This document shows, piece after piece, positions 1 to 64,000 of a DNA stretch of 64,000 nt. The stretch comes from Spirochaetia bacterium. Lineage in GTDB: Bacteria > Spirochaetota > Spirochaetia > CAKZLE01. The notes below the pieces were generated by a model. The model had not been told where the DNA came from, did no database searches, and saw nothing but the letters and a program-made list of their open reading frames with translations. The DNA is taken from positions 2,688,001 through 2,752,000 of the forward strand of contig OY782041.1 in the NCBI GenBank assembly GCA_963677595.1. The letters run 5' to 3'. Both the position numbers and the translations under genes were made by a program. Position 1 is the first letter of the stretch. Every line of letters starts with the position of its first letter.

Positions 1-61
1 AGCCCGGCCGGTAGCGTGCATAATCTGCCACCCTGTCTGAGAAACGTTTCGTGCTCTCCAT
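1..61 (-). CDS. Partial CDS (N-terminus only), probable class I SAM-dependent methyltransferase
   Basis: Manual translation gives MESTKRFSDRVADYARYRPG after SD GGAGAAGGAG. The RFSDRVxxYxxYRP pattern is typical of methyltransferase N-termini. Runs off the window edge. Confidence 0.6.
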   Translation of the reverse strand, partial: MESTKRFSDRVADYARYRPG

Positions 62-190
62 GATCACTCCTTCTCCTGTACTATAGCATGGCCAGTCCTT
101 CTGGGATTCAATTGCCGTAAAGAAATTCTCAGTTTCTTGTGTTTGGGCTCTTGATTTTTTTCTGAAACAGGAATACACCAGAAGCAAGAG

Positions 191-230
191 AGAGAAAATA
201 ACGGAAAATAGCGGAAGTTATTGGAGCTTA
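191..230 (+). promoter_or_regulatory. Four tandem 10-bp direct repeats overlapping the RBS of the HTH-EIIA gene
   Basis: agaGAAAATA acgGAAAATA gcgGAAGTTA ttgGAGCTTA, with an exact 10-nt period. Confidence 0.5.
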
Positions 231-231
231 T

Positions 232-933
232 ATGGAAGATACAGTCATGATACTATCCGAAGTGGCAGAGTACCTCAAGTTCTCTGAGAAGACGATCCTC
301 AAGATGGCGAAGGAGAATCGCATCCCCTGTACCCGTATCGGGAACCAGTGGAGGTTCTACCGGCCCCTCCTCGATAAATGGCTGGTATCAGGGATAGATT
401 TCAGCACTCCTCGACAGACTGAGGACCAGCTTTCCGAGGATCAACTGCTCGTCCCGCTCTCACGCCTTTACCGGGAGGAGTTGACCGTCCTTGATGTGGA
501 ACCGGGAAGCAGGGTCCATATCCTCCGGCAGTTGATCAAGCCCGTCCTGGAACAGGAAACGGGGATCGAGGGTGACGACCTGCTCGAGGGACTCTATGAG
601 CGAGAGCGGCTCAACCCGACTGCCGTTGGCCATGGGATCGCCATCCCCCACCTGAGGACCCCGTCAGTCCAGTTGTCCTCAGGGCCCTCTTTCATCGTGG
701 GGATCTGTCCCGAGGGTACCGATTTCAAGGCGCCGGACGGGAAACCTGTCAGGCTGTTCTTCCTGATCCTAACCCAGAACGAGAAGACACATATCCGTAT
801 CCTGTCACGGCTCATGCAGTTGTGCCGTGATGAGAATGTATGCACTAGACTGGTGCAGCAGAGCAGTGCCCGGGGCATAACAGAAGTGCTGCTGCAGCAG
901 GAATACCAGAATCCCGGGAAGAGAGAGGAATAA
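232..933 (+). CDS. Excisionase-like HTH (HTH_17) fused to a PTS EIIA (PtsN-like) domain
   Basis: N-terminus LSEVAEYLKFSEKTILKMAKENRIPCTRIGNQWRF; EIIA motif ERERLNPTAVGHGIAIPHLR with the phospho-His; SD GGAG. Confidence 0.9.
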   Translation: MEDTVMILSEVAEYLKFSEKTILKMAKENRIPCTRIGNQWRFYRPLLDKWLVSGIDFSTPRQTEDQLSEDQLLVPLSRLYREELTVLDVEPGSRVHILRQLIKPVLEQETGIEGDDLLEGLYERERLNPTAVGHGIAIPHLRTPSVQLSSGPSFIVGICPEGTDFKAPDGKPVRLFFLILTQNEKTHIRILSRLMQLCRDENVCTRLVQQSSARGITEVLLQQEYQNPGKREE

Positions 934-936
934 GAG

Positions 937-1389
937 ATGAACCTGAAGAACCTGATACGTCAAGAGCGCATATGCCTGCTCGAGGACACCAGGAAGAGCG
1001 AGGTGCTGATCCATATGTCAGAACTTGCCTGCAGCACATCTGATGAGATCACGGATCTCGAGGCACTCAAGAAGGACATCTTCTTCAGAGAAGAGCTGAT
1101 GAGCACTGGGATCGGCCTGGGACTCGGGGTCCCGCACCTGCGGATGGAGGGGCTCTCGGAGCCCGTGGTATGCATCGGCGTACAGAAGAAGGGGATCTAT
1201 GATTATCAGTCCCTCGATGAGGTGCCGGTGAAGGTGGTCCTGATGATCCTTGTCGGGAAGGAACAGCACAGGCAGTATATCAGGATCCTCTCACAGCTGA
1301 CGGGGATGATCAAGAACCGGGATCTCATCCCGCAGATCGCTGAGGCGGAGAGTGCAGAAGCAGTCTACCGCATCCTGGTGGAGGACTAA
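937..1389 (+). CDS. Stand-alone PTS EIIA domain protein
   Basis: REELMSTGIGLGLGVPHLR motif. Confidence 0.9.
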   Translation: MNLKNLIRQERICLLEDTRKSEVLIHMSELACSTSDEITDLEALKKDIFFREELMSTGIGLGLGVPHLRMEGLSEPVVCIGVQKKGIYDYQSLDEVPVKVVLMILVGKEQHRQYIRILSQLTGMIKNRDLIPQIAEAESAEAVYRILVED

Positions 1390-1392
1390 GCT

Positions 1393-3066
1393 ATGTTCCA
1401 GTTCGATATCTCCCACCTTAACCTCCTGCTGCTGCTCGGGATCATCCTCTTCGGGGGGACACTTGGGGGAAGGCTCTTCCAGAAGATCAGGATCCCCCAG
1501 GTCGTTGGCTACATCATCATCGGCGTGGTCCTCGGGCAGTCGGTGCTCAAAGTGGTGAATGCCGACATGGTCGATGCCCTGCAGCCCTTGAGCTATTTCG
1601 CCCTCGCCCTGATCGGGTTCATGATCGGCGGCGAACTGAAGATCAAGGTGTTCAAGAAGTACGGCAGACAGTTCATCTGGATCCTGCTGCTTGAGGCCCT
1701 GGTAGCTTTCGTGGTCGTCGGGGTCCTGACGACGGTCACCCTGCTGCTGATCACGCATGACGTGAACAGGAGTATCGCACTCGGGCTGCTGCTCGGGGCG
1801 ATCTCCTCAGCGACTGCCCCTGCCGCGACCACGGACGTGCTGTGGGAGAACAAGACCCGAGGCCCCGTCACTTCGATCGTCCTGGGGATCGTCGCGATGG
1901 ATGACGGTATCGCCCTGATCCTCTTCGCGCTCACCTCGAGCATCGCAGGAGTCCTCGTCGGACAGAACACCCAGTCCTTAGGGCTCAATCTGCTCTCCCT
2001 GGTCTATGACATCGGCCTTTCGGTGATCCTCGGCTTTCTCTTCGGCTTCGTCCTGAGCCGGATCATCCGACGGTACCGCGATGATGACAAGATCCTCGCG
2101 TTCTCCCTCGGGTCGATCCTGCTGCTCATCGGGGTAGCTACCGCCCTCGATATTGACCTGATCCTGGCAGCGATGTCCATGGGGTTCTTCAAGACCAACT
2201 TTACGCCGAGGTCGAGCCAGTCGACCTTCAAACTGGTCGAACGGTTCACCCCGCCAATCTATGTGCTCTTCTTCGTGCTGGTAGGGGCGAAGATGGATTT
2301 CAGTGCCTTGAGTCCCTTCGTCCTGATCATGGCCGGCGTTTACCTCTTCGGCCGTACTGCGGGGAAATATATCGGGGCTTCACTGGGGGCGAGGATCTCG
2401 GGGGCTGTGGAGAGTGTTCGCAAGTATCTCCCGTTCTGCCTGCTCAGCCAGGCCGGTGTGGCTATCGGGCTCTCGATCATCGCAGGCCAAAGCTTCCCGG
2501 GTGATGTGGGCAATACGATTATCCTGATCGTTACGACCACCACCTTCGTCGTGCAGCTCATCGGTCCCCCTTCGGTGAAATATGCCGTGGAGAAGGCAGG
2601 AGAGGTCGGGCTGAACGTGACGGAAGAGGACATCATGAAGACCGGAAGCGTCTCTGACGTGCTTCCTGATAACCCTCCCTATTTCCTTGAGGGCACTCCC
2701 GCATCAAAGGTGCTCGAGGAGTTCAGCAGGAATGACAGTTTCTACTTCCCGGTCCTGCGGCAGGCGAAGGAGAAGAAGGAGCTCCTGGGGATCATTACGA
2801 TCGATTCGCTGAAGGATACCCTGTCCGATCTCGAGATGACCCAGTGGCTGCTGGCGCTTGATCTCGTCGAGGAGGTCGTCTGCACCGGTACCGATGACAA
2901 GAGCCTGCTTGAGGTCCGTGAGATCATGGGTAATAATTACGTGGAGTATCTCCCGATCATCGATGCCGGGGGAGACTATAAGGGGATCATCGAGGAACGG
3001 CTTATTCAGAAATATGTCAGCTCACGGATGCTGACAGCCCAGAAAGAATCAGAGAGGTTAGGCTAA
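1393..3066 (+). CDS. CPA2-type cation:proton antiporter with a C-terminal CBS pair
   Basis: Many TM helices; SATAPAAT, VAMDDGIA and SQAGVAIGL motifs; CBS-like tail. Confidence 0.88.
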   Translation: MFQFDISHLNLLLLLGIILFGGTLGGRLFQKIRIPQVVGYIIIGVVLGQSVLKVVNADMVDALQPLSYFALALIGFMIGGELKIKVFKKYGRQFIWILLLEALVAFVVVGVLTTVTLLLITHDVNRSIALGLLLGAISSATAPAATTDVLWENKTRGPVTSIVLGIVAMDDGIALILFALTSSIAGVLVGQNTQSLGLNLLSLVYDIGLSVILGFLFGFVLSRIIRRYRDDDKILAFSLGSILLLIGVATALDIDLILAAMSMGFFKTNFTPRSSQSTFKLVERFTPPIYVLFFVLVGAKMDFSALSPFVLIMAGVYLFGRTAGKYIGASLGARISGAVESVRKYLPFCLLSQAGVAIGLSIIAGQSFPGDVGNTIILIVTTTTFVVQLIGPPSVKYAVEKAGEVGLNVTEEDIMKTGSVSDVLPDNPPYFLEGTPASKVLEEFSRNDSFYFPVLRQAKEKKELLGIITIDSLKDTLSDLEMTQWLLALDLVEEVVCTGTDDKSLLEVREIMGNNYVEYLPIIDAGGDYKGIIEERLIQKYVSSRMLTAQKESERLG

Positions 3067-3962
3067 TGAAGTTGAAGAGTCTGTTAGACAGGGATTTTAT
3101 CAATCCAAGAGCGAAGGTATCCACGAAGGATGAGGCGATAGACCTGGTCCTCAAGCAGTTCTTCCACGGGTACAAGTTCAAGAAGAGCCAGGCGGAGATC
3201 AAGCAGGCTATCCTCGAACGTGAAGCCCTGGGAGGGACCCTGCTCGAGAACGGCATGGCGATCCCCCACGCACGGCTGGACGGGTTCAATGACCTGCTGA
3301 TCGGGATCGTGATCCCGGAGCAGCCCATCATCGATGAGGACGGGAGCGAGATCAACTCCCTCGTCATCTTCCTGACGACGAAGGCAGGTTCCACCATCTA
3401 CCTGCAGACACTGGCGAGCTTCGCCAGGCTTGCCATGGATGCGGAGAAGTTTGCATCCTTCCTCGCAAGCTCTACCCCTGCTGATGTGATCAGTTCACTG
3501 GATGGGTTCTATGTGGAGAAGGGGATGACAGTCGGGGACATCATGTCAGATAACCTCTTTACGATCAGGAAGGAGGAGACCCTGAAGGACCTAGCCGACC
3601 TCTTTTACAAGCATCGGATCAGCTATGTCCCCGTCGTGGACGGGCAGGACAGGCTGATCGGTGAGGTGAGCATGAGTGACCTGCTCAAGGTCGGGATCCC
3701 GAACTATGCCGTGATGATCGGCAATCTCGATTTCCTCTCCCATTTCGAACCCTTCGAGGAACTCCTCAATAACGAGGACAAGATACCGGTCGGCTCGATC
3801 ATGAGGAAGGTGACCCAGTCGATGAGGCTCGATACCTCCCTGATCGAGGCTGCGCTGATTCTGACCAAGTATGACAGGCGACATCTCCCCGTGGTCAAGG
3901 ACGGGAAGATCCTTGGTGTCGTGAGCTATATGGACCTGCTGAGCAAGGTTCTGAGGGCGTAG
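3066..3962 (+). CDS. PTS EIIA domain fused to a CBS pair
   Basis: EREALGGTLLENGMAIPHAR, then CBS motifs (VGDIMS...ISYVPVVD...LIGEVS; RRHLPVV...LGVVSYMD). Confidence 0.88.
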   Translation: MKLKSLLDRDFINPRAKVSTKDEAIDLVLKQFFHGYKFKKSQAEIKQAILEREALGGTLLENGMAIPHARLDGFNDLLIGIVIPEQPIIDEDGSEINSLVIFLTTKAGSTIYLQTLASFARLAMDAEKFASFLASSTPADVISSLDGFYVEKGMTVGDIMSDNLFTIRKEETLKDLADLFYKHRISYVPVVDGQDRLIGEVSMSDLLKVGIPNYAVMIGNLDFLSHFEPFEELLNNEDKIPVGSIMRKVTQSMRLDTSLIEAALILTKYDRRHLPVVKDGKILGVVSYMDLLSKVLRA

Positions 3963-3990
3963 TGAGCCGTATATGAGGAGTGAGTAGCAT

Positions 3991-5268
3991 ATGTTTCATA
4001 TAATCCTGGCCGTTGCATTGTTCATCCTGGCGTTCCTGATGATAACGTTCGAGTGGATAAATAAGACGACTATCGTGCTTGTCGGGGCCGTGATCTATAT
4101 CTTCGCGGGCATCATCGAACAGGAGAGCGCGTTCGAGGCGATCGACTGGAACGTCATCTTCCTGCTCATCGGCATGATGATCATCGTGGGCATCACGAAG
4201 GAGACCGGTTTCTTCCAGTACATAGCGATCAAGTCCGCAAAGCTGGTGAAAGGAGACCCCATGCGGATCCTGCTGCTGCTGTCGGTCATCACGGCATTCT
4301 TCTCCGCCGTCCTCGACAACGTCACCACCATCCTGATCATCACGCCGGTGAGCATCCTCATCGCCGTCGAGTTGGGGATCTCCCCGCTGCCCTTCGTGAT
4401 CAGCAATGCCATCGCGTCGAATATCGGGGGGACGGCGACGCTCATCGGGGACCCTCCGAACATCCTGATCGGGAGCGCGGCAGACCTGAGCTTTATGGAC
4501 TTCATCATCAACACAGCCCCTGCTGCGCTGCTCTCGCTGGTCCTCTCCCTGGTCGTGGTATACCTCATCTTCCATAAGAAGCTGCATGTTAGCAATGAGA
4601 TGAAGGCGAGGATCATGGACTTCGACGAGACGAGGACCATCACGGACAAGGGACTGCTTGCCAAGTGTCTCGGCGTCATCGGCCTCACGATCATCGGTTT
4701 CGTCATCCATGGGGCCCTGAACCTCGAGCCGGCGACCATAGCCCTGGGCGGGGCTGCACTGCTCATGCTGCTGACCAATGAGCATGATGTGGACAAGTAC
4801 TTTCATGACATCGAGTGGGGAACGATCTTCTTCTTCATCGGACTGTTCATCCTGGTAGGCGGACTGGTAGAGCTGGGTGTCATCAAGACACTGGCGACGA
4901 AGGCGCTCGAATTTACCGGGGGGAACATCACAAGCACCTCCCTGCTGCTCGTCTGGATCTCCGGTGTCTTCTCGGCGTTCGTCGACAACATCCCCTATGT
5001 GGCCACGATGGTCCCGCTCGTGGGCGATATCGGGTCGCACCTTGGGGCTGAGGCTGTCGTCCCTCTCTGGTGGAGCCTTTCACTCGGTTCCTGTTTCGGC
5101 GGGAACGGGACCCTCATCGGGGCCTCTGCAAACGTCGTGAGTGCCGGGATCGCCGGAAAGAGTGGGTATAAGATCAGCTTCCTGGAGTTCACCAAATACG
5201 GTGCCCTGATCACCCTGATCTCCCTGGTCGTTTCGTCGGTGTACATCTATCTGAGGTTCCTGGTCTGA
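3991..5268 (+). CDS. ArsB/NhaD (IT superfamily) ion transporter
   Basis: SAVLDNVTT, SNIGGTATLIGDPPN, SAFVDNIPY and GGNGTLIGASAN motifs. Confidence 0.9.
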   Translation: MFHIILAVALFILAFLMITFEWINKTTIVLVGAVIYIFAGIIEQESAFEAIDWNVIFLLIGMMIIVGITKETGFFQYIAIKSAKLVKGDPMRILLLLSVITAFFSAVLDNVTTILIITPVSILIAVELGISPLPFVISNAIASNIGGTATLIGDPPNILIGSAADLSFMDFIINTAPAALLSLVLSLVVVYLIFHKKLHVSNEMKARIMDFDETRTITDKGLLAKCLGVIGLTIIGFVIHGALNLEPATIALGGAALLMLLTNEHDVDKYFHDIEWGTIFFFIGLFILVGGLVELGVIKTLATKALEFTGGNITSTSLLLVWISGVFSAFVDNIPYVATMVPLVGDIGSHLGAEAVVPLWWSLSLGSCFGGNGTLIGASANVVSAGIAGKSGYKISFLEFTKYGALITLISLVVSSVYIYLRFLV

Positions 5269-5332
5269 CATAGGGGTGACGGCTTCTAGAGGGCCTCTTG
5301 ATTATATCGGTGAATTATGTATGATGCAGGGC

Positions 5333-5677
5333 ATGGGAAAAGAACGGCCCTATACAGTCCGGCGGATCCTGCGGGTACAGCTCATTATTCTGATACTGCT
5401 GGAGATACTGTATGGTGTGGTGATTGGAACGGCTGGACTCCCGTGGATCCCCCACTTCCCGGCGATGGTGGTCTGCACGGCCTGCCTCATCCACGGCATG
5501 CTGGCCTTTGCGGTCCCTGAGCACAGGGTGTCAGACCATACACCTGGTCCTTCCGGGGAGAAGGACTCCCGGAAGATACAGAGACGGTTCACCAGGGGGA
5601 CGGCCTCGTTCATCACCAGTGCCGTCGCGATATGCTATGTGTTCTTCCTGCGGCTCCTGGGCTTCTGGCCTCAGTAG
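5333..5677 (+). CDS. Small hypothetical membrane protein (about 3 TM helices)
   Basis: Hydrophobic ORF filling the gap before convergent era. ATG 5333 was chosen because TTGATT-16-TATGAT lies 7 nt upstream. Confidence 0.55.
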   Translation: MGKERPYTVRRILRVQLIILILLEILYGVVIGTAGLPWIPHFPAMVVCTACLIHGMLAFAVPEHRVSDHTPGPSGEKDSRKIQRRFTRGTASFITSAVAICYVFFLRLLGFWPQ

Positions 5678-6546
5678 ATCAGCCTGTTCAGGATGTTGGA
5701 CTTCTTCTTCCACTTGGCCTGGGTCTTCACCCGGATGTCCAGGTGGATGTTATAGGGGAACAGGTGCTTGAGCTCCTTCTGGGCCTCTTTCCGGATCGCC
5801 TGGATCCCTGATCCCTTCTTCCCGACCACGATCCCGACCTGTGATTCCCGCTCGACGATGATGAAGGCCCTGATCCAGAGCTTCTCTTCCTTCTCATCGA
5901 GTTCCATATCCGCGATCTCGACATAGAGGGCGTGGGGGAGCTCCTGGCTCACCCGGTTCACTACCTTCTCCCGGATGATCTCGGCCGCCCTGAACTCAGG
6001 GGGCTGGTCGGTATAGAACTCCTCGGGGTAGAGCATCTCTCCCTCCGGGGCTTCTGAGAGGAGGGTGGTAAGCAGGGCATCGATCCCGTCTCTCGACACG
6101 GCTGATACGGGGAGGATCGCCCTGATCGACGGGTCGTAGGAGAGGAACTGCTCGACCCGGTCTACGCTGCTTCCCTCGACATCGGTCTTATTCGCCGCGA
6201 CGACCATGGGGACCTGTACCTCACGCAGGATGGAGAGGATCTTCTCCTCCTCCGGACCCGGGGCCCTGGTGGTGTCCACGACATAGAGGATCAGGTCCGA
6301 CTCGGAGAGCGAGCCCTGGGCGACCTCGACGAGGCGCTGGTTGAAGTCCTTGTCAGAGAGGTGGTAGCCCGGGGTGTCGATGAAGATCAGCTGGCCCCGT
6401 TCCTCGGTATAGATCCCCCGGATCGCGTTCCGCGTCGTCTGCGGGGACGGGGCGGTGATCGATACCTTCTCCCTGCAGATCGCATTGAGGAGGGTGGACT
6501 TGCCGGCAGAGGGCCTGCCTATGATGGATACTGTCGCGCATTTCAT
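5671..6546 (-). CDS. era: GTPase Era
   Basis: GRPSAGKST, QTTR, DTPG and NKTD motifs; KH domain (IVVGKKG). Confidence 0.97.
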   Translation of the reverse strand: MKCATVSIIGRPSAGKSTLLNAICREKVSITAPSPQTTRNAIRGIYTEERGQLIFIDTPGYHLSDKDFNQRLVEVAQGSLSESDLILYVVDTTRAPGPEEEKILSILREVQVPMVVAANKTDVEGSSVDRVEQFLSYDPSIRAILPVSAVSRDGIDALLTTLLSEAPEGEMLYPEEFYTDQPPEFRAAEIIREKVVNRVSQELPHALYVEIADMELDEKEEKLWIRAFIIVERESQVGIVVGKKGSGIQAIRKEAQKELKHLFPYNIHLDIRVKTQAKWKKKSNILNRLIY

Positions 6547-6659
6547 AGCGGTATTGTACCGATAATACTCCTGATGTGATACCCCCGCTGATTCATATCT
6601 TTTCTTTTCCCCTGAATATGAGTATACTTTCTAACCAGAAGACTAAGACGGAGTGATGC

Positions 6660-7235
6660 ATGGCCGAAGAAGAGAAAGAGAAGAAGGGGAACGAGAACCC
6701 TATCACCGAGAAACTGCTGGAAACACGATCTATCCTGATCTCAGGGGAGATCAACAAGGAACTCTCCGAGCGGGTTGTGAAGCAGCTGCTGCTGCTCGAG
6801 GCCGCAGGGGATGATCCCATCAAGATATTCATAGACTCGCCCGGAGGGGATGCTGATGCCGGCTATGCCGTGTTCGACATGGTGAGGTTCGTACGGCCGA
6901 GGGTCATTATGGTCGGGATGGGGCTGGTAGCCTCAGCCGCCGCACTCATCCTCCTGGCTGCACCAAAGGAGGACAGGATCGCCCTGCCTAACTCGAACTA
7001 CCTCATCCACCAGCCGCTGAGCACCATCAGGGGGGTCGCTACCGAGATCGAGATCCATGCGAAGCAGATCGAGAAGCTCAGGAAGAAGATCAACGTCCTG
7101 ATCAGCGAGGAGACCGGTACGGCCCTCGAACAGGTCGAGAAGGATACCGACCGCGACTGTTGGCTCGATGCGGAAGAGGCTGTCTCCTATGGCCTGGTCA
7201 CACGGGTCATCTCATCGAGGATGGAACTCGACTAG
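6660..7235 (+). CDS. clpP: ATP-dependent Clp protease proteolytic subunit
   Basis: IDSPGG, ASAA (catalytic Ser), IHQP (His) and DRD (Asp) motifs. Confidence 0.95.
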   Translation: MAEEEKEKKGNENPITEKLLETRSILISGEINKELSERVVKQLLLLEAAGDDPIKIFIDSPGGDADAGYAVFDMVRFVRPRVIMVGMGLVASAAALILLAAPKEDRIALPNSNYLIHQPLSTIRGVATEIEIHAKQIEKLRKKINVLISEETGTALEQVEKDTDRDCWLDAEEAVSYGLVTRVISSRMELD

Positions 7236-7369
7236 TGCAGTACGTCCAGGATCGATGAACTGAACAGGGGGCACGGCAGGTACTGTCGTGCCTTTCGTCT
7301 TCAGGGCTTCCGCAGGGGCGGCAAACCGATGGTTGCCAATGCGGCCGTTGGGAGGGAGACTGCCATTAA

Positions 7370-9565
7370 ATGAGAACGAAATACCTTACCCGGGAAGAGA
7401 AGAAGGCAGGCCAGCTCCACTTCTCACGATTCCAGATGCTCAACGGCGCCGGCTACAACTTCCTCGGCGATACCATCGTATACCTCCTCGCTATCTACTA
7501 CGGGGCGACGAACATCCAGCTCGGCTATATCTCCTCGGCGGCCTTCATTATGGGGATTTTCCTCCCCGTGGTACCGAAACTGTTCCGGGGACGGAACCTT
7601 GTGAACGTCCAGGCCTTCGCCTGGTTCTTCCGGGGCTCGGTAGGCCTCGGCTACGGGGTCCTCTTCTTCCTCTCAGGCCAGACTGCTGTGTGGGTGATCC
7701 TGCTGCTCTATACCTTCTTCTGCCTCTTCCGGCTGACGGGGGTCGTCGTGATCAACCCCCTGCTCAACCATGTCTCCTCTACCCGGACCCGGGGGGAGGT
7801 GACGTCCCGGATGAACATCTCCTTCCAGTCAGTCTCGATCGTCGCTAAGGTCATCAGCACCCTCGTGATCTCCCTCCAGGCGTTATCGGGGGTGATCGGG
7901 CTCATCGCGATACAGTTCCTCGGCTTCATCGTGAACACCGTCTCGGTATTCGAGCTGAAGAAGGTCCCCTGCCGCGCTACCGTGGAGGTCGCCCGGGGAA
8001 GGAACCTGCGCACCATCTTCATGGAGGCTATGCGCAAGAAGCAGGAACGGACCGTCCTGCTCATCGTCTGGATCAATGTCTCCATGTTCGTCTTCATTGG
8101 CCTGATCATCCCCTTCCTGCGGAAGGAGTTCGGCCTCTCGAACAGCCTGGTCATGTTCTACTCAGTCCTGACCGGTATCGCCATGGTACTCGCGAGCATG
8201 TATGCGAAGGCGGTCGGGGACCGGCTGGGAAGCCGGCCCTTTCTCCTTATCGGCCACGCGGCCATGCTCGCCTGCCTGGTCAGCTGGATGCTCATCCCGA
8301 CGTCGGTCTCCTTCGTGATCGTCTACCTGCTCGGGTTCGCTTCCAACTTCTTCCTCTTCTCCAACAACCTCTTCATCAGCCGCCTGCTGCTGCTCCAGAT
8401 CCCCGAGGATGAGGGGGTCCTGTACAACACCATGAGCAACTTCGTGATCGCGATCATTTCGCTCGTCAGCGGCCTGCTCGGGGGCTACCTGATCGACCTC
8501 GGCACGAGCCTGCCGATCTCCAGGGTCACGGGCGGGCTCTCAAACAGCTACCTGCTGTTCTTCGCCCTTGCCGCTGTCGTGACCCTTAGCATGCTGCTGC
8601 TCTCCTACCGGCTCTCCGAACCGGGAGACGGCCCTCCCAGCTCATCGATTCGGCTGCTGTTCACCTACCAGGGGCTCAAAGCCTATGTCGATATCTCTCG
8701 GCTGGGGAAGATCAAGAACCCGCTGAAGAAGCAGACAGTCCTCCACTCCATCACCGACAATGCCAATGACATGGCTACCGAGGAGATCCGGCGGGTGCTC
8801 GCATCCCCGCTCTCACGGGAGAAATCGCCCGTGATACAGTCGTTGTTCCACCACAAGCGCTACTCCCTGGTGAAGCAGCTCATCGCCATCGCGACCGATC
8901 CTGATTCCTACCACCAGCTCGACGCGATCTTCGCGCTGGGAGCCTATGAGCGGGATGAGGTGAGGGAGACCCTGCTGAAGATCTACCAGGAGTATGAGAA
9001 CCCCCGGTACCGGTCCTCGGCCATCAAGGGGCTGAGCCGTATCGGGTATACCGGGCTCGCAGACGATGCGGTCCGGGAGATAACTGCCGGCCACCCCATC
9101 TGGATCCAGATGAACTACCTGATAGCCCTGCGGAACATGGACAGCTCAAAGCTCTTCAGCGAGGGCCTGTTCAACAACGTGAGGCTCGGGAAGTCGAAGA
9201 CCTACCGGCAGACGGTCTACTCGCTCTATGCCGATATGCTCGAGTATGAACCCTCCCTCTCTGATATCTACCGGGAGCGGAACATGAGGCAGGGGCAGGG
9301 GCTCAAGGAGTTCCTTGAGGACTCCCGGGATGCCCAGGGCGTCTATGACCGGTACGACGAGATACGGCTCTGGTTCCGGAACGGTGACTGGAAGGCAGTA
9401 GTCCTCTGGTGCGGGTCGGCCCTGCAGGGGAGGGCGTTCACCGGCTCAGATGAGAACCTGAGACGATCCGTCATGGGGGCGGGGGAGCTCGTGGGGTCAT
9501 TCGATTATGAAGACGCCCTTGCCTGCTTCTACTACACCTACCAGCTGCTGCGGGAACGGTCTTGA
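7370..9565 (+). CDS. MFS transporter with a C-terminal HEAT-repeat-like soluble domain
   Basis: About 12 TM helices with a GDRLGSRP loop, followed by a helical region containing AIFALG and RSSAIKGLSRIG HEAT-like motifs. Confidence 0.75.
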   Translation: MRTKYLTREEKKAGQLHFSRFQMLNGAGYNFLGDTIVYLLAIYYGATNIQLGYISSAAFIMGIFLPVVPKLFRGRNLVNVQAFAWFFRGSVGLGYGVLFFLSGQTAVWVILLLYTFFCLFRLTGVVVINPLLNHVSSTRTRGEVTSRMNISFQSVSIVAKVISTLVISLQALSGVIGLIAIQFLGFIVNTVSVFELKKVPCRATVEVARGRNLRTIFMEAMRKKQERTVLLIVWINVSMFVFIGLIIPFLRKEFGLSNSLVMFYSVLTGIAMVLASMYAKAVGDRLGSRPFLLIGHAAMLACLVSWMLIPTSVSFVIVYLLGFASNFFLFSNNLFISRLLLLQIPEDEGVLYNTMSNFVIAIISLVSGLLGGYLIDLGTSLPISRVTGGLSNSYLLFFALAAVVTLSMLLLSYRLSEPGDGPPSSSIRLLFTYQGLKAYVDISRLGKIKNPLKKQTVLHSITDNANDMATEEIRRVLASPLSREKSPVIQSLFHHKRYSLVKQLIAIATDPDSYHQLDAIFALGAYERDEVRETLLKIYQEYENPRYRSSAIKGLSRIGYTGLADDAVREITAGHPIWIQMNYLIALRNMDSSKLFSEGLFNNVRLGKSKTYRQTVYSLYADMLEYEPSLSDIYRERNMRQGQGLKEFLEDSRDAQGVYDRYDEIRLWFRNGDWKAVVLWCGSALQGRAFTGSDENLRRSVMGAGELVGSFDYEDALACFYYTYQLLRERS

Positions 9566-9658
9566 TCTGATTACAGATCTTGGCTGAAATACACCTCTTG
9601 AGAAGTACATCTCTCGAGAAATAGAAGCATTCTCACCTTTTTCGCGTTTAGTATAGAT

Positions 9659-10639
9659 ATGAGACGATATGGATTATTTCTGATACTGGTGCCGGTCCTG
9701 CTGGCCGGCTGCGTGATCGGGGGCTGTGATAGCCGGGTTGAGAAGCTCACCGTCATGTCCTGGAATGTTGAGAACCTCTTTGACGGGGACGTCGACGGGA
9801 ATGAGTATCCCGAATACGATCCTGCCCGCTCGGACTGGGGATATGCTGACTACCATGCCCGGTTGACGGTCCTCTCCGGGATCATCACCTCGATCGAACC
9901 GGACATCCTCCTCCTGCAGGAGATCGAGGGGGGCGATGTCCTGCGGGACCTCTGTGAGAGGACCTCCCTCCGGTATTATGCTGTCAGTGACGATTCCCGT
10001 TCTGCCATACAGACGGGGATACTCAGCCGCTTTCCCGTCAGGGAGGTCACCACCCACCGTCCGTATGACGGGAGCCGGTCGATGCTCAAGGCGGCTATCG
10101 ACGTAGGGGGAGAGCGGGTAGCCCTGCTGAATGCCCATTGGAGATCGAGGCGGGACGGGGCTGCGGAGAGTGAACCGTACAGGCTGCGGGCGTCCGTGCT
10201 TGCGAACCTCGTGATCTCCGATGAGCTTGCTGCCCACCCCGGCACCCTGCTCATCCTCGGCGGCGACCTGAACACCTCCGTACAGGATGCCCCGGCAGCC
10301 CCGGCGGCGATCGGGCTCGCAGCCGATGCGCTCCCCACTGGCCGGCTCACCGTGACTGGTGATCCTTCACAGGTCACTGGGCCTGTCCTCTATGATTTCC
10401 GGCAGGGAGAGGATGACCCCTGCGGCTCTTACTGGTATGACGGGGCGTGGTATGCCTTCGACCACCTCCTCTGCAGTGAGGGGGCTTACGATGGGAGGGG
10501 ACTGGAATTCGAGTATGCGGGAGTATATATGAAAGATGCCCTCGCAGATCCTGCGGGGCATCCTCTTCGGTATGACCGGTATCGTAAGCGGGGGATCTCC
10601 GACCACTTCCCGGTGGTCATGAGACTCTCCTCTGACTAG
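9659..10639 (+). CDS. Endonuclease/exonuclease/phosphatase family lipoprotein
   Basis: Lipobox LLAGC; SWNVENLFD, LLQE, GDLN, FDH and SDHFP motifs. Confidence 0.9.
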   Translation: MRRYGLFLILVPVLLAGCVIGGCDSRVEKLTVMSWNVENLFDGDVDGNEYPEYDPARSDWGYADYHARLTVLSGIITSIEPDILLLQEIEGGDVLRDLCERTSLRYYAVSDDSRSAIQTGILSRFPVREVTTHRPYDGSRSMLKAAIDVGGERVALLNAHWRSRRDGAAESEPYRLRASVLANLVISDELAAHPGTLLILGGDLNTSVQDAPAAPAAIGLAADALPTGRLTVTGDPSQVTGPVLYDFRQGEDDPCGSYWYDGAWYAFDHLLCSEGAYDGRGLEFEYAGVYMKDALADPAGHPLRYDRYRKRGISDHFPVVMRLSSD

Positions 10640-11277
10640 ATCATCTGGTTCTCTGCTATGTTGAGTTCGTAGAAGATCTGCTCGAGCTCGAGGGCGATGT
10701 TCACGTTATGGATGATGAGATTCTTGTTGTCCTCATCCTTCAAGGGTTTCAGGCCGATCGGGGTGAAGTTGAGGAATCCTCTGACCCCGGCATTCACCAG
10801 TCTCCTGAACACTTCAGCAGCCTCCTGTTCGGGGACGGTGATGATCGCGACCTGGATGCCTTTCTCCGTGATGACCTGCTCGAGCTGGTCGAGCGGGTAG
10901 ATGGGGATCGGGCACTCGTGGTCGTCGCATACATGGGTGTTGATGTCGAACCCTGCCACGATCTGGATCCCGTCGCTGGCGAACCCGCGGTAGCGCATGA
11001 GGGCACCCCCGATACGGCCGCAGCCCACGATGACCGCCTCCTGTGACTTGTCCTTCCCGAGGATCGCATCGAGGCTCGCGATGAGGTTGTCGATCTCATA
11101 GCCCCCGCGCTTCTGGCCGATGATCTTCAATAGCGAGAAGTCTTTCCTCACGACCGTGGCATTGACCCCTGCGGCATCACCGAGATTGTTCGCGAACACC
11201 CGTTCGAGACCGAGTGATTTCAGTTTGTGCAGTATCCTGTAATATTTAGTGATTCGTATGATCATATCGCTGTGCAT
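10636..11277 (-). CDS. rex: Redox-sensing transcriptional repressor Rex
   Basis: VRKDFS...GQKRGGY winged HTH; Rossmann motif VGCGRIGGAL; LNFTP. Start moved to ATG 11277. Confidence 0.93.
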   Translation of the reverse strand: MHSDMIIRITKYYRILHKLKSLGLERVFANNLGDAAGVNATVVRKDFSLLKIIGQKRGGYEIDNLIASLDAILGKDKSQEAVIVGCGRIGGALMRYRGFASDGIQIVAGFDINTHVCDDHECPIPIYPLDQLEQVITEKGIQVAIITVPEQEAAEVFRRLVNAGVRGFLNFTPIGLKPLKDEDNKNLIIHNVNIALELEQIFYELNIAENQMI

Positions 11278-11293
11278 AATAACCGCCTTTGAT

Positions 11294-11311
11294 AAGTGAA
11301 AGTGTTCACAT
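11294..11311. promoter_or_regulatory. Rex operator (ROP)
   Basis: AAGTGAAAGTGTTCACAT compared with the consensus TTGTGAA-N4-TTCACAA; it lies between the divergent rex and hydrogenase genes. Confidence 0.75.
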
Positions 11312-11442
11312 AAAACTATAATAAATAGTAAGAATAAAATCAACTAGTTTTTTTATATCAACTGAGAAGTTTTTTATTGAATAAATCAGGGAATTAATTT
11401 AAGATTGCCGAAACAATGACCTTTTTGGGATTCGGAGGTTCC

Positions 11443-11919
11443 ATGTCTGTTACAAACGATACTATCAAGTTTTCTGATGAACTCACCACGTTCATCATGG
11501 AGTGGAAAGAGAAACCCGGCAATCTGATCATGATCCTGCACAAGGTTCAAGAGGAATTCGGCTATATTCCTCGCGACGCTGCGGACAAGGTTGCCGAGAT
11601 GATCAGGGTACCCCTGGCGAAGATCTACGGGGTAATCACATTCTATCACTTCTTCAAGCTCACGAAGCCTGGCAAGTACAACATCCAGGTCTGTATGGGG
11701 ACTGCATGTTATCTGAAGGGTGGAGACGGACTCGTCGAGGAGATCGAGAGTCTTCTCGGGATCAAGACGAACGAAGTCACTGCTGATGGGAAGTTCTCCA
11801 TCGAGGCTGTTCGTTGTGTGGGATGCTGCGGGCTTGCCCCAGTGTTAGTCGTTGGTGAAGAGGTCTTCGGTAAAGTGACCAAGGACCAGCTTCCAGGGAT
11901 CATTTCCAAGTTCAACTGA
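11443..11919 (+). CDS. hndA: NuoE-like [2Fe-2S] subunit of the [FeFe]-hydrogenase (HndA/HydC)
   Basis: CMGTAC...CVGCCGLAP; SD GGAGG before ATG 11443. Confidence 0.92.
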   Translation: MSVTNDTIKFSDELTTFIMEWKEKPGNLIMILHKVQEEFGYIPRDAADKVAEMIRVPLAKIYGVITFYHFFKLTKPGKYNIQVCMGTACYLKGGDGLVEEIESLLGIKTNEVTADGKFSIEAVRCVGCCGLAPVLVVGEEVFGKVTKDQLPGIISKFN

Positions 11920-11926
11920 TCGTCAT

Positions 11927-12496
11927 ATGCACGAGTCGATCTGTGACTTCCTGCTGGATATCATCCAGAATGCCGTCGAGGCTGATGCAGCCGTCGTGAC
12001 GGTGCATGTGCAGGATACCAGCGAGACGGTCTCCTGCAGGGTGACCGATGACGGGAAGGGCATGGATGAATCGGAACTCGAGCGGATTCGGGATCCGTTC
12101 TACACCGACGGGGTGAAGCATTCACACCGGAAGGTGGGGCTGGGTATCCCGTTCCTCGAACAGGCTGTGGACCAGGCCGGGGGGATCATGTCGATCACTT
12201 CGGTGAAGGGCAGCGGGACGGAGATCTACTTCTCCTTTCCTGCAGGCCATATAGACACACCGCCTATGGGGGACACCGCATCGACGTTCTTTGCTGCGAT
12301 GACGTATCCTGGGGATTCCGAGATGCATATAGATTACAGCATCGTTCGGGATTCCACCTCAGACGGGTATGAACTGCACAGGGGGGAGCTCATAGAGATC
12401 CTCGGGGACCTGACCATGAGTCAGTCGCTGCTCCTGCTGCGGGACTACATACAGTCGCAGGATGATGGACTGGGAATTGACCGGAAGGACCGGTAG
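11927..12496 (+). CDS. Stand-alone HATPase_c (histidine kinase-like ATP-binding) protein
   Basis: N box (IIQNAVEA), DDGKGM, DPFYT, GLG and GSGT boxes; no HisKA domain visible. Confidence 0.85.
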   Translation: MHESICDFLLDIIQNAVEADAAVVTVHVQDTSETVSCRVTDDGKGMDESELERIRDPFYTDGVKHSHRKVGLGIPFLEQAVDQAGGIMSITSVKGSGTEIYFSFPAGHIDTPPMGDTASTFFAAMTYPGDSEMHIDYSIVRDSTSDGYELHRGELIEILGDLTMSQSLLLLRDYIQSQDDGLGIDRKDR

Positions 12497-12516
12497 AGAA
12501 GAAGGAGGCCAATCAA

Positions 12517-12918
12517 ATGGCAAAGATGACCCTGGAAGAGCTGAGAAAGCTTCGGGATGAGAAGAAGAAAGCGCTGAGCAAGCGTGATGTTGAAGGAAAG
12601 AATGCGCAGATCGTCGTAGGTATGGGAACCTGCGGGATCGCGGCCGGGGCAAAGGATGCCCTGGACGGGTTCCTGTCGGCGATCGATGAATTAGAGTTGG
12701 ATAACGTGGCGGTCACCCAGACCGGCTGCATGGGGCTCTGTTATGTGGAGCCAACCGTGGAGGTGATCGTTGAGGGCATGCCCAGCGTGATCTACGGGAA
12801 AGTAGATGGTGAAGTTGCTAAGAGGATCGTCAAGGAGCACATCGTGCACAAGCAGATGGTATCAGACCATGTGTTCGACCGACCGGCAGCCGATATCATC
12901 ACTGAGGGGGGCAGATAA
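12517..12918 (+). CDS. hndB: Thioredoxin-like [2Fe-2S] ferredoxin subunit (HndB/HydD)
   Basis: VGMGTCGIAAGA...TGCMGLCYVEP. Confidence 0.9.
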   Translation: MAKMTLEELRKLRDEKKKALSKRDVEGKNAQIVVGMGTCGIAAGAKDALDGFLSAIDELELDNVAVTQTGCMGLCYVEPTVEVIVEGMPSVIYGKVDGEVAKRIVKEHIVHKQMVSDHVFDRPAADIITEGGR

Positions 12919-14705
12919 TGGCAATTAGAAACTACATACTTATCTGCGGCGGAACCGGATGTGAATCAGCCCGTGCAGATGACATCTACAAGAACCTGAT
13001 CGCCGAGAGCGAGCAGCAGGGCGTCGCTGAAGAGGTCCAGATCGTCAAGACCGGGTGTTTCGGGTTCTGTGAGCAGGGACCGATCGTCAAGATCCTCCCG
13101 GAGGACTCCTTCTATGTACAGGTGAAGCCTGAGGATGCGAAGGAGCTGATCAGCGAACACGTCATCAAGGGCAGGGAAGTCAAGCGACTCCTCTACAACA
13201 AGAACGAAAGCAAGAAACATGCACAGATCGAGGACATCGAGTTCTACCAGAAGCAGTTCAGGATCGTCCTGCGAAACTGCGGGTTCATCAACCCGGAGAA
13301 TATCGATGAGTATATCGCACGTGAAGGCTATGCCGCACTCGAGAAGGTGCTCTTCGAGATGACCCCGGATGACATCATCGGGGAACTCAAGACTGCCGGC
13401 ATCAGGGGCCGGGGCGGTGCAGGTTTCCCGACCTGGATGAAGTGGAACTTCACCAAGCAGGTCGAGGGCGATGTGAAGTACGTCGTCTGTAACGCTGACG
13501 AGGGAGACCCGGGTGCATACATGGACCGGTCGACCCTCGAGGGTGACCCGCACTCGATCCTCGAGGCCATGACCATCGCAGGGTATACCTGCGGTGCCCA
13601 GAAAGGGTTCATCTACATTCGTGCTGAGTACCCCCTTGCGATCAAGAGACTCGAGATCGCCATGGATCAGGCACGGGAATACGGACTGCTCGGCGAGGAC
13701 ATCCTCGGCAGCGGGTTCAGCTTCGATATCGAGATCCGTCTCGGTGCCGGCGCCTTCGTCTGCGGCGAGGAGACAGCACTCCTTGCATCAATCGAGGGTG
13801 AGCGTGGTATGCCGAGACCAAGGCCACCCTTCCCTGCAGTGAAGGGACTCTGGGGCAAACCGACGGTCATCAACAACGTCGAGACCTGGGCGAACATCCC
13901 GGTCATCATCCTCAAGGGCGGCGAATGGTTCTCCAAGATCGGTACCGAGGACTCAAAGGGTACCAAGGTATTCGCACTCACCGGTAAGATCAGGAACTCC
14001 GGTCTCGTCGAGGTCCCGATGGGAACCACCCTCCGTGAGATCATCTACGACATCGGCGGTGGTATCGCAAACAACAAGGAGTTCAAGGCTGTCCAGACCG
14101 GCGGTCCTTCCGGCGGTGTGATCACCAAGGATCACCTCGATACCCCGATCGACTACGGCTCACTCATGGGACTCGGATCGATGATGGGTTCAGGCGGTAT
14201 GATCGTCATGGACGAGGATGACTGTATCGTCGACGTGACGAAGTTCTACCTCGGGTTCTCAGTCGATGAGTCCTGCGGTAAGTGTTCCCCCTGCCGAATT
14301 GGTGGACGGACGCTCTACAACCTTCTCGACAAGATCACCAAGGGTGACGGCGAGATGGAAGACATCGAGAAGATGAAGGAGATCGGCGCAGCCATGAAGA
14401 AGGCTTCCCTCTGCGGACTCGGCCAGACGGCACCGAACCCGATCCTCTCGACGATCAAGTACTTCGAGAAGGAGTACCTTGCCCATATCAAGGACAAGCG
14501 ATGCCCGGCTGGGAAGTGTAAGGACCTTATCTCCTACAACATCCTCGCTGACAAGTGTATCGGCTGTACGGCATGTGCAAGGAAGTGTCCGGTTGGCGCG
14601 ATCGAAGGTGAGAGACGTCAACTCCATAGAATCGATCCGAAGCTCTGTATCAAGTGCGGCGTCTGCCTTGAGACATGTAAGTTCGGAGCAGTCTTCGTCC
14701 GTTAG
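12918..14705 (+). CDS. hndC: NuoF-like FMN/NAD-binding subunit (HndC/HydB)
   Basis: GRGGAGFP, NADEGDPGAYMDR, GGPSGG and ESCGKCSPCR motifs; C-terminal 2x[4Fe-4S]. Confidence 0.95.
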   Translation: MAIRNYILICGGTGCESARADDIYKNLIAESEQQGVAEEVQIVKTGCFGFCEQGPIVKILPEDSFYVQVKPEDAKELISEHVIKGREVKRLLYNKNESKKHAQIEDIEFYQKQFRIVLRNCGFINPENIDEYIAREGYAALEKVLFEMTPDDIIGELKTAGIRGRGGAGFPTWMKWNFTKQVEGDVKYVVCNADEGDPGAYMDRSTLEGDPHSILEAMTIAGYTCGAQKGFIYIRAEYPLAIKRLEIAMDQAREYGLLGEDILGSGFSFDIEIRLGAGAFVCGEETALLASIEGERGMPRPRPPFPAVKGLWGKPTVINNVETWANIPVIILKGGEWFSKIGTEDSKGTKVFALTGKIRNSGLVEVPMGTTLREIIYDIGGGIANNKEFKAVQTGGPSGGVITKDHLDTPIDYGSLMGLGSMMGSGGMIVMDEDDCIVDVTKFYLGFSVDESCGKCSPCRIGGRTLYNLLDKITKGDGEMEDIEKMKEIGAAMKKASLCGLGQTAPNPILSTIKYFEKEYLAHIKDKRCPAGKCKDLISYNILADKCIGCTACARKCPVGAIEGERRQLHRIDPKLCIKCGVCLETCKFGAVFVR

Positions 14706-14731
14706 GGCGGGGCTGACCAAGGAGGAAACAG

Positions 14732-16483
14732 TTGAGTACTGTACATATGAAAATAAACGGTAACCCGGTAGAGGTGCCTGCAGACTACACCCTGCTCGCG
14801 GCTGCCAAGATGGTTAATGTGAATATCCCGACGCTCTGCTATCACCCGGACCTGCCTGCATGGGCTGCATGCGGAATCTGTGTGGTGAAGCTCGAGAACT
14901 CACCCAAGATGGTCCGTGCATGTGCGACCCCGGTCGCAGAGGGGATGAGCATCATCACCCACGATCCCGAACTGCACCAGATCAGGAAGACGGTCATCGA
15001 GCTGATCCTGTCGACTCACCCCAACTCCTGTCTTACCTGCGGTCGAAACGGCTCCTGTGAGCTGCAGAGACTCGCTGCTGAGTTCGGTGTTCGTGAGCAG
15101 CCCTATGAGATCAGGCTGAAGGACCTCCCGAAGGATGAGTCCACCCCCTCGATCGTCCTCAACCCTGAGAAGTGCATCAACTGCGGCCGGTGTGCCCAGG
15201 TATGCCAGCAACTCCAGGGTGTATGGGCCCTCGAGTTCGTCGGAAGGGGAGAGGATACCATCATCGCCCCGGCTGCGAACCTGGAACTTGACGACAGCCC
15301 GTGTATCAAGTGCGGCCAGTGTTCAGCGCACTGCCCGGTCGGTGCCATCTTCGAGAAGGACCAGACGAGGAACTTCCTCAATGCCGTCAACGACGAGTCC
15401 AAGCACGTGGTCGTCCAGATCGCCCCTGCCGTCCGTGTCGCGATCGGTGAAGGGTTCGAGACTGAACCCGGCTGCGTCTGCACCCCGAAGATCTACGCTG
15501 CCATCAGGCGCCTCGGTGCCGATGCGGTATTCGATACCAACTTCGCTGCAGACCTCACCATCATGGAAGAGGGCTCAGAGCTCGTTCAGCGATTGACCGA
15601 AGGCTCAGGACCGCTGCCCCAGATCACCAGCTGCTGCCCCGCATGGACCGACTACATGGAGAAATACTACTACGACTTCATCCCCAACTTCTCCACTGCC
15701 AAGTCACCGATGATGATGCAGGGTGCGCTTACCAAGACCTACTATGCCGAGAAGGCCGGGGTAGACCCGAAAGATATCTTCTCCGTTGCCATCATGCCCT
15801 GTACCGCCAAGAAGTACGAGATCACCCGTGATGACAACATGTATGCATCAGGCCAGCAGGATGTCGACCTCGTGCTCACCACGAGGGAGCTCACCCGACT
15901 GATCAAGGCTTCAGGCATCGATTTCGCACACCTCCCGGCAGAAGAGGCTGACAGTCCCATCGGGAAGTACGCAGGTGCCGGTACTATCTTCGGGAACACC
16001 GGAGGGGTCATGGAGGCTGCCGTCCGAACCGCCTACGCACTGGTCGTCGGCAAGGAGATGGATGACTACAACATCGAGGTCGTTCGTGGTATGGATGGTG
16101 TCAAGCGCGGGTCAGTGGACTTCAACGGGACTGAGATCAAGGTCGCCGTTGCCCACGGTATGGCTAACGTCAAGGAACTCCTTGATGAGGTCAGGGTCGC
16201 ACGTGATGCGGGCCAGGAGCCGCCGTACCACTTCATCGAGGTCATGGCATGCCGGGGCGGATGTATCGCCGGAGGCGGGCAGCCCTACGCTACCACTGAT
16301 GAGATCAGGGAGCGAAGGATCGCGGGACTCTACAAGGATGATGTGAACGCCATCGTGCGATGTTCACACCAGAACCCTGAGATCCAGCAGGTCTATGCCG
16401 AGTTCCTCGGCAAGCCGCTGAGCGAGAAGTCTCACCACCTGCTCCACACTACCTACCAGGCAAGGCCGCTCTACAAGAAATAG
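14732..16483 (+). CDS. hndD: [FeFe]-hydrogenase catalytic subunit (HndD/HydA, group A3-like)
   Basis: H-cluster motifs TSCCPAW, MPCTAKKYE and EVMACRGGCIAGGG; N-terminal Fe-S domains; TTG start after SD AAGGAGG. Confidence 0.96.
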   Translation: MSTVHMKINGNPVEVPADYTLLAAAKMVNVNIPTLCYHPDLPAWAACGICVVKLENSPKMVRACATPVAEGMSIITHDPELHQIRKTVIELILSTHPNSCLTCGRNGSCELQRLAAEFGVREQPYEIRLKDLPKDESTPSIVLNPEKCINCGRCAQVCQQLQGVWALEFVGRGEDTIIAPAANLELDDSPCIKCGQCSAHCPVGAIFEKDQTRNFLNAVNDESKHVVVQIAPAVRVAIGEGFETEPGCVCTPKIYAAIRRLGADAVFDTNFAADLTIMEEGSELVQRLTEGSGPLPQITSCCPAWTDYMEKYYYDFIPNFSTAKSPMMMQGALTKTYYAEKAGVDPKDIFSVAIMPCTAKKYEITRDDNMYASGQQDVDLVLTTRELTRLIKASGIDFAHLPAEEADSPIGKYAGAGTIFGNTGGVMEAAVRTAYALVVGKEMDDYNIEVVRGMDGVKRGSVDFNGTEIKVAVAHGMANVKELLDEVRVARDAGQEPPYHFIEVMACRGGCIAGGGQPYATTDEIRERRIAGLYKDDVNAIVRCSHQNPEIQQVYAEFLGKPLSEKSHHLLHTTYQARPLYKK

Positions 16484-16504
16484 GCTCAACGTATAGGGAA
16501 TACT

Positions 16505-16545
16505 CTCAGCCGCTGTCCATACCGGGCAGCGGCTGAGTTATATAT
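16505..16545 (+). terminator. Hairpin/terminator after the hydrogenase operon
   Basis: CTCAGCCGCTGTCC-atacc-GGGCAGCGGCTGAG, followed by an AT-rich tail. Confidence 0.7.
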
Positions 16546-16620
16546 GTGTATAGTGTAAAATCGTCAGTTTTTTCCCCTCACCAGCCGCTAAATCTGGTAT
16601 ATTAGTATCAGGAGGCAAGC

Positions 16621-17952
16621 ATGGCCAGGAATGATCAGTTCAAGAAGACCTTCGTGATCGACACCAATGTGTTCATCCACAGATCAGATGCTATCCTCTC
16701 CTTCAAGGAGAGCGAGATCGTCATACCCCTCTGGGTACTCGAGGAGCTCGATAAGCTCAAGTCCTTCTCCGATGAGCGTGGGCGCAACGCCCGTCATGCG
16801 ATCAGGTTCATCGAGGAGCGGGCCAAGAAGGGGTCCCTCTCCGACGGGGTGCGGATCGAGAACGGTTCCCTGCTTCGCGTCGAGATGGATTTCGACCGGA
16901 AGTATGCCAATGAACTGGCCCTCGACCGGAACGACAACAAGATCATCATCTGCGCGCTGACCCTGCAGGGGAAGAGCGCCTGGGAGAAGAGCGGCCGGGA
17001 GGTCTTCTTCGTCTCGAAGGATATCAACGCGCGGGTCAAGGCACGGGCCCTCGGGCTCCATGCAGTGGATTATGAGAAGCAGAAGGCTTCGATGTCTACC
17101 CTCTACTCCGGCTATAAGGAAGCCTCCATCACCTTCGAGCATGCTGAGAAGTTCAGGATGGACGGGTCCATGCCCTGGCCTGAGGAGCTGGTCAGGAACC
17201 AGTTCGTCCTCTTCGAGGTATCGGACAACCATGAGATGACCGTCCTCGGACGGTATGACAAGGATCTCGAGATGCTCAGGTACGTCGAACCCCATATCGA
17301 GGGGATCTCCGGCATCCATGCCCTGAACCCCCAGCAGCAGATGGCGTTCGACCTCCTGCTCGATGACTCGATCTCCCTGGTGACCCTGGTCGGCAAGGCC
17401 GGGACGGGCAAGACACTCCTTGCCCTGGCTGCCGGGTTCAAGAAGATCTTTGACGCGAAGTCGTATTCGAAGATGCTTGCGAGCCGTCCGGTTATGCCGC
17501 TCGGGAAGGATATCGGGTTCCTGCCGGGGGACAAGGAGGAGAAGCTCTCGCACTGGATGAAACCCCTCTATGACAACATGGAGCTGATCGTCTCGCAGAA
17601 CTCGCGGCCCGAGTTCAAGAGCGTCGATTCCCTCCTGAAGAGCAATAAGATCGAGATTGAGGCGATCACCTACATCAGGGGACGGTCGCTGCCGAAGCAG
17701 TATATCATCGTGGACGAGGCGCAGAATCTCTCGCCCCATGAGATCAAGACGATCGTCAGCCGTGCAGGGAAGGAGACGAAGGTCGTCATGACCGGGGATC
17801 CCTACCAGATCGACAGCCCCTACCTCGACAGTGACTCGAATGGCCTGACCTACCTGGTAGAGTCCTTCAAGGACCAGCAGCTCTTCGGGCACGTCACGCT
17901 GGCGAAGTCAGAGCGGAGCATCCTTGCCGAGCTCGCCGCGGAGCTGCTGTGA
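16621..17952 (+). CDS. PIN-PhoH fusion protein (PhoH2/YlaK-like)
   Basis: PIN motifs IDTNV, EELD, NDNKI and SKDINARVKA; PhoH motifs GKAGTGKT, IGFLPG, RGRS, DEAQN and GDPYQID. Confidence 0.93.
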   Translation: MARNDQFKKTFVIDTNVFIHRSDAILSFKESEIVIPLWVLEELDKLKSFSDERGRNARHAIRFIEERAKKGSLSDGVRIENGSLLRVEMDFDRKYANELALDRNDNKIIICALTLQGKSAWEKSGREVFFVSKDINARVKARALGLHAVDYEKQKASMSTLYSGYKEASITFEHAEKFRMDGSMPWPEELVRNQFVLFEVSDNHEMTVLGRYDKDLEMLRYVEPHIEGISGIHALNPQQQMAFDLLLDDSISLVTLVGKAGTGKTLLALAAGFKKIFDAKSYSKMLASRPVMPLGKDIGFLPGDKEEKLSHWMKPLYDNMELIVSQNSRPEFKSVDSLLKSNKIEIEAITYIRGRSLPKQYIIVDEAQNLSPHEIKTIVSRAGKETKVVMTGDPYQIDSPYLDSDSNGLTYLVESFKDQQLFGHVTLAKSERSILAELAAELL

Positions 17953-18635
17953 TGGAGGTGTTCTTCCTTGATCTCGTCAGATGCCCGCTCTTCTCCCATT
18001 TCACGGCGAAAGAGCTCTCAACCTTGCTCACCCCTGACCTCTATACCATAGAGACCTATGAGAAGGGGGAGATCGTGCGGCTGCAGGGAACGCGGTATGA
18101 GTCGCTCATGGTGCTGCTCAAGGGAAAGCTCAATGCACGCTTCCACGAGTACTCAGGGAAGACCATGCTCGTGGAGACCCTCTCCGCACCGGATCCCATC
18201 GCGGTCGGGGTCCTCTTCTCGGATGTGAACTACCTCCCGGTGACCACCGAGGCTGACGGCAGCGTGAAGATCATCACCATCAGGAAGAAGGGGATCATCA
18301 AACTGTTCCAGGCCAATGAGGAGATGCTCCTGAGCTTCCTGCGGGAGGCCGGGTCGAAGGTCGTATTCCTCGCTGAGAAGGTCAGGCTCTCGAGCATGGC
18401 GAGCCTTAGGCAGAAGATATCGGACTACCTGCTCCGCATGCGGGACCAGTTCAATGCCAATGAGTTCACCATCCCCTACAACCGCGAGAAGATGGCGGAA
18501 CTCCTCGGGGCAGCGAGACCCTCGCTCTCTCGCGAGCTGTCGAAGATGACAGACGAGGGTCTCATCGAGGTCTCCGGACGCGATATTCGCATCCTGCAGC
18601 CCGAAGAGCTGCAGGAGATGCTCGAATCCCTATAG
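17949..18635 (+). CDS. Crp/Fnr family transcriptional regulator
   Basis: cNMP-binding-like N-terminal domain; HTH REKMAELLGAARPSLSRELSKM. Confidence 0.9.
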   Translation: MMEVFFLDLVRCPLFSHFTAKELSTLLTPDLYTIETYEKGEIVRLQGTRYESLMVLLKGKLNARFHEYSGKTMLVETLSAPDPIAVGVLFSDVNYLPVTTEADGSVKIITIRKKGIIKLFQANEEMLLSFLREAGSKVVFLAEKVRLSSMASLRQKISDYLLRMRDQFNANEFTIPYNREKMAELLGAARPSLSRELSKMTDEGLIEVSGRDIRILQPEELQEMLESL

Positions 18636-20732
18636 GGCGAACTTGTAGAGCTGCAGGCAGTCCCCGCCTGAGGAGCTCACGAGGAGATAGCGGTCATCCG
18701 CGCTGACCGCACAGCTGTCGGGCACCAGGGCATCCGTCGACACGAAGGAATCATAACTCAGGTCAAAGTTCGCGAGGTCATTGTCGAAGCAGACGATCCC
18801 CTTGCCGGTCGAGGTCACGGCGAAGAGCCGGGAGACGTCGCTCGTTGAGTCGCAGTCCTTGGGGTTGAAGGCCACCGGGATGTGGGTCCCGCTCTTCAGC
18901 CGTGAAGTCTGCGTGAACTCCGGGACACCGAATGCAGCGTCAATCAGCTCATACTCCGCGATCGTGTCCGAGGCGAGGGTGAAGAGGGTGTTCCTCTCCG
19001 GGTGGAGCACCTGCTGGATCTCCGACAGGCCGTACCAGAGGCAGCTCGAGTGGCTGAAGGCATAGGAGCTCGAGAGAGCCCCCGAAGGCTCGATCTTCAG
19101 GATATGGAGCGAGTTCGTGGCATATGAGGCGAGGGAGAGCAGGGTGTCGTCATAGTCGACTGCCATGGACCTGATCGACACGATGGCGGGTTTGTTCTCC
19201 CCGAAGGTGAAGGCGTAGTTGCCCTCGAACGAGAAGGCCTGCCCTGCCTCCGTCCTGGTGAAGAGGGTGATCGTGTTGTTATCTGCGTTCCCGTCCGCCA
19301 CGAAGAGGTGGGTCCCGTCGCTGTTGAGGGCTATGGCGCCGATGTCGCTGATCGCGTAGGTCGCCCCGGGATCGTTGCTGCTGCAGAGGATGGTCTGCAG
19401 CCGGGAGATCGTATCGCTGTTGATCGAGTGGTTGAAGATCATGATCGCGTTCGAGTTGTCCGACCCGACCGCGATGATGGTGCCGTCCCCAGATGCAGCG
19501 ATCATGGACGGCCCGTCAAGCAGGTGGGCACTCCCGTCATGGGTGAAGGTCTGCTTCACGGTAAGGGTATCAGAGGTGTGCATCAGGGTCTGGACTGAAT
19601 CGGAGTTGCTTGCCGTGGTGATGATCAGCCCGTCAGGCAGTACCGCGATGTCGGAGATGCCGTCGAGGAGCATATCGGTCTGTTCCCCGTGGACATATTC
19701 CGCGAAGAGCAGGGGGGTGCCTGTGGTTACCGTTCCGATCGCATGGAAGTCCTGGGCGACCGACCCGGTGGACCCGATGTTCGGTGCCGTTACGACCACG
19801 TCGAGCCGGTGCTTCCCACCCGGGGCGTTTAACTGGATGGGGTTGCCCGTTGCGACATAGGCGCCGTCCACGAACCACTGACAGGTGAGGTCTGTCTGGA
19901 GGGAGTCCTCATCGGGGATGAAGGTGACCGGGATGGTGGGCTCCTCACCCGTGATGGTCTTCGGGAGACCTGAGATGGTACCGGAGATCGGGGGTGCGGA
20001 CGTGTCGGTGATCGGCAGCCCGAGGGTGACCTGCAGGTCGTTGAAGACCAGCGGTACCGTACCGGTGGTGGTCTTGGAGTCGATGATCCTGATGATCTCA
20101 GCCGACCCGCCGACCTTCGAGCCGTTCGAGGTCAGGGTGCTGCAGAAGAGGTAGGCTCCCGCAGGCCGGTCGGTGAGGGTGTAGGTGATCGATCCCCCTC
20201 CCGCAGCGGCGACCCCCTCGAGCACCTCAGCCTCCCCGGCGGAGCCGCAGAGCTCGATCGTCGAGGCCACGACCGGGTCGATGGTCTGCGAATCATCCCA
20301 CACGACGGTGATCTCGGCATTCCCGCTGCCGAAGAACTCCTCCATGACGACCTCCCCGGAACTGTTGTTGTTCGACAGGACGATGGACGCCTGACCCTGG
20401 ATCAGCCCGACATCGTTGCTCGAGTAGCCGATCGCCGTGATCTCCCAGGTGCCGGTTTGGAGCCCGGTCACGGTGATCTGGGATTCAGCTGTCTGCACCG
20501 AGAAACTGGTGCCGTCTGGACCGGCACCGATGACCGTGTACTTCACGACCGAGAGCGGGTTGTCGGGGTCGATAGTACGACTTCCCTGGTATCGCTCCAT
20601 CCGGATGTGGAGATCCGCGATCTCATCGGACTGCGTGCAGCCCGTCAGTAAGGCGATGAGGTATACCAGCACGAGGATGATACCTCCAAGAGAGACCCGA
20701 CTAGGTTTCTTCGTTTGGTTCTCTGTTCTCAT
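18630..20732 (-). CDS. Large lipoprotein with Ig-like beta domains and a C-terminal beta-propeller
   Basis: SD AGGAGG before ATG 20732; lipobox LLTGC; repeated propeller-like motifs (ASGDGTII, LNSDGTHLFVA, VSADDRYLLVSS). Confidence 0.7.
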   Translation of the reverse strand: MRTENQTKKPSRVSLGGIILVLVYLIALLTGCTQSDEIADLHIRMERYQGSRTIDPDNPLSVVKYTVIGAGPDGTSFSVQTAESQITVTGLQTGTWEITAIGYSSNDVGLIQGQASIVLSNNNSSGEVVMEEFFGSGNAEITVVWDDSQTIDPVVASTIELCGSAGEAEVLEGVAAAGGGSITYTLTDRPAGAYLFCSTLTSNGSKVGGSAEIIRIIDSKTTTGTVPLVFNDLQVTLGLPITDTSAPPISGTISGLPKTITGEEPTIPVTFIPDEDSLQTDLTCQWFVDGAYVATGNPIQLNAPGGKHRLDVVVTAPNIGSTGSVAQDFHAIGTVTTGTPLLFAEYVHGEQTDMLLDGISDIAVLPDGLIITTASNSDSVQTLMHTSDTLTVKQTFTHDGSAHLLDGPSMIAASGDGTIIAVGSDNSNAIMIFNHSINSDTISRLQTILCSSNDPGATYAISDIGAIALNSDGTHLFVADGNADNNTITLFTRTEAGQAFSFEGNYAFTFGENKPAIVSIRSMAVDYDDTLLSLASYATNSLHILKIEPSGALSSSYAFSHSSCLWYGLSEIQQVLHPERNTLFTLASDTIAEYELIDAAFGVPEFTQTSRLKSGTHIPVAFNPKDCDSTSDVSRLFAVTSTGKGIVCFDNDLANFDLSYDSFVSTDALVPDSCAVSADDRYLLVSSSGGDCLQLYKFAL

Positions 20733-20805
20733 TGTTTCCTCCTGTCTATTACCAACAGGAAAAAGGTGGAATTGATTCAAAACTTCGAACATATTATGAT
20801 AAATT

Positions 20806-21648
20806 ATGGTTTCCGTGATCATCCCTACCTTCGAACGTTATGAATTCCTCTGTGAGGCTGTAGATTCCGTACTGGACCAGCAAGTGAGTGACCTTGAGGT
20901 CATCGTCGTCGATGACGGCTCGTCTTCTCCGATCAGTCGGATCACGGAGCGTGACCCATCGGTCAGGTACCTGCGGGTCGACCACAGCGGGATGCCCGGG
21001 CTGGTGCGCAACCGCGGGGTGGCGATCTCCCGGGGTGCCTACCTGGCCTTCCTCGACTCTGACGACCTCTGGCAGCCGGGAAAACTCTCCCGGCAGCTCT
21101 CCTACCTCGAAGCGCATGATGAGTTTGACCTGGTCTATACCGGTGAGTTGTGGATGCGCAGCGGTAGGCGCATACGACAGAAGGCCTTCAGGCAGGGGGA
21201 GGGGGACGTATTCTCCCTGGCGCTGAAGCGGTGCATGATCGGTCCCTCCACGGTCCTGATGCGCAGGTCCCTCTTCGATGCGTACGGGGGCTTCCGGGAG
21301 GACCTGGAGATCTGCGAGGACTATGAGCTGTGGCTCCGCATCACTGCCGAGCATGCGGTCGGCTTCCTGCCGGAACCGCTGGTCACCAAGCGTGCCGGCC
21401 ATGGGGACCAGCTCTCGGAACGGTACGGGTACATCGAGCAGTTCCGTATCCAGGCCCTGAAGGAGCTGGTAGATGGGGAGTGGTTCTCCTCACACGGCCT
21501 GCCGCTTCAGCAGCAGGAGGCGGTGGAGGAGCTCATCCGGAAATACGGGATCTGTGGTGCAGGGGCGATGAAGCGGGGCCGTGCCGAAGAGGGGGAAGCG
21601 TACCTGAGACTCCGCGACCTCTATCGTCAGCGCCCCATCTCCTCCTGA
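20806..21648 (+). CDS. Glycosyltransferase family 2
   Basis: VSVIIPT, VVDDGS, RNRG, AFLDSDD and EDYELWLR motifs. Confidence 0.93.
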   Translation: MVSVIIPTFERYEFLCEAVDSVLDQQVSDLEVIVVDDGSSSPISRITERDPSVRYLRVDHSGMPGLVRNRGVAISRGAYLAFLDSDDLWQPGKLSRQLSYLEAHDEFDLVYTGELWMRSGRRIRQKAFRQGEGDVFSLALKRCMIGPSTVLMRRSLFDAYGGFREDLEICEDYELWLRITAEHAVGFLPEPLVTKRAGHGDQLSERYGYIEQFRIQALKELVDGEWFSSHGLPLQQQEAVEELIRKYGICGAGAMKRGRAEEGEAYLRLRDLYRQRPISS

Positions 21649-22457
21649 AGGATCTTCAGCAACGCAGGGTCCTGCTTCGCATAGGTGATGATGGTCCGCA
21701 GGTAGCCCTCAGGGGAACCGGTATCGAGCCTGGTCCCCTCGATGGGGGTGTAGACCACCTTCTTCATGTCCATGAGCTTCTGCAGCGCATAGACATGGTA
21801 ATACTCGCCTGAGGTATGCTTCTCCCAACCCTCCCGCAGGTAGGTGAAGATCTCGGGGGTGTAGAGGTACCGCCCTATGGTGGCCTCTTTGCTGGGCTCC
21901 GTTCCTGGAGCCGGCTTCTCGACGATCCCGGTCACATGGACGTTGTCATCATCGAGGGCGAGGACCCCGTACCGCTCGAGGTTCGGGGGATCATGCATGG
22001 TGGCCATGACCGAGCATCCGCTTTGCTCGTACATGTCGATGAGCTGCCTGCTCAGCGGTGTCTTGCCGAGATGGAGGTCATCCGGGTAGGCGACGATGAA
22101 CGGCTCATTCCCGATCGCTGCCTCTGCCTGGAGCAGTGCATGGCCGGTCCCGAGCATCCGGGACTGCCTGACGGTGGTCACGTTCACCGCGGGAGGTGTG
22201 ATGAGCTCGAGCTTCTGCTGGTTCCCTTCCTTCTCGAAGAGCGTCTCGAGCTCGACCTCCCGGTCGAAGTAGTCATCAAGCGCCTTCTTCCTCCTGCTGG
22301 TCATCAGCACGATATCGGTGATGCCGGAAGCGATGAACTCATCGATGATGAAATCGATGGATGGCCTGTTGAGGATCGGCAGCATCTCCTTCGGGACGGT
22401 CTTCGTCACGGGAAGGAACCGGGTGCCGTAGCCGGCTGCTATGATCAGTCCTTTCAT
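21627..22457 (-). CDS. galU: UTP-glucose-1-phosphate uridylyltransferase
   Basis: AAGYGTRFLPVTKTVPKEMLP, GTGHA, VEKP and GRY motifs. Confidence 0.92.
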   Translation of the reverse strand: MKGLIIAAGYGTRFLPVTKTVPKEMLPILNRPSIDFIIDEFIASGITDIVLMTSRRKKALDDYFDREVELETLFEKEGNQQKLELITPPAVNVTTVRQSRMLGTGHALLQAEAAIGNEPFIVAYPDDLHLGKTPLSRQLIDMYEQSGCSVMATMHDPPNLERYGVLALDDDNVHVTGIVEKPAPGTEPSKEATIGRYLYTPEIFTYLREGWEKHTSGEYYHVYALQKLMDMKKVVYTPIEGTRLDTGSPEGYLRTIITYAKQDPALLKILQEEMGR

Positions 22458-22592
22458 GAGTGAACTCCTGTGCAGTTGATTGGTTTGCCCCTACAGAGTA
22501 CCGGGAGAGAGCGGAAAAATCAACACAATAGCAGGCTTCGAGGAGCGTGCTCTCCTTGAAACTGGACTATGCATTCTGGTAGGATAGTCCGT

Positions 22593-23039
22593 ATGAAACT
22601 GAAGAACGTATTATCGAAAGAAGTCGTGAAAGTCGGCCTTGAAGGGACGACGAAGCAGGAGATCCTTGATGAGCTCCTCGATATCATCATGCTGACCGGG
22701 AAGGTCTCAGACCGGGAGACCGCTATGGACGGGCTCCTGGACCGTGAGTCGAAGATGTCCACGGGGATCCAGTTCGGTGTTGCCATCCCCCATGCCAAGA
22801 CGAAGGCTGTGAAGGAGCTGACCGCTTGCATTGGGATCAAGAAAGAGGGGATGGACTTTGCCTCATTGGACGGGGAACCGAGCTCCATCTTCGTCATGAC
22901 CCTCTCCCCGACAGACAGGACCGGTCCCCATGTCCAGTTCCTGGCTGAGATCAGCATGGTCCTGAAGACCGAGGAAGCGAGAAGGCAGCTGCTCGAGGCA
23001 GCCTCCCCGTCCGAAGTCCTTGCCGTGTTCGGGCTCTAG
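22593..23039 (+). CDS. Stand-alone PTS EIIA domain protein
   Basis: DRESKMSTGIQFGVAIPHAK, DFASLDG; start moved to ATG 22593. Confidence 0.9.
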   Translation: MKLKNVLSKEVVKVGLEGTTKQEILDELLDIIMLTGKVSDRETAMDGLLDRESKMSTGIQFGVAIPHAKTKAVKELTACIGIKKEGMDFASLDGEPSSIFVMTLSPTDRTGPHVQFLAEISMVLKTEEARRQLLEAASPSEVLAVFGL

Positions 23040-23049
23040 GCAGGCTGTC

Positions 23050-24690
23050 ATGACACATAAGATGCTGCAGCTCGTAATCCAGTTGGGGATCATCGTCATT
23101 GCCGCGAACTTTTCCGGCTGGTTCTTCTCTAAGAAACTGAAACAGCCTCGGGTTCTCGGGGAACTCATTGCCGGGATGGTCATCGGACCGTATACCCTGG
23201 GTTCGATCCATATCGCGGCGCTGGAAGGGGCTCTCTTCCCCCATACCGGGGAAGCTATCCCCGTATCTCCCGAGCTCTACGGGGTAGCTACGATCGGTTC
23301 GATCATCCTACTCTTCGTCTCAGGGCTTGAGACCGACCTGAAGACCTTCCTGAGATTCTCGGCGAAAGGCTCAATAGTCGGTATCGGGGGGATCATCTTC
23401 TCGTTTCTCCTCGGCAGCGGGGTTACCGTGCTGCTCAATCCGGCAGTCGATTCACTGATGCACCCAACAGCCCTGTTCCTCGGAACGATCTCGACCGCTA
23501 CATCGGTCGGCATCACCGCCCGGATCCTCAGCGAGAAGAAGAAGCTCTCCACACCGGAAGGGGTCACGATCCTGGCAGCGGCAGTACTGGACGATGTGCT
23601 GAGTATCATCCTGCTGTCGGTTGTCGTCGGGATCTCCATGGTCTCCGCATCAGGCGGGGATGTCGTGTGGGGCGAGATCGGGATGGTAGCCCTCAAGGCT
23701 ATCGGCTTCTTCCTCATCTGTACCCTCTTAGGCATCTTCTTAGCCCCAAGGGTCACCAGGGGGCTGAAAGCCTTCCAGTCTTTGGATATCATCATCAGCG
23801 CTTCGATCGGCATCGCGCTGATCCTTGCCGGGCTGTCGGAGATGGTGGAGCTTGCCATGATCATAGGGTCGTACATAACCGGGCTCTCCTTCTCTCAGAC
23901 CGATGTCTCCCACGCGATCAGGGAGAAAATCGAAGGTGTTTATGACTTCGTCGTACCGATTTTCTTCTGCGTAATGGGCATGATGGTGAACTTCATGGCC
24001 ATGGTCGATGTGATCTGGTTCGGCCTTGCCTTCACGCTCATTGCCTTCGTTGGGAAGGTCGTCGGATGCGGTCTCCCATCGATGTTCGTTGGGTTCAATA
24101 TACGGGGGGCGCTTCGGATCGGCTCCGGGATGCTCCCGAGGGGTGAGGTAACCCTGATCGTCGCCGGGATCGGGCTTTCCAGCGGTGCGATCGGCCATGA
24201 TATGTTCGGTGTGGCCATCATGACCATGCTCTTTGCCAGTGTCGCTGCACCTCCGCTGCTGATCAGGAGTTTCTCAGGCGGCTCCGGCTACCGGTCAACC
24301 CTCGAGGAGAAAGATGAAGCTGTATCCATAGAGCTTTCCTTCCCCTCTCAGATGGCTGCCGATTTCATGCGCCGCTCCCTGGCGGAGGGCTTCAGGAGCG
24401 AGGGGTTCTTCGTCAACCGGCTAGACCATACTGCCCACGTCTACCAGCTCAGGATGGAGCTCGTGGTATTGACCCTCATCCAGGAGGGGGAGAAGATCAT
24501 CCTCAACACGCCCCCGGAGCATGAACAGTTCGTGCGGCTGATGATGATGGAGCAGCTGCTGGACTTCAAGGACTTCCTCTCAGGACTCGAATCGATGAAG
24601 AGCCCTGACATGATGGGAGCTGAACTGCTCATAGGCATGTTCGCAGAAGAAGGGGCCAGGAAGTCAAAAGAGTCGGGTGCTTCCTCATGA
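23050..24690 (+). CDS. CPA2/NapA-type cation:proton antiporter with a C-terminal soluble extension
   Basis: GELIAG, ATSVGIT, AAVLDDV and MLPRGEV motifs. Confidence 0.9.
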   Translation: MTHKMLQLVIQLGIIVIAANFSGWFFSKKLKQPRVLGELIAGMVIGPYTLGSIHIAALEGALFPHTGEAIPVSPELYGVATIGSIILLFVSGLETDLKTFLRFSAKGSIVGIGGIIFSFLLGSGVTVLLNPAVDSLMHPTALFLGTISTATSVGITARILSEKKKLSTPEGVTILAAAVLDDVLSIILLSVVVGISMVSASGGDVVWGEIGMVALKAIGFFLICTLLGIFLAPRVTRGLKAFQSLDIIISASIGIALILAGLSEMVELAMIIGSYITGLSFSQTDVSHAIREKIEGVYDFVVPIFFCVMGMMVNFMAMVDVIWFGLAFTLIAFVGKVVGCGLPSMFVGFNIRGALRIGSGMLPRGEVTLIVAGIGLSSGAIGHDMFGVAIMTMLFASVAAPPLLIRSFSGGSGYRSTLEEKDEAVSIELSFPSQMAADFMRRSLAEGFRSEGFFVNRLDHTAHVYQLRMELVVLTLIQEGEKIILNTPPEHEQFVRLMMMEQLLDFKDFLSGLESMKSPDMMGAELLIGMFAEEGARKSKESGASS

Positions 24691-25172
24691 AGAACCTGCT
24701 GCGCTTCCTCCTGCTCGGATGTTTTTTCGTCATCGTCTTCATCCCGATCCGCGTCGAGTATGAGTGGGTCGTCTGGGCCCTCATCGTCGCGATGTTCGGT
24801 CTGGTTGCCGCCTATTACTGGGCCCTCTACGGGGTGACAGCTGCTCAGGCTGCTTCCCTGGCAGATGAGGCTGAAGTGGTCAGGTATTCCAAGTTCGCAG
24901 GGCTGGTCACCGGGCATGACAAGTCCCTCGACCTCATCCGGGGCAGGTTCCTCATCACCGATACCCGAATCCTGTTCGTGAGGAAGGCGAAGAAGGGGTT
25001 CGAACTCGCCGAGACGATACCCCTTGGTGAGTTGAGCGAGTACCGCACTGCAAAGCTGCTCTCCTACCGGAGGGGGATCATCTTCACCCTGGAAGATGAG
25101 CGTGAGTACCGTTTCACCATCTCCCGGATACAACGGGAGGAGGCTCCCATCAGGTCTGCCCTCGGCTGGTAG
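24687..25172 (+). CDS. Hypothetical protein (2 TM helices plus a beta-rich, possibly PH-like domain)
   Basis: Translationally coupled (ATGA overlap) to the antiporter; GRFLITDTRILF motif. Confidence 0.65.
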   Translation: MKNLLRFLLLGCFFVIVFIPIRVEYEWVVWALIVAMFGLVAAYYWALYGVTAAQAASLADEAEVVRYSKFAGLVTGHDKSLDLIRGRFLITDTRILFVRKAKKGFELAETIPLGELSEYRTAKLLSYRRGIIFTLEDEREYRFTISRIQREEAPIRSALGW

Positions 25173-25299
25173 ATGATTCCCGGTATCCCATAAAGAAACC
25201 TCTTGACGACCTGTAGCTATTCAGGATTGTCCTCGCACATGCACCGCTTTAGAGTAGAAGTAGATTCCCTGCAGGGATCTCTTTTTCAAGGAGAGGTGT

Positions 25300-25851
25300 A
25301 TGGATGTAAGAGGATGTATTGCAATACTGCTGCTGGCCTTCCTGGTCACCGGGGCTGCTGAAGCTGCGGAGCAGGAGTTGCAGATCGGTCTCTACGGTGA
25401 TGTCTCAGCCGTGGATGCCCTCTGGACGGAGCATGTCTACCTTCACGGCGGCATCACCGTCGATACCGGCAGCAGGCTGGTACTTGAGATGCCGGTCACC
25501 TATGTCCGACAGGAGGACGGCCATGCGGTGCTCGATACCGGGCTGCTGCTCAAGTACGACCCATTCGACAACGGCTTCTGGCTCGGTGCGACGCTCTTCC
25601 AGGGGGTGACCCTGCTCGGGGAAGATCGCCCTGATGACTGGTATATCTACATGCAGGAGTTCTCCTGCGGCTATACCCACCCGGTAGGCGGTTCCTGGTA
25701 TGTGGAGCCCTCCCTCGCACTGCGTGATCTCACCGGTGTGTTCCATGACAGCCTCTCCTCGGTCTCAGAATATGCAGCGGGCTACTCCCGCCTGCGGTTC
25801 TGTCTTAACTTCGGCTGGCGGGGAGTCGGGCTGACTCTCCCCCTAGATTGA
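25300..25851 (+). CDS. Hypothetical secreted protein, possible small outer-membrane beta-barrel
   Basis: SD AAGGAGAGG; signal peptide ending in AEA; alternating aromatic/Gly strands; C-terminal LNFGW. Confidence 0.6.
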   Translation: MDVRGCIAILLLAFLVTGAAEAAEQELQIGLYGDVSAVDALWTEHVYLHGGITVDTGSRLVLEMPVTYVRQEDGHAVLDTGLLLKYDPFDNGFWLGATLFQGVTLLGEDRPDDWYIYMQEFSCGYTHPVGGSWYVEPSLALRDLTGVFHDSLSSVSEYAAGYSRLRFCLNFGWRGVGLTLPLD

Positions 25852-25879
25852 GAGGATCAATCGAACAGGTGAGGTGTGT

Positions 25880-26725
25880 ATGAAAAGGTTTCTGAACAGG
25901 GCAGTGGCTGTCGTGCTGATGGTTTCGCTGGCTGGATGTTCCCTGGCGGGTCCCGGTACCTATGGGCGGATCGAGGATGTGTCGGATGAGGAGATCGGTG
26001 ACGTGGTGGAACGGGTCATCGATGAGCACTGGGATACCATCGGGGAAGCCATGGACGAGCATGGGTCAAGCATGAGGGCCTTCGGTGATGATATAAGCCC
26101 GGAGATGGTGGTCGAGGAGGCCTTCAAGGAGGAGAAGGGCCGGGAGCAGGTGGAGTTCTGCTATGCGGTCGCAACCGGGGCCGATGTCGACACGGTCCTC
26201 GGCCAGGCCGAGAAGCTCCTGACCGAGGAGCAGTATGCGGATCTGCTGCTGCAGGTAGAAGATAACCGGGAAGGTATCTACCGTGCCGCACAGCGGGCGG
26301 TCTTCGACATCAATGACGAGAACCGGGAGGATTTCTACGATGACCTCCAGAAGCTCGTCGTCTCGACGACCGTACTCCTGACTGCCTCGATCGTCTACTC
26401 GCTGATGCCCCATGTCTTCTACTGGGGCAAGATCACGGCCCTCGCTGCGATCAGCGTCTCGGCAGGTGCCGTCGCGGCGACCATCATGTCGATCTACAGC
26501 TGGTACCAGACGGACAAGGACGAGTTCGACGCGTTCAAGGACTGGCTGAACATGGTCACCGAAGAACCGCACGCAGCCTACCTCACGGTCTGCTCCGTGA
26601 TCTCGCTGGGCCACTCGATGAAGTTCAGCCCGATCTGTACCAGTGCCATCCTCGGCATCTTCGCGATCTACAACGTACTGAGCATCGTCCGCGATATGCT
26701 TGAGTCCTACGGGGAAGAGGACTGA
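25880..26725 (+). CDS. Hypothetical lipoprotein with C-terminal hydrophobic helices
   Basis: Lipobox SLAGC; acidic helical N-domain; about 4 hydrophobic segments; SD GAGGT. Confidence 0.7.
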   Translation: MKRFLNRAVAVVLMVSLAGCSLAGPGTYGRIEDVSDEEIGDVVERVIDEHWDTIGEAMDEHGSSMRAFGDDISPEMVVEEAFKEEKGREQVEFCYAVATGADVDTVLGQAEKLLTEEQYADLLLQVEDNREGIYRAAQRAVFDINDENREDFYDDLQKLVVSTTVLLTASIVYSLMPHVFYWGKITALAAISVSAGAVAATIMSIYSWYQTDKDEFDAFKDWLNMVTEEPHAAYLTVCSVISLGHSMKFSPICTSAILGIFAIYNVLSIVRDMLESYGEED

Positions 26726-26731
26726 CCTTAT

Positions 26732-26755
26732 AAGGGAGCCTCCGGCTCCCTTTCT
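26732..26755 (+). terminator. Intrinsic terminator
   Basis: AAGGGAGCC-tcc-GGCTCCCTT followed by TCT. Confidence 0.6.
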
Positions 26756-26775
26756 GCGCCCTCCAAAAAAACATG

Positions 26776-26852
26776 ATGTTTCTACAAATAGTAACTTGAC
26801 AGTTTTTCGTCTCTCTGCTATGATGCCGTAACGTTACTATAAATAGAAACAT
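26776..26852 (+). promoter_or_regulatory. trp sigma70 promoter flanked by two palindromic operator boxes
   Basis: TTGACA (26796)-17-TGc-TATGAT (26819); boxes GTTTCTA-caaa-TAGTAAC (26778-26795) and GTTACTA-taaa-TAGAAAC (26833-26850). Confidence 0.8.
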
Positions 26853-26864
26853 TGGATGGATGGG

Positions 26865-26924
26865 ATGAGCGGGATACAGAAGACCAGACAGCAGAATACC
26901 TCATGGTGGCATAGCTTGCATTAG
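26865..26924 (+). CDS. trpL: trp leader peptide (not in the ORF track)
   Basis: MSGIQKTRQQNTSWWHSLH*, with tandem TGG TGG at 26904-26909; alternative in-frame ATG at 26856. Confidence 0.85.
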   Translation: MSGIQKTRQQNTSWWHSLH

Positions 26925-27013
26925 CCCTGAAACACGTCAGGGCTTGAGTCTATGCTCTGGGTGTATGTGAAGAAGCAACAGATACAGGATCCCGGATGAG
27001 GGGTCCTTTTTTT
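26909..27013 (+). terminator. trp transcription attenuator (1:2 hairpin, antiterminator, terminator)
   Basis: GCATAG..AGCCCTGA-aacacg-TCAGGGCT..CTATGC hairpin; terminator AGGATCCC-ggatga-GGGGTCCT-TTTTTT (26986-27013); TCTGGGTGTAT can alternatively pair with ATACA..CCCGGA. Confidence 0.8.
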
Positions 27014-27028
27014 GACTAGGAGAGGAGA

Positions 27029-28423
27029 ATGAGAACAGACAGTATATTACGGATGGTGGGAGGAGAACGGTTCACCCCCTGCGGCCTGGCCGGTAAATTC
27101 TCAGCCAAGGTCCTGCTGGAGTCATCGTCGCTGATGAGCGGCAGGGAGCGCTACTCCCTGCTGGTCCTCGATGAGGCGTTCAGCGTCGTCCAGGACGGGG
27201 ATGATGTCCTCTTCATCAAGGATGGGGAGAAACAGAAGATCAGTGAGGGTGGAGAAGATATCCTGGACATCCTCCCGAGGTTCGCCTCACAGAACCCGAT
27301 CCTTCATGACTTCCCCTGCCCGACAGGCGGGGTGGGGTACCTCTCCTACGAGTTCTCACGCAAGTGCGATACGATCAGCTTCCGGGAGAAGCCGGACCCC
27401 TTGGGCATCTATGATGCCCACTTCCTCTTCGGCCACCTCTACATCATCTTCGACCATGCGACGGACCTCATCTACATCCTGGGCGTGAACTACCATGAGT
27501 CAATCATCGAGCTGGAGGCGGCGGTCGAGGATGTGATCAGGAGGATGAACGACCTGGACTTCAACTACTTAGCGGAGCCGGTCCCTCCGAAGGTGATGCG
27601 GATCATCGAGGATGCGAAAGCCGACGAGGATTTCAAACAGGGAGTCGAGGTGCTTCGGGAAGAGATCATCAAGGGGAACCTCCTGCAGGGCGTGCTCTCA
27701 CGCAGGCTCTATGTGGAGACCGACCTCGAGGCCTTCGATGCCTATAAACGGCTGCGAACGATCAACCCCTCACCCTATATGTTCTACCTGGACTTCACCT
27801 CCTTCGAGATCTTTGGGGCATCCCCCGAGGTCATGGTCAAGGTCCGTGATGACAAGGCCATCGTACGGCCGATCGCCGGCACGAGGAGGCGGGGGAAGGA
27901 CTCGAAAGAGGACAAGGCTCTGGAGAAGGAGCTCCTTGCGGACCCGAAGGAACGGGCAGAGCACGTGATGCTCATCGACCTGGCACGGAACGATCTCGGC
28001 CGGGTCGCGAAACCCGGTACGGTGACCCTGACGGAGACCATGGGGATCGAACGCTACTCCCACGTGATGCATATCGTCTCGGAAGTCGAGGCGAAGCTTA
28101 AGGACGGCATGGCTGCCGGGGACGTCATCCGGGCGACCTTCCCGGCAGGGACGGTATCGGGGGCACCGAAGATCCAGGCGATCAAGACCATCGACACCCT
28201 CGAGAACGAGAAACGCTCCTTCTATGCGGGACTCATCGGGTATATGGAGGGGGACGGCAACCTCGATACCTGCATCTCAATCAGGACGGCGCTGAAGAAG
28301 GGTGACCGGCTGATCCTCCAGTCCGGGGCGGGGATCGTCTACGACTCCGTACCTGAGCGTGAACTGGAAGAGACCAACGAGAAACTCAGGGGCATGGCTG
28401 CATGTCTCGGACTGGAGGTGTAG
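27029..28423 (+). CDS. trpE: Anthranilate synthase component I
   Basis: LLES, NPSPYMF, PIAGTR, EHVMLIDLARND and FPAGTVSGAPK motifs. Confidence 0.95.
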   Translation: MRTDSILRMVGGERFTPCGLAGKFSAKVLLESSSLMSGRERYSLLVLDEAFSVVQDGDDVLFIKDGEKQKISEGGEDILDILPRFASQNPILHDFPCPTGGVGYLSYEFSRKCDTISFREKPDPLGIYDAHFLFGHLYIIFDHATDLIYILGVNYHESIIELEAAVEDVIRRMNDLDFNYLAEPVPPKVMRIIEDAKADEDFKQGVEVLREEIIKGNLLQGVLSRRLYVETDLEAFDAYKRLRTINPSPYMFYLDFTSFEIFGASPEVMVKVRDDKAIVRPIAGTRRRGKDSKEDKALEKELLADPKERAEHVMLIDLARNDLGRVAKPGTVTLTETMGIERYSHVMHIVSEVEAKLKDGMAAGDVIRATFPAGTVSGAPKIQAIKTIDTLENEKRSFYAGLIGYMEGDGNLDTCISIRTALKKGDRLILQSGAGIVYDSVPERELEETNEKLRGMAACLGLEV

Positions 28424-28424
28424 C

Positions 28425-30017
28425 ATGTACATCATGATCGATAACTATGATTCATTCACCTATAATATCGTGCAGTATCTGTCAGAACTGACCGAGGAGA
28501 AGATCGCGGTCTACCGGAACGATGAGATCACCGTCGAGGAGATCAGGAAACTCGACCCGTCGGGCATCATCATATCCCCCGGGCCGGGGAGGCCTGAAGG
28601 GGCCGGGATATCGCTCGAGGCGATCAGGAAGCTTGGGGCTGAGTACCCCATCCTGGGAGTCTGTCTCGGCCACCAGTCGATCGGGCAGGTCTTCGGCGGG
28701 AAGGTGGTTCAGGCCGACAGGATTATGCATGGCATGACCGATACCGTCATGCATGACGGGAAGGGCCTCTTCCGGAACATTCCGCAGAACCTGACCGTGA
28801 CACGCTACCATTCGCTCTGCGTCGAGGAGGAGAGCCTCCCGGCATGCCTCGAGATCACGGCACGCTCCTCCGACAACCAGATCATGGGCCTGCGTCACCG
28901 GGAACTCCTCATAGAAGGGGTCCAGTTCCATCCTGAATCGATCTCGAGCGAGCACGGGAAGAAGATCTTCCAGAACTTCCTCACCTACCGCCGGGACCCC
29001 TACCCGGTCACGAAGACCCTCATGACCGTCATGGGTGGGAAGGACCTCTCTTTCAGTGAGGCTGCCCAGTTCATGGATGAGCTCACCGAGGGGAACTTGG
29101 ATGATGCGCAGATAGCATCCTTCCTCACCGCACTCAACATGAAGGGGTTCACCGAGCATGAGATAGCCGGCTGCGCCTCCATCCTCAGGAAGAAGTGCGT
29201 ACCCCTGCACCATGAGAAGCCGATGCTCGATACCTGCGGGACCGGCGGTGACGGCCTGGGGACCTTCAACATCTCCTCCTATGTCGCACTGGTCTGTGCC
29301 TCCTGCGGGGTCGAGGTCGCCAAGCACGGGAACCGGGCGATCAGCTCGAAGAGCGGCAGTGCCGATTTCTACGAGGCCCTGGGGATCAACATCAACCTCT
29401 CGCCGGAGCAGGCGGAACAGCTGCTCGAAGACACCTCGTTCACCTTCATGTTCGCACCCAGGTACCATGGGGCGATGCGGTTCGCAGGACCGGTGAGGAG
29501 GTCCCTCAAGCTGAAGACCATCATGAACGTACTCGGCCCCCTCGCGAACCCGGCCTCCAGCGAGTACCAGATCATCGGGGTCTATGATCGGACCCTGCTC
29601 AAGAAGGTCGCCAGAGCCGCGAAACTCCTCGGGGTCAAGCGGGTCATGACCGTCCACGGGTCGGGCGGGGAGGACGAGATCTCGACCTCCGGGCCGACAG
29701 AGCTCTTCATGATCGACGAGATGGGGATCGAGGAGTCGATGGTGATCACCCCCGGGGACTTCGGCCTCCAGGCCTATGATGGAGCAGAGATCAAGGGTGG
29801 GACAGCCCCTGAGAACGTCGCTATAGCCAATGCGATAGAGAAGCATGCGGCGGTCCTCTCTGCCGTGCTCCTCAACAGCGGAGCCGCCCTCTATACCGCA
29901 AAGCGGGTAGAGTCCATCGCTGACGGTATCAGGATGGCTGAAGAAGCTGTCAGGAGCGGGGAGGTAGAGCAGAAGATCACCGAAGTGGTCGAGCGGTCGA
30001 GACGGTTCGGGAAGTGA
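28425..30017 (+). CDS. trpGD: Bifunctional anthranilate synthase component II / anthranilate phosphoribosyltransferase
   Basis: IDNYDSFT, GVCLGHQ and QFHPES, followed by DTCGTGGD and KHGNR; start moved to ATG 28425. Confidence 0.95.
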   Translation: MYIMIDNYDSFTYNIVQYLSELTEEKIAVYRNDEITVEEIRKLDPSGIIISPGPGRPEGAGISLEAIRKLGAEYPILGVCLGHQSIGQVFGGKVVQADRIMHGMTDTVMHDGKGLFRNIPQNLTVTRYHSLCVEEESLPACLEITARSSDNQIMGLRHRELLIEGVQFHPESISSEHGKKIFQNFLTYRRDPYPVTKTLMTVMGGKDLSFSEAAQFMDELTEGNLDDAQIASFLTALNMKGFTEHEIAGCASILRKKCVPLHHEKPMLDTCGTGGDGLGTFNISSYVALVCASCGVEVAKHGNRAISSKSGSADFYEALGININLSPEQAEQLLEDTSFTFMFAPRYHGAMRFAGPVRRSLKLKTIMNVLGPLANPASSEYQIIGVYDRTLLKKVARAAKLLGVKRVMTVHGSGGEDEISTSGPTELFMIDEMGIEESMVITPGDFGLQAYDGAEIKGGTAPENVAIANAIEKHAAVLSAVLLNSGAALYTAKRVESIADGIRMAEEAVRSGEVEQKITEVVERSRRFGK

Positions 30018-31483
30018 GCATGATGAACGATGATATTCGATTGAGGATCTTCAGTGACCGGAAGAAGCGGATCGCAGAAGAGGGCTTCTCCCTCGGGGTG
30101 TATGTACCGGATGAGCGGATCCTTCCCTGCGTCGATGCACTAGCGAGCATCACCGACACCCGCCTGATCTGCGAGGTCAAGCGGTCGTCCCCCTCGAAGG
30201 GGATCATCGACGGCAGGCTCGACCCGGTGAAGCAGGCAGGAGTCTACCATGCAGCTGGTGTGCGCGTGGTGTCGGTCCTCACCGAGGAGGACTACTTCAG
30301 CGGGTCGCTGCAGGACCTCATCGAGGTGAAGCGGGCTTACCCCGACCTGGCAGTCCTGAGGAAGGACTTCCTCTACTGTGAGGAGGATATTGACATCAGC
30401 TTCCGTGCGGGTGCCGACCTCGTGCTGCTCATCGCCTCGCTGCTGAGCGCGGCAGAGCTCGGGCATCTCTACCGCTATACCCTGGAGAAGGGGATGACCC
30501 CCCTCGTGGAGGTCCACTCAACAGATGATATCGACAAGGTACGGCCCTTCAGGCCGCTCCTGACCGGGATCAACTGCCGGAACCTGAAGACCTTCACCAT
30601 AGACCGGCTCTTTCCCGTCGGGCAGAAGCAACAGATCGACTGGGAGACTTCCATCGTCTATGAGTCGGGGATCTGGGGCTACGAGGATGCCTTCCTTGCT
30701 GGAAATCAGGGATTCAGCGCCCTGCTCATCGGGGAGTCCGTGGTCCGGGACCCAAAGCGGATCCCGAAGATCCGGGACGGATTAACAGATGGTATAGCAG
30801 CGATGGGTGCGAAGAGCCGGTTCTGGGAGCGGATAGCCTTCCTGAAAGGCCGGAAGAAGCCGATCGTCAAGATCTGCGGGATCACCAACCGTGAGGATGC
30901 CGAGGAGGCAGTACGCTGCGGCGCTGATATCCTGGGGTTCATCTTCGCAGATTCCCCGAGGGAGACAGATCCTGGTTTCGTGCGGTCATTGGCAGGCCTT
31001 GAGGTGCTCAAGGTCGCGGTCATCGTCGATGCCGATACCGACAACCGACGTCTGAGGGATGTGAACGACCTGCTTGATGCCAGGTTCATCGATGCCGTGC
31101 AGTTCCACGGGGATGAGCCTGCGGATGCCTGTTTCGACCTTTCCTATCCATACTACAAGGCCTTCCGCCTGAAGGATGAAGAGAGTATCATGGGGATGCG
31201 GGCATACCACTGCCCGAGGGTGCTCATCGATGCCTACCACCCGGCGCTCCATGGGGGCACGGGGAAGCAGATCGATGCGGCGATCGTCGAGGAGGTCTCC
31301 AAGGGCTATGATCTCTGGATCGCCGGGGGTGTCACCCAGGAGAACGTCGCGGAGCTGGTCAGGACCTTCAGTCCTGAACTGATCGATATCTCGAGCGGGG
31401 TGGAGTCATACCCCGGGAAGAAAGACGGACAGCGGCTCAAGCTGCTGTTCGACACGATAGAGGGACTGTATGAAAACCAGTGA
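30014..31483 (+). CDS. trpCF: Bifunctional indole-3-glycerol phosphate synthase / phosphoribosylanthranilate isomerase
   Basis: EVKRSSPSKG, LRKDF and GINCRNL, followed by VKICGIT, QFHGDE, GGTG and DISSGVE. Confidence 0.93.
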   Translation: MSMMNDDIRLRIFSDRKKRIAEEGFSLGVYVPDERILPCVDALASITDTRLICEVKRSSPSKGIIDGRLDPVKQAGVYHAAGVRVVSVLTEEDYFSGSLQDLIEVKRAYPDLAVLRKDFLYCEEDIDISFRAGADLVLLIASLLSAAELGHLYRYTLEKGMTPLVEVHSTDDIDKVRPFRPLLTGINCRNLKTFTIDRLFPVGQKQQIDWETSIVYESGIWGYEDAFLAGNQGFSALLIGESVVRDPKRIPKIRDGLTDGIAAMGAKSRFWERIAFLKGRKKPIVKICGITNREDAEEAVRCGADILGFIFADSPRETDPGFVRSLAGLEVLKVAVIVDADTDNRRLRDVNDLLDARFIDAVQFHGDEPADACFDLSYPYYKAFRLKDEESIMGMRAYHCPRVLIDAYHPALHGGTGKQIDAAIVEEVSKGYDLWIAGGVTQENVAELVRTFSPELIDISSGVESYPGKKDGQRLKLLFDTIEGLYENQ

Positions 31484-32684
31484 CCAGGGATTCTTCGGCC
31501 GGTTCGGCGGCATGTACGTGGCAGAGATCCTGCGTTCCCCGCTCGATGAGCTGAACGAGGCATTTACCGCAGCTATGGGGGATGAGGATTTCCTCTCACA
31601 GCTGCGTACGGAATCGAAGGACTATATAGGCAGGCCGACACCACTGATGCATGCGAAGCGCTCTTCAGAGGCCCTCGGCGGGGCACAGCTCTACATCAAG
31701 CTCGAAGGCCTGGCAAATACCGGGGCCCATAAGATAAACAACGCGATGGGACAGGGGCTGCTGGCGAAACGCATGGGCAAGACGAGGATCATCGCGGAGA
31801 CCGGTGCCGGTCAGCACGGCGTGGCCACTGCCGCAGTCTGTGCCCGTCTCGGCCTCGAGTGCGTTGTCTATATGGGTGAGGTCGACATCAGGCGGCAGCA
31901 CCCCAACGTCTTCTGGATGGAACAGTACGGGGCGACTGTGGTCCCGGTCACGTCCGGGTCGAGGACCCTCAAGGATGCCGTGAACGAGGCGCTGCGTGAC
32001 TGGGCGAGGAACTATGAGGACACCCACTACCTGCTCGGGTCTGCCCTCGGCCCCGCCCCCTATCCCGATATGGTGCGCGAGTTCCAGAGCGTCATCGGGA
32101 AGGAGGTCTCATCCCAGTCGAAGGGGCTCGAGGTCGAGGCGATGGTCGCCTGCGTCGGAGGCGGGTCGAATGCGATCGGCTTCTTCTCGCCCTACATCGA
32201 GTCGGGGACGCCCCGGCTCATCGGCGTCGAGGCCGGCGGGAGGGGCTCCTCCCCCGGGGAACATGCCGTCAGGATGGACGGCAGCGGTTCGGTGAGTGTC
32301 GTCCAGGGGTATAAGAGCCGGTTCCTCCTCGATGGGGAGGGCCAGGTCCAGACGACCCATTCAGTCTCAGCCGGGCTCGACTATGCCGGGATAGGGCCAC
32401 AGCTGGCCCACCTCGGGGAGATCGGGCGGCTCGAGTTCGCCAGGATCTCCGATGCGGAGGCGATCGATGCCGTGAAGTTCTTTGCCCGCCATGAGGGGCT
32501 CTGCTTCGCCCTGGAATCGGCGCATGCCGGGGCCTATGCCATGAAGCTCGCGAAGGAGCTCCCGCCCGGAAAGGCGATCATCGTCAACATGTCCGGCCGC
32601 GGCGACAAGGATATCTTCATCACCGCCCGGGCGATCGATGAGGATAACTGGATCTCTTTCCTTGAACAGGAGGCCGTACGATGA
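31470..32684 (+). CDS. trpB: Tryptophan synthase beta subunit
   Basis: TGAHKINN, ETGAGQHG, GGGSNA and SGRGDKD motifs. Confidence 0.97.
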   Translation: MKTSDQGFFGRFGGMYVAEILRSPLDELNEAFTAAMGDEDFLSQLRTESKDYIGRPTPLMHAKRSSEALGGAQLYIKLEGLANTGAHKINNAMGQGLLAKRMGKTRIIAETGAGQHGVATAAVCARLGLECVVYMGEVDIRRQHPNVFWMEQYGATVVPVTSGSRTLKDAVNEALRDWARNYEDTHYLLGSALGPAPYPDMVREFQSVIGKEVSSQSKGLEVEAMVACVGGGSNAIGFFSPYIESGTPRLIGVEAGGRGSSPGEHAVRMDGSGSVSVVQGYKSRFLLDGEGQVQTTHSVSAGLDYAGIGPQLAHLGEIGRLEFARISDAEAIDAVKFFARHEGLCFALESAHAGAYAMKLAKELPPGKAIIVNMSGRGDKDIFITARAIDEDNWISFLEQEAVR

Positions 32685-33421
32685 ACCGATCGATCATGTC
32701 ACACCTTATCGCGGGCTACCCCGATATTGAGACCTCCAGGCAGGTCGCCCTCGGGCTCTCCCGGGGTGGGGCTGCCTACCTGGAGATACAGTTTCCCTTC
32801 TCGGACCCTACCGCGGACGGTCCGGTCATCCAGGCTGCATGTACGGATGCATTAGAGGGCGGCTTCACGCTGAAGAGAGGGTTCGACCTCATCGGGGAGA
32901 TCACCCGGACCGTCGATACCCCCGTCTACATCATGACCTATGCGGCGCCGGTCGTCCACATCGGGGTGGGGGAGTACCTCGGGAAGGTACAGGCCGCAGG
33001 GGCTGCGGGCTGCATCATCCCCGACCTCCCGGTAGGTTCGGATGAGGGACTCTACACCATCGCTGCAGAGCTCGGCCTTGATGCCGTTCCCGTCATCGCG
33101 CCGAACACGAGCGCCCGAAGGCTGGAGGAGATCCTGGAAGTAGGTCCGAAGCATATCTACTCCGCCCTGCGTGCAGGGATCACCGGCAGCAGGACCGAAC
33201 TCAGTGAAGATTCATTACAGTTCTTGAAGAAGGTACTCGGCAGGGGGGTATCAGTCCTGGGCGGTTTCGGGATCAGGTCCTCAGGGCAGGTGCATACCCT
33301 CGCACAGATGGATGTCACCGCAGTCATCGGTTCCTACTTCGTCGAGGAGCTCAATCGGCTCGTCAGTGAGGGAACTAATGTGGAAGAGGGCATGAGGGCC
33401 GCGATCGCGGCACTCCTCTGA
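32681..33421 (+). CDS. trpA: Tryptophan synthase alpha subunit
   Basis: PFSDPTADGPVIQ, IIPDLP, GITG and GFGI motifs. Confidence 0.95.
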   Translation: MNRSIMSHLIAGYPDIETSRQVALGLSRGGAAYLEIQFPFSDPTADGPVIQAACTDALEGGFTLKRGFDLIGEITRTVDTPVYIMTYAAPVVHIGVGEYLGKVQAAGAAGCIIPDLPVGSDEGLYTIAAELGLDAVPVIAPNTSARRLEEILEVGPKHIYSALRAGITGSRTELSEDSLQFLKKVLGRGVSVLGGFGIRSSGQVHTLAQMDVTAVIGSYFVEELNRLVSEGTNVEEGMRAAIAALL

Positions 33422-33426
33422 AGTTC

Positions 33427-34155
33427 TTACGGCCGGTGGTTCCAGCTGCAGAGGCGTCGCTCGAGCAGCGCGAAGAGGCCGAAGAGGAGGGATCCGAGCA
33501 GGCTCAATGATATGATGCCCGCATACATGTCCAGGTAATCGAGCCGTATCCACCCATCCATGATGTACCACCCCAGGCCGGTGACCGAGGCGAAGGTCTC
33601 TGCCAGGAATAGGACCGCTGCGGCGGTCCCGGTCGAGATACGCAGCGCGGTGAAGAGGTTCGGCAGGATCGCCGGGATGATCACATGCCGGAGTATCTCG
33701 AATCTCCCCGCCCCGAGACTCCTGATCGAGTCGATGTATCGCTCATCGATCGCATGGGCGGCATCCCTGACCACGAAGAAGAGCTGGAAGGTGATGACGA
33801 TCGTGATGAAGATGACCTTCGAGAGGTCGTTCAGTCCGAAGAAGAGCATGATCACCGGCAGCAGCGCGACCTTCGGGATCGGGTAGAGCGCCCCCGCGGC
33901 GGGGCTGATGAGGGCGTGGGCCCTCCGGTTCCTCCCTGCTGCCAATGCGGCGGGGACTGCCAGGAGTGAGGCGGCTCCGATCGCGAAGATGATCCTCTCT
34001 GCCGAGATCGCCGTATGGACCAGGAGCCTCCCGTGGAGGAACTCCTCAGCAGTCCTGATGACGGCATCTATCGGGGTCGGGAGGAAGGGCTTTGCGATCA
34101 GCAAAGATGCCAGGTGCCAGATGACTGTCAGGATGAGCAGGGCAAGTACCTTCAT
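33427..34155 (-). CDS. NitT/TauT-type ABC transporter permease
   Basis: YPIPKVALLP; EAA-like loop SIRSLGA...VIIPA; AET...GLG. Confidence 0.88.
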   Translation of the reverse strand: MKVLALLILTVIWHLASLLIAKPFLPTPIDAVIRTAEEFLHGRLLVHTAISAERIIFAIGAASLLAVPAALAAGRNRRAHALISPAAGALYPIPKVALLPVIMLFFGLNDLSKVIFITIVITFQLFFVVRDAAHAIDERYIDSIRSLGAGRFEILRHVIIPAILPNLFTALRISTGTAAAVLFLAETFASVTGLGWYIMDGWIRLDYLDMYAGIISLSLLGSLLFGLFALLERRLCSWNHRP

Positions 34156-34889
34156 GCCTCAAGACCTCCCTTCAGTGCGGACCTGATCGTCCGGACCTGC
34201 TGAAAATAGGCCTCATCGGTCCGTGAGAGGGCTCCCGGTAGACGAGAGAAGCTGCGGGTGAAGGACGAGATCCCGTTCTCGGGGTCCTTCTCCATGAGAT
34301 GGACCTCCTCACTGAGGAAGGCGGCCTCCTCGATGCTGTGGGTGACCATCAGCACCGTCATATGGTGCGCCTCCTGGATGCGGAGCAGCAGCTCCTGCAT
34401 CTGCTCCCGCTTCATGGCATCGAGGGATGAGAAGGGCTCATCCATCAGCAGGATCGAGGGGTTGAGCACCAGCGTCCGCGCGATCGCGACCCGCTGCCGT
34501 TCACCTCCCGAGATCGCCTGGGGATAGGAATCTCTCAGGTGCGAGATCCCGAGCTCCTCCATCACCCCGTCAGTCAGGCGTCGGATCGTCTTCCGGTCCC
34601 TGCCCTGTATCTTCAGTCCCAAGCCTATGTTCTCACCCACGCGTTTCCACGGGAAGAGCCCGTAATCCTGGAGGATGATCGCCGTCCGGACCTCCTCGGC
34701 CGACCCGGGGATCTCGATAGACCCCGAGTCAGGCTTCAGGAGCTCGCTGATGAGATAGAGCAAGGTGGTCTTCCCGCAGCCGGAGGGCCCGATGATGCCA
34801 TGAACCTTCTCTCTCTCGAAGGTATGGCTCAACTCCTGGAAGATGGGATCTCCCCCAGGATAGGCGAACTGCAGGGAGTCCAGCTTCAC
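34152..34889 (-). CDS. NitT/TauT-type ABC transporter ATPase
   Basis: GPSGCGKT, ISGGERQR, MDEPFSSLD and VTHSIEEA motifs. Confidence 0.92.
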   Translation of the reverse strand: MKLDSLQFAYPGGDPIFQELSHTFEREKVHGIIGPSGCGKTTLLYLISELLKPDSGSIEIPGSAEEVRTAIILQDYGLFPWKRVGENIGLGLKIQGRDRKTIRRLTDGVMEELGISHLRDSYPQAISGGERQRVAIARTLVLNPSILLMDEPFSSLDAMKREQMQELLLRIQEAHHMTVLMVTHSIEEAAFLSEEVHLMEKDPENGISSFTRSFSRLPGALSRTDEAYFQQVRTIRSALKGGLEA

Positions 34890-35845
34890 GGCTGCAGGAA
34901 CTCCAGGTCCCAGTCCGGGTCGAAGAGGTCCGAGAAGTCTGACCGGGGACCGATCAGCCCCTTACCAGCCATCCAGTCAGCTACTGCTGAGATCTCCAGG
35001 TCTGCCGGGAGCCTGGGGGTCCCGTAGGTGACGAACTCGTAGGCATCCCTGACCGGTGCAGGGAAGCCTGCATGGTCGATGAGGAAGTCACGGTAGCCGT
35101 CCGGATCGGCATCGATACGGGAGGCAGCCTCCGCATAGGCTTTGTAGAGGGCCTCCATGTTGGCGCGTTTCGTCTGGACCACATCAGCTGTGAAGATGAG
35201 GATGCCGGGAGCACTCGGGAGGATCGTCGTGTCGATGATCGGTCTCGCACCGCGAGCGATCACGAGGGAGTAGAGCGGCTCCGGCAGCGTCGCTGCGTCG
35301 AGGCCTCCCTGGAGCAGCAGCTCCATGCGGATGGGGATCTTCGGTACTGCGGTGAGCCCCAGATCGTCGGTCGGTACCCCCTGGTCCTCGAGCAGGGCAT
35401 ATACGGCATACTCGATGATCGTGTTCGAGGAGATCCCGTTCGTTTTACCGATGAGGTCCTTCGGCTCCCTGATACTCGAGTCCGGGGAGGCTGCGATACC
35501 GTACCGGCCCTTCGTGTCAGAGGTGATCGTGATGTCGATCCCGGCCTCCTCCAGGAAGAGGGCTGCCAGGGTGTCGCCGATGAAGCCGTCTATCTCCCCG
35601 GCCTGGAAGGCTGCATCCCGTTCCACCGGACTGTGGAAGGAGACAAGCTCCACTTCAGCCCCATTGGTCTCGAAGAGCGACTCATACTCAGCCACGAGGA
35701 AGGGAAGGGAATCGGCATCGGGGAGTACCCCGAGCCTGATCGGTTCGAGGGAGGTCTCCGTAACACCTCCCGCGGTAAGGGCAGCAGTCGCTGCGGAGAG
35801 GATCAGTATGATCCCGATGATTCTCATTACACTACGTATTCTCAT
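34886..35845 (-). CDS. SsuA/NMT1-like ABC substrate-binding protein
   Basis: Signal peptide; LGVLPDADSLP, ERDAAFQAGEIDG and DAATLPEP motifs. Confidence 0.85.
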   Translation of the reverse strand: MRIRSVMRIIGIILILSAATAALTAGGVTETSLEPIRLGVLPDADSLPFLVAEYESLFETNGAEVELVSFHSPVERDAAFQAGEIDGFIGDTLAALFLEEAGIDITITSDTKGRYGIAASPDSSIREPKDLIGKTNGISSNTIIEYAVYALLEDQGVPTDDLGLTAVPKIPIRMELLLQGGLDAATLPEPLYSLVIARGARPIIDTTILPSAPGILIFTADVVQTKRANMEALYKAYAEAASRIDADPDGYRDFLIDHAGFPAPVRDAYEFVTYGTPRLPADLEISAVADWMAGKGLIGPRSDFSDLFDPDWDLEFLQP

Positions 35846-35951
35846 AATTACTCCATTAACTCATTTCTCTTGGTATATTTGAAACAGGGATGCAGCTCGT
35901 GCTGTCGCCTGTAGTATGTGGATGCCTCGATGATCATAGGTGCGTCACCTC

Positions 35952-36824
35952 TCACAGGTAGACCTCCAGGACGATGATGATGAGGAAGAGGACGCTGACG
36001 ATCTCGTTTATATGATAGGAGGCCCGCTTCACCTGCGTGAGGTTCTTCGGGGCGACGATGAGGTGCTCATAGGTGATCAAGGCCGTGATGGGGACGAGCC
36101 CGGTGTAGAAGATCCAGCTCACCGGGTAGAACCAGGCGATCGCTGCCAGGCAGACAAGGGCCGCAGCATGGGCGAGGGTGGAGATGACCAGCGCGCCATG
36201 CGCCCCGAAACGGGCCGGTACGGAGTGCAGTCCCTCCCTGCGGTCGAACTCGATATCGAGACAGGCATAGATGATGTCGAAGCCCGCGACCCAGAGCGTC
36301 ACAGCAGCGGCGATGGGGAAGAACCGCAGTTCGATCGACCCCGTCAGGGCGATCAGCGTACCCATCGGCGCGATCGCCACGCAGGCGCCGAGGATGAAGT
36401 GCGAGAGCCAGGTGAACCGCTTGCTGTAGGAGTAGAGGATGATCATCCCTGCCGCGACCGGTGTGAGGAGCAGGCAGAGGGGGTTGAGCATGTAGGCTGA
36501 GAAGAGCAGGACCAGCGTACAGAAGAGGATGAAGAGGGCGAGGTCCTTCTGCTTGAGCAGTCCTGAGACCAGGTGCCGGGCTGCAGTCCTCGGGTTCCTC
36601 GCATCGATCTTGCGGTCGACTACCCGGTTGAGGGCATTCGCCCCGTTCCGGCCGGCGGTGACTGCCAGCAGGATCCAGAGCAGTTTCCCGAAGGGGACCT
36701 TCCCCTGTGTTTCCAGGAGCATGGCCGCCAGGGCAAAGGGGAGGGAGAAGAGCGTATGCTCGATCATGACCGCCTCCGAGATGAAGGCGAGCTTCCGTCC
36801 GATACCGATCCCTTCCCGGTTCAC
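35952..36824 (-). CDS. UbiA-like polyprenyltransferase (futalosine-pathway MqnP type)
   Basis: EHTLFSLPF, NRVVDRKIDARNPRT, YSYSKRFT and GFDIIYACLDIEFD motifs. Confidence 0.88.
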   Translation of the reverse strand: MNREGIGIGRKLAFISEAVMIEHTLFSLPFALAAMLLETQGKVPFGKLLWILLAVTAGRNGANALNRVVDRKIDARNPRTAARHLVSGLLKQKDLALFILFCTLVLLFSAYMLNPLCLLLTPVAAGMIILYSYSKRFTWLSHFILGACVAIAPMGTLIALTGSIELRFFPIAAAVTLWVAGFDIIYACLDIEFDRREGLHSVPARFGAHGALVISTLAHAAALVCLAAIAWFYPVSWIFYTGLVPITALITYEHLIVAPKNLTQVKRASYHINEIVSVLFLIIIVLEVYL

Positions 36825-38266
36825 AGGCCGAGATCCTCCCAGATCGCATCGACTCTCTCCCGTACGTCCTCACTCATCGTGATATCATCGGGCCAGGGTC
36901 GGGTATGCCCGTCCATCGGCCCCTTCTTCGTGGCATCGATCCCGATCCGGGTGCCGTAGAGGGGCGTCGGGGAGGCATGGTCGAGGGCGTCGAGGGGACC
37001 GTCGGAGAAGATGAGGTCCCGCTTCCCGTCGATGTTGTTGAAGACCTTCCACATGACCGTCGACAGGTCATGCACATCGACGGAGCTGTCGACGATGATG
37101 ATCATCTTCGTGTACATCATCTGGCCGAGCCCCCAGATGCTGTGCAGGACCTTCCGTACCTGCCCGGGGTAGCGTTTGTGTATCGACACGATAGCGCAGT
37201 TATGGAAGACCCCTTCGAGGGGTAGTTCCATATCGACGATCTCGGGTATGAGCTGTCTGAGGAGCGGCAGGAAGAGCCGCTCGGTCGCCTTGGCCATATA
37301 GCAGTCCTCCATCGGGGGCTTCCCGACGATGGTGGCATGGTAGACCGGCTGCTCCTTCCGGGTGATGCAGGTCACATGGAAGACCGGGTATTCATCCTGG
37401 AGGGAGTAGTAGCCGGTATGGTCCCCGAAGGGGCCTTCTGTCCTGAAGGGTTCAGCCGGGTCGACATAGCCCTCAAGGACGAACTCCGCATGGGCTGGGA
37501 CCTTGAGGTCGTTGGTGATGCACTTCACCATCTCGACCGGGGCTCCCCTGAGGAAACCGGCAAAGAGGATCTCGTTGATGCCGGGGGGCAGGGGGGCAGT
37601 CGCCGCATAGGTGATCGACGGGTCACAGCCTATCGCCACAGAAACCGGCATCTTCTCGCCCCGTGACCGGTATTTCTCGAAGATACTCGACCCGTCTTTG
37701 TGGATATGCCAGTGCATGCCCGTCGTATCCTTTGAGAACCGCTGCATCCGGTACATGCCCATGTTCGAGGAACCGGTATCGGGGTCTTTGGTGAAGACGG
37801 CAGGCAGGGTGATGAACGGGCCGCCGTCACCGGGCCAGCAGGTCAGGATCGGCAGGGTGAAGAGATCCGGCTCCTGCTCGATCACCTGCTGGCAGGGGGC
37901 CTTCTTCACCGTCTTCGGGAAGAAGAGCCTCACATACTTGAGTTTCGGGATGATCGCAGTCAGGTCGATGGACCGGGCCTGGGAGAAGGCGAACTCGATG
38001 AGTTCCCCGATCTCGTCGGCCTTCGCGTCGAGTGACTCAGCCTCGAGGGCGAGCGCCATACGCTCATACGAGCCCATCGCGTTCATAAGTACCGGGAACT
38101 TGGATCCCTGCACCTGCTCGAAGAGCAGCGCAGGGCCATCCTTCTTGCTTACCCGGTCAGTGATCTCGGTGATCTCGAGGTAGGGATCCACGGGATGGGT
38201 GATCCGTTTGAGCTGGCTTGATTCTTCCAGCACCTGTATGAATGATAGCAGATCTTTATATGCCAT
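36821..38266 (-). CDS. UbiD-family menaquinone biosynthesis decarboxylase (MqnL type)
   Basis: EGPFGDHTGYY, GKPPMED, GLGQMMYTK and GPLDALDH motifs. Confidence 0.92.
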   Translation of the reverse strand: MAYKDLLSFIQVLEESSQLKRITHPVDPYLEITEITDRVSKKDGPALLFEQVQGSKFPVLMNAMGSYERMALALEAESLDAKADEIGELIEFAFSQARSIDLTAIIPKLKYVRLFFPKTVKKAPCQQVIEQEPDLFTLPILTCWPGDGGPFITLPAVFTKDPDTGSSNMGMYRMQRFSKDTTGMHWHIHKDGSSIFEKYRSRGEKMPVSVAIGCDPSITYAATAPLPPGINEILFAGFLRGAPVEMVKCITNDLKVPAHAEFVLEGYVDPAEPFRTEGPFGDHTGYYSLQDEYPVFHVTCITRKEQPVYHATIVGKPPMEDCYMAKATERLFLPLLRQLIPEIVDMELPLEGVFHNCAIVSIHKRYPGQVRKVLHSIWGLGQMMYTKMIIIVDSSVDVHDLSTVMWKVFNNIDGKRDLIFSDGPLDALDHASPTPLYGTRIGIDATKKGPMDGHTRPWPDDITMSEDVRERVDAIWEDLGL

Positions 38267-38299
38267 AACTATAGTTATATTCCATTTAACGGAGGAATG

Positions 38300-38329
38300 A
38301 AAGGACTACCCGTTCCCAGGTAGTCCTTT
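38300..38329 (-). terminator. Hairpin downstream of the FMN-binding lipoprotein gene
   Basis: AAAGGACTACC-cgttccca-GGTAGTCCTTT. Confidence 0.55.
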
Positions 38330-38378
38330 ACATCATAGGTTTTTAGGAGTATCCAGCATCAGATGCCGGTTCACTCGC

Positions 38379-39671
38379 TTATTCGGCCTCCACAGGTCCT
38401 GCAGCCAGTGCCTCGGCAGCAAGCTCAAAGAGGGAATTCACATGGATCGATGCTCCGGCGATCTCATCGACATGACCTTCGTCATCTGAGTAAACCACAG
38501 CTGACGGGTCCTGGATCTGGATCAGGTAAGCTTCAGCGGCAACAGCCTGTTCATGCCATTCAGCTATGGCTCCGCCGTGAGCGACCATCCCATAATTTCC
38601 TTCAGCGGAGTAGGTCTTCTTGTCGTTGCCGTCTGCATCAAGGGGGTTCCAGCTCACTGAGAAGATCCTCCCGTCGAGAACTGACAGGTCCACGACGTCC
38701 TTCCATCCGTTATCGCCCATCTCGCCCTCTGCATGGTAGGTACCGTCTGCATAGGGACCTGTGACGACAGGAGCTGACGCAAGGGCCTCGGCGGCGAGTT
38801 CGAAGAACTCGGTCACATGGATGGAGACACCGGCGATAGCATCAGTATGGCCTTCGTCATCGCTATAGGTGATAGCTGCAGGATCCTGGGTCTCAAGCAG
38901 ATAGGCTTCAGCAGCGGCAGCCTGTTCATGCCACTCAGCCTGGGCGTCGCCGTAGGCGACCATACCGTATGCCCCGCTTTCAGACCTGACTTTCTTCAGG
39001 GTACCGCCGTCAGTGCTTGCACCGTTCCAGCTGGCTGCCACGATGTTGCCGTTCACGACAGTGAGGTCAACTGCATATTTCCAGCCCGAACCTGAGAACT
39101 CAGGCTGCTCAGCATGGAAATGGCCGTCTGTATAGGGTCCCCGCCCTGCAGGACCGGCTGCCATGGCTTCCTCAGCGAGGTTGAAGAATTCAGCTACATG
39201 GATCGAGACCCCCGAAATAGCGTCAGTATGCCCTTCAGCATCGGTGTAGGTGATGGCTGCGGGATCCTGGGTCTCGACGAGGTATGCCTCAGCACGTTCA
39301 GCCTGCTCATGCCATTCTGCCTGTGCCCCGCCGAAAGCGACCATGTTGTACCGTCCCTTGGATGAGACACTCTTCTTGTCTTCCCCGCCGTTGACGTTGG
39401 CGCCGTTCCAGTCAGCGGAGACGATCTTGCCACCGTCGACGGTGATGGTTGCCATATACTTCCAACCGGTACTTCCGAAGCCGTCTTCCTGGGCAAAGTA
39501 GATACCGTCAGCATATGCGGCGGCTGCTTCAGCCTTCGGAGCAGGTTCTGCCGCAGGTGCGGGAGCTGCTGCCGGTGCAGGTGCTGCTTCCTCTTTCGCG
39601 CAGCCTACGAATACCAATACAAGAGACAGGCACAGCAAGAGTACCAATCCTTTTTGTAGAAAAAATCTCAT
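38379..39671 (-). CDS. PplA-like lipoprotein with three FMN-binding domains
   Basis: Lipobox FVGC; Ala/Pro linker; three roughly 125-aa repeats (YxDGxY...W.EQA...EAYL...D.I[S/A]G[V/A]SIHV). Confidence 0.88.
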   Translation of the reverse strand: MRFFLQKGLVLLLCLSLVLVFVGCAKEEAAPAPAAAPAPAAEPAPKAEAAAAYADGIYFAQEDGFGSTGWKYMATITVDGGKIVSADWNGANVNGGEDKKSVSSKGRYNMVAFGGAQAEWHEQAERAEAYLVETQDPAAITYTDAEGHTDAISGVSIHVAEFFNLAEEAMAAGPAGRGPYTDGHFHAEQPEFSGSGWKYAVDLTVVNGNIVAASWNGASTDGGTLKKVRSESGAYGMVAYGDAQAEWHEQAAAAEAYLLETQDPAAITYSDDEGHTDAIAGVSIHVTEFFELAAEALASAPVVTGPYADGTYHAEGEMGDNGWKDVVDLSVLDGRIFSVSWNPLDADGNDKKTYSAEGNYGMVAHGGAIAEWHEQAVAAEAYLIQIQDPSAVVYSDDEGHVDEIAGASIHVNSLFELAAEALAAGPVEAE

Positions 39672-39783
39672 AACACACTCTCCTTACAGATTCTTCTTTT
39701 AACTTAGCAATATAATAAGCTATTTATTTATCGATAGCAAGTAGCACTTTGACATAACGCACCTTTGCTGGTATCTTCATCTC

Positions 39784-40158
39784 ATGAGACGAGTACGGAT
39801 CGGGGATATCATAATCGGTATCCTGTCATTGGCTGTCATCTTACTCATTGGGATCGAGTCCTGGTCACGGTCAGGCGGGAGTCCCGAACTCCATATACAG
39901 GTCGATGATGACAATTTCGTCTATTCCCTCGCTGCTGACCAGCACCTCGAGATCTCCGGGCCGATCGGTACCACCTATGTCACGATCGAGGACGGGCACG
40001 TCCATGTCGATGACTCTCCCTGCACGCAGAAGATCTGCGTAGCCGCAGGGGAGATCTCCCGGACCGGGGAGTGGATCATCTGTCTCCCGAACCATGTCTT
40101 CATCACCATAGAGGGGGTCGAGGAGACCTCGAAGGAAGTAGATGATGTTGTCTTCTGA
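39784..40158 (+). CDS. NusG domain II (Lin0431/EetA-like) membrane-anchored protein
   Basis: One N-terminal TM helix; SPCTQKICV...GEWIICLPN motif. Confidence 0.88.
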   Translation: MRRVRIGDIIIGILSLAVILLIGIESWSRSGGSPELHIQVDDDNFVYSLAADQHLEISGPIGTTYVTIEDGHVHVDDSPCTQKICVAAGEISRTGEWIICLPNHVFITIEGVEETSKEVDDVVF

Positions 40159-41293
40159 GCTGCATGGGAAGAGGGCACTCCCCGTTGGGCTGATCGCACA
40201 GCTCGGGGCACTGGCACTCTTCCTCTCGACGATCGAGTACATGATCCCGAAACCGATCCCCTTCATGCGCCTCGGGCTGGCGAACGTCCCGATCATGCTC
40301 GCCCTCCCGCTGCTCGACCCCGCGGGGTTCTTCCTGCTCGTGCTGATGAAGATCCTCGGGCAGGCCCTGGTGAACGGGACGTTATTCTCCTATATCTTCC
40401 TCTTCTCCCTCTGCGGGTCGGTCTCGAGCAGCCTCGTGATGTTCCTCCTCTACCGCCGGCTCGGCAGGTTCGTCTCCTACCTGGGGATCAGTATGGCCGG
40501 TGCCTTGACGAGCAACCTCGTCCAGCTCCTGCTCTCCCGCTATATCATGTTCGGGCCCTCGGTCTGGATCATCGCCCCGCCGTTCCTGATCATGGGGTTG
40601 GTCACCTCCATCGTGTTGGGGCTCTTCGTCATGCGATTCTCTACGCAATCAGCCTGGTTCGCCGGGAAACTGCTGAACGGCAGTGAACCGGATGACCGCT
40701 ATGACCCGGCCGCCCCGGGCGGCTTCTCCTATGACCGTAGGGTCCTCATCGGGCTCCTTGCCCTCCCGGCATTCCTGCTCCAGCAGCGGCTCCCGGGAAC
40801 CCTGATCATCACCGTATGTGCGGTCATCCTTGCCGTGACCCACGGCAGGCGGTTCCGCCTCCTGCCAAACCTCCTGGTGATCATCTCCGTCACCGCAGCA
40901 AACCTGCTGCAGAAGAACGGGATCATCCTGACAGAGATCCTCGGCTTCCCGATCACCCTCGGGGCCCTGGAGCTGGGACTGAAGAAGGCCCTGACCCTGA
41001 TAGGATTGATCTACATCTCCCAGTTCATGGTCTCGAACAGGCCGCGTATCCCCGGGAGGCTCGGTGCGCTCATCTCCCTGCAGCTTTTCTACTTCGAGCG
41101 GATCACCGAGTCATGGGATCGGAAAGCCCAGGGGAACCTCCTGGGTAGGATCGATACGCTGCTCTTCACTGTCGAGGGCGCTGAGTATGCGAGTGAGGCG
41201 GGAACGGGGAGAGGCAAAGAGCCTGCTGTCGGCTGGCAGTGGTCTTTCGTGGTGATCAGCTGGGGAGTCCTGGTTGCGGGGTTCGTGCTCTAG
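40142..41293 (+). CDS. Gx transporter / EetB-like protein with a C-terminal EcfT-like membrane extension
   Basis: IEYMIPKPIPFMRLGLAN and GISMAGALTSNLVQL motifs, followed by about 190 additional aa of TM helices. Confidence 0.82.
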   Translation: MMLSSELHGKRALPVGLIAQLGALALFLSTIEYMIPKPIPFMRLGLANVPIMLALPLLDPAGFFLLVLMKILGQALVNGTLFSYIFLFSLCGSVSSSLVMFLLYRRLGRFVSYLGISMAGALTSNLVQLLLSRYIMFGPSVWIIAPPFLIMGLVTSIVLGLFVMRFSTQSAWFAGKLLNGSEPDDRYDPAAPGGFSYDRRVLIGLLALPAFLLQQRLPGTLIITVCAVILAVTHGRRFRLLPNLLVIISVTAANLLQKNGIILTEILGFPITLGALELGLKKALTLIGLIYISQFMVSNRPRIPGRLGALISLQLFYFERITESWDRKAQGNLLGRIDTLLFTVEGAEYASEAGTGRGKEPAVGWQWSFVVISWGVLVAGFVL

Positions 41294-42354
41294 CGGAAGG
41301 TGTAGGAATCATCCTGGAGGGTCAGGGTTATATCCCCTCCGGTCATGCCGGCACTCATCAGGAGCTCCTTGTCTGTCGTGACGAACACTGCCTCTGTACC
41401 TTCGTATGAATCCACAAGCTCCATGCCCCGTTCGATCCCGAGCGAGAACGCCGCCGTGGAGAGGGCATCAGCGAGGAAGGAGTCTTCCGTGATGATGGAG
41501 ACACCGAGCAGTCCCGATTCCACGGGGTAGCCTGTCGAGGTATCGAGAATATGGTGGTAGCGGACATCGTCGACGATGAAATACCGTTCATAGACACCGG
41601 AGGTGACCACCGCGTGTTCGGTCATGGCAGCGATCGCCAGGTACTCCCCCCGATCGGAGAGGGGGTCCTGGATCCCGATCTTCCATCGTGACCCGTCAGG
41701 CTTGGTCCCGACGGTGAGGACGTTCCCTCCCAGGTTGACGATGGCAGTCCCGATCCCGCGGTCGAGCAGGACCTCACGGACCGCATCCGCGGCATACCCC
41801 TTGGCGATCGCCCCAAGGTCGAGGGCCATCCCCGCCCTCGGCAGGAGCACGGAACCGGAGGCCTCATCGATCTCGACCTCCCGGTAGTCAACGTAGGCGA
41901 GGAGGTCAGTGATCTCCTGCGCTCCCGGAATCCTGGCATCATCGCTGCCGATCCCCCAGGCACTGACGAGCGGCCCTATGGTAGGGTCGAAGGCTCCATC
42001 ACTCACCTCGGCGATCAGGAGGGCCTCTTTGAGCACCTGCAGGGTGTCTTCGCTGAGTTTGGTGTAGATGCCGGACCCGGCCCGCTCATTGATCAGGGAG
42101 ATCTCGCTGTCGGCGATACTCCTGCTCATGAGCTGCTCGATCTCCCTGATCCTGTCGAAGGCGGCCGTGAAGTCAGCCTCCTCATGGTCGGAGTAGATCG
42201 TGATCCTGCAGGAGGTCCCGAGCAGCAGTTCACTCTCTGATTCAGGTGCTGCTGAAGTCGGGGTAGATTCAGCCTGCCGTGTGCAGGAGATACTAAAAAA
42301 AATTACAAAAAAACTAATGATTAGAGAAATAATTATCGACACTCTATTTTTCAT
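41290..42354 (-). CDS. apbE: FAD:protein FMN transferase (ApbE/FmnB), lipoprotein
   Basis: FDPTIGPL, LDLGAIAKG, TSGVYER, YHHILD and ADALSTA motifs; lipobox-like SISC. Confidence 0.95.
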   Translation of the reverse strand: MKNRVSIIISLIISFFVIFFSISCTRQAESTPTSAAPESESELLLGTSCRITIYSDHEEADFTAAFDRIREIEQLMSRSIADSEISLINERAGSGIYTKLSEDTLQVLKEALLIAEVSDGAFDPTIGPLVSAWGIGSDDARIPGAQEITDLLAYVDYREVEIDEASGSVLLPRAGMALDLGAIAKGYAADAVREVLLDRGIGTAIVNLGGNVLTVGTKPDGSRWKIGIQDPLSDRGEYLAIAAMTEHAVVTSGVYERYFIVDDVRYHHILDTSTGYPVESGLLGVSIITEDSFLADALSTAAFSLGIERGMELVDSYEGTEAVFVTTDKELLMSAGMTGGDITLTLQDDSYTFR

Positions 42355-42447
42355 ACGTTATACTCTTCTTGAATGGTAAGGTATTATGTACGATTTATCG
42401 GTACATGTGCAAGATGTTAAATTTATATACTGGATCGGGGTTTTAAT

Positions 42448-44337
42448 ATGAACAAAAAGAGAGTTGTAGTCCTGGGTGGCGGTTATGCCGGTGTGCATGC
42501 CGTAAAGATACTCCTGAAGACGCTTAAGGGTCTGAAGGATCAGACTGAGATCGTTCTTATCGACAAGAATGAGTACCATACGCTGATGACCGAGCTTCAC
42601 GAGGTTGCCGGCGGCAGGGTGGAGGAGGAGTCCGTGAAGGTCTCCTACAAGAGGATCTTCGCAGGAAGGGACGTGAAGGTGATCAAGGATGAGATCGATG
42701 AGATCGATTTCGATAACCGTAAGCTGATCTCAGCCCATGCAACCTATGACTTCGACCAGCTGCTGATCTCTACCGGTGCCGAGGCCGCTGACTTCGGGGT
42801 CCCGGGGATCAGGGAACATGCCCTGATGCTCTGGAGCCTTGATGACGCCATCGCCATCAGGGAGCATGTCAGGGCGACTGTAGAGGCCGCCTCTGATGAG
42901 AAGGACCCCGAGAAGAGGAAGGAACTGATGACCTTCGTCGTCGCCGGTGCGGGATTCACCGGTGTCGAGATGGTCGGGGAGCTCATCGAATGGCTCCCGA
43001 TCCTCTGCGACGAGTATGAAGTGGATCATTCCGAGATCACCCTGATGAACATCGAGGGACTCGGCAAGATCCTCAACGTCCTCCCTGACAAGCCAAGGAA
43101 GAAGGCCGAGAAGTACATGAAGAAGAAGGGTGTCGACATCATGGTCAACTCCCTGATCGTCGAGGCTGATGATGACGGCTTCAAGCTGAAGAGCGGCGAA
43201 TATATCAAGACGAAGACCCTCATCTGGACCTGCGGCGTCCGGGGTAACCGGTTCTGTGAACGGCTCCCGCTCACGGACGGGAAGGTCGGCCGGAAGCAGG
43301 TCAACGAGTTCATGGGCTGCCCGGACCACAAGAACGTCTTCATCGCCGGGGACGGGTGCTGGTACCTGGAGAACGGGTCCCCGCTTCCCCAGATCGTCGA
43401 GGCAGCCGAGCAGACCGGTGCTACCGCAGCCCATGCCATGACTGCCAACATCTGCGAGGAACTCGGGATCGCGTACAAGGAGCCGAAGCCGTTCAAGTCA
43501 CGGTTCCATGGCCACATGGTCTCGATCGGCGGCCGGTACGGCGTCTCCCACAACATGAACATGTCGATGTCCGGGCTCTTCGCCATGGGCATCAAGCATG
43601 TGGTCAACGTCATCTACCTCAACAGCATCGCCGGCCTCAACGGCTGGTGGACCTACCTCAAGCATGAGATCTTCGATATCAAGAACAACCGCTCGTTCAT
43701 CGGCGGGCTGGCAGCAAACAAGGTGCCTGCCTACTGGACCACCTTCCTGAGGATCTTCCTCGGGGTCATGTGGTTCATCGAAGGGGTGAAGAAGATCATC
43801 GAGGGCTGGCTGACCGACGCGACCGGTTCCCATGTCTACTGGGTACAGGCTGCTGCTGATGCAGGCAGTGCTGCCAGTGAGGAGGCTGAGCAGGTCGCTG
43901 AGCAGGCGGTCGAGGCTGTACAGCAGTTCGCCCCGCCGTTGATCAGTGAACCGACTGCCCTCTATACCTGGGTCTCTGATACCTTCGTTGCGGCAGCTCC
44001 CTATTTCTTCCAGATACTCATCGTACTCGGTGAGGTCGGCCTCGGCCTCTGCTTCATCGGCGGGCTCTTCACCTTCCCTGCGGCAGTCGCCTCCATCGGG
44101 CTCTCGATCATGCTCATCATGGGTGCCATGGCAAGCAAGGAGATCCTCTGGTACATGGCTGTGGCCGTGGTGATGATGGGTGGTGCAGGCCGGTCGTTCG
44201 GTCTCGACTACTGGGTGATGCCGTGGCTGAAGAAGCAGTGGAACAAGACCTGGCTGGCTAAACGGACCCATCTCTTCATGGATGAACCCCAGTTCACACG
44301 CAAGCAGAAAGAGATGCGATCCAGGATCATGGACTAG
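42448..44337 (+). CDS. Type II NADH dehydrogenase with a C-terminal DoxX-like membrane domain (FLEET Ndh2-like)
   Basis: LGGGYAG, GAGFTGVE, WTCGV and PQIVEAAEQT motifs; C-terminal LRIFLGVMWFIEG...GRSFGLDYW. Confidence 0.9.
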   Translation: MNKKRVVVLGGGYAGVHAVKILLKTLKGLKDQTEIVLIDKNEYHTLMTELHEVAGGRVEEESVKVSYKRIFAGRDVKVIKDEIDEIDFDNRKLISAHATYDFDQLLISTGAEAADFGVPGIREHALMLWSLDDAIAIREHVRATVEAASDEKDPEKRKELMTFVVAGAGFTGVEMVGELIEWLPILCDEYEVDHSEITLMNIEGLGKILNVLPDKPRKKAEKYMKKKGVDIMVNSLIVEADDDGFKLKSGEYIKTKTLIWTCGVRGNRFCERLPLTDGKVGRKQVNEFMGCPDHKNVFIAGDGCWYLENGSPLPQIVEAAEQTGATAAHAMTANICEELGIAYKEPKPFKSRFHGHMVSIGGRYGVSHNMNMSMSGLFAMGIKHVVNVIYLNSIAGLNGWWTYLKHEIFDIKNNRSFIGGLAANKVPAYWTTFLRIFLGVMWFIEGVKKIIEGWLTDATGSHVYWVQAAADAGSAASEEAEQVAEQAVEAVQQFAPPLISEPTALYTWVSDTFVAAAPYFFQILIVLGEVGLGLCFIGGLFTFPAAVASIGLSIMLIMGAMASKEILWYMAVAVVMMGGAGRSFGLDYWVMPWLKKQWNKTWLAKRTHLFMDEPQFTRKQKEMRSRIMD

Positions 44338-44350
44338 CCCGGGGTACGAC

Positions 44351-45325
44351 GTGATACCATTCTGGGAAGAGGAGGCTGCCCTTGAAGGGCAGCTTCAGCA
44401 GGTCACCGACCTGATCCTGGAGCTCATCCAGGACGCAAATGATTATATCTCATCATATCTCCGGTCCATGGTGGAATCCCAGGGCAAGATGCTCAGGCCT
44501 GCCCTAGTCATGATCGGGTCCCGGCTCGGAAATGATCAGGATGAATCCAGGGCCGTCAGGCAGGCGGCCCTCCTTGAGATGATCCACCTGGCCTCCCTCG
44601 TCCATGACGACATCATCGATGATGCCGACATGAGGAGGGGAATCCCGTCGCTCCAGAAGCAGCTTGGGGTACGACGTGCCGTCGTTGCCGGGGACTACCT
44701 CCTCGTGCGGGCGATTTCCCTGCTGACGGACAAGGGGCGGACCCTAGAGCCTGCCGTCATGTCCCATGCGATCGGCAGGCTGTGCACCAGCGAGATCGAC
44801 CAGGACAGCGAGGAGTGGGACTTCTTCATCAGCCCGACGCATTACCTTCGCAGGATCGCCGGGAAGACAGCGACCCTCTTTGCCCTCAGTGCCTTCTCCG
44901 GTGCGTTCATCAGCGATGCTGAGCCCCTGGTCCAGCGGAGGATGCATGAGTTCGGTTACTGTCTCGGCATGGCATTCCAGATACGCGACGACATCCTTGA
45001 CCTGAAGGGGACGAAGGCCTCCATGGGGAAACCCGTAGGCAAGGATATCACATCGGGAGTCGCCACCCTGCCGCTGATCTATGCGCTCGAACGGGATGAG
45101 ACCGGTTCCCTGCAGCGCCTGCTGCAGGGAAAGCGGAAGTTCTCCAAGCGGAAGGTAGGGCTCATCATCAACCGGATCCTTGACTCCGGGGCACTGGCTT
45201 CAGCAGAATCTCTCTCAGAGAAGTACCTGAACCGTGCTTTAGCCCTCCTCGGTGAATTACCCGACCAGGAGACTGCAAAGATCCTATCCCGGATGATCGA
45301 ACGTCTCGTTTCCCGGGTCAGTTAA
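44351..45325 (+). CDS. Polyprenyl diphosphate synthase (DmkB/HepT-like)
   Basis: GKMLRP, LVHDDIIDDADMRRG, KTA and FQIRDDILD motifs; GTG start at 44351 inferred. Confidence 0.92.
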   Translation: MIPFWEEEAALEGQLQQVTDLILELIQDANDYISSYLRSMVESQGKMLRPALVMIGSRLGNDQDESRAVRQAALLEMIHLASLVHDDIIDDADMRRGIPSLQKQLGVRRAVVAGDYLLVRAISLLTDKGRTLEPAVMSHAIGRLCTSEIDQDSEEWDFFISPTHYLRRIAGKTATLFALSAFSGAFISDAEPLVQRRMHEFGYCLGMAFQIRDDILDLKGTKASMGKPVGKDITSGVATLPLIYALERDETGSLQRLLQGKRKFSKRKVGLIINRILDSGALASAESLSEKYLNRALALLGELPDQETAKILSRMIERLVSRVS

Positions 45326-45396
45326 AAAACAACGCTTTACCCCGTACGTTCCCTTTGGTATATTGAATAGATAGACTATGAAGAGGGGACAGATTA

Positions 45397-46866
45397 ATGG
45401 CACAGAACGCAGATATCGGATTGATCGGACTGGCTGTCATGGGACAGAACCTGGTGTTGAACATGAATGATCACGGCTACACCGTCGCCGTGTACAACCG
45501 GACGACCTCGAAGGTTGATGAGTTCAAGGCGACTGCCGCCGCCGGCCGGGAGACGATCATCGCCACCCATTCGGTCGAGGAGTTCATCAGTACGCTGGGG
45601 CGGCCGAGAAAGGTCATGCTCATGGTCAAGGCCGGCAAGGTCGTTGACCTCTTCATAGAACAACTAATTCCCTACCTCGAACCCGGTGATATCATCATCG
45701 ATGGGGGGAACTCCCAGTTCGGCGATACCGAACGGCGGGTCGCAACCCTGGCTGAGAAGGGTATCCTCTTCATCGGCTCCGGTATCTCCGGAGGCGAAGA
45801 GGGGGCGAGGCGAGGCCCTTCGATCATGCCGGGGGGTAACGCCGAGGCATGGCCTCTGGTGAAGGAGATCTTCCAGGGGATCGCCGCGAAGACCGATACC
45901 GGCGAGGCCTGCTGCGACTGGGTCGGCGAGGGTGGTGCCGGCCATTATGTGAAGATGGTCCATAACGGGATCGAGTACGGCGACATCCAGCTCATCGGCG
46001 AAGCATACCACCTGATGCATGAAGGGCTCTCCCTGGGCTACGATGAGCTGCACGATATCTTCTCCGAGTGGAATACCGGCGAGCTTGACAGCTACCTCAT
46101 CGAGATTACCCGCGACATCATGGCCTTCAAGGACACTGACGGCAGGCCGCTCGTGGAGAAGATCCTTGATACGGCAGGCCAGAAGGGGACCGGCAAGTGG
46201 ACGGGGATCAGCTCCCTGGAACTCGGTGTCCCGGTCTCCCTGATCTCCGAGGCGGTTTATGCGCGATGTCTCTCGGCGATGAAGGAGGAGCGTACGGCAG
46301 CCTCCCGTTTCTACGGGAAGCAGGATGGCGGTGCCGCGAAGCTGACGAAAGAAGAGAAGGCCGCCCTCATCGATGACATCAGGCAGGCATTGCTTGCCTC
46401 CAAGATCATCTCCTATGCACAGGGCTACATGCTCATGCGTGAGGCAGCCGCCCAGGAGGGTTGGGACCTCAACTTCGGCGGGGTAGCCCTCATGTGGCGT
46501 GAAGGCTGCATCATACGAAGCGTCTTCCTAGAGCACATCCGGGATGCCTATGAGAAGGACCCCGGGCTAAGCAGCTTGCTCATGGACAGCTATTTCAAGG
46601 AGCTGCTCCAGCGCTCTGAGGCTGCCTGGAGGCGGGTCGTCTCCTTTGCGGTGCAGCGAGCCATACCCGTGCCGGCTATCTCCTCGGCATTGACCTTCTT
46701 CGATGGGTACCGGACCGAACGGTTGCCTGCCAACTTGCTGCAGGCGCAGCGGGACTACTTCGGTGCGCATACCTATGAGAGGGTAGACGGCAAGAGGGGT
46801 GAGTTCCACCATACTAACTGGACCGGGACCGGCGGGGATGTCTCCTCGAGTACCTATGAGGTGTAG
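45397..46866 (+). CDS. gnd: 6-phosphogluconate dehydrogenase, decarboxylating
   Basis: GLAVMG, YNRT, VKMVHNGIEY and QRDYFGAHTY motifs. Confidence 0.97.
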   Translation: MAQNADIGLIGLAVMGQNLVLNMNDHGYTVAVYNRTTSKVDEFKATAAAGRETIIATHSVEEFISTLGRPRKVMLMVKAGKVVDLFIEQLIPYLEPGDIIIDGGNSQFGDTERRVATLAEKGILFIGSGISGGEEGARRGPSIMPGGNAEAWPLVKEIFQGIAAKTDTGEACCDWVGEGGAGHYVKMVHNGIEYGDIQLIGEAYHLMHEGLSLGYDELHDIFSEWNTGELDSYLIEITRDIMAFKDTDGRPLVEKILDTAGQKGTGKWTGISSLELGVPVSLISEAVYARCLSAMKEERTAASRFYGKQDGGAAKLTKEEKAALIDDIRQALLASKIISYAQGYMLMREAAAQEGWDLNFGGVALMWREGCIIRSVFLEHIRDAYEKDPGLSSLLMDSYFKELLQRSEAAWRRVVSFAVQRAIPVPAISSALTFFDGYRTERLPANLLQAQRDYFGAHTYERVDGKRGEFHHTNWTGTGGDVSSSTYEV

Positions 46867-46884
46867 TTGCTGCTAATAAAAAGC

Positions 46885-46919
46885 AAAAGGCTGCAGTGGG
46901 GTAATCACTGCAGCCTTTT
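46885..46919. terminator. Bidirectional intrinsic terminator
   Basis: AAAAGGCTGCAGTG-gggtaat-CACTGCAGCCTTTT, between convergent genes. Confidence 0.85.
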
Positions 46920-46929
46920 CAGGTGTATG

Positions 46930-47109
46930 CTACTTCTGACAGTCTGAGAACCAGAGGCAGTCTGTAAGACCGCAATTGGTTATCCCGCTGTCAAAGCAGG
47001 CAGCATTACCTTCTGCTTCCTGAATTGCACGGATCAGTTCCGTTTTCTTCTTCTTGCCCACTGACACATTGAGTGTCTTTGCGATTTCTTTGATTTCTTT
47101 TACTAACAT
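46930..47109 (-). CDS. 59-aa Rho_N/SAP-like helical protein with four C-terminal cysteines (below the ORF-track cutoff)
   Basis: MLVKEIKEIAKTLNVSVGKKKKTELIRAIQEAEGNAACFDSGITNCGLTDCLWFSDCQK*; it has its own promoter TTGACA-17-TAAGAT and ends at a terminator. Confidence 0.85.
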   Translation of the reverse strand: MLVKEIKEIAKTLNVSVGKKKKTELIRAIQEAEGNAACFDSGITNCGLTDCLWFSDCQK

Positions 47110-47184
47110 GCATAAATCTTAGAGAGAAGCGGTTTGCGTGTCAAGAATACCGCTTCTCCCTAGAGCGAAATAGCTGGTAATATG

Positions 47185-48378
47185 CTAATTAACCGCAGAT
47201 TCCAGTATCTTTTCCGAGTTGTAAAGCCTTGAAGTCCCGGTAATAAGCACCCCGATCATTGCTGAGAGCGAGATGACCGTGAGCAGGAGCTGCAGTATGG
47301 TCGAGGTCCCGAGGATCGCTCCCTTCATGAGGAATATCGAGTTCACGAAGGGTACGAGGAAGAGCAGCGGCTGTGTCGCCGGGTCGAAACTCATCGTCAG
47401 GACCCCCGTGAGCACCACGATGATGTAGATAGGCATCACGTAGCTCGTGGCTTCCTTGGCTGTCTTCGCCAGTGAGCCGAGTAGGACGATGATCGATGCT
47501 GCGAGCATGCTGGTGAAGGCGAGCGCGAAGAAGAGGGTGACCAGGGACGGGATGCTGAAGCCGGTGAAGTCGGTACCGTCAGTGAACATACCCCCGGTGG
47601 TGGAGAAGGCGATGAGCAGTCCTGCGAAGGTCATGAGGCTCGAGGCGATCCCGGCGCTCAGGACGTAGAGGACCTTCCCCAGTGCGATGGAAGACCTTGA
47701 TACCTGGTTCACCAGGATGATGGCAATACTCCCGCGCTCCTTCTCCCCGGCTGTGGTGTCGATCCCGACGCTCATGGAACCGGCGAAGGTGTAGATGATG
47801 ACCAGGTACGGGATCATCATGACGAGGAACTCAGTGCCCTGTGACTCCTCCGGTGCCGTGTCGACCCTGAAGGTCCTGATCGTGTAGAGCGAATCCAGGT
47901 CGAGCCCGACCGAGAGCAGGGTCTGGTTGGCTAGTACCTGATCATACCCCTGGAGGGCAGAGATGATCTGTCTTGATGCGAAGGATAACGCTTGGGATGT
48001 CGAATCATAGTAGATCGTGACATCGGCTTCGTCCCCGACCCGGTAGCCTTCGGGGAACTCGATGACCAGAGACCCTGGTGAAGGGGCCTGTGTCAGCTCG
48101 AAGTTGAGCTGCTTTGAGAGTTCTCCCTGAAGCCTGGGGTCATCGTTGTTCCTGATCTCCAGTGAGTAGACCTGCTCCTGGGCTTGGGCCTCCTGCCTGC
48201 TCATGACGGCATTCATGCCGATGAAGATCGCCGGCATGAGTACCAGGGGGAGGATGAGGGTCGCGAAGAGGGTCCGCCTGTCCTTGATGACGTTCCGCAG
48301 CTCCTTCCGGTAGATGATCATGGCGTCGCTGAACATCGAGCTCCTTGGCTTGGTTTGCTTTATTTGTCTATGCTTCAT
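47185..48378 (-). CDS. natB: NatB-like sodium-export ABC permease
   Basis: KELRNVIKDRRTL, TAGEKERGS and ALGK motifs. Confidence 0.85.
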   Translation of the reverse strand: MKHRQIKQTKPRSSMFSDAMIIYRKELRNVIKDRRTLFATLILPLVLMPAIFIGMNAVMSRQEAQAQEQVYSLEIRNNDDPRLQGELSKQLNFELTQAPSPGSLVIEFPEGYRVGDEADVTIYYDSTSQALSFASRQIISALQGYDQVLANQTLLSVGLDLDSLYTIRTFRVDTAPEESQGTEFLVMMIPYLVIIYTFAGSMSVGIDTTAGEKERGSIAIILVNQVSRSSIALGKVLYVLSAGIASSLMTFAGLLIAFSTTGGMFTDGTDFTGFSIPSLVTLFFALAFTSMLAASIIVLLGSLAKTAKEATSYVMPIYIIVVLTGVLTMSFDPATQPLLFLVPFVNSIFLMKGAILGTSTILQLLLTVISLSAMIGVLITGTSRLYNSEKILESAVN

Positions 48379-49118
48379 GATACGATCCCCCGTTCCCGTG
48401 CAAGGTCGAAGAAGAGGTCATCCAGCCTGCCCGACGGCTGTGCTGAGAGGATGTCAGCCTTCTTCCCGTTAACCACGAGATCTCCCTCGAGGAGTATCCC
48501 GATATCATCACAGAGCATCTCCGCCTCCGAGAGGATGTGGGTGGAGAGGATCACGGTCTTCCCCCCGTCCCGGGAGTCCAGGAGGAAGTCGTTGACCACC
48601 TTCGTGGCGAGGATGTCGAGGTTGCTCGTCGGCTCATCGAAGATGATGACCTGCGGGTCGTGGATGATGCTGACGGCGATCGAGGTCTTCTGCTTCATGC
48701 CTGAGGAGAGCTTGTCGAGCGGCCGGTCGAGGTACTCCTCCATGCCGAGGCTCCCGGCGATAGAGACGATTCGCTCATCGATGAGCTCCCGCTTCATGTG
48801 GTTGAGTTCCCCGAAGAACCTGAGCGATTCCCGCGAGGAGAGGTTCCCTGAGAGTTTCATCTCCCCGGTAAGCAGCCCGATGCGGTCGCGGACAGCCCTG
48901 CTGTCACTGATCGTATCGAGCCCGTCAACGGTGATCGTCCCTGAATCGGGCTTCAGCAGGGTCGCGATGAGCCTGAGGCTCGTGGTCTTCCCTGCGCCGT
49001 TCGGGCCGAGCAGCCCGTATATCCTGCCGGGTTCAGCGGTGAAGGAGATACCGTTGAGTACCTCATTGCGCTGCTTCTTGGCCCGGAAGGACTTATGCAG
49101 TCCTTTCACTTCTACCAT
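48375..49118 (-). CDS. natA: NatA-like ABC ATPase
   Basis: GPNGAGKTT, LSSGMKQK, FDEPT and STH motifs; ATG 49118 follows SD GGAG. Confidence 0.88.
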   Translation of the reverse strand: MVEVKGLHKSFRAKKQRNEVLNGISFTAEPGRIYGLLGPNGAGKTTSLRLIATLLKPDSGTITVDGLDTISDSRAVRDRIGLLTGEMKLSGNLSSRESLRFFGELNHMKRELIDERIVSIAGSLGMEEYLDRPLDKLSSGMKQKTSIAVSIIHDPQVIIFDEPTSNLDILATKVVNDFLLDSRDGGKTVILSTHILSEAEMLCDDIGILLEGDLVVNGKKADILSAQPSGRLDDLFFDLARERGIVS

Positions 49119-49227
49119 GTACACACTCCATGTTCATACGTCTTGTTCACCAGATAGTGTATCATCTGCGCAATGGGTTGTACACCGGGATGAGGATTGC
49201 CGTCAACACCCCGTAAGAGAGCGATGG

Positions 49228-50832
49228 CTAGAAGAGCCCCGAGATCGTACCATCCCCTGCGATGTCTATATCGCAGGCGGAGGGGCGTGCGGGCAGCCCC
49301 GGCATGGTCATGATCTCGCCCGTATAGACCACGATGAACCCCGCGCCGGTCTTCGCCTCGACCTTCGAGACCGAGATCGGGAAGTCCCTGGGGCATCCCT
49401 CGAGCTTTGGGTTGTCAGACAGCGAGGACTGGGTCTTCGCCATGCAGATCGGGTAGGAGCCGAATCCCTGCTTCTCGAGCTTCCTCATCGTGGTGATCAC
49501 GCCCTTGGCATAGACCACCGAGCCGGCCCCGTACATCTCCCGGCAGACCTTCTCGATCTTCTCCCTGATTGGCTGACCCTCCTCGTAGAGCGGGTGATAG
49601 CAGTTTTTCTCCTCGCAGAGTTCCACCACGGTACGTGCAAGGTCGACTCCGCCGGCACCCCCTGACTCCCTGAAGTCGGTGATGTGGGCGGTGACGCCCT
49701 CGTCGGAGAGTTTTTCCTTCAGCCGGGCGAGTTCTTCCTCCGGGTCGTCGAGGAACCGGTTGATGGAGACGACCGGTTTGACGCCATGCTTCTTGATGTT
49801 GCCCACATGCTTGAGGATGTTGTCGAGCCCATGGATCCTGTAGGCCCGCAGGGTCACGACCAGGACCGCGACAGCAGGGGTGAACCCGCCGACCCTGCTC
49901 GTGATATTGAAGAACTTCTCCGCTCCCAGTTCCGATGCGAAACCTGCTTCGGTGACGGTGTAGTCTGCCAGGTTGAGGGCTGTTCTCGTCGCGATGATCG
50001 AGTTCGAACCGTGCGCGATGTTGGCGAAGGGCCCCCCGTGGATGAGGACCGGCACCCCCTCTATGCTCTGGACGAGGTTCGGCTCGATAGCCTGCTTCAG
50101 CAGGGCAGCCATGGCGCCTGCCGCTCCGATCTCCCCGGCCGTGACCGGTTTCCCCTCATAGGTATACCCGATGGTGATCCTCCCCAGCATCTCCTTGAGG
50201 TCGGTGATGTCTTCGGCGAGGCAGAGGATGGCCATGATCTCGGAGGCTGCCGTGATAGTGAAGCCGTCGACCCGGGCGATACCGTTCTCCCCATGGTCGC
50301 TCAACCCTACCGTGATGGAGCGCAGGGAACGGTCGTTCATGTCGATGACCCGATTCCAGATGACCTTGGCAGGGTGGAGCAGGGGCTCGTTCCGCTGGTG
50401 GATATGGTTGTCGATCATCGCCGAGAGGAGGTTATGGGCGATCGTCACCGCGTGGATATCACCGGTGAAGTGGAGGTTGATCTCCTCCATGGGGAGGACC
50501 TGGGAGTAGCCCCCGCCGGCAGCCCCTCCCTTGATCCCCATGCAGGGGCCGAGGGACGGTTCCCTGATCGCCGCTATGGAGGAACACCCGATCTTCTTCA
50601 GGGCCTGGGCAAGCCCGATCGTATTAGTCGTCTTTCCCTCGCCGTAGCGGGTGGGCGTCATGGCCGTCATAAGGATGAGGTGCCCGTGTCGGTCCCCCTT
50701 CGAGAAGGAAGTAGGCACCTTCGCGATATACCTCCCGTAGGGGTGGATATCCTGCTCGATACCCAGTGAAGCCGCGATCTCCGTGATCTTCTTCAGCTCT
50801 GCCTGCTGTGCGATCGTGATATCTGATACCAT
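49228..50832 (-). CDS. fhs: Formate-tetrahydrofolate ligase
   Basis: PTRYGEGKTT, IKGGAAGGGYSQV, HGGPFANIAHG and MTMPGLP motifs; SD GGGAGG before ATG 50832. Confidence 0.96.
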   Translation of the reverse strand: MVSDITIAQQAELKKITEIAASLGIEQDIHPYGRYIAKVPTSFSKGDRHGHLILMTAMTPTRYGEGKTTNTIGLAQALKKIGCSSIAAIREPSLGPCMGIKGGAAGGGYSQVLPMEEINLHFTGDIHAVTIAHNLLSAMIDNHIHQRNEPLLHPAKVIWNRVIDMNDRSLRSITVGLSDHGENGIARVDGFTITAASEIMAILCLAEDITDLKEMLGRITIGYTYEGKPVTAGEIGAAGAMAALLKQAIEPNLVQSIEGVPVLIHGGPFANIAHGSNSIIATRTALNLADYTVTEAGFASELGAEKFFNITSRVGGFTPAVAVLVVTLRAYRIHGLDNILKHVGNIKKHGVKPVVSINRFLDDPEEELARLKEKLSDEGVTAHITDFRESGGAGGVDLARTVVELCEEKNCYHPLYEEGQPIREKIEKVCREMYGAGSVVYAKGVITTMRKLEKQGFGSYPICMAKTQSSLSDNPKLEGCPRDFPISVSKVEAKTGAGFIVVYTGEIMTMPGLPARPSACDIDIAGDGTISGLF

Positions 50833-51009
50833 ATCGTACCTCCCGGTCTGGATTGTCTCTGTATCCTTACTATACAACCACCTGCAACAGAACGCAACAA
50901 CTATCATCTATGAGGATTTTCCCCATACATCTTGGCTGCCTCTTGACCGGAACCCGTATCGAAGCCATGATAGGACCTAGGCGGTAATACGAATAGGAGA
51001 GAAGATCGT

Positions 51010-52248
51010 ATGAAACAGACAATTCCGTACGGACAGGGCATGGTGGAAGTCACCCTGCCCGGGCAGACCGTGAGTATCGAGCCGAAGGATGTGCCGGAGT
51101 ATAATGAGCAGGCCGTCCTGGCAGAGGCGATGAAGAACCCTGTAGGCGCTGGAAGCATCGAGGAGTTCCTCGCAGAAGGGGAGAAGGTCCTCATCATCGT
51201 CAACGACGGGACCAGGCCGACACCGACCGGTGCAGTCATGGAGTCGCTGCTGCCGCTGCTCGAGGGAAAGGACGTCACCGTCATGGTCGCAACCGGGGTA
51301 CACCGCGGTGCGACCGATAAGGAGATGAAGCGGATCCTTGGGCCGACCTATGAGGCCCTGAAGGATACCGTGGTCTCCCATGATGCCCGCAAGGACGAGG
51401 AGATGGTCTACCTCGGGGTCAGCAAGAACGGGACCGAACTCGCCGTGAACAAGGCCGTCATGGAGTCGGACCGGATCATCGCGATCGGGTCGGTCGAACC
51501 CCACTATTTCGCCGGCTATACCGGGGGCAGGAAGGCGATCATGCCCGGGGTGGCGGCATTCCGGTCGATCGAGATGAACCATAAGAATGCCCTCGACCCA
51601 CGGGCCAAGGCCCTTGCCCTCGAGGGGAACCCGGTCCATGAGGATATGATCGACGTGCTCGAACTCCTCGAGGAGAAGCAGATCTATGCGATCATGACCG
51701 TCATGAACAAGCACCACAAGGTCTATGCTGCCACTGCGGGGGACATCACCGACTCGTTCTATGCCGCGATAGACAAGGCGAACGAGGTCTTCTGCGTGGA
51801 CTTGGAATCGAAGGCTGACATCGTCCTCACCGTGGCGAAACCCCCGATGGACATCGACCTCTACCAGTCCCAGAAGGCGATGGACAATGCGAAGCTTGCC
51901 CTCAAGGAGGGAGGCATCATGATCCTGGTCTCCTCCTGTGCCGACGGGGTGGGGGAGAAGGCCTTCTATGACCTCCTCTCCTCCTGCGATACCGCAGCAG
52001 AGGTCCTTGAGAAGATCAAGGGAGAGTATCGCCTCGGGTACCATAAGGCCGGGAAGATGGCGGAAGTCATCAACATGGCCGATATCTGGGTCGTGAGCGA
52101 CCTCACTGATGAGCTGTGGAGCAGCATCTTCATCAGGCAGTTTCCCTCCATACAGGAGGCGATCGATGCCGCACTGGAGCAGAAGGGGAAAGATGCCTCC
52201 TTCGTATTCATGCCTGACGGCTGCGTGACCGTCCCGAGACTCGCCTGA
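51010..52248 (+). CDS. LarA-family nickel-pincer racemase/epimerase
   Basis: NDGTRPTP, ATGVHR, HYFAGYTGGRK and DLYQSQK motifs. Confidence 0.9.
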   Translation: MKQTIPYGQGMVEVTLPGQTVSIEPKDVPEYNEQAVLAEAMKNPVGAGSIEEFLAEGEKVLIIVNDGTRPTPTGAVMESLLPLLEGKDVTVMVATGVHRGATDKEMKRILGPTYEALKDTVVSHDARKDEEMVYLGVSKNGTELAVNKAVMESDRIIAIGSVEPHYFAGYTGGRKAIMPGVAAFRSIEMNHKNALDPRAKALALEGNPVHEDMIDVLELLEEKQIYAIMTVMNKHHKVYAATAGDITDSFYAAIDKANEVFCVDLESKADIVLTVAKPPMDIDLYQSQKAMDNAKLALKEGGIMILVSSCADGVGEKAFYDLLSSCDTAAEVLEKIKGEYRLGYHKAGKMAEVINMADIWVVSDLTDELWSSIFIRQFPSIQEAIDAALEQKGKDASFVFMPDGCVTVPRLA

Positions 52249-52264
52249 CCCTACTACTGCAAGA

Positions 52265-52298
52265 GCCCCTGCCTGGAAATGAGGCAGGGGTGTTCTCT
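52265..52298 (+). terminator. Hairpin/terminator after the larA-like gene
   Basis: GCCCCTGCCT-ggaaatg-AGGCAGGGGT followed by GTTCTCT. Confidence 0.6.
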
Positions 52299-52363
52299 CT
52301 AAGCTCGAATGGGGCTCACAGGTAATCCGGATAAAAAATCCTGACAAAAAATACATCTTTTTA

Positions 52364-52561
52364 TTGACAGGCGAACGAACCCTGTGTAAAATCTATTCAT
52401 GAAATAAAGAATACGTAGTCATGCAGATACGTATATCACCTTATGAAAATCAATAGAATAGTATGTATATGGTTCATAATTACGTTAAAGATTATACTAT
52501 ATAAAGTAGATAGTCTCTAACTATGTAGAATATGTTTATCTATAGAAGATTACGTAGTCAT
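52364..52561 (+). promoter_or_regulatory. TRAP operon promoter with two palindromic operators
   Basis: TTGACA (52364)-17-TAAAAT (52387); AAGAATACGTAGTCAT (52407-52422) and AAGATTACGTAGTCAT (52546-52561). Confidence 0.75.
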
Positions 52562-52636
52562 ATAGCTATGTGTTGTTTTTACCCTGTCCACCTGGTGGCC
52601 GGGATAAGAGATCAAAAAAGGAAAAAGGAGAGAATT

Positions 52637-53647
52637 GTGAAACGATTACGAGTAATTGCATTGATGATCTGTCTGGTACTTGTCTCTGTGTCAGTCTTTG
52701 CCGGCGGGCAGCAGGAAGATGGTGTGAAAGTCATACGAGCTGGGCATGGTCAGCCGGTTGGAACAGGCCTGCACCAGGGATTCGTCTATTTCAAGGAAGC
52801 TGTCGAGAAGAAATCAAACGGAAAGATCACCGTCGAGATATATGACAGTGGGCAGTTAGGTGGAGACCGGGAGTTGACCGAAGGGGTACAGCTCGGGAAT
52901 GTGACGATGACTGCAGTATCCGCAGCTAACCTTGGGACGTTCGCCAAGGAGTTCTATGTCCTTGATACCTATTTCATGTTCAGGGATAGAGAGCATGTCT
53001 ACAATGTCCTTGATGGTGCTGCAGGACAGATGATGCTTGACGGGCTTACTGAAAAGGAGATCAAGGGGCTTGGCTACTGGGAGAATGGATTCAGGCATCT
53101 GACGAACAGCAAGCATGCGGTCAATGAGACTGCAGATATGAAGGGGCTGAAGATCAGGGTCCCTGACAACCCAGTACAGATCGCTGCCTGGAACTCTGTA
53201 GGGGCCGGTCCTGCACCGATGGCATGGGGAGAGCTCTTCACCGCCCTTCAGCAGAAGGCGCTCGATGCCCAGGAATCGACACTGGAATCGATCCAGACGA
53301 TGAAGTTCTACGAAGTACAGCCCTACATGACCCTTACCGGTCATAAGTACAGCCCCTATGTCATCCTGATGGGAAAATCCTTCTATGAGGGCCTGACTGC
53401 TGAGGAGAAGAAGTGGGTTGACGAGGCTGTCCTCGAGTCCATCGACAAACAGCGGGCATTCGCCCAGGAGAATGAGAAGAAGGCGCTTGATGCGATCGCT
53501 GCTTCCGGCAAGACCGAGATCGGTGAGCTTACCAATGAGGCAAAGATGGAATTCAGGCAGAAGATGTCCACGATCTACAGTATGGTAGAGGAGAAGAGCG
53601 GGAAGGAGATGTTCGACCTCTTCGTCTCCGAAGTCGACAAGTATTAG
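52637..53647 (+). CDS. dctP: TRAP transporter substrate-binding protein (DctP)
   Basis: GQLGGDRE, WENGFR, GLKIRVP (carboxylate-binding Arg) and ELFTALQQ motifs; GTG start at 52637 after AAGGAG. Confidence 0.93.
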   Translation: MKRLRVIALMICLVLVSVSVFAGGQQEDGVKVIRAGHGQPVGTGLHQGFVYFKEAVEKKSNGKITVEIYDSGQLGGDRELTEGVQLGNVTMTAVSAANLGTFAKEFYVLDTYFMFRDREHVYNVLDGAAGQMMLDGLTEKEIKGLGYWENGFRHLTNSKHAVNETADMKGLKIRVPDNPVQIAAWNSVGAGPAPMAWGELFTALQQKALDAQESTLESIQTMKFYEVQPYMTLTGHKYSPYVILMGKSFYEGLTAEEKKWVDEAVLESIDKQRAFAQENEKKALDAIAASGKTEIGELTNEAKMEFRQKMSTIYSMVEEKSGKEMFDLFVSEVDKY

Positions 53648-53665
53648 GACGCGACCAAATCGCGT

Positions 53666-53694
53666 AGGGGCTGTCTCTTCGGGAGACAGCCTCT
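53666..53694 (+). promoter_or_regulatory. Intergenic stem-loop between dctP and dctQ (mRNA stabiliser or partial terminator)
   Basis: AGGGGCTGTCTC-ttcgg-GAGACAGCCTCT. Confidence 0.55.
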
Positions 53695-53715
53695 TCGAAC
53701 ACAAGGCTGGTTATT

Positions 53716-54294
53716 ATGAAAGTTTTACGTTGGTTGGATGACTATTTCGAAGCAATTTTCCTGATCGTGACCCTGTTCAGCATGAGTATCATCATCGCGG
53801 TCCAGGTCTTCTTCCGGTATGTGCTGCTCAACTCGATCTCCTGGTCTGAAGAGATCGCACGGTACCTCTTCATCTACATGGTCTATTTCGGGATATCATA
53901 TGCGGTCAGGACGAACCGTCATATCAGGGTGGAAGTGGTCCTGAACATGCTGCCAGACCGCGGCCGCAAGATCCTGACGATCATTGCTGATATCTTCTTC
54001 ATGATCTTTGCAACAGTGGTAACCGTGAAATCAGGTGTCGTTGTTGGAACGATCAGCAGGTTGGGGCAGATCGCTGGTGTGACGGGGATCCCGATGGGGA
54101 TCATCTACAGTGCCGTACCGGTCGGATACGGAATGGTCGTCGTACGGCTCCTGCAGAACCTGTATCATAAGATAACCCATATCAACGCTCCGTATGAGGA
54201 GTTCATCCATAGGAAGAATCCCGGGGAACGTTCCGGGGTCGGTACGGAGACTGTCGATGAGGCAGTCGCTGAAGCAGCCGGCGCTGCAGAGTAG
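53716..54294 (+). CDS. dctQ: TRAP small permease (DctQ)
   Basis: QVFFRY, WSEEIARY and HIRV motifs. Confidence 0.92.
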   Translation: MKVLRWLDDYFEAIFLIVTLFSMSIIIAVQVFFRYVLLNSISWSEEIARYLFIYMVYFGISYAVRTNRHIRVEVVLNMLPDRGRKILTIIADIFFMIFATVVTVKSGVVVGTISRLGQIAGVTGIPMGIIYSAVPVGYGMVVVRLLQNLYHKITHINAPYEEFIHRKNPGERSGVGTETVDEAVAEAAGAAE

Positions 54295-54303
54295 GAGAGT
54301 AGT

Positions 54304-55587
54304 ATGGCAACAGCACTTTTATTCGGGGGCTTCATCTTCTTTGCGGCAGTAAGTGTGCCGATAGGTATATCGCTTGGTATGGCCGTGATGCTGGTGATCA
54401 TTGCGACCGGGACGGTGGATCTCACGTTCATGGCCCAGGGACTGACAACCGCAATGGACTCCTTTCCGCTGATGGCGGCCCCCTTCTTCATCCTGGCCGG
54501 TGAGGTCATGGGCCGTGGAGGTATCTCGCGACGCCTGCTCAAGCTGGCAGATATCGCATTCGGCAGGTTCACGGGAGGCCTGGGGCTGGTGACCGTAGTC
54601 GCCTGCATGCTCTTTGCCGCTATATCAGGCACGGGTTCCGCCACCGTGGCCGCGATCGGATCGGTCATGGTACCCGAGATGCTCAAGAAGGGGTATAACA
54701 AGGGGTTCGCAGGAGGGCTGGTCGCATCCTCCGGTGCGATCGGGGCTATGATCCCCCCGAGTATCACGATGGTCATCTATTGTGTCACGGCAGGTGTCTC
54801 CATCACAGCGCTCTTCAGCGCCGGGATCATACCGGGGATCGTCATAGGGATCTCCCTGATCATCTATACGCTGATCTTCTCGAAGAAGAACGGTTATACC
54901 GGTTCTACGAAGCGGTATAGCGGCAAGGAGGTACTCGCATCAGTCAAGGAGGGCATCCCGGCCATCCTGATGCCGGTGATCATCCTCGGCGGGATCTATG
55001 GGGGCGTCTTCACCCCGACTGAAGCTGCTGCCGTGGCAGTAGTCTATGGGTTCATCGTCGCCTTGTTCGTCTATAAGGAGATATCCTTCAAGGATATCGG
55101 TGATATCGTGCTGAAATCAGCACTGATGACCTCTGTCATCCTGGTCATCATCGGGACGTCTGCAGGCTTCGGCAGGATCCTGGCCCTCGAACGCATCCCG
55201 CAGGTGATCGCAAATGCCATAGTCGGGTTCTCCTCGAGTAAGATCGTCATCCTGCTGCTGCTGAACCTGCTGCTGCTCTTCGTGGGAACCTTCATGGAGA
55301 CCCTGGCAGCCGTCATCATCCTGACTCCCATCCTGCTTCCTATCGTGACGAGCTTCGGGATGAGCCCTGTCCACTTCGGTGTCATGATGGTCATCAACCT
55401 GGCTATCGGGTTCGTGACCCCGCCGCTGGGAGCCAACCTCTTCGTGACCACCCAGATCATGGACATCACGTTCGAGGAGGTGTCGAAGGCGATCATACCA
55501 TTCATCATAACCATGGTGATAGCCCTGCTGTTCATCACCTTCGTCCCTGTCATATCGATGGGGCTGCCGACACTATTAGGATTCTGA
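54304..55587 (+). CDS. dctM: TRAP large permease (DctM)
   Basis: APFFILAG, IPPSI, FTPTEAA and TPPLG motifs. Confidence 0.94.
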   Translation: MATALLFGGFIFFAAVSVPIGISLGMAVMLVIIATGTVDLTFMAQGLTTAMDSFPLMAAPFFILAGEVMGRGGISRRLLKLADIAFGRFTGGLGLVTVVACMLFAAISGTGSATVAAIGSVMVPEMLKKGYNKGFAGGLVASSGAIGAMIPPSITMVIYCVTAGVSITALFSAGIIPGIVIGISLIIYTLIFSKKNGYTGSTKRYSGKEVLASVKEGIPAILMPVIILGGIYGGVFTPTEAAAVAVVYGFIVALFVYKEISFKDIGDIVLKSALMTSVILVIIGTSAGFGRILALERIPQVIANAIVGFSSSKIVILLLLNLLLLFVGTFMETLAAVIILTPILLPIVTSFGMSPVHFGVMMVINLAIGFVTPPLGANLFVTTQIMDITFEEVSKAIIPFIITMVIALLFITFVPVISMGLPTLLGF

Positions 55588-55642
55588 TCCCAGGGGTAGT
55601 TATCCCCAGGATAGTATACATACCTTGATAACGTTGTTCATT

Positions 55643-55666
55643 TGCCGCCCGCGAGGGCGGCATCTT
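55643..55666 (+). terminator. GNRA-loop terminator after dctM
   Basis: TGCCGCCC-gcga-GGGCGGCA-TCTT. Confidence 0.65.
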
Positions 55667-55826
55667 GTGTCTTTGGGTGTATAGCCGGGATCCTTTTGTC
55701 AGTATCCTGCATGAACCTCCAGCGGACGTACCAGGATCCCTAGGTTACAGTATGTAAAAAAAACTCCTTGAAGACAGGTAGAAGGCCCTGTATACTGCAT
55801 GATGATACCAAGTAAAAGGATATATC

Positions 55827-57295
55827 ATGAAACGTCTTGCGATCATACTTTCCCTGTTACTCACCCTCCTGTTCTCTTCCTGCCTCACCTCGACCCAGCT
55901 TGCACAGCAGGCCCTCTCCGAGGGCTCCTACCATGAAGCGGTCAGGCTCGCGCTGACCTCGCTGCAGGAGGATCCTGATGATGTAGAAGCCCTGCTGGCC
56001 TTGACGGAGGGCTGGGATACGGCGAACCGGCAGTGGAGGGAAGCTATCGAGACACTCCTTGCGGAAGCGACCCCGGAGGGGAGGGAACCTGCCCTCGGGT
56101 ACTACCGGGACCTTGCCGCCCTGCATGGCCTGGTACAGGAAGCCGGCGGCTACCGCCTCGACCCTGATCCTGACGCGGTGAACCGGGAGGCGGAAGAGGC
56201 CGCAGCCGATATCGCACGGCAGTATCTCGATGCAGGGTCAGCTGCCTCTATACGGAGACACGAGAAGGAGCCCGGAAAGCCGTCCCCCTGATCGGGAAGG
56301 CTTTCGGCCTGGACCCGGGGCTGGAGGATGAATTCACCTACCTCTACGAGCGGGCAGTTGAACAGGCAACCCTCCGGGTCCTGGTGTTCACCGGACCTGA
56401 CGCGAACTTCAGGCTCAATGGGATCCGGGTCGTTGCCCATATCGAGGACCTCCTTGACCGGCTGGAGTTCGTCGAGGCGGTACGCGTCCCGCAGCGGTAT
56501 GCAGCCCCGGTGGATGATGACCACCATGCAAAGGACTGGGCCAGGGGGCACGGAGCTGACGTGATGCTCCATATCGAGCTTGATACCACCTACTCATCAG
56601 GCCTCAAGACGGCGAGCGAGCCCCTGGCTTCAGTCCCCTGGACCAGGGATACGGCATGGCTGGAGGCTGAAGGCTCTTCAGACGTTCGCCTCGTGCTCAT
56701 CGACCTGTCCGATGACTCGGTCATCAGTGATACCACGATCGTATCAGCTCGAAGGCAGTCAGGTGATATCGTGCTCTCGGGTATCCACGGCACTACCAGG
56801 CAGGCAGTCCTTCAGCTGGGCGGTATGAGTGCTCCCCGTGAGCTTATCGTGCAGGCCGCTCCGGTGGGAATGAGCAGCCCGACGCTGGCTTACCATCTAA
56901 CCCGGACTGATGGGCTCGACCTCCCGTCCTGGGGGTTCGAGACCGGTGCGGACCCGCTGGTGGGCGAGCGGCTCGACCCGACTTCCTACAGCACCCTCGA
57001 GGGGCTCGAATCCTTCAGCCGGATCACCGGCCATGATTTCCTGCTCTTCGATGTGCTCGAGTTCGATCCCTACGGTGACGGTAACCTGACCTACCAGTAT
57101 GCCTATGCCCCGATGGGGGAGGGAGCTGACGGCTGCCTTGCAGCCTCAGTCTATGAACGGGAACTCTATTACGGGCTGCAGGAAGCCATGGAGTCCCGCG
57201 AGGTGCAGCAGGAGTTTGCAGAACGGTTCTTCACCACCTTCTATGAGACCTCGATCGGTAACGATGTGGTAAAGGCAATAGCCCCGCTCCTCTGA
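55827..57295 (+). pseudogene. Frameshifted TPR-like lipoprotein (about 489 aa if repaired)
   Basis: ORF1 (lipobox FSSC) stops at 56291. The frame of ORF2 is open back to at least 56231, and adding one G to GGG at 56235-56237 joins them as YLDAG-VSCLYTETREGARKAVPLIGKA. Confidence 0.7.
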
Positions 57296-57300
57296 TCGGG

Positions 57301-57339
57301 AGGCTGCATCCTTCGGAGACTCCGGGGAGGATGCAGCCT
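57301..57339 (+). terminator. Long hairpin after the lipoprotein gene
   Basis: AGGCTGCATCCTT...GGAGGATGCAGCCT. Confidence 0.6.
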
Positions 57340-57353
57340 GTCTCCTATACGAT

Positions 57354-57698
57354 ATGACTACGTATCTGAAATCGTATTCAGATGAAAGTAAGTATGACAA
57401 TACTCTGCAACTTATTGTATAATAACTAGTAACAATGTTCTTCGCAGCCATGCGAAGGTGACCGTGCATCATATGACAGGTTTTCTCGCTTCGGGGACGA
57501 TAGGCCGGGAATCGGTATGTGCAGGCTTGTCCCAAGTGTTTGTCCGAAATAAGAGGAATCTTCTAAATGCCTATATTATAATAAGTAATATATATTTCAC
57601 CGCGCTTTTTCCTGGTGGTTCACAGGAAGCTGGTAATTTCATCAAGAAAAATATGGACAAGTAACAGGGAGGTATGTATAATAAGACTACGTAATCAT
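57354..57698 (+). promoter_or_regulatory. Catabolic-operon promoter with two copies of the same operator
   Basis: ATGACTACGTATCTGA (57354-57369); TGGACA (57654)-17-TATAAT (57677), immediately followed by AAGACTACGTAATCAT (57683-57698). Confidence 0.75.
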
Positions 57699-57745
57699 TC
57701 TGAGTCAGAGGTGAATCACCTGACTCGACAACAATAGAGGTGACC

Positions 57746-58813
57746 ATGGAACAGCCGACCGTATCATATACCGACCTGAACGAATACCTGACCCGGCTCT
57801 ATGAGGCTGCAGGGGTGCCGACAGCGGATGCCGCTGTCTGTGCGGACTGCACGGTGAAGACCAATCTCTGGGGAGTCGATTCCCATGGGGTGCTCCGTAC
57901 CCCCGATTACATCGAACGGCTCCTGAAGAAGGCCGTCAACCCTGAGCCTGATGTAAAGCTTGTCGCGAAGGCTGACGGGCCCTTCTCCCTGATGGACGGT
58001 GATGCCGGCATGGGCTATGTCGTTGGGACGAAGGCTATGGAGGCCGCGATGGAGAAAGCGGAGAAGTTCGGGATCGGGATCGTCCTCGTGAAGAACAGCA
58101 ACCACTTCGGGGCTGCCTCCCTCTTTACCCGGATGGCGGCAGAGAAGGGGATGCTCGGGATCGCGACGACTAACGTGAGGCCCAACATCGGGATGCCTGG
58201 GGGGAAGGCCCCGGTCACCGGGAACAACCCGCTGGCGCTCGCTGCCCCGATCGGGCAGCCGTACCCGTTCTCCCTCGATATCTCGATGAGTGCCGTATCA
58301 GGGGGGAAGATCCTGCTGGCGCAGAAGAAGGGCGAGAAGATCCCCACGACCTGGGCGATCGACAAGGACGGGAACCCGACCGACGACCCCTTCGCCGGGT
58401 TCGCCGGTATCCTGCTCCCTACCGGGATGCATAAGGGACTCGGGCTCTCCTTCTTCATCGACATCGTCACCGGCGTCATGAGCGGCGGCCCCTTCCTCCA
58501 GGATATCAAGAGCATGTACAAGGACGCCGATGAGCCATCGCTCACCTCACACCTTGTGTGTGCGATCGACCCGACCATGTTCCAGAGTCGCGAGGAGTAC
58601 GAGGCGAGCATGGAGAAGTGGGTCGGCATGATCAAGGCGACCCCGATGGCAGACCCCGAGGCGACGCAGATCATTCCCGGGGAGATCGAGTACATGCTCG
58701 AGAACAAGCGAAAGACGGAAGGGATCCCGGTCCCGCCCCAGTTGATGAAGGACCTTGCAGCCCTGGACGAGAGACTCGGAATCTCTTCAGGACTGACAGC
58801 AGATAACCAATAA
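57746..58813 (+). CDS. Ldh_2 family oxidoreductase (ComC/AllD/DlgD-like)
   Basis: GVDSHG, NSNHFGA, GNNP, LDISMS and HKGLGL motifs. Confidence 0.9.
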   Translation: MEQPTVSYTDLNEYLTRLYEAAGVPTADAAVCADCTVKTNLWGVDSHGVLRTPDYIERLLKKAVNPEPDVKLVAKADGPFSLMDGDAGMGYVVGTKAMEAAMEKAEKFGIGIVLVKNSNHFGAASLFTRMAAEKGMLGIATTNVRPNIGMPGGKAPVTGNNPLALAAPIGQPYPFSLDISMSAVSGGKILLAQKKGEKIPTTWAIDKDGNPTDDPFAGFAGILLPTGMHKGLGLSFFIDIVTGVMSGGPFLQDIKSMYKDADEPSLTSHLVCAIDPTMFQSREEYEASMEKWVGMIKATPMADPEATQIIPGEIEYMLENKRKTEGIPVPPQLMKDLAALDERLGISSGLTADNQ

Positions 58814-58837
58814 TTCAAAGATTGCAGGAGTATAGAG

Positions 58838-59752
58838 ATGAAGAAACAGACAGAGTTCAAGCTGAACAAGAGAGATTCCGTATGGTTCCAGGAGAACAGC
58901 GCCCATGTAGTCGTCAACTACGCGAAAGAGGTATGTGACGTGGCGATCCTCCCGCTTGGGGCGATCGAGCAGCATGCTGCCCATGCACCGACCGGGATGG
59001 ATACCTACAACGCCATCGGCATCGCGGAGAAGGTCGGCGAGGCTACCGGTGCGATGGTCCTTCCCTGCCCGATGTACGGCTCCCATCCCCACCACCACTG
59101 GGGCATGCAGGGAACCATCCCACTGACCTATGAGACCCATATCGGGCTGATCATGGATATCATCAGGGGTGCTTCCGTTGCCGGCTATAACAAGTTCATC
59201 ATCATCTCTGCTCACGGCCAGGTCTCATCGGTGATCGTCGCCACCCACAAGCTCGGGATCGAGGGACTCTTCACCATCTCCTCTACCTGGTATGACTTCC
59301 TCCGTGACGACAAGAACGTCCTCGAGGACTATATGTGGCATGCTGACGAGGCAGAGACCTCGGTCGGGCTCTACCTCTATCCCCAGTGGATCCAGATGGA
59401 CCTCGCCGAGGCAGGCGGCGGTACCCCGCTGATCGACTCCAAATGGAAGATCGCCCCGGGACAGGTATGTGGACCCGGTATGCTCTACCACTTCGAGGGA
59501 ACCTTCGCGCTTCCCGAGAAAGATGACCTGGAAAACGGTGTCATCGGTGACCCAACTAAGGCTACCCTCGAGAAGGGCGAGGCCTGTGTCGAGCGGGTCG
59601 TCGGCTACTATGCTGAACTCATCGAGGAGATCAAGACGAAGTTCCCCATCGGGATCAACCCCCTTGGCTTCAGGAACCCGGGCGGCTATGCGACATCTGC
59701 TGACATCGTATATGACAAAGATCACGACGAGAAAGGACAGCTGAAGAAATGA
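58838..59752 (+). CDS. Creatininase-family hydrolase resembling IolN (3-dehydro-scyllo-inosose hydrolase)
   Basis: GAIEQH..H.PTGMD, YGSHPHHHWGMQGT, AHGQ, HADEAETS and GVIGDPTKAT motifs. Confidence 0.82.
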   Translation: MKKQTEFKLNKRDSVWFQENSAHVVVNYAKEVCDVAILPLGAIEQHAAHAPTGMDTYNAIGIAEKVGEATGAMVLPCPMYGSHPHHHWGMQGTIPLTYETHIGLIMDIIRGASVAGYNKFIIISAHGQVSSVIVATHKLGIEGLFTISSTWYDFLRDDKNVLEDYMWHADEAETSVGLYLYPQWIQMDLAEAGGGTPLIDSKWKIAPGQVCGPGMLYHFEGTFALPEKDDLENGVIGDPTKATLEKGEACVERVVGYYAELIEEIKTKFPIGINPLGFRNPGGYATSADIVYDKDHDEKGQLKK

Positions 59753-60582
59753 GACTGAAGGACAAAGTAGCGGTGATCACCGGCGGTACCAAGGGTATCG
59801 GGCTGGGGATCGCTATCGAGTTCGCGAAGGAGGGGGCGTCTGTCGTGATCGGCGGGCGCAACCCCGAGACCGGAGAGGAGGGGCTCGCAGAGCTCCTCGC
59901 CCTCGGCGGCGAGGCGATGTATGTTCCCTGCGACGTGGGGAACCTGGAGAGCCTGCAGAACATCATAGACAAGACCGTGGAACGGTTCGGCCGTGTCGAC
60001 ATCTACGTCTCCAATGCGGGGATCAACGACTCGCAGAAGACACCCTACCTGGAGATCACCCCCGAGCAGTACGACCGCATCATGGACGTGAACCTGCGGG
60101 GGATGTTCTTCGGGGACCAGTATGCGGCACGCGAGATGGTGAAGCAGGGGACCGGCGGGGCGATCATCAACATGTCCTCGGTCAACGCCTACCTGGCGCT
60201 CAACAGCCAGATGGTCTACACCACGAGCAAGGGCGGGGTACAGCAGCTGACGAAGGTACAGGCGGTGGACCTGGTCCCCTACGGGATCAAGGTGAACGCA
60301 CTTGCCCCGGGACCGATCGAGACCGAGCTCATGAGGCGGGTCGGGTCGGACAAGCAGCTGATGGACACGATCCTCTCCCGGACACCGATGGGACGGATCG
60401 GGACCCCGAAGGAGTGCGGGAGACTGGCAGTCTTCCTCGCATGCGAGGATTCCGACTTCATCATGGGACAGACGATCTACAACGACGGGGGACGAGGCTT
60501 CCAGGCCTTCCCGAACCCGGGCTACAAGACCGTTACCGACGAAGACTATGCACTGCTGCAGCAGATGAAAGAAGGCGAATGA
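59749..60582 (+). CDS. Short-chain dehydrogenase/reductase
   Basis: TGGTKGIG, SNAG, YTTSK and VNALAPG motifs. Confidence 0.92.
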   Translation: MRLKDKVAVITGGTKGIGLGIAIEFAKEGASVVIGGRNPETGEEGLAELLALGGEAMYVPCDVGNLESLQNIIDKTVERFGRVDIYVSNAGINDSQKTPYLEITPEQYDRIMDVNLRGMFFGDQYAAREMVKQGTGGAIINMSSVNAYLALNSQMVYTTSKGGVQQLTKVQAVDLVPYGIKVNALAPGPIETELMRRVGSDKQLMDTILSRTPMGRIGTPKECGRLAVFLACEDSDFIMGQTIYNDGGRGFQAFPNPGYKTVTDEDYALLQQMKEGE

Positions 60583-62006
60583 GTATGAGATACCCGAAAG
60601 CAGGACTGATCACCTTCGGTGACCACAGAGGCCCCGAGTGGGCGAAAGTATTCGAGGGACTGACCGTGCCTCGCCATGAGAAGGCGGCACAGATCCTAGG
60701 GGAGCTCCCGCTGGAGCTGGTCTCGTTCCCGACGGTCGCACGTACCCGCGACGAGATCAATGAACAGGTGGATGCCCTCAAGCAGGCAGGGGTGGAGGTG
60801 TTCATCGCCCATACCCCCTGCTGGACCTCCCCGAACCTGGTCGTGCACGGGGTGCAGAGGATGGGGATCTATACCATCGTCCTCGGTAACCGCGACATGG
60901 GAACGCACGGCTGCGTCGGACTCTTCGGTGCCGCAGGGGCCCTTTCCCAGATCGGCAGCGAGCACAAGCGCATCAGGATGGACTATGAGACTCCCACCTA
61001 TGAGCAGAAGCTCCTGCCCATCATCAGGGCGGCCTCCGCAGCAGCACGGCTGAAGGGCTCGGTCATGGGACACTTCGGCGGGCGGTCCATCGGGATCGAC
61101 ACCGCGACCTTCGACCCGATGGGCTGGAGGAAGCAGTTCGGTGTAGATGTCGAGCATATCGACCAGGTCGAGATCCTGAGGATCGCAGAGACAATCGAAC
61201 AGGGGCGGATCGACAGGATGCGCACCTGGATCGAGCAGAATGCCAAAGAGGTCCTCTACAACGATGACAAGTTCACGAAGGAGAAATTCGACTTCCAGCT
61301 TGCCTGCTATATCGCGACGAAGGATATCTGCAGGGAATCGGGACTCGACTTCACGGCGATCAAGTGCATGCCGGAACTCTCGAACTCCTATGTACCCCAG
61401 TGCATGACCGCGACCTTCCTTCCCAATGACTATGACGGGGAAGAGGGCGAGAAGGATGCCATCGTCATGGCCTGTGAGGCCGATGCCGACGGGGCACTCA
61501 CCCAGCAGATCCTCAAGCTGCTCTCGGGCGGGATGCCGACCTTCTTCGCAGATGTCAGCCACATCGATGATGCACGGAAGACGATCTACTGCGTCAACTG
61601 CGGGGCAGTATGCGCCTGGTATGCCGGGCGGGATGCCGACCCCAACAAGAACCTCAACCAGATCGTGATCAAGCAGTCGATCAGGCCCGGAGGGGCTGCG
61701 ATCTCAGGCTTCTTCGCCGCAGAGGGACCGATGCAGCTCGCACGGCTCTATCGCGTGGACGGGAAGTACCGGATGGCGATCATCCCCTGCGATGCCGTCA
61801 CCCCGAGCGAGGAGATCCTCGATGAGTTCGTGGAGGCTCGCGGCCCGCACCAGCTCCCGGCACTCTTTGCCAAGGTCGATTTCGACCTGGATGCGTTCGT
61901 CGACGAGTACGGTTCCAACCATATCTCCGGTGTAGCCGGCGCATATGTCGAGGAACTCGTGGAACTCTGCCGCATGCTCGATATCGAGCCGGTCGTGTTC
62001 AGATAG
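60579..62006 (+). CDS. L-fucose/L-arabinose isomerase family protein
   Basis: FGGRSIGI, KCMPEL, ACEADADG and YGSNHI motifs; ATG 60579 overlaps the SDR stop codon. Confidence 0.82.
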   Translation: MSMRYPKAGLITFGDHRGPEWAKVFEGLTVPRHEKAAQILGELPLELVSFPTVARTRDEINEQVDALKQAGVEVFIAHTPCWTSPNLVVHGVQRMGIYTIVLGNRDMGTHGCVGLFGAAGALSQIGSEHKRIRMDYETPTYEQKLLPIIRAASAAARLKGSVMGHFGGRSIGIDTATFDPMGWRKQFGVDVEHIDQVEILRIAETIEQGRIDRMRTWIEQNAKEVLYNDDKFTKEKFDFQLACYIATKDICRESGLDFTAIKCMPELSNSYVPQCMTATFLPNDYDGEEGEKDAIVMACEADADGALTQQILKLLSGGMPTFFADVSHIDDARKTIYCVNCGAVCAWYAGRDADPNKNLNQIVIKQSIRPGGAAISGFFAAEGPMQLARLYRVDGKYRMAIIPCDAVTPSEEILDEFVEARGPHQLPALFAKVDFDLDAFVDEYGSNHISGVAGAYVEELVELCRMLDIEPVVFR

Positions 62007-62017
62007 GAAGGAATGAG

Positions 62018-62803
62018 ATGGAAATAACCAATACGAACAGGGTCAAGAGACTCCTGAAAGAGGGAAAGCGCGTGACCGGGGCCTGGGCCCAGGCTGCGAG
62101 CAACATCACCACGGAGATCCTCGCAGATGCGGGCTTCGACGTGATCATGGTCGACATGGAGCATGGTCCCGGGAACATCCTGACCCTGATCTCACAGATC
62201 CAGGGGATGAAGGGACAGCCGACCGTACCATTCGTGCGGGCTCCCTGGAATGACTTCGTGCAGATCAAGAAGATCCTCGATGCCGGCACCTTCGGGCTGC
62301 TTGTCCCCTACGTTAACACGAAAGAAGAGGCAGAAGCGGCAGTCAAGGCTGTCAAATACCCGCTGACCGGGATCAGGGGAGTCTCAGGCTCACCGAGAGG
62401 GCCCCACTTCGGGAACAACTCGATGGACTACCTCAAGCAGGCGAATGATGAGATCTTCCTCATGACTGCAGTCGAGACCCTCGAGGCGGCAGAGAACATC
62501 GATGAACTGCTCACCGTCGAGGGACTCGACGGGATCTTCATCGGGCCGATGGACCTTGCCACGAGCATGGGCTACTTCGGGGACGCCTCAGTCCCTGAAG
62601 TCCAGGCCGTGATCAGGAAGGTGGAAGAGAAGGTCTTCGCCAGCGACAAGATCCTGGCTACCGTCGGCGGCAGCTGGGAGCAGGCGACAGCGAAGTACGA
62701 GCGAGGATACCAGCTGCTGATGCTGATGTCCGACACCGTCTCGCTCGGTGCCTATGCACGGGGCCTCGTGAACAGTTTCTCCCAGGCATTCCCTGAGAGA
62801 TAG
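62018..62803 (+). CDS. HpcH/HpaI-family class II pyruvate aldolase
   Basis: VDMEHG, KKILDAG, VET and FIGPMDL motifs. Confidence 0.92.
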   Translation: MEITNTNRVKRLLKEGKRVTGAWAQAASNITTEILADAGFDVIMVDMEHGPGNILTLISQIQGMKGQPTVPFVRAPWNDFVQIKKILDAGTFGLLVPYVNTKEEAEAAVKAVKYPLTGIRGVSGSPRGPHFGNNSMDYLKQANDEIFLMTAVETLEAAENIDELLTVEGLDGIFIGPMDLATSMGYFGDASVPEVQAVIRKVEEKVFASDKILATVGGSWEQATAKYERGYQLLMLMSDTVSLGAYARGLVNSFSQAFPER

Positions 62804-62837
62804 AGCCTCAAGACTATAACGAATGATGGAGAGACAT

Positions 62838-63854
62838 ATGGGAAAGGTAAAAGTAGGAGTAGCAGGATACGGCGTGATCGGGCAGCGACTGGCAGACGGG
62901 GTAGCGGCCCAGGGAGACATGGAGCTCGTAGGTGTTGCCGACATAGCCCCGACGATATCGGTGCGGGCGCTCAAGCACCGGGGCATGCCGTATAAGATGT
63001 TCAACGTGGACCCGAAGAACACGTCGATGGCAGATGCCGGGATCCCGGTATCGGGGAGCTTCGAGGAACTCGTACAGGAGTGCGACATCATGCTCGACAG
63101 CTCACCTGGCGGCATCGGCGCGCGGAACAAGGAGCTGTACGTCAAACATGGGACGAAGGCCGTGTTCCAGGGCGGCGAGAAGAACGATATCGCAGACGTC
63201 TTCTTCCACGGGTATGCGAACTACGAGCAGGGCATCGGGGCGGACTACCTGAAGCTCACGAGCTGCAATACCACCGGGCTCATCCGTGCGGTAGATATGC
63301 TCGACCGGAGTGTAGGCCTTGAGAAAGTGGCGATCACGATCATCCGTCGGGTGGCAGACCCGGGTGACTACCATCGGGGGCTGACCAATGCCCTGCAGGT
63401 GGAGAAGGCACCGAGCCACCAGGCACTCGACCTGATGACGATCATGCCCCATATCCCGTGTACGGGAATCCTGGTACACACCCCGGTGACCCACGGCCAC
63501 ATCATCACGGTGACGGCAACGCCGAAGAACAAGATCGAGAAGGAAGAGCTGTGGGAGATGGCGCAAAACCACCCGCGGATCATGCCGGTACGACTGGCAG
63601 ACGGGTTCTTAGGGAACGCATCGATGTTCCGCTGGGCACGCGATATCGGGAATGCACGAGGTGACATGTATGAGATCGGGCTGTGGGAAGAGTCGATCGT
63701 GAAGTCAGGAGATGACATCATGTTCGCGATCAACATCCCGCAGGAGTCCGTGGTGATCCCGGAGAACATCGACGGGATCAGGGCCGCGATGGGGATGCAG
63801 GCGACCAGGGAAGAGGGGACGGCAGCAACGAACCAGTACCTGGGCATGAAGTAA
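62838..63854 (+). CDS. Archaeal-type (type II) phosphorylating glyceraldehyde-3-phosphate dehydrogenase homologue
   Basis: GYGVIGQRLADGV, FQGGEK, SCNTTGL, RRVADP and QESVVIPENID motifs are class II signatures. Confidence 0.9.
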   Translation: MGKVKVGVAGYGVIGQRLADGVAAQGDMELVGVADIAPTISVRALKHRGMPYKMFNVDPKNTSMADAGIPVSGSFEELVQECDIMLDSSPGGIGARNKELYVKHGTKAVFQGGEKNDIADVFFHGYANYEQGIGADYLKLTSCNTTGLIRAVDMLDRSVGLEKVAITIIRRVADPGDYHRGLTNALQVEKAPSHQALDLMTIMPHIPCTGILVHTPVTHGHIITVTATPKNKIEKEELWEMAQNHPRIMPVRLADGFLGNASMFRWARDIGNARGDMYEIGLWEESIVKSGDDIMFAINIPQESVVIPENIDGIRAAMGMQATREEGTAATNQYLGMK

Positions 63855-63864
63855 GAGAGCACCG

Positions 63865-64000
63865 ATGAAAGAGCATACGTTAGGGTTCAAGCCGATGGAG
63901 GAATTTGATGTCTCGGGTAAGCGGGTATTGCTGCGGGTGGACATCAACTCCCCGGTGGACCCGAAGACGAAGGCAATAGTCAACGAGAACCGGCTGGAGA
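63865..64000 (+). CDS. pgk: Partial phosphoglycerate kinase, archaeal-like N-terminus
   Basis: Manual translation gives MKEHTLGFKPMEEFDVSGKRVLLRVDINSPVDPKTKAIVNENRLE; truncated by the window edge. Confidence 0.85.
   Translation, partial: MKEHTLGFKPMEEFDVSGKRVLLRVDINSPVDPKTKAIVNENRLE

Follow-up and report, generated by a model that had tools for sequence, protein, structure and literature searches.

A kinase-free spirochaete operon with an archaeal-type GAPDH/PGK pair and its possible role in the breakdown of mycosporine cores

A 64,000-nucleotide stretch of DNA from a Spirochaetia bacterium, referred to here as the window, carries a catabolic gene run that leads into a class II GAPDH and an archaeal-type PGK. 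Which compound does this locus break down, and what does such a pair do in a bacterial catabolic operon?

Layout, conservation and control of the operon

The operon is real, and is longer than the seven-gene run described in an earlier note on this DNA. All seven ORFs that the note had placed in named families are found, on the + strand and with intergenic gaps of -4 to 24 bp. They encode an Ldh_2-family 2-hydroxyacid dehydrogenase (57746..58813), a creatininase-family metallohydrolase (58838..59752) predicted to open a cyclic beta-diketone ring, an SDR (59749..60582) predicted to be an aldose (hemiacetal) dehydrogenase and scoring over a glucose 1-dehydrogenase subfamily cut-off (234/215), a fucose-isomerase-like protein (60585..62006) predicted to interconvert ketose and aldose, a HpcH/HpaI class II pyruvate aldolase (62018..62803), the class II GAPDH (62823..63854) and the first 45 codons of the PGK (63865..64000). 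The hydrolase, isomerase and aldolase were assigned by family profile matches; Ldh_2 reaches no equivalog cut-off. Past the window edge, in continued window numbering, PGK ends at 65133 and is followed by an Asp/Glu-racemase-family gene (65229-65891), a LacI gene (65993-67009) and an SMP-30 lactonase gene (67032-67922), the downstream genes that the note had proposed to read. No sugar kinase is encoded up to the window edge, as the note had said, nor in the operon genes beyond it through the lactonase, and the gene content thus supports the non-phosphorylative route that it had suggested.

Upstream, the unit extends to a LarA-family nickel-pincer racemase (51010..52248, +) and a TRAP transporter, comprising the solute-binding protein DctP (52637..53647, +, with a likely GTG start; the ORF finder start is 52532) and the small and large permeases (53716..55587, +), labelled DctQ (53716-54294) and DctM (54304-55587) from their sequences and their location after DctP. 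The solved relatives of the transporter do not reveal its ligand. An inserted lipoprotein-like gene (55827..57295, +), outside the pathway, is apparently frameshifted into two ORFs, the reading frame shifting near 56250-56290; the insertion is missing between TRAP and Ldh_2 in relatives G303 and L099, and in G303 DctP lies directly 5' of Ldh_2. The full unit comprises LarA, the TRAP genes, six core enzymes, the GAPDH/PGK pair, the racemase-like protein and the LacI repressor. The six core enzymes recur in 33 sequence clusters among 80 loci, so that the gene combination, whose conservation the note had left to be checked, is indeed conserved.

The hydrolase had been called IolN-like. IolN (NF041098, a 3-dehydro-scyllo-inosose hydrolase) is its best NCBIfam model and the metal ligands of the family are kept (EQH..D, H and HADE.ETS, i.e. 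HxxExETS, aligning with 3lub and creatininase), but the score of 153.5 bits misses the cut-off of 245, and the enzyme could instead be an amidase. In the inositol route of Thermotoga maritima (IolG-IolM-IolN-IolO; NF041098) a creatininase-family enzyme likewise has the predicted role of converting a cyclic beta-diketone to a keto acid by ring opening. That route, however, proceeds through an epimerase to hexuronates, whereas the operon core has no inositol dehydrogenases and continues with isomerase, SDR, lactonase, Ldh_2 and aldolase.

The operon is likely controlled by LacI, judging from predicted operators at 52408..52421 (AGAATACGTAGTCA, 5' of the TRAP genes), 52547..52560 (AGATTACGTAGTCA, 5' of DctP) and 57684..57697 (AGACTACGTAATCA, 48 bp ahead of the start of Ldh_2), with a weaker site at 57355-57368 also 5' of Ldh_2. 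The motif precedes Ldh_2 in L053, L059, L101, L207, L211 and other relatives as well. The conserved palindrome, TGAATACGTATTCA, is common to the operon and to SnoaL gene clusters of Vibrio, Pantoea, Sinorhizobium and Deinococcus; it occurs in 22/80 creatininase loci and 4/10 aerobic SnoaL loci, against 1/75 unrelated GAPDH-II loci. A common operator means related repressors, not a common inducer.

The GAPDH-II/PGK pair and its probable link to malate

The pair resembles the archaeal class II phosphorylating GAPDH (2czc, 1b7g, 1cf2, 2yyy) and PGK (2cun), with which it also shares the adjacent gap-pgk order; for GAPDH, curated cut-offs place it in the same family. GAPDH exceeds both type II cut-offs (NF003251, 391.7/185; TIGR01546, 294.9/232.9) and its catalytic Cys (SCNTT), RR motif and catalytic His are kept in 80/80 relatives. 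PGK has the fold (PF00162, 362 bits), the RVDINSP motif at residues 24-30 and the nucleotide motifs GGAK and GGGDS; its best PDB match is 2cun, presumably the Pyrococcus horikoshii enzyme (284 bits, the next match reaching 206), and Asp26, Asn28, Arg43, His66, Arg124 and Arg170 are kept in 73/73 relatives. Unlike the archaeal enzymes, the pair is bacterial, accessory and multicopy, has malate racemase and malic enzyme neighbours, and departs from them at specific sites. At position 40, in the cofactor loop, GAPDH carries Asp instead of the archaeal Lys, and at 199-200 it has His-Gln in place of His-His (Asp40 and Gln200 in 80/80; the four PDB matches have SKTR/TKTK/AKTS and SHH); we take these positions to be the cofactor and anion sites of the archaeal enzymes, and neither their basic cofactor loop nor their His-His anion site is present here. 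In PGK, a basic patch of Arg65, Arg122 and Arg170 binds the 3-phosphate (PMC7729029). The equivalents of Arg122 and Arg170 are kept and that of Arg65 is lost: the site, Arg or Lys in four aligned PDB matches and in the housekeeping PGK, is Asp69 here, and Asp in 42 and Ser in 31 of the 73/73 relatives.

The pair is a portable cassette, not specific to this operon. The genome holds four near-identical copies behind four different sugar clusters, and about 930 pattern matches are estimated in GTDB contigs. The search for a separate housekeeping set, which the note had recommended, uncovered an ordinary class I gap-pgk-tpi operon. Together with the multiple copies, the Asp or Ser at the Arg65 site and the malate-racemase-like neighbours, this makes it unlikely that the pair is glycolytic, and a G3P analogue is its likely substrate. 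We accordingly regard as improbable an account in which the pair is ordinary extra glycolytic capacity hitch-hiking on sugar operons, the operon's own aldehyde being handled elsewhere. Such an account would draw on the retention of every catalytic GAPDH residue and most PGK substrate residues, on one of the four sugar clusters, whose kinase and class II aldolase would yield triose phosphate, and on the paralogous operon, which has no cassette; it has to contend, besides the Arg65 site and the housekeeping pair, with the co-occurrence of malate racemase and malic enzyme, and with the AOR, HisD-like and kinase modules that take the pair's place in other operon copies.

LarA, malate-racemase-like, is found in 53/80 pair loci and malic enzyme in 26/80, and in relatives L053, L099 and L101 LarA adjoins the operon or is fused to PGK. 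Three LarAs beside other GAPDH-II loci (inositol or other) all exceed the malate racemase cut-off (3/3, scores 581-586). The window LarA scores best, among LarA models, with NF052593 (LarAH6 malate racemase) but misses its cut-off (404/500), and LarAs of this operon type, at about 400, stand apart from the 580+ malate racemases. A search of the genome, rated 95.4% complete, gave no match for LarC and none over cut-off for LarE, which may leave LarA without its nickel cofactor. Inositol genes occur in 34/80 pair loci, 22 of those with transketolase, and no IolC kinase passes the cut-off in this genome or in 5/5 genomes with inositol-type pair loci. Malate semialdehyde would be formed by transketolase from the IolB product, and the operon GAPDH shares 95.6-98.3% identity with the copies located behind inositol/IolB-transketolase genes. 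The pair's predicted reaction is thus likely malate semialdehyde to D-malate with ATP. According to the sections of PMC11353897 available to us, malic semialdehyde is a natural intermediate of Acinetobacter carnitine catabolism, oxidised to D-malate by one NAD(P)-dependent dehydrogenase with no ATP step described, whereas a phosphorylating two-enzyme route with ATP is predicted here. Our literature search found no published genes for a GAPDH/PGK-type ATP-yielding route to malate.

Candidate substrate and route

The six core enzymes would match six required steps, with neither kinase nor dehydratase. In the proposed route TRAP would import the anion, and genes elsewhere would trim the substrate, SnoaL and amidase removing amino-acid arms and URO-D/corrinoid genes the 2-O-methyl. 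The creatininase-like enzyme would hydrolyse a cyclic 2-hydroxy-1,3-diketone to a ketose acid, the isomerase would convert ketose to aldose, SDR and SMP-30 lactonase would oxidise the aldose to a 2-hydroxy diacid, Ldh_2 would form 4-hydroxy-4-hydroxymethyl-2-oxoadipate, and HpcH would cleave it to pyruvate and 4-hydroxy-3-oxobutanoate. The earlier note had the pair oxidise an aldolase-derived G3P analogue; the analogue remains likely, but what the aldolase releases is probably a ketone, in need of isomerisation before GAPDH, for which the racemase-family protein, giving malate semialdehyde, is the candidate and the weakest assignment. GAPDH-II would then yield malyl phosphate and NADH, PGK D-malate and one ATP, and LarA with malic enzyme would take D-malate to pyruvate.

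This route shares SDR, SMP-30 lactonase, HpcH aldolase, an aldehyde oxidation and the absence of a sugar kinase with the sulfo-Entner-Doudoroff and non-phosphorylative ED pathways; it differs in lacking a dehydratase and in having a ring hydrolase, an isomerase and a 2-hydroxyacid dehydrogenase in addition. Sulfolactaldehyde, a G3P isostere that the note had offered as an example, would make the operon a sulfosugar route in which the pair yields sulfolactate, and the best NCBIfam matches of Ldh_2 (L-sulfolactate dehydrogenase, 261/500, under cut-off) and, weakly, the isomerase (sulfoquinovose isomerase SftI, 66/700) point that way, as do HisD-like neighbours that we take to resemble HpsN-type enzymes. 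The YihQ-type sulfoquinovosidase of this genome, however, lies in a separate transketolase cluster, which includes an SftI-like isomerase that scores closer (217 bits) but neither pair nor operator; no dehydratase or sulfoquinovosidase appears among the annotated recurring neighbour families (24 representatives and further sets), the pair's neighbours are malate-racemase-like and malic enzyme genes, and methyl- and amide-handling genes would stay unexplained. We consider a sulfosugar very improbable.

Algae, cyanobacteria, corals and fungi commonly use mycosporines as UV sunscreens. That the substrate is a mycosporine core, most likely 4-deoxygadusol or its desmethyl form, has in our estimate only slightly less than an even chance, and is suggested by genes that are swapped or added in relatives. 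A CHA aldolase (RraA family) over the 4-carboxy-4-hydroxy-2-oxoadipate aldolase cut-off (212.6/179) replaces HpcH in L137, L177 and L178, which implies a tertiary-alcohol aldol; in one subgroup an IolB/KduI-family isomerase replaces the fucose-isomerase-like enzyme. URO-D/MtaA-like, corrinoid and activator genes adjoin the operon in relatives, and a SnoaL cluster from haloarchaea includes a DesA/LigM-like O-demethylase. N-substituents are suggested by amidase, nitrilase-family, M19 and M20 genes near relatives' loci. Together with the SnoaL proteins, the aldolase swap, demethylases and amidases suggest a methoxylated, branched cyclohexane-1,3-dione as substrate. The lower pathway of gallate/protocatechuate 4,5-cleavage (LigK/GalC, DesA/LigM) likewise takes a 4-substituted 4-hydroxy-2-oxoadipate to pyruvate, and some relatives share its CHA aldolase and a DesA/LigM-like gene; the operon differs in lacking both a ring dioxygenase and an aromatic upper pathway, in its predicted hydrolytic, oxygen-free opening, and in its sugar-type or TRAP import.

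A SnoaL ortholog is present in 6/6 genomes with this operon type, which are related spirochaetes and not independent, versus 4/300 in a phylum sample; SnoaL, M19, operon and pair are contiguous in G307, and contiguous without M19 in L101. Here the operon has neither URO-D nor SnoaL genes, both of which are found elsewhere in the genome. Four SnoaL-positive genomes have no close hydrolase homolog, and L020, with a partial core (lactonase, isomerase, HpcH), has no SnoaL match. Most aerobic SnoaL clusters examined (Deinococcus, Pantoea, Sinorhizobium, Paracoccus) have no recognisable demethylase. Vibrio harveyi is reported to strip the arms off shinorine, and bacteria to form 4-deoxygadusol (PMC3083659), which fits the Vibrio pelagius locus, where only importer and SnoaL genes lie within 15 kb. 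The sarcosine-oxidase genes that adjoin the Vibrio cluster may have nothing to do with it. The homarine pathway (homABCDER) was rejected as an identity, its gene families being different; the main text of PMC13236597, as available to us, mentions no SnoaL, creatininase, histidinol or aldolase.

Close hydrolase homologs also occur in human-gut contigs and count against a mycosporine, which should be scarce there, though they collapse to few sequence clusters and only 1/399 Clostridia genomes has one. The gut occurrences fit plant cyclitols, and the same chemistry with its ATP-yielding malate end could serve a different cyclitol acid, O-methylated or branched, such as an O-methyl-inositol, a relative of quinate or some uncharacterised metabolite. 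We judge this rival somewhat less likely: enzyme families define reaction types only, IolN is the top-scoring model for the hydrolase, and quinate would also yield the tertiary aldol of CHA. Yet inositols and quinate need two more ring dehydrogenases, and most copies have one SDR and lack them; quinate, which carries no methyl, would end in oxaloacetate and so would not explain the C4 end modules; and neither accounts for the amidase and SnoaL genes or for SnoaL hosts that are mostly marine and saline.

Gadusol, with one extra hydroxyl, would lead through 3-oxo-tetronate to tartrate semialdehyde, the pair making tartrate and ATP and the divergent LarA acting as a tartrate epimerase. DUF1537-type kinases act on oxo-tetronates, and such a kinase with a class II aldolase replaces the pair in L148 and G571; the separate LarA group at about 400 would suit this as well. 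The near-identity of the GAPDH to copies for which malate aldehyde is expected argues against gadusol, which we hold to be a rather remote candidate.

For the mycosporine core, the reading as a whole, LacI-controlled uptake and breakdown by anaerobes to pyruvate and a C4 acid with a D-malate and ATP end, is offered tentatively, at somewhat under even confidence.

Possible implications for mycosporine breakdown and for GAPDH/PGK annotation

No published genes for mycosporine or gadusol breakdown were found in our literature search. More tentatively still, the operon may be the anaerobic branch of this missing breakdown of mycosporine-like amino acids and gadusols, within one LacI regulon family that would span marine Vibrio and roseobacters, spirochaetes of sediments and clostridia of the gut; arm stripping, demethylation and hydrolytic ring opening would be followed, in anaerobes, by a new malyl-phosphate substrate-level phosphorylation with repurposed archaeal-type GAPDH and PGK. 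For mycosporine breakdown the operon would provide candidate enzymes with names, a set of predicted intermediates and an operator; new here are the common operator, the finding that the modules are physically linked, and a route that balances in carbon. Metabolic engineers reportedly build malyl-phosphate routes with engineered enzymes, and a natural malate kinase/malyl-phosphate reductase pair, if true, would be of interest to them. Whatever the substrate, should the reading of the pair be right, several hundred bacterial GAPDH/PGK annotations would be wrong, and the pair would be a portable unit that turns aldehyde oxidation into ATP and, in anaerobes of gut and sediment, also supplies the end of an inositol route that needs no kinase.

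Operon layout and copies of the GAPDH-II/PGK cassette

The window spans C1:2688001-2752000 of a single 4.33 Mb contig (C1) of the genome under study, G000. The seven genes claimed in the earlier note (Ldh_2, creatininase-like hydrolase, SDR, fucose-isomerase-like isomerase, HpcH aldolase, class II GAPDH and archaeal-type PGK) were confirmed by ORF reading, tightly packed on the + strand, and profile searches bore out the families it had guessed. After the PGK gene, which crosses the window edge, come genes for an Asp/Glu-racemase-family protein, LacI and an SMP-30 lactonase; a LarA-family racemase and a TRAP transporter lie 5' of the seven. The note had seen no sugar kinase up to the edge, and the whole unit, beyond the edge included, contains neither a sugar kinase nor a dehydratase. 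Since TRAP genes immediately precede Ldh_2 in the relative G303, the two ORFs at window positions 55827-57295 are, by this comparison, an insertion, apparently one frameshifted lipoprotein gene. Divergent from LarA, at 49228-50907 on the - strand, a gene labelled from its sequence as formate-tetrahydrofolate-ligase-like could serve substrate-derived methyl groups. Solved structural relatives of the TRAP transporter indicated no ligand, a PDB search with the isomerase gave no match, Atlas annotation of the racemase-like gene gave nothing beyond 'Asp/Glu racemase family', and a plasmid search with the hydrolase returned distant matches only (about 30% identity). At C1:1674434-1682020, a cluster of transketolase, TRAP and transaldolase-like genes begins with another member of the racemase family (35% identical).

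The GAPDH-II/PGK pair is an accessory cassette. Separate housekeeping class I genes, a check proposed in the earlier note, are present as gap-pgk-tpi at C1:3786538-3789503, and G000 carries four class II pairs, at C1:633443-635741, 937207-939505, 2750823-2753133 and 3555735-3558030. The copies share 95.6-98.3% (GAPDH) and 86-94.5% (PGK) identity, with mosaic DNA identity. An assembly artefact was rejected: the DNA differs by 7-9% in a mosaic pattern, the flanks differ, and relatives also carry two. The last 160 bp of the operon's HpcH gene are found in one other cassette copy, so that copy was likely derived from the operon under study. The note had called for a GAPDH phylogeny; in an 86-row tree built by a quick method, all four copies group together inside a Christensenellaceae-rich clade (support 99). 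The syntenic GAPDH of a close relative (L022) is instead placed among spirochaete sequences beside its own paralog. This topology suggests horizontal transfer or replacement, then gene conversion. Of the 597 candidate stretches in GTDB contigs, 568 encode a relative, and about 930 matching stretches are estimated overall, the best 80 of which form our GAPDH-II locus sample. Spirochaete names are common among these relatives and in the quick tree.

Predicted substrate of the cassette

As references for the pair we used aligned PGKs from four PDB entries, GAPDHs from four others and the housekeeping gene. Asp40 and Gln200 occur in 80/80 GAPDHs of the best 80 loci, and the aspartate, in the cofactor loop, presumably points to NAD use. 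PGK adjoins GAPDH in 73 of these loci, and all 73 PGKs keep Asp26, Asn28, Arg43, His66, Arg124 and Arg170; position 69 is Asp in 42 and Ser in 31, and its equivalent is Arg or Lys in the four PDB PGKs and the housekeeping PGK. By alignment, this position is the equivalent of Arg65, described as binding the 3-phosphate and helping domain closure (PMC7729029). The pair thus looks altered for a non-phosphate substrate.

Gene neighbours in the best 80 loci include LarA (53/80), malic enzyme (26/80), inositol genes (34/80, 22 with transketolase) and acetoin-dehydrogenase-like E1/E2 genes (8/80). All three LarAs tested from loci with such neighbours passed the malate-racemase cut-off; malate racemases of the LarA family are described in PMC7583248. 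No IolC kinase over cut-off was found in G000 or in any of five inositol-type carriers tested. By established chemistry, transketolase would cleave 2-deoxy-5-keto-gluconate, which IolB makes, to yield malate semialdehyde. This aldehyde mimics G3P through its carboxylate, its oxidation would give D-malate, and D-malate as product would account for the malate racemase neighbour. In Acinetobacter, conversion of malic semialdehyde to D-malate by a single dehydrogenase is reported as a natural step (PMC11353897). We consider it fairly probable that the pair acts on malate semialdehyde, giving D-malate. The LarA of the window itself falls below the malate-racemase cut-off, and a genome-wide profile search of G000 gave no match to LarC and none to LarE over cut-off, despite eight LarA-domain matches.

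Three further arrangements involve the pair. In one relative (L101:11583-14129) PGK is fused to a LarA racemase, tying both activities together. At C1:625044-651902 (L003 and L004), G000 carries iolG, D, E and B-like genes with two transketolase pairs and a GAPDH-II/PGK copy, without IolC kinase, a candidate kinase-free inositol route. Loci of Clostridium magnum, Acetobacterium and a related MAG (L028, L062, L069, L070, L080) combine the pair with acetoin-dehydrogenase-like E1/E2/E3, a molybdenum hydroxylase and LarA, a gene set that may be a further route feeding the GAPDH-II/PGK module.

The upstream ring module and its candidate substrate

The gene set anchored on the hydrolase recurs across metagenome loci, which answers the note's question of neighbourhood conservation. 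Eighty such loci, many of them short, collapse to 33 clusters at 90% identity; at the thresholds used, SDR is carried by 18 clusters, Ldh_2 by 17, the isomerase by 16, HpcH by 12 and the lactonase by 10. The predicted reaction types are supported by one subgroup that swaps in IolB/KduI, a metallo-beta-lactamase-fold lactonase, a zinc dehydrogenase and a D-2-hydroxyacid dehydrogenase. An RraA protein replaces HpcH in three loci (one sequence cluster), and because the single RraA tested is over the 4-carboxy-4-hydroxy-2-oxoadipate aldolase cut-off, a tertiary-alcohol aldol is likely. Loci differ in their end module, which can be the racemase-family gene together with GAPDH-II/PGK, aldehyde:ferredoxin oxidoreductase, a HisD-like dehydrogenase, a DUF1537-type kinase, or a CoA-transferase plus crotonase and a protein of the 4-hydroxybutyryl-CoA dehydratase/HpaB fold, whose dehydratase label is a reading from fold and context; most of these variants would fit a four-carbon product.

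With exactly the six core enzymes (hydrolase, isomerase, SDR, SMP-30 lactonase, Ldh_2 and HpcH), a cyclic 2-hydroxy-1,3-diketone with a 5-hydroxy-5-hydroxymethyl group would be converted to pyruvate and 4-hydroxy-3-oxobutanoate, and no kinase, dehydratase or ring dehydrogenase would be needed. The substituents of desmethyl-4-deoxygadusol, we take it, match this structure. The compound is described as a mycosporine precursor (PMC12904256). The 4-hydroxy-3-oxobutanoate would then be isomerised to malate semialdehyde, for which the racemase-family gene product is the candidate isomerase; its gene occurs in 9 of the best 80 GAPDH-II loci, and none of these nine has transketolase or IolD.

Genes for URO-D/MtaA-like, corrinoid, activator, SnoaL-like and M19 amidohydrolase proteins recur beside the hydrolase loci. 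A methoxy group and amino-acid arms on the substrate would explain the methyltransferase and the amidase/SnoaL genes, respectively; such methyltransferase homologs can instead serve methyl-sulfur or methyl-selenide metabolism, according to PMC10418091. The IolN cut-off is not reached by the hydrolase, which could instead be an amidase. Copies of it exist in gut DNA, with one in only 1 of 399 Clostridia genomes scored. We rate a mycosporine core as substrate a serious possibility, a little short of an even call, and the combination of that substrate with a malate end as somewhat more tentative; a less probable variant would take gadusol as substrate and end in tartrate. The sulfosugar route suggested in the earlier note keeps weak family matches in the operon, but we do not favour it, as G000 probably handles sulfoquinovose elsewhere, at C1:1453404-1472049 (partly covered by L213). 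There a sulfoquinovosidase gene is accompanied by an ABC importer, an SftI-like isomerase, an aldehyde dehydrogenase and a split transketolase, likely a sulfo-transketolase cluster. The homarine pathway was rejected as the identity of the gene set, as was quinate as favoured substrate, the needed dehydrogenases being missing.

G000 also has a paralogous operon (L010, C1:2209513-2224946) with TRAP, LacI, transaldolase-like, creatininase-like, lactonase, Ldh_2, SDR, isomerase, HpcH, URO-D, class II aldolase and rhamnulokinase-like kinase genes, without GAPDH/PGK. At C1:3433605-3444534, labels read off the sequences give TRAP, RraA/CHA-aldolase-like, Ldh_2, AOR, SDR, cupin, a different creatininase-family gene and zinc dehydrogenase.

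A shared predicted operator and the SnoaL clusters

A palindrome with the consensus TGAATACGTATTCA occurs twice before DctP and once before Ldh_2. With the pattern derived from these sites themselves, G000 has 9 matches when as many as two mismatches are allowed, against 4.4 expected by chance, and 4 against 0.5 with at most one. Every one of the nine lies in an intergenic stretch ahead of genes of the proposed system: three in the operon under study, four in the paralogous operon (C1:2209-2221 kb), and the others at a URO-D gene and at a cupin-hydrolase-HpcH operon that resembles aerobic SnoaL-cluster genes. The operator is found in 22/80 hydrolase loci (20/39 of those of at least 8 kb), in 4/10 aerobic SnoaL loci and, among the best 80 GAPDH-II loci, in 3/5 with the ring module versus 1/75 without it; shuffled sequences gave 0-0.5 sites per group. 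At the same stringency it is missing from the sigma-54-type subgroup, and also from L137, L143, L148 and L177. What the palindrome, a predicted operator, demonstrates is a common regulator family for the modules; it does not show that they share an inducer.

Each of the six genomes checked with this operon type (G000, G301, G303, G306, G307, G308) encodes a SnoaL ortholog; the six are related to one another. In a phylum sample 4/300 genomes have such an ortholog, and a close hydrolase is absent from those four. In G307, SnoaL and M19 genes are contiguous with an operon of this type and the GAPDH/PGK pair. Of two ABC-importer and SnoaL clusters in G000 (C1:2927039-2935143 and C1:2465607-2473892), one also holds a LacI gene and a second HisD-like dehydrogenase; C1:2931527, within the first interval, marks a weak operator-like site. 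SnoaL relatives, up to 59% identical, are found on plasmids of Deinococcus, Pantoea, Sinorhizobium, Phaeobacter, Ruegeria, Vibrio, Paracoccus and Halobellus. Most of ten regions read carry HisD-like, SDR, cupin, alpha/beta hydrolase, HpcH or RraA, and LacI genes, with an amidase or nitrilase-family gene in several, a MetE-like gene in three and a DesA/LigM-like O-demethylase in one; an evident demethylase is missing in several aerobic clusters. Within 15 kb, Vibrio pelagius and Phaeobacter piscinae have only the importer and SnoaL genes of this set.

In the literature searched, main texts with few subscription journals among them, we found neither the gene set nor the GAPDH-II/PGK module described, and nothing on genes for mycosporine catabolism or on the sequence of the operator. 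Every enzyme comes from a known family; as predicted from these genes, the pathway as a whole would be an undescribed catabolic route, and its substrate-level phosphorylation is probably new.
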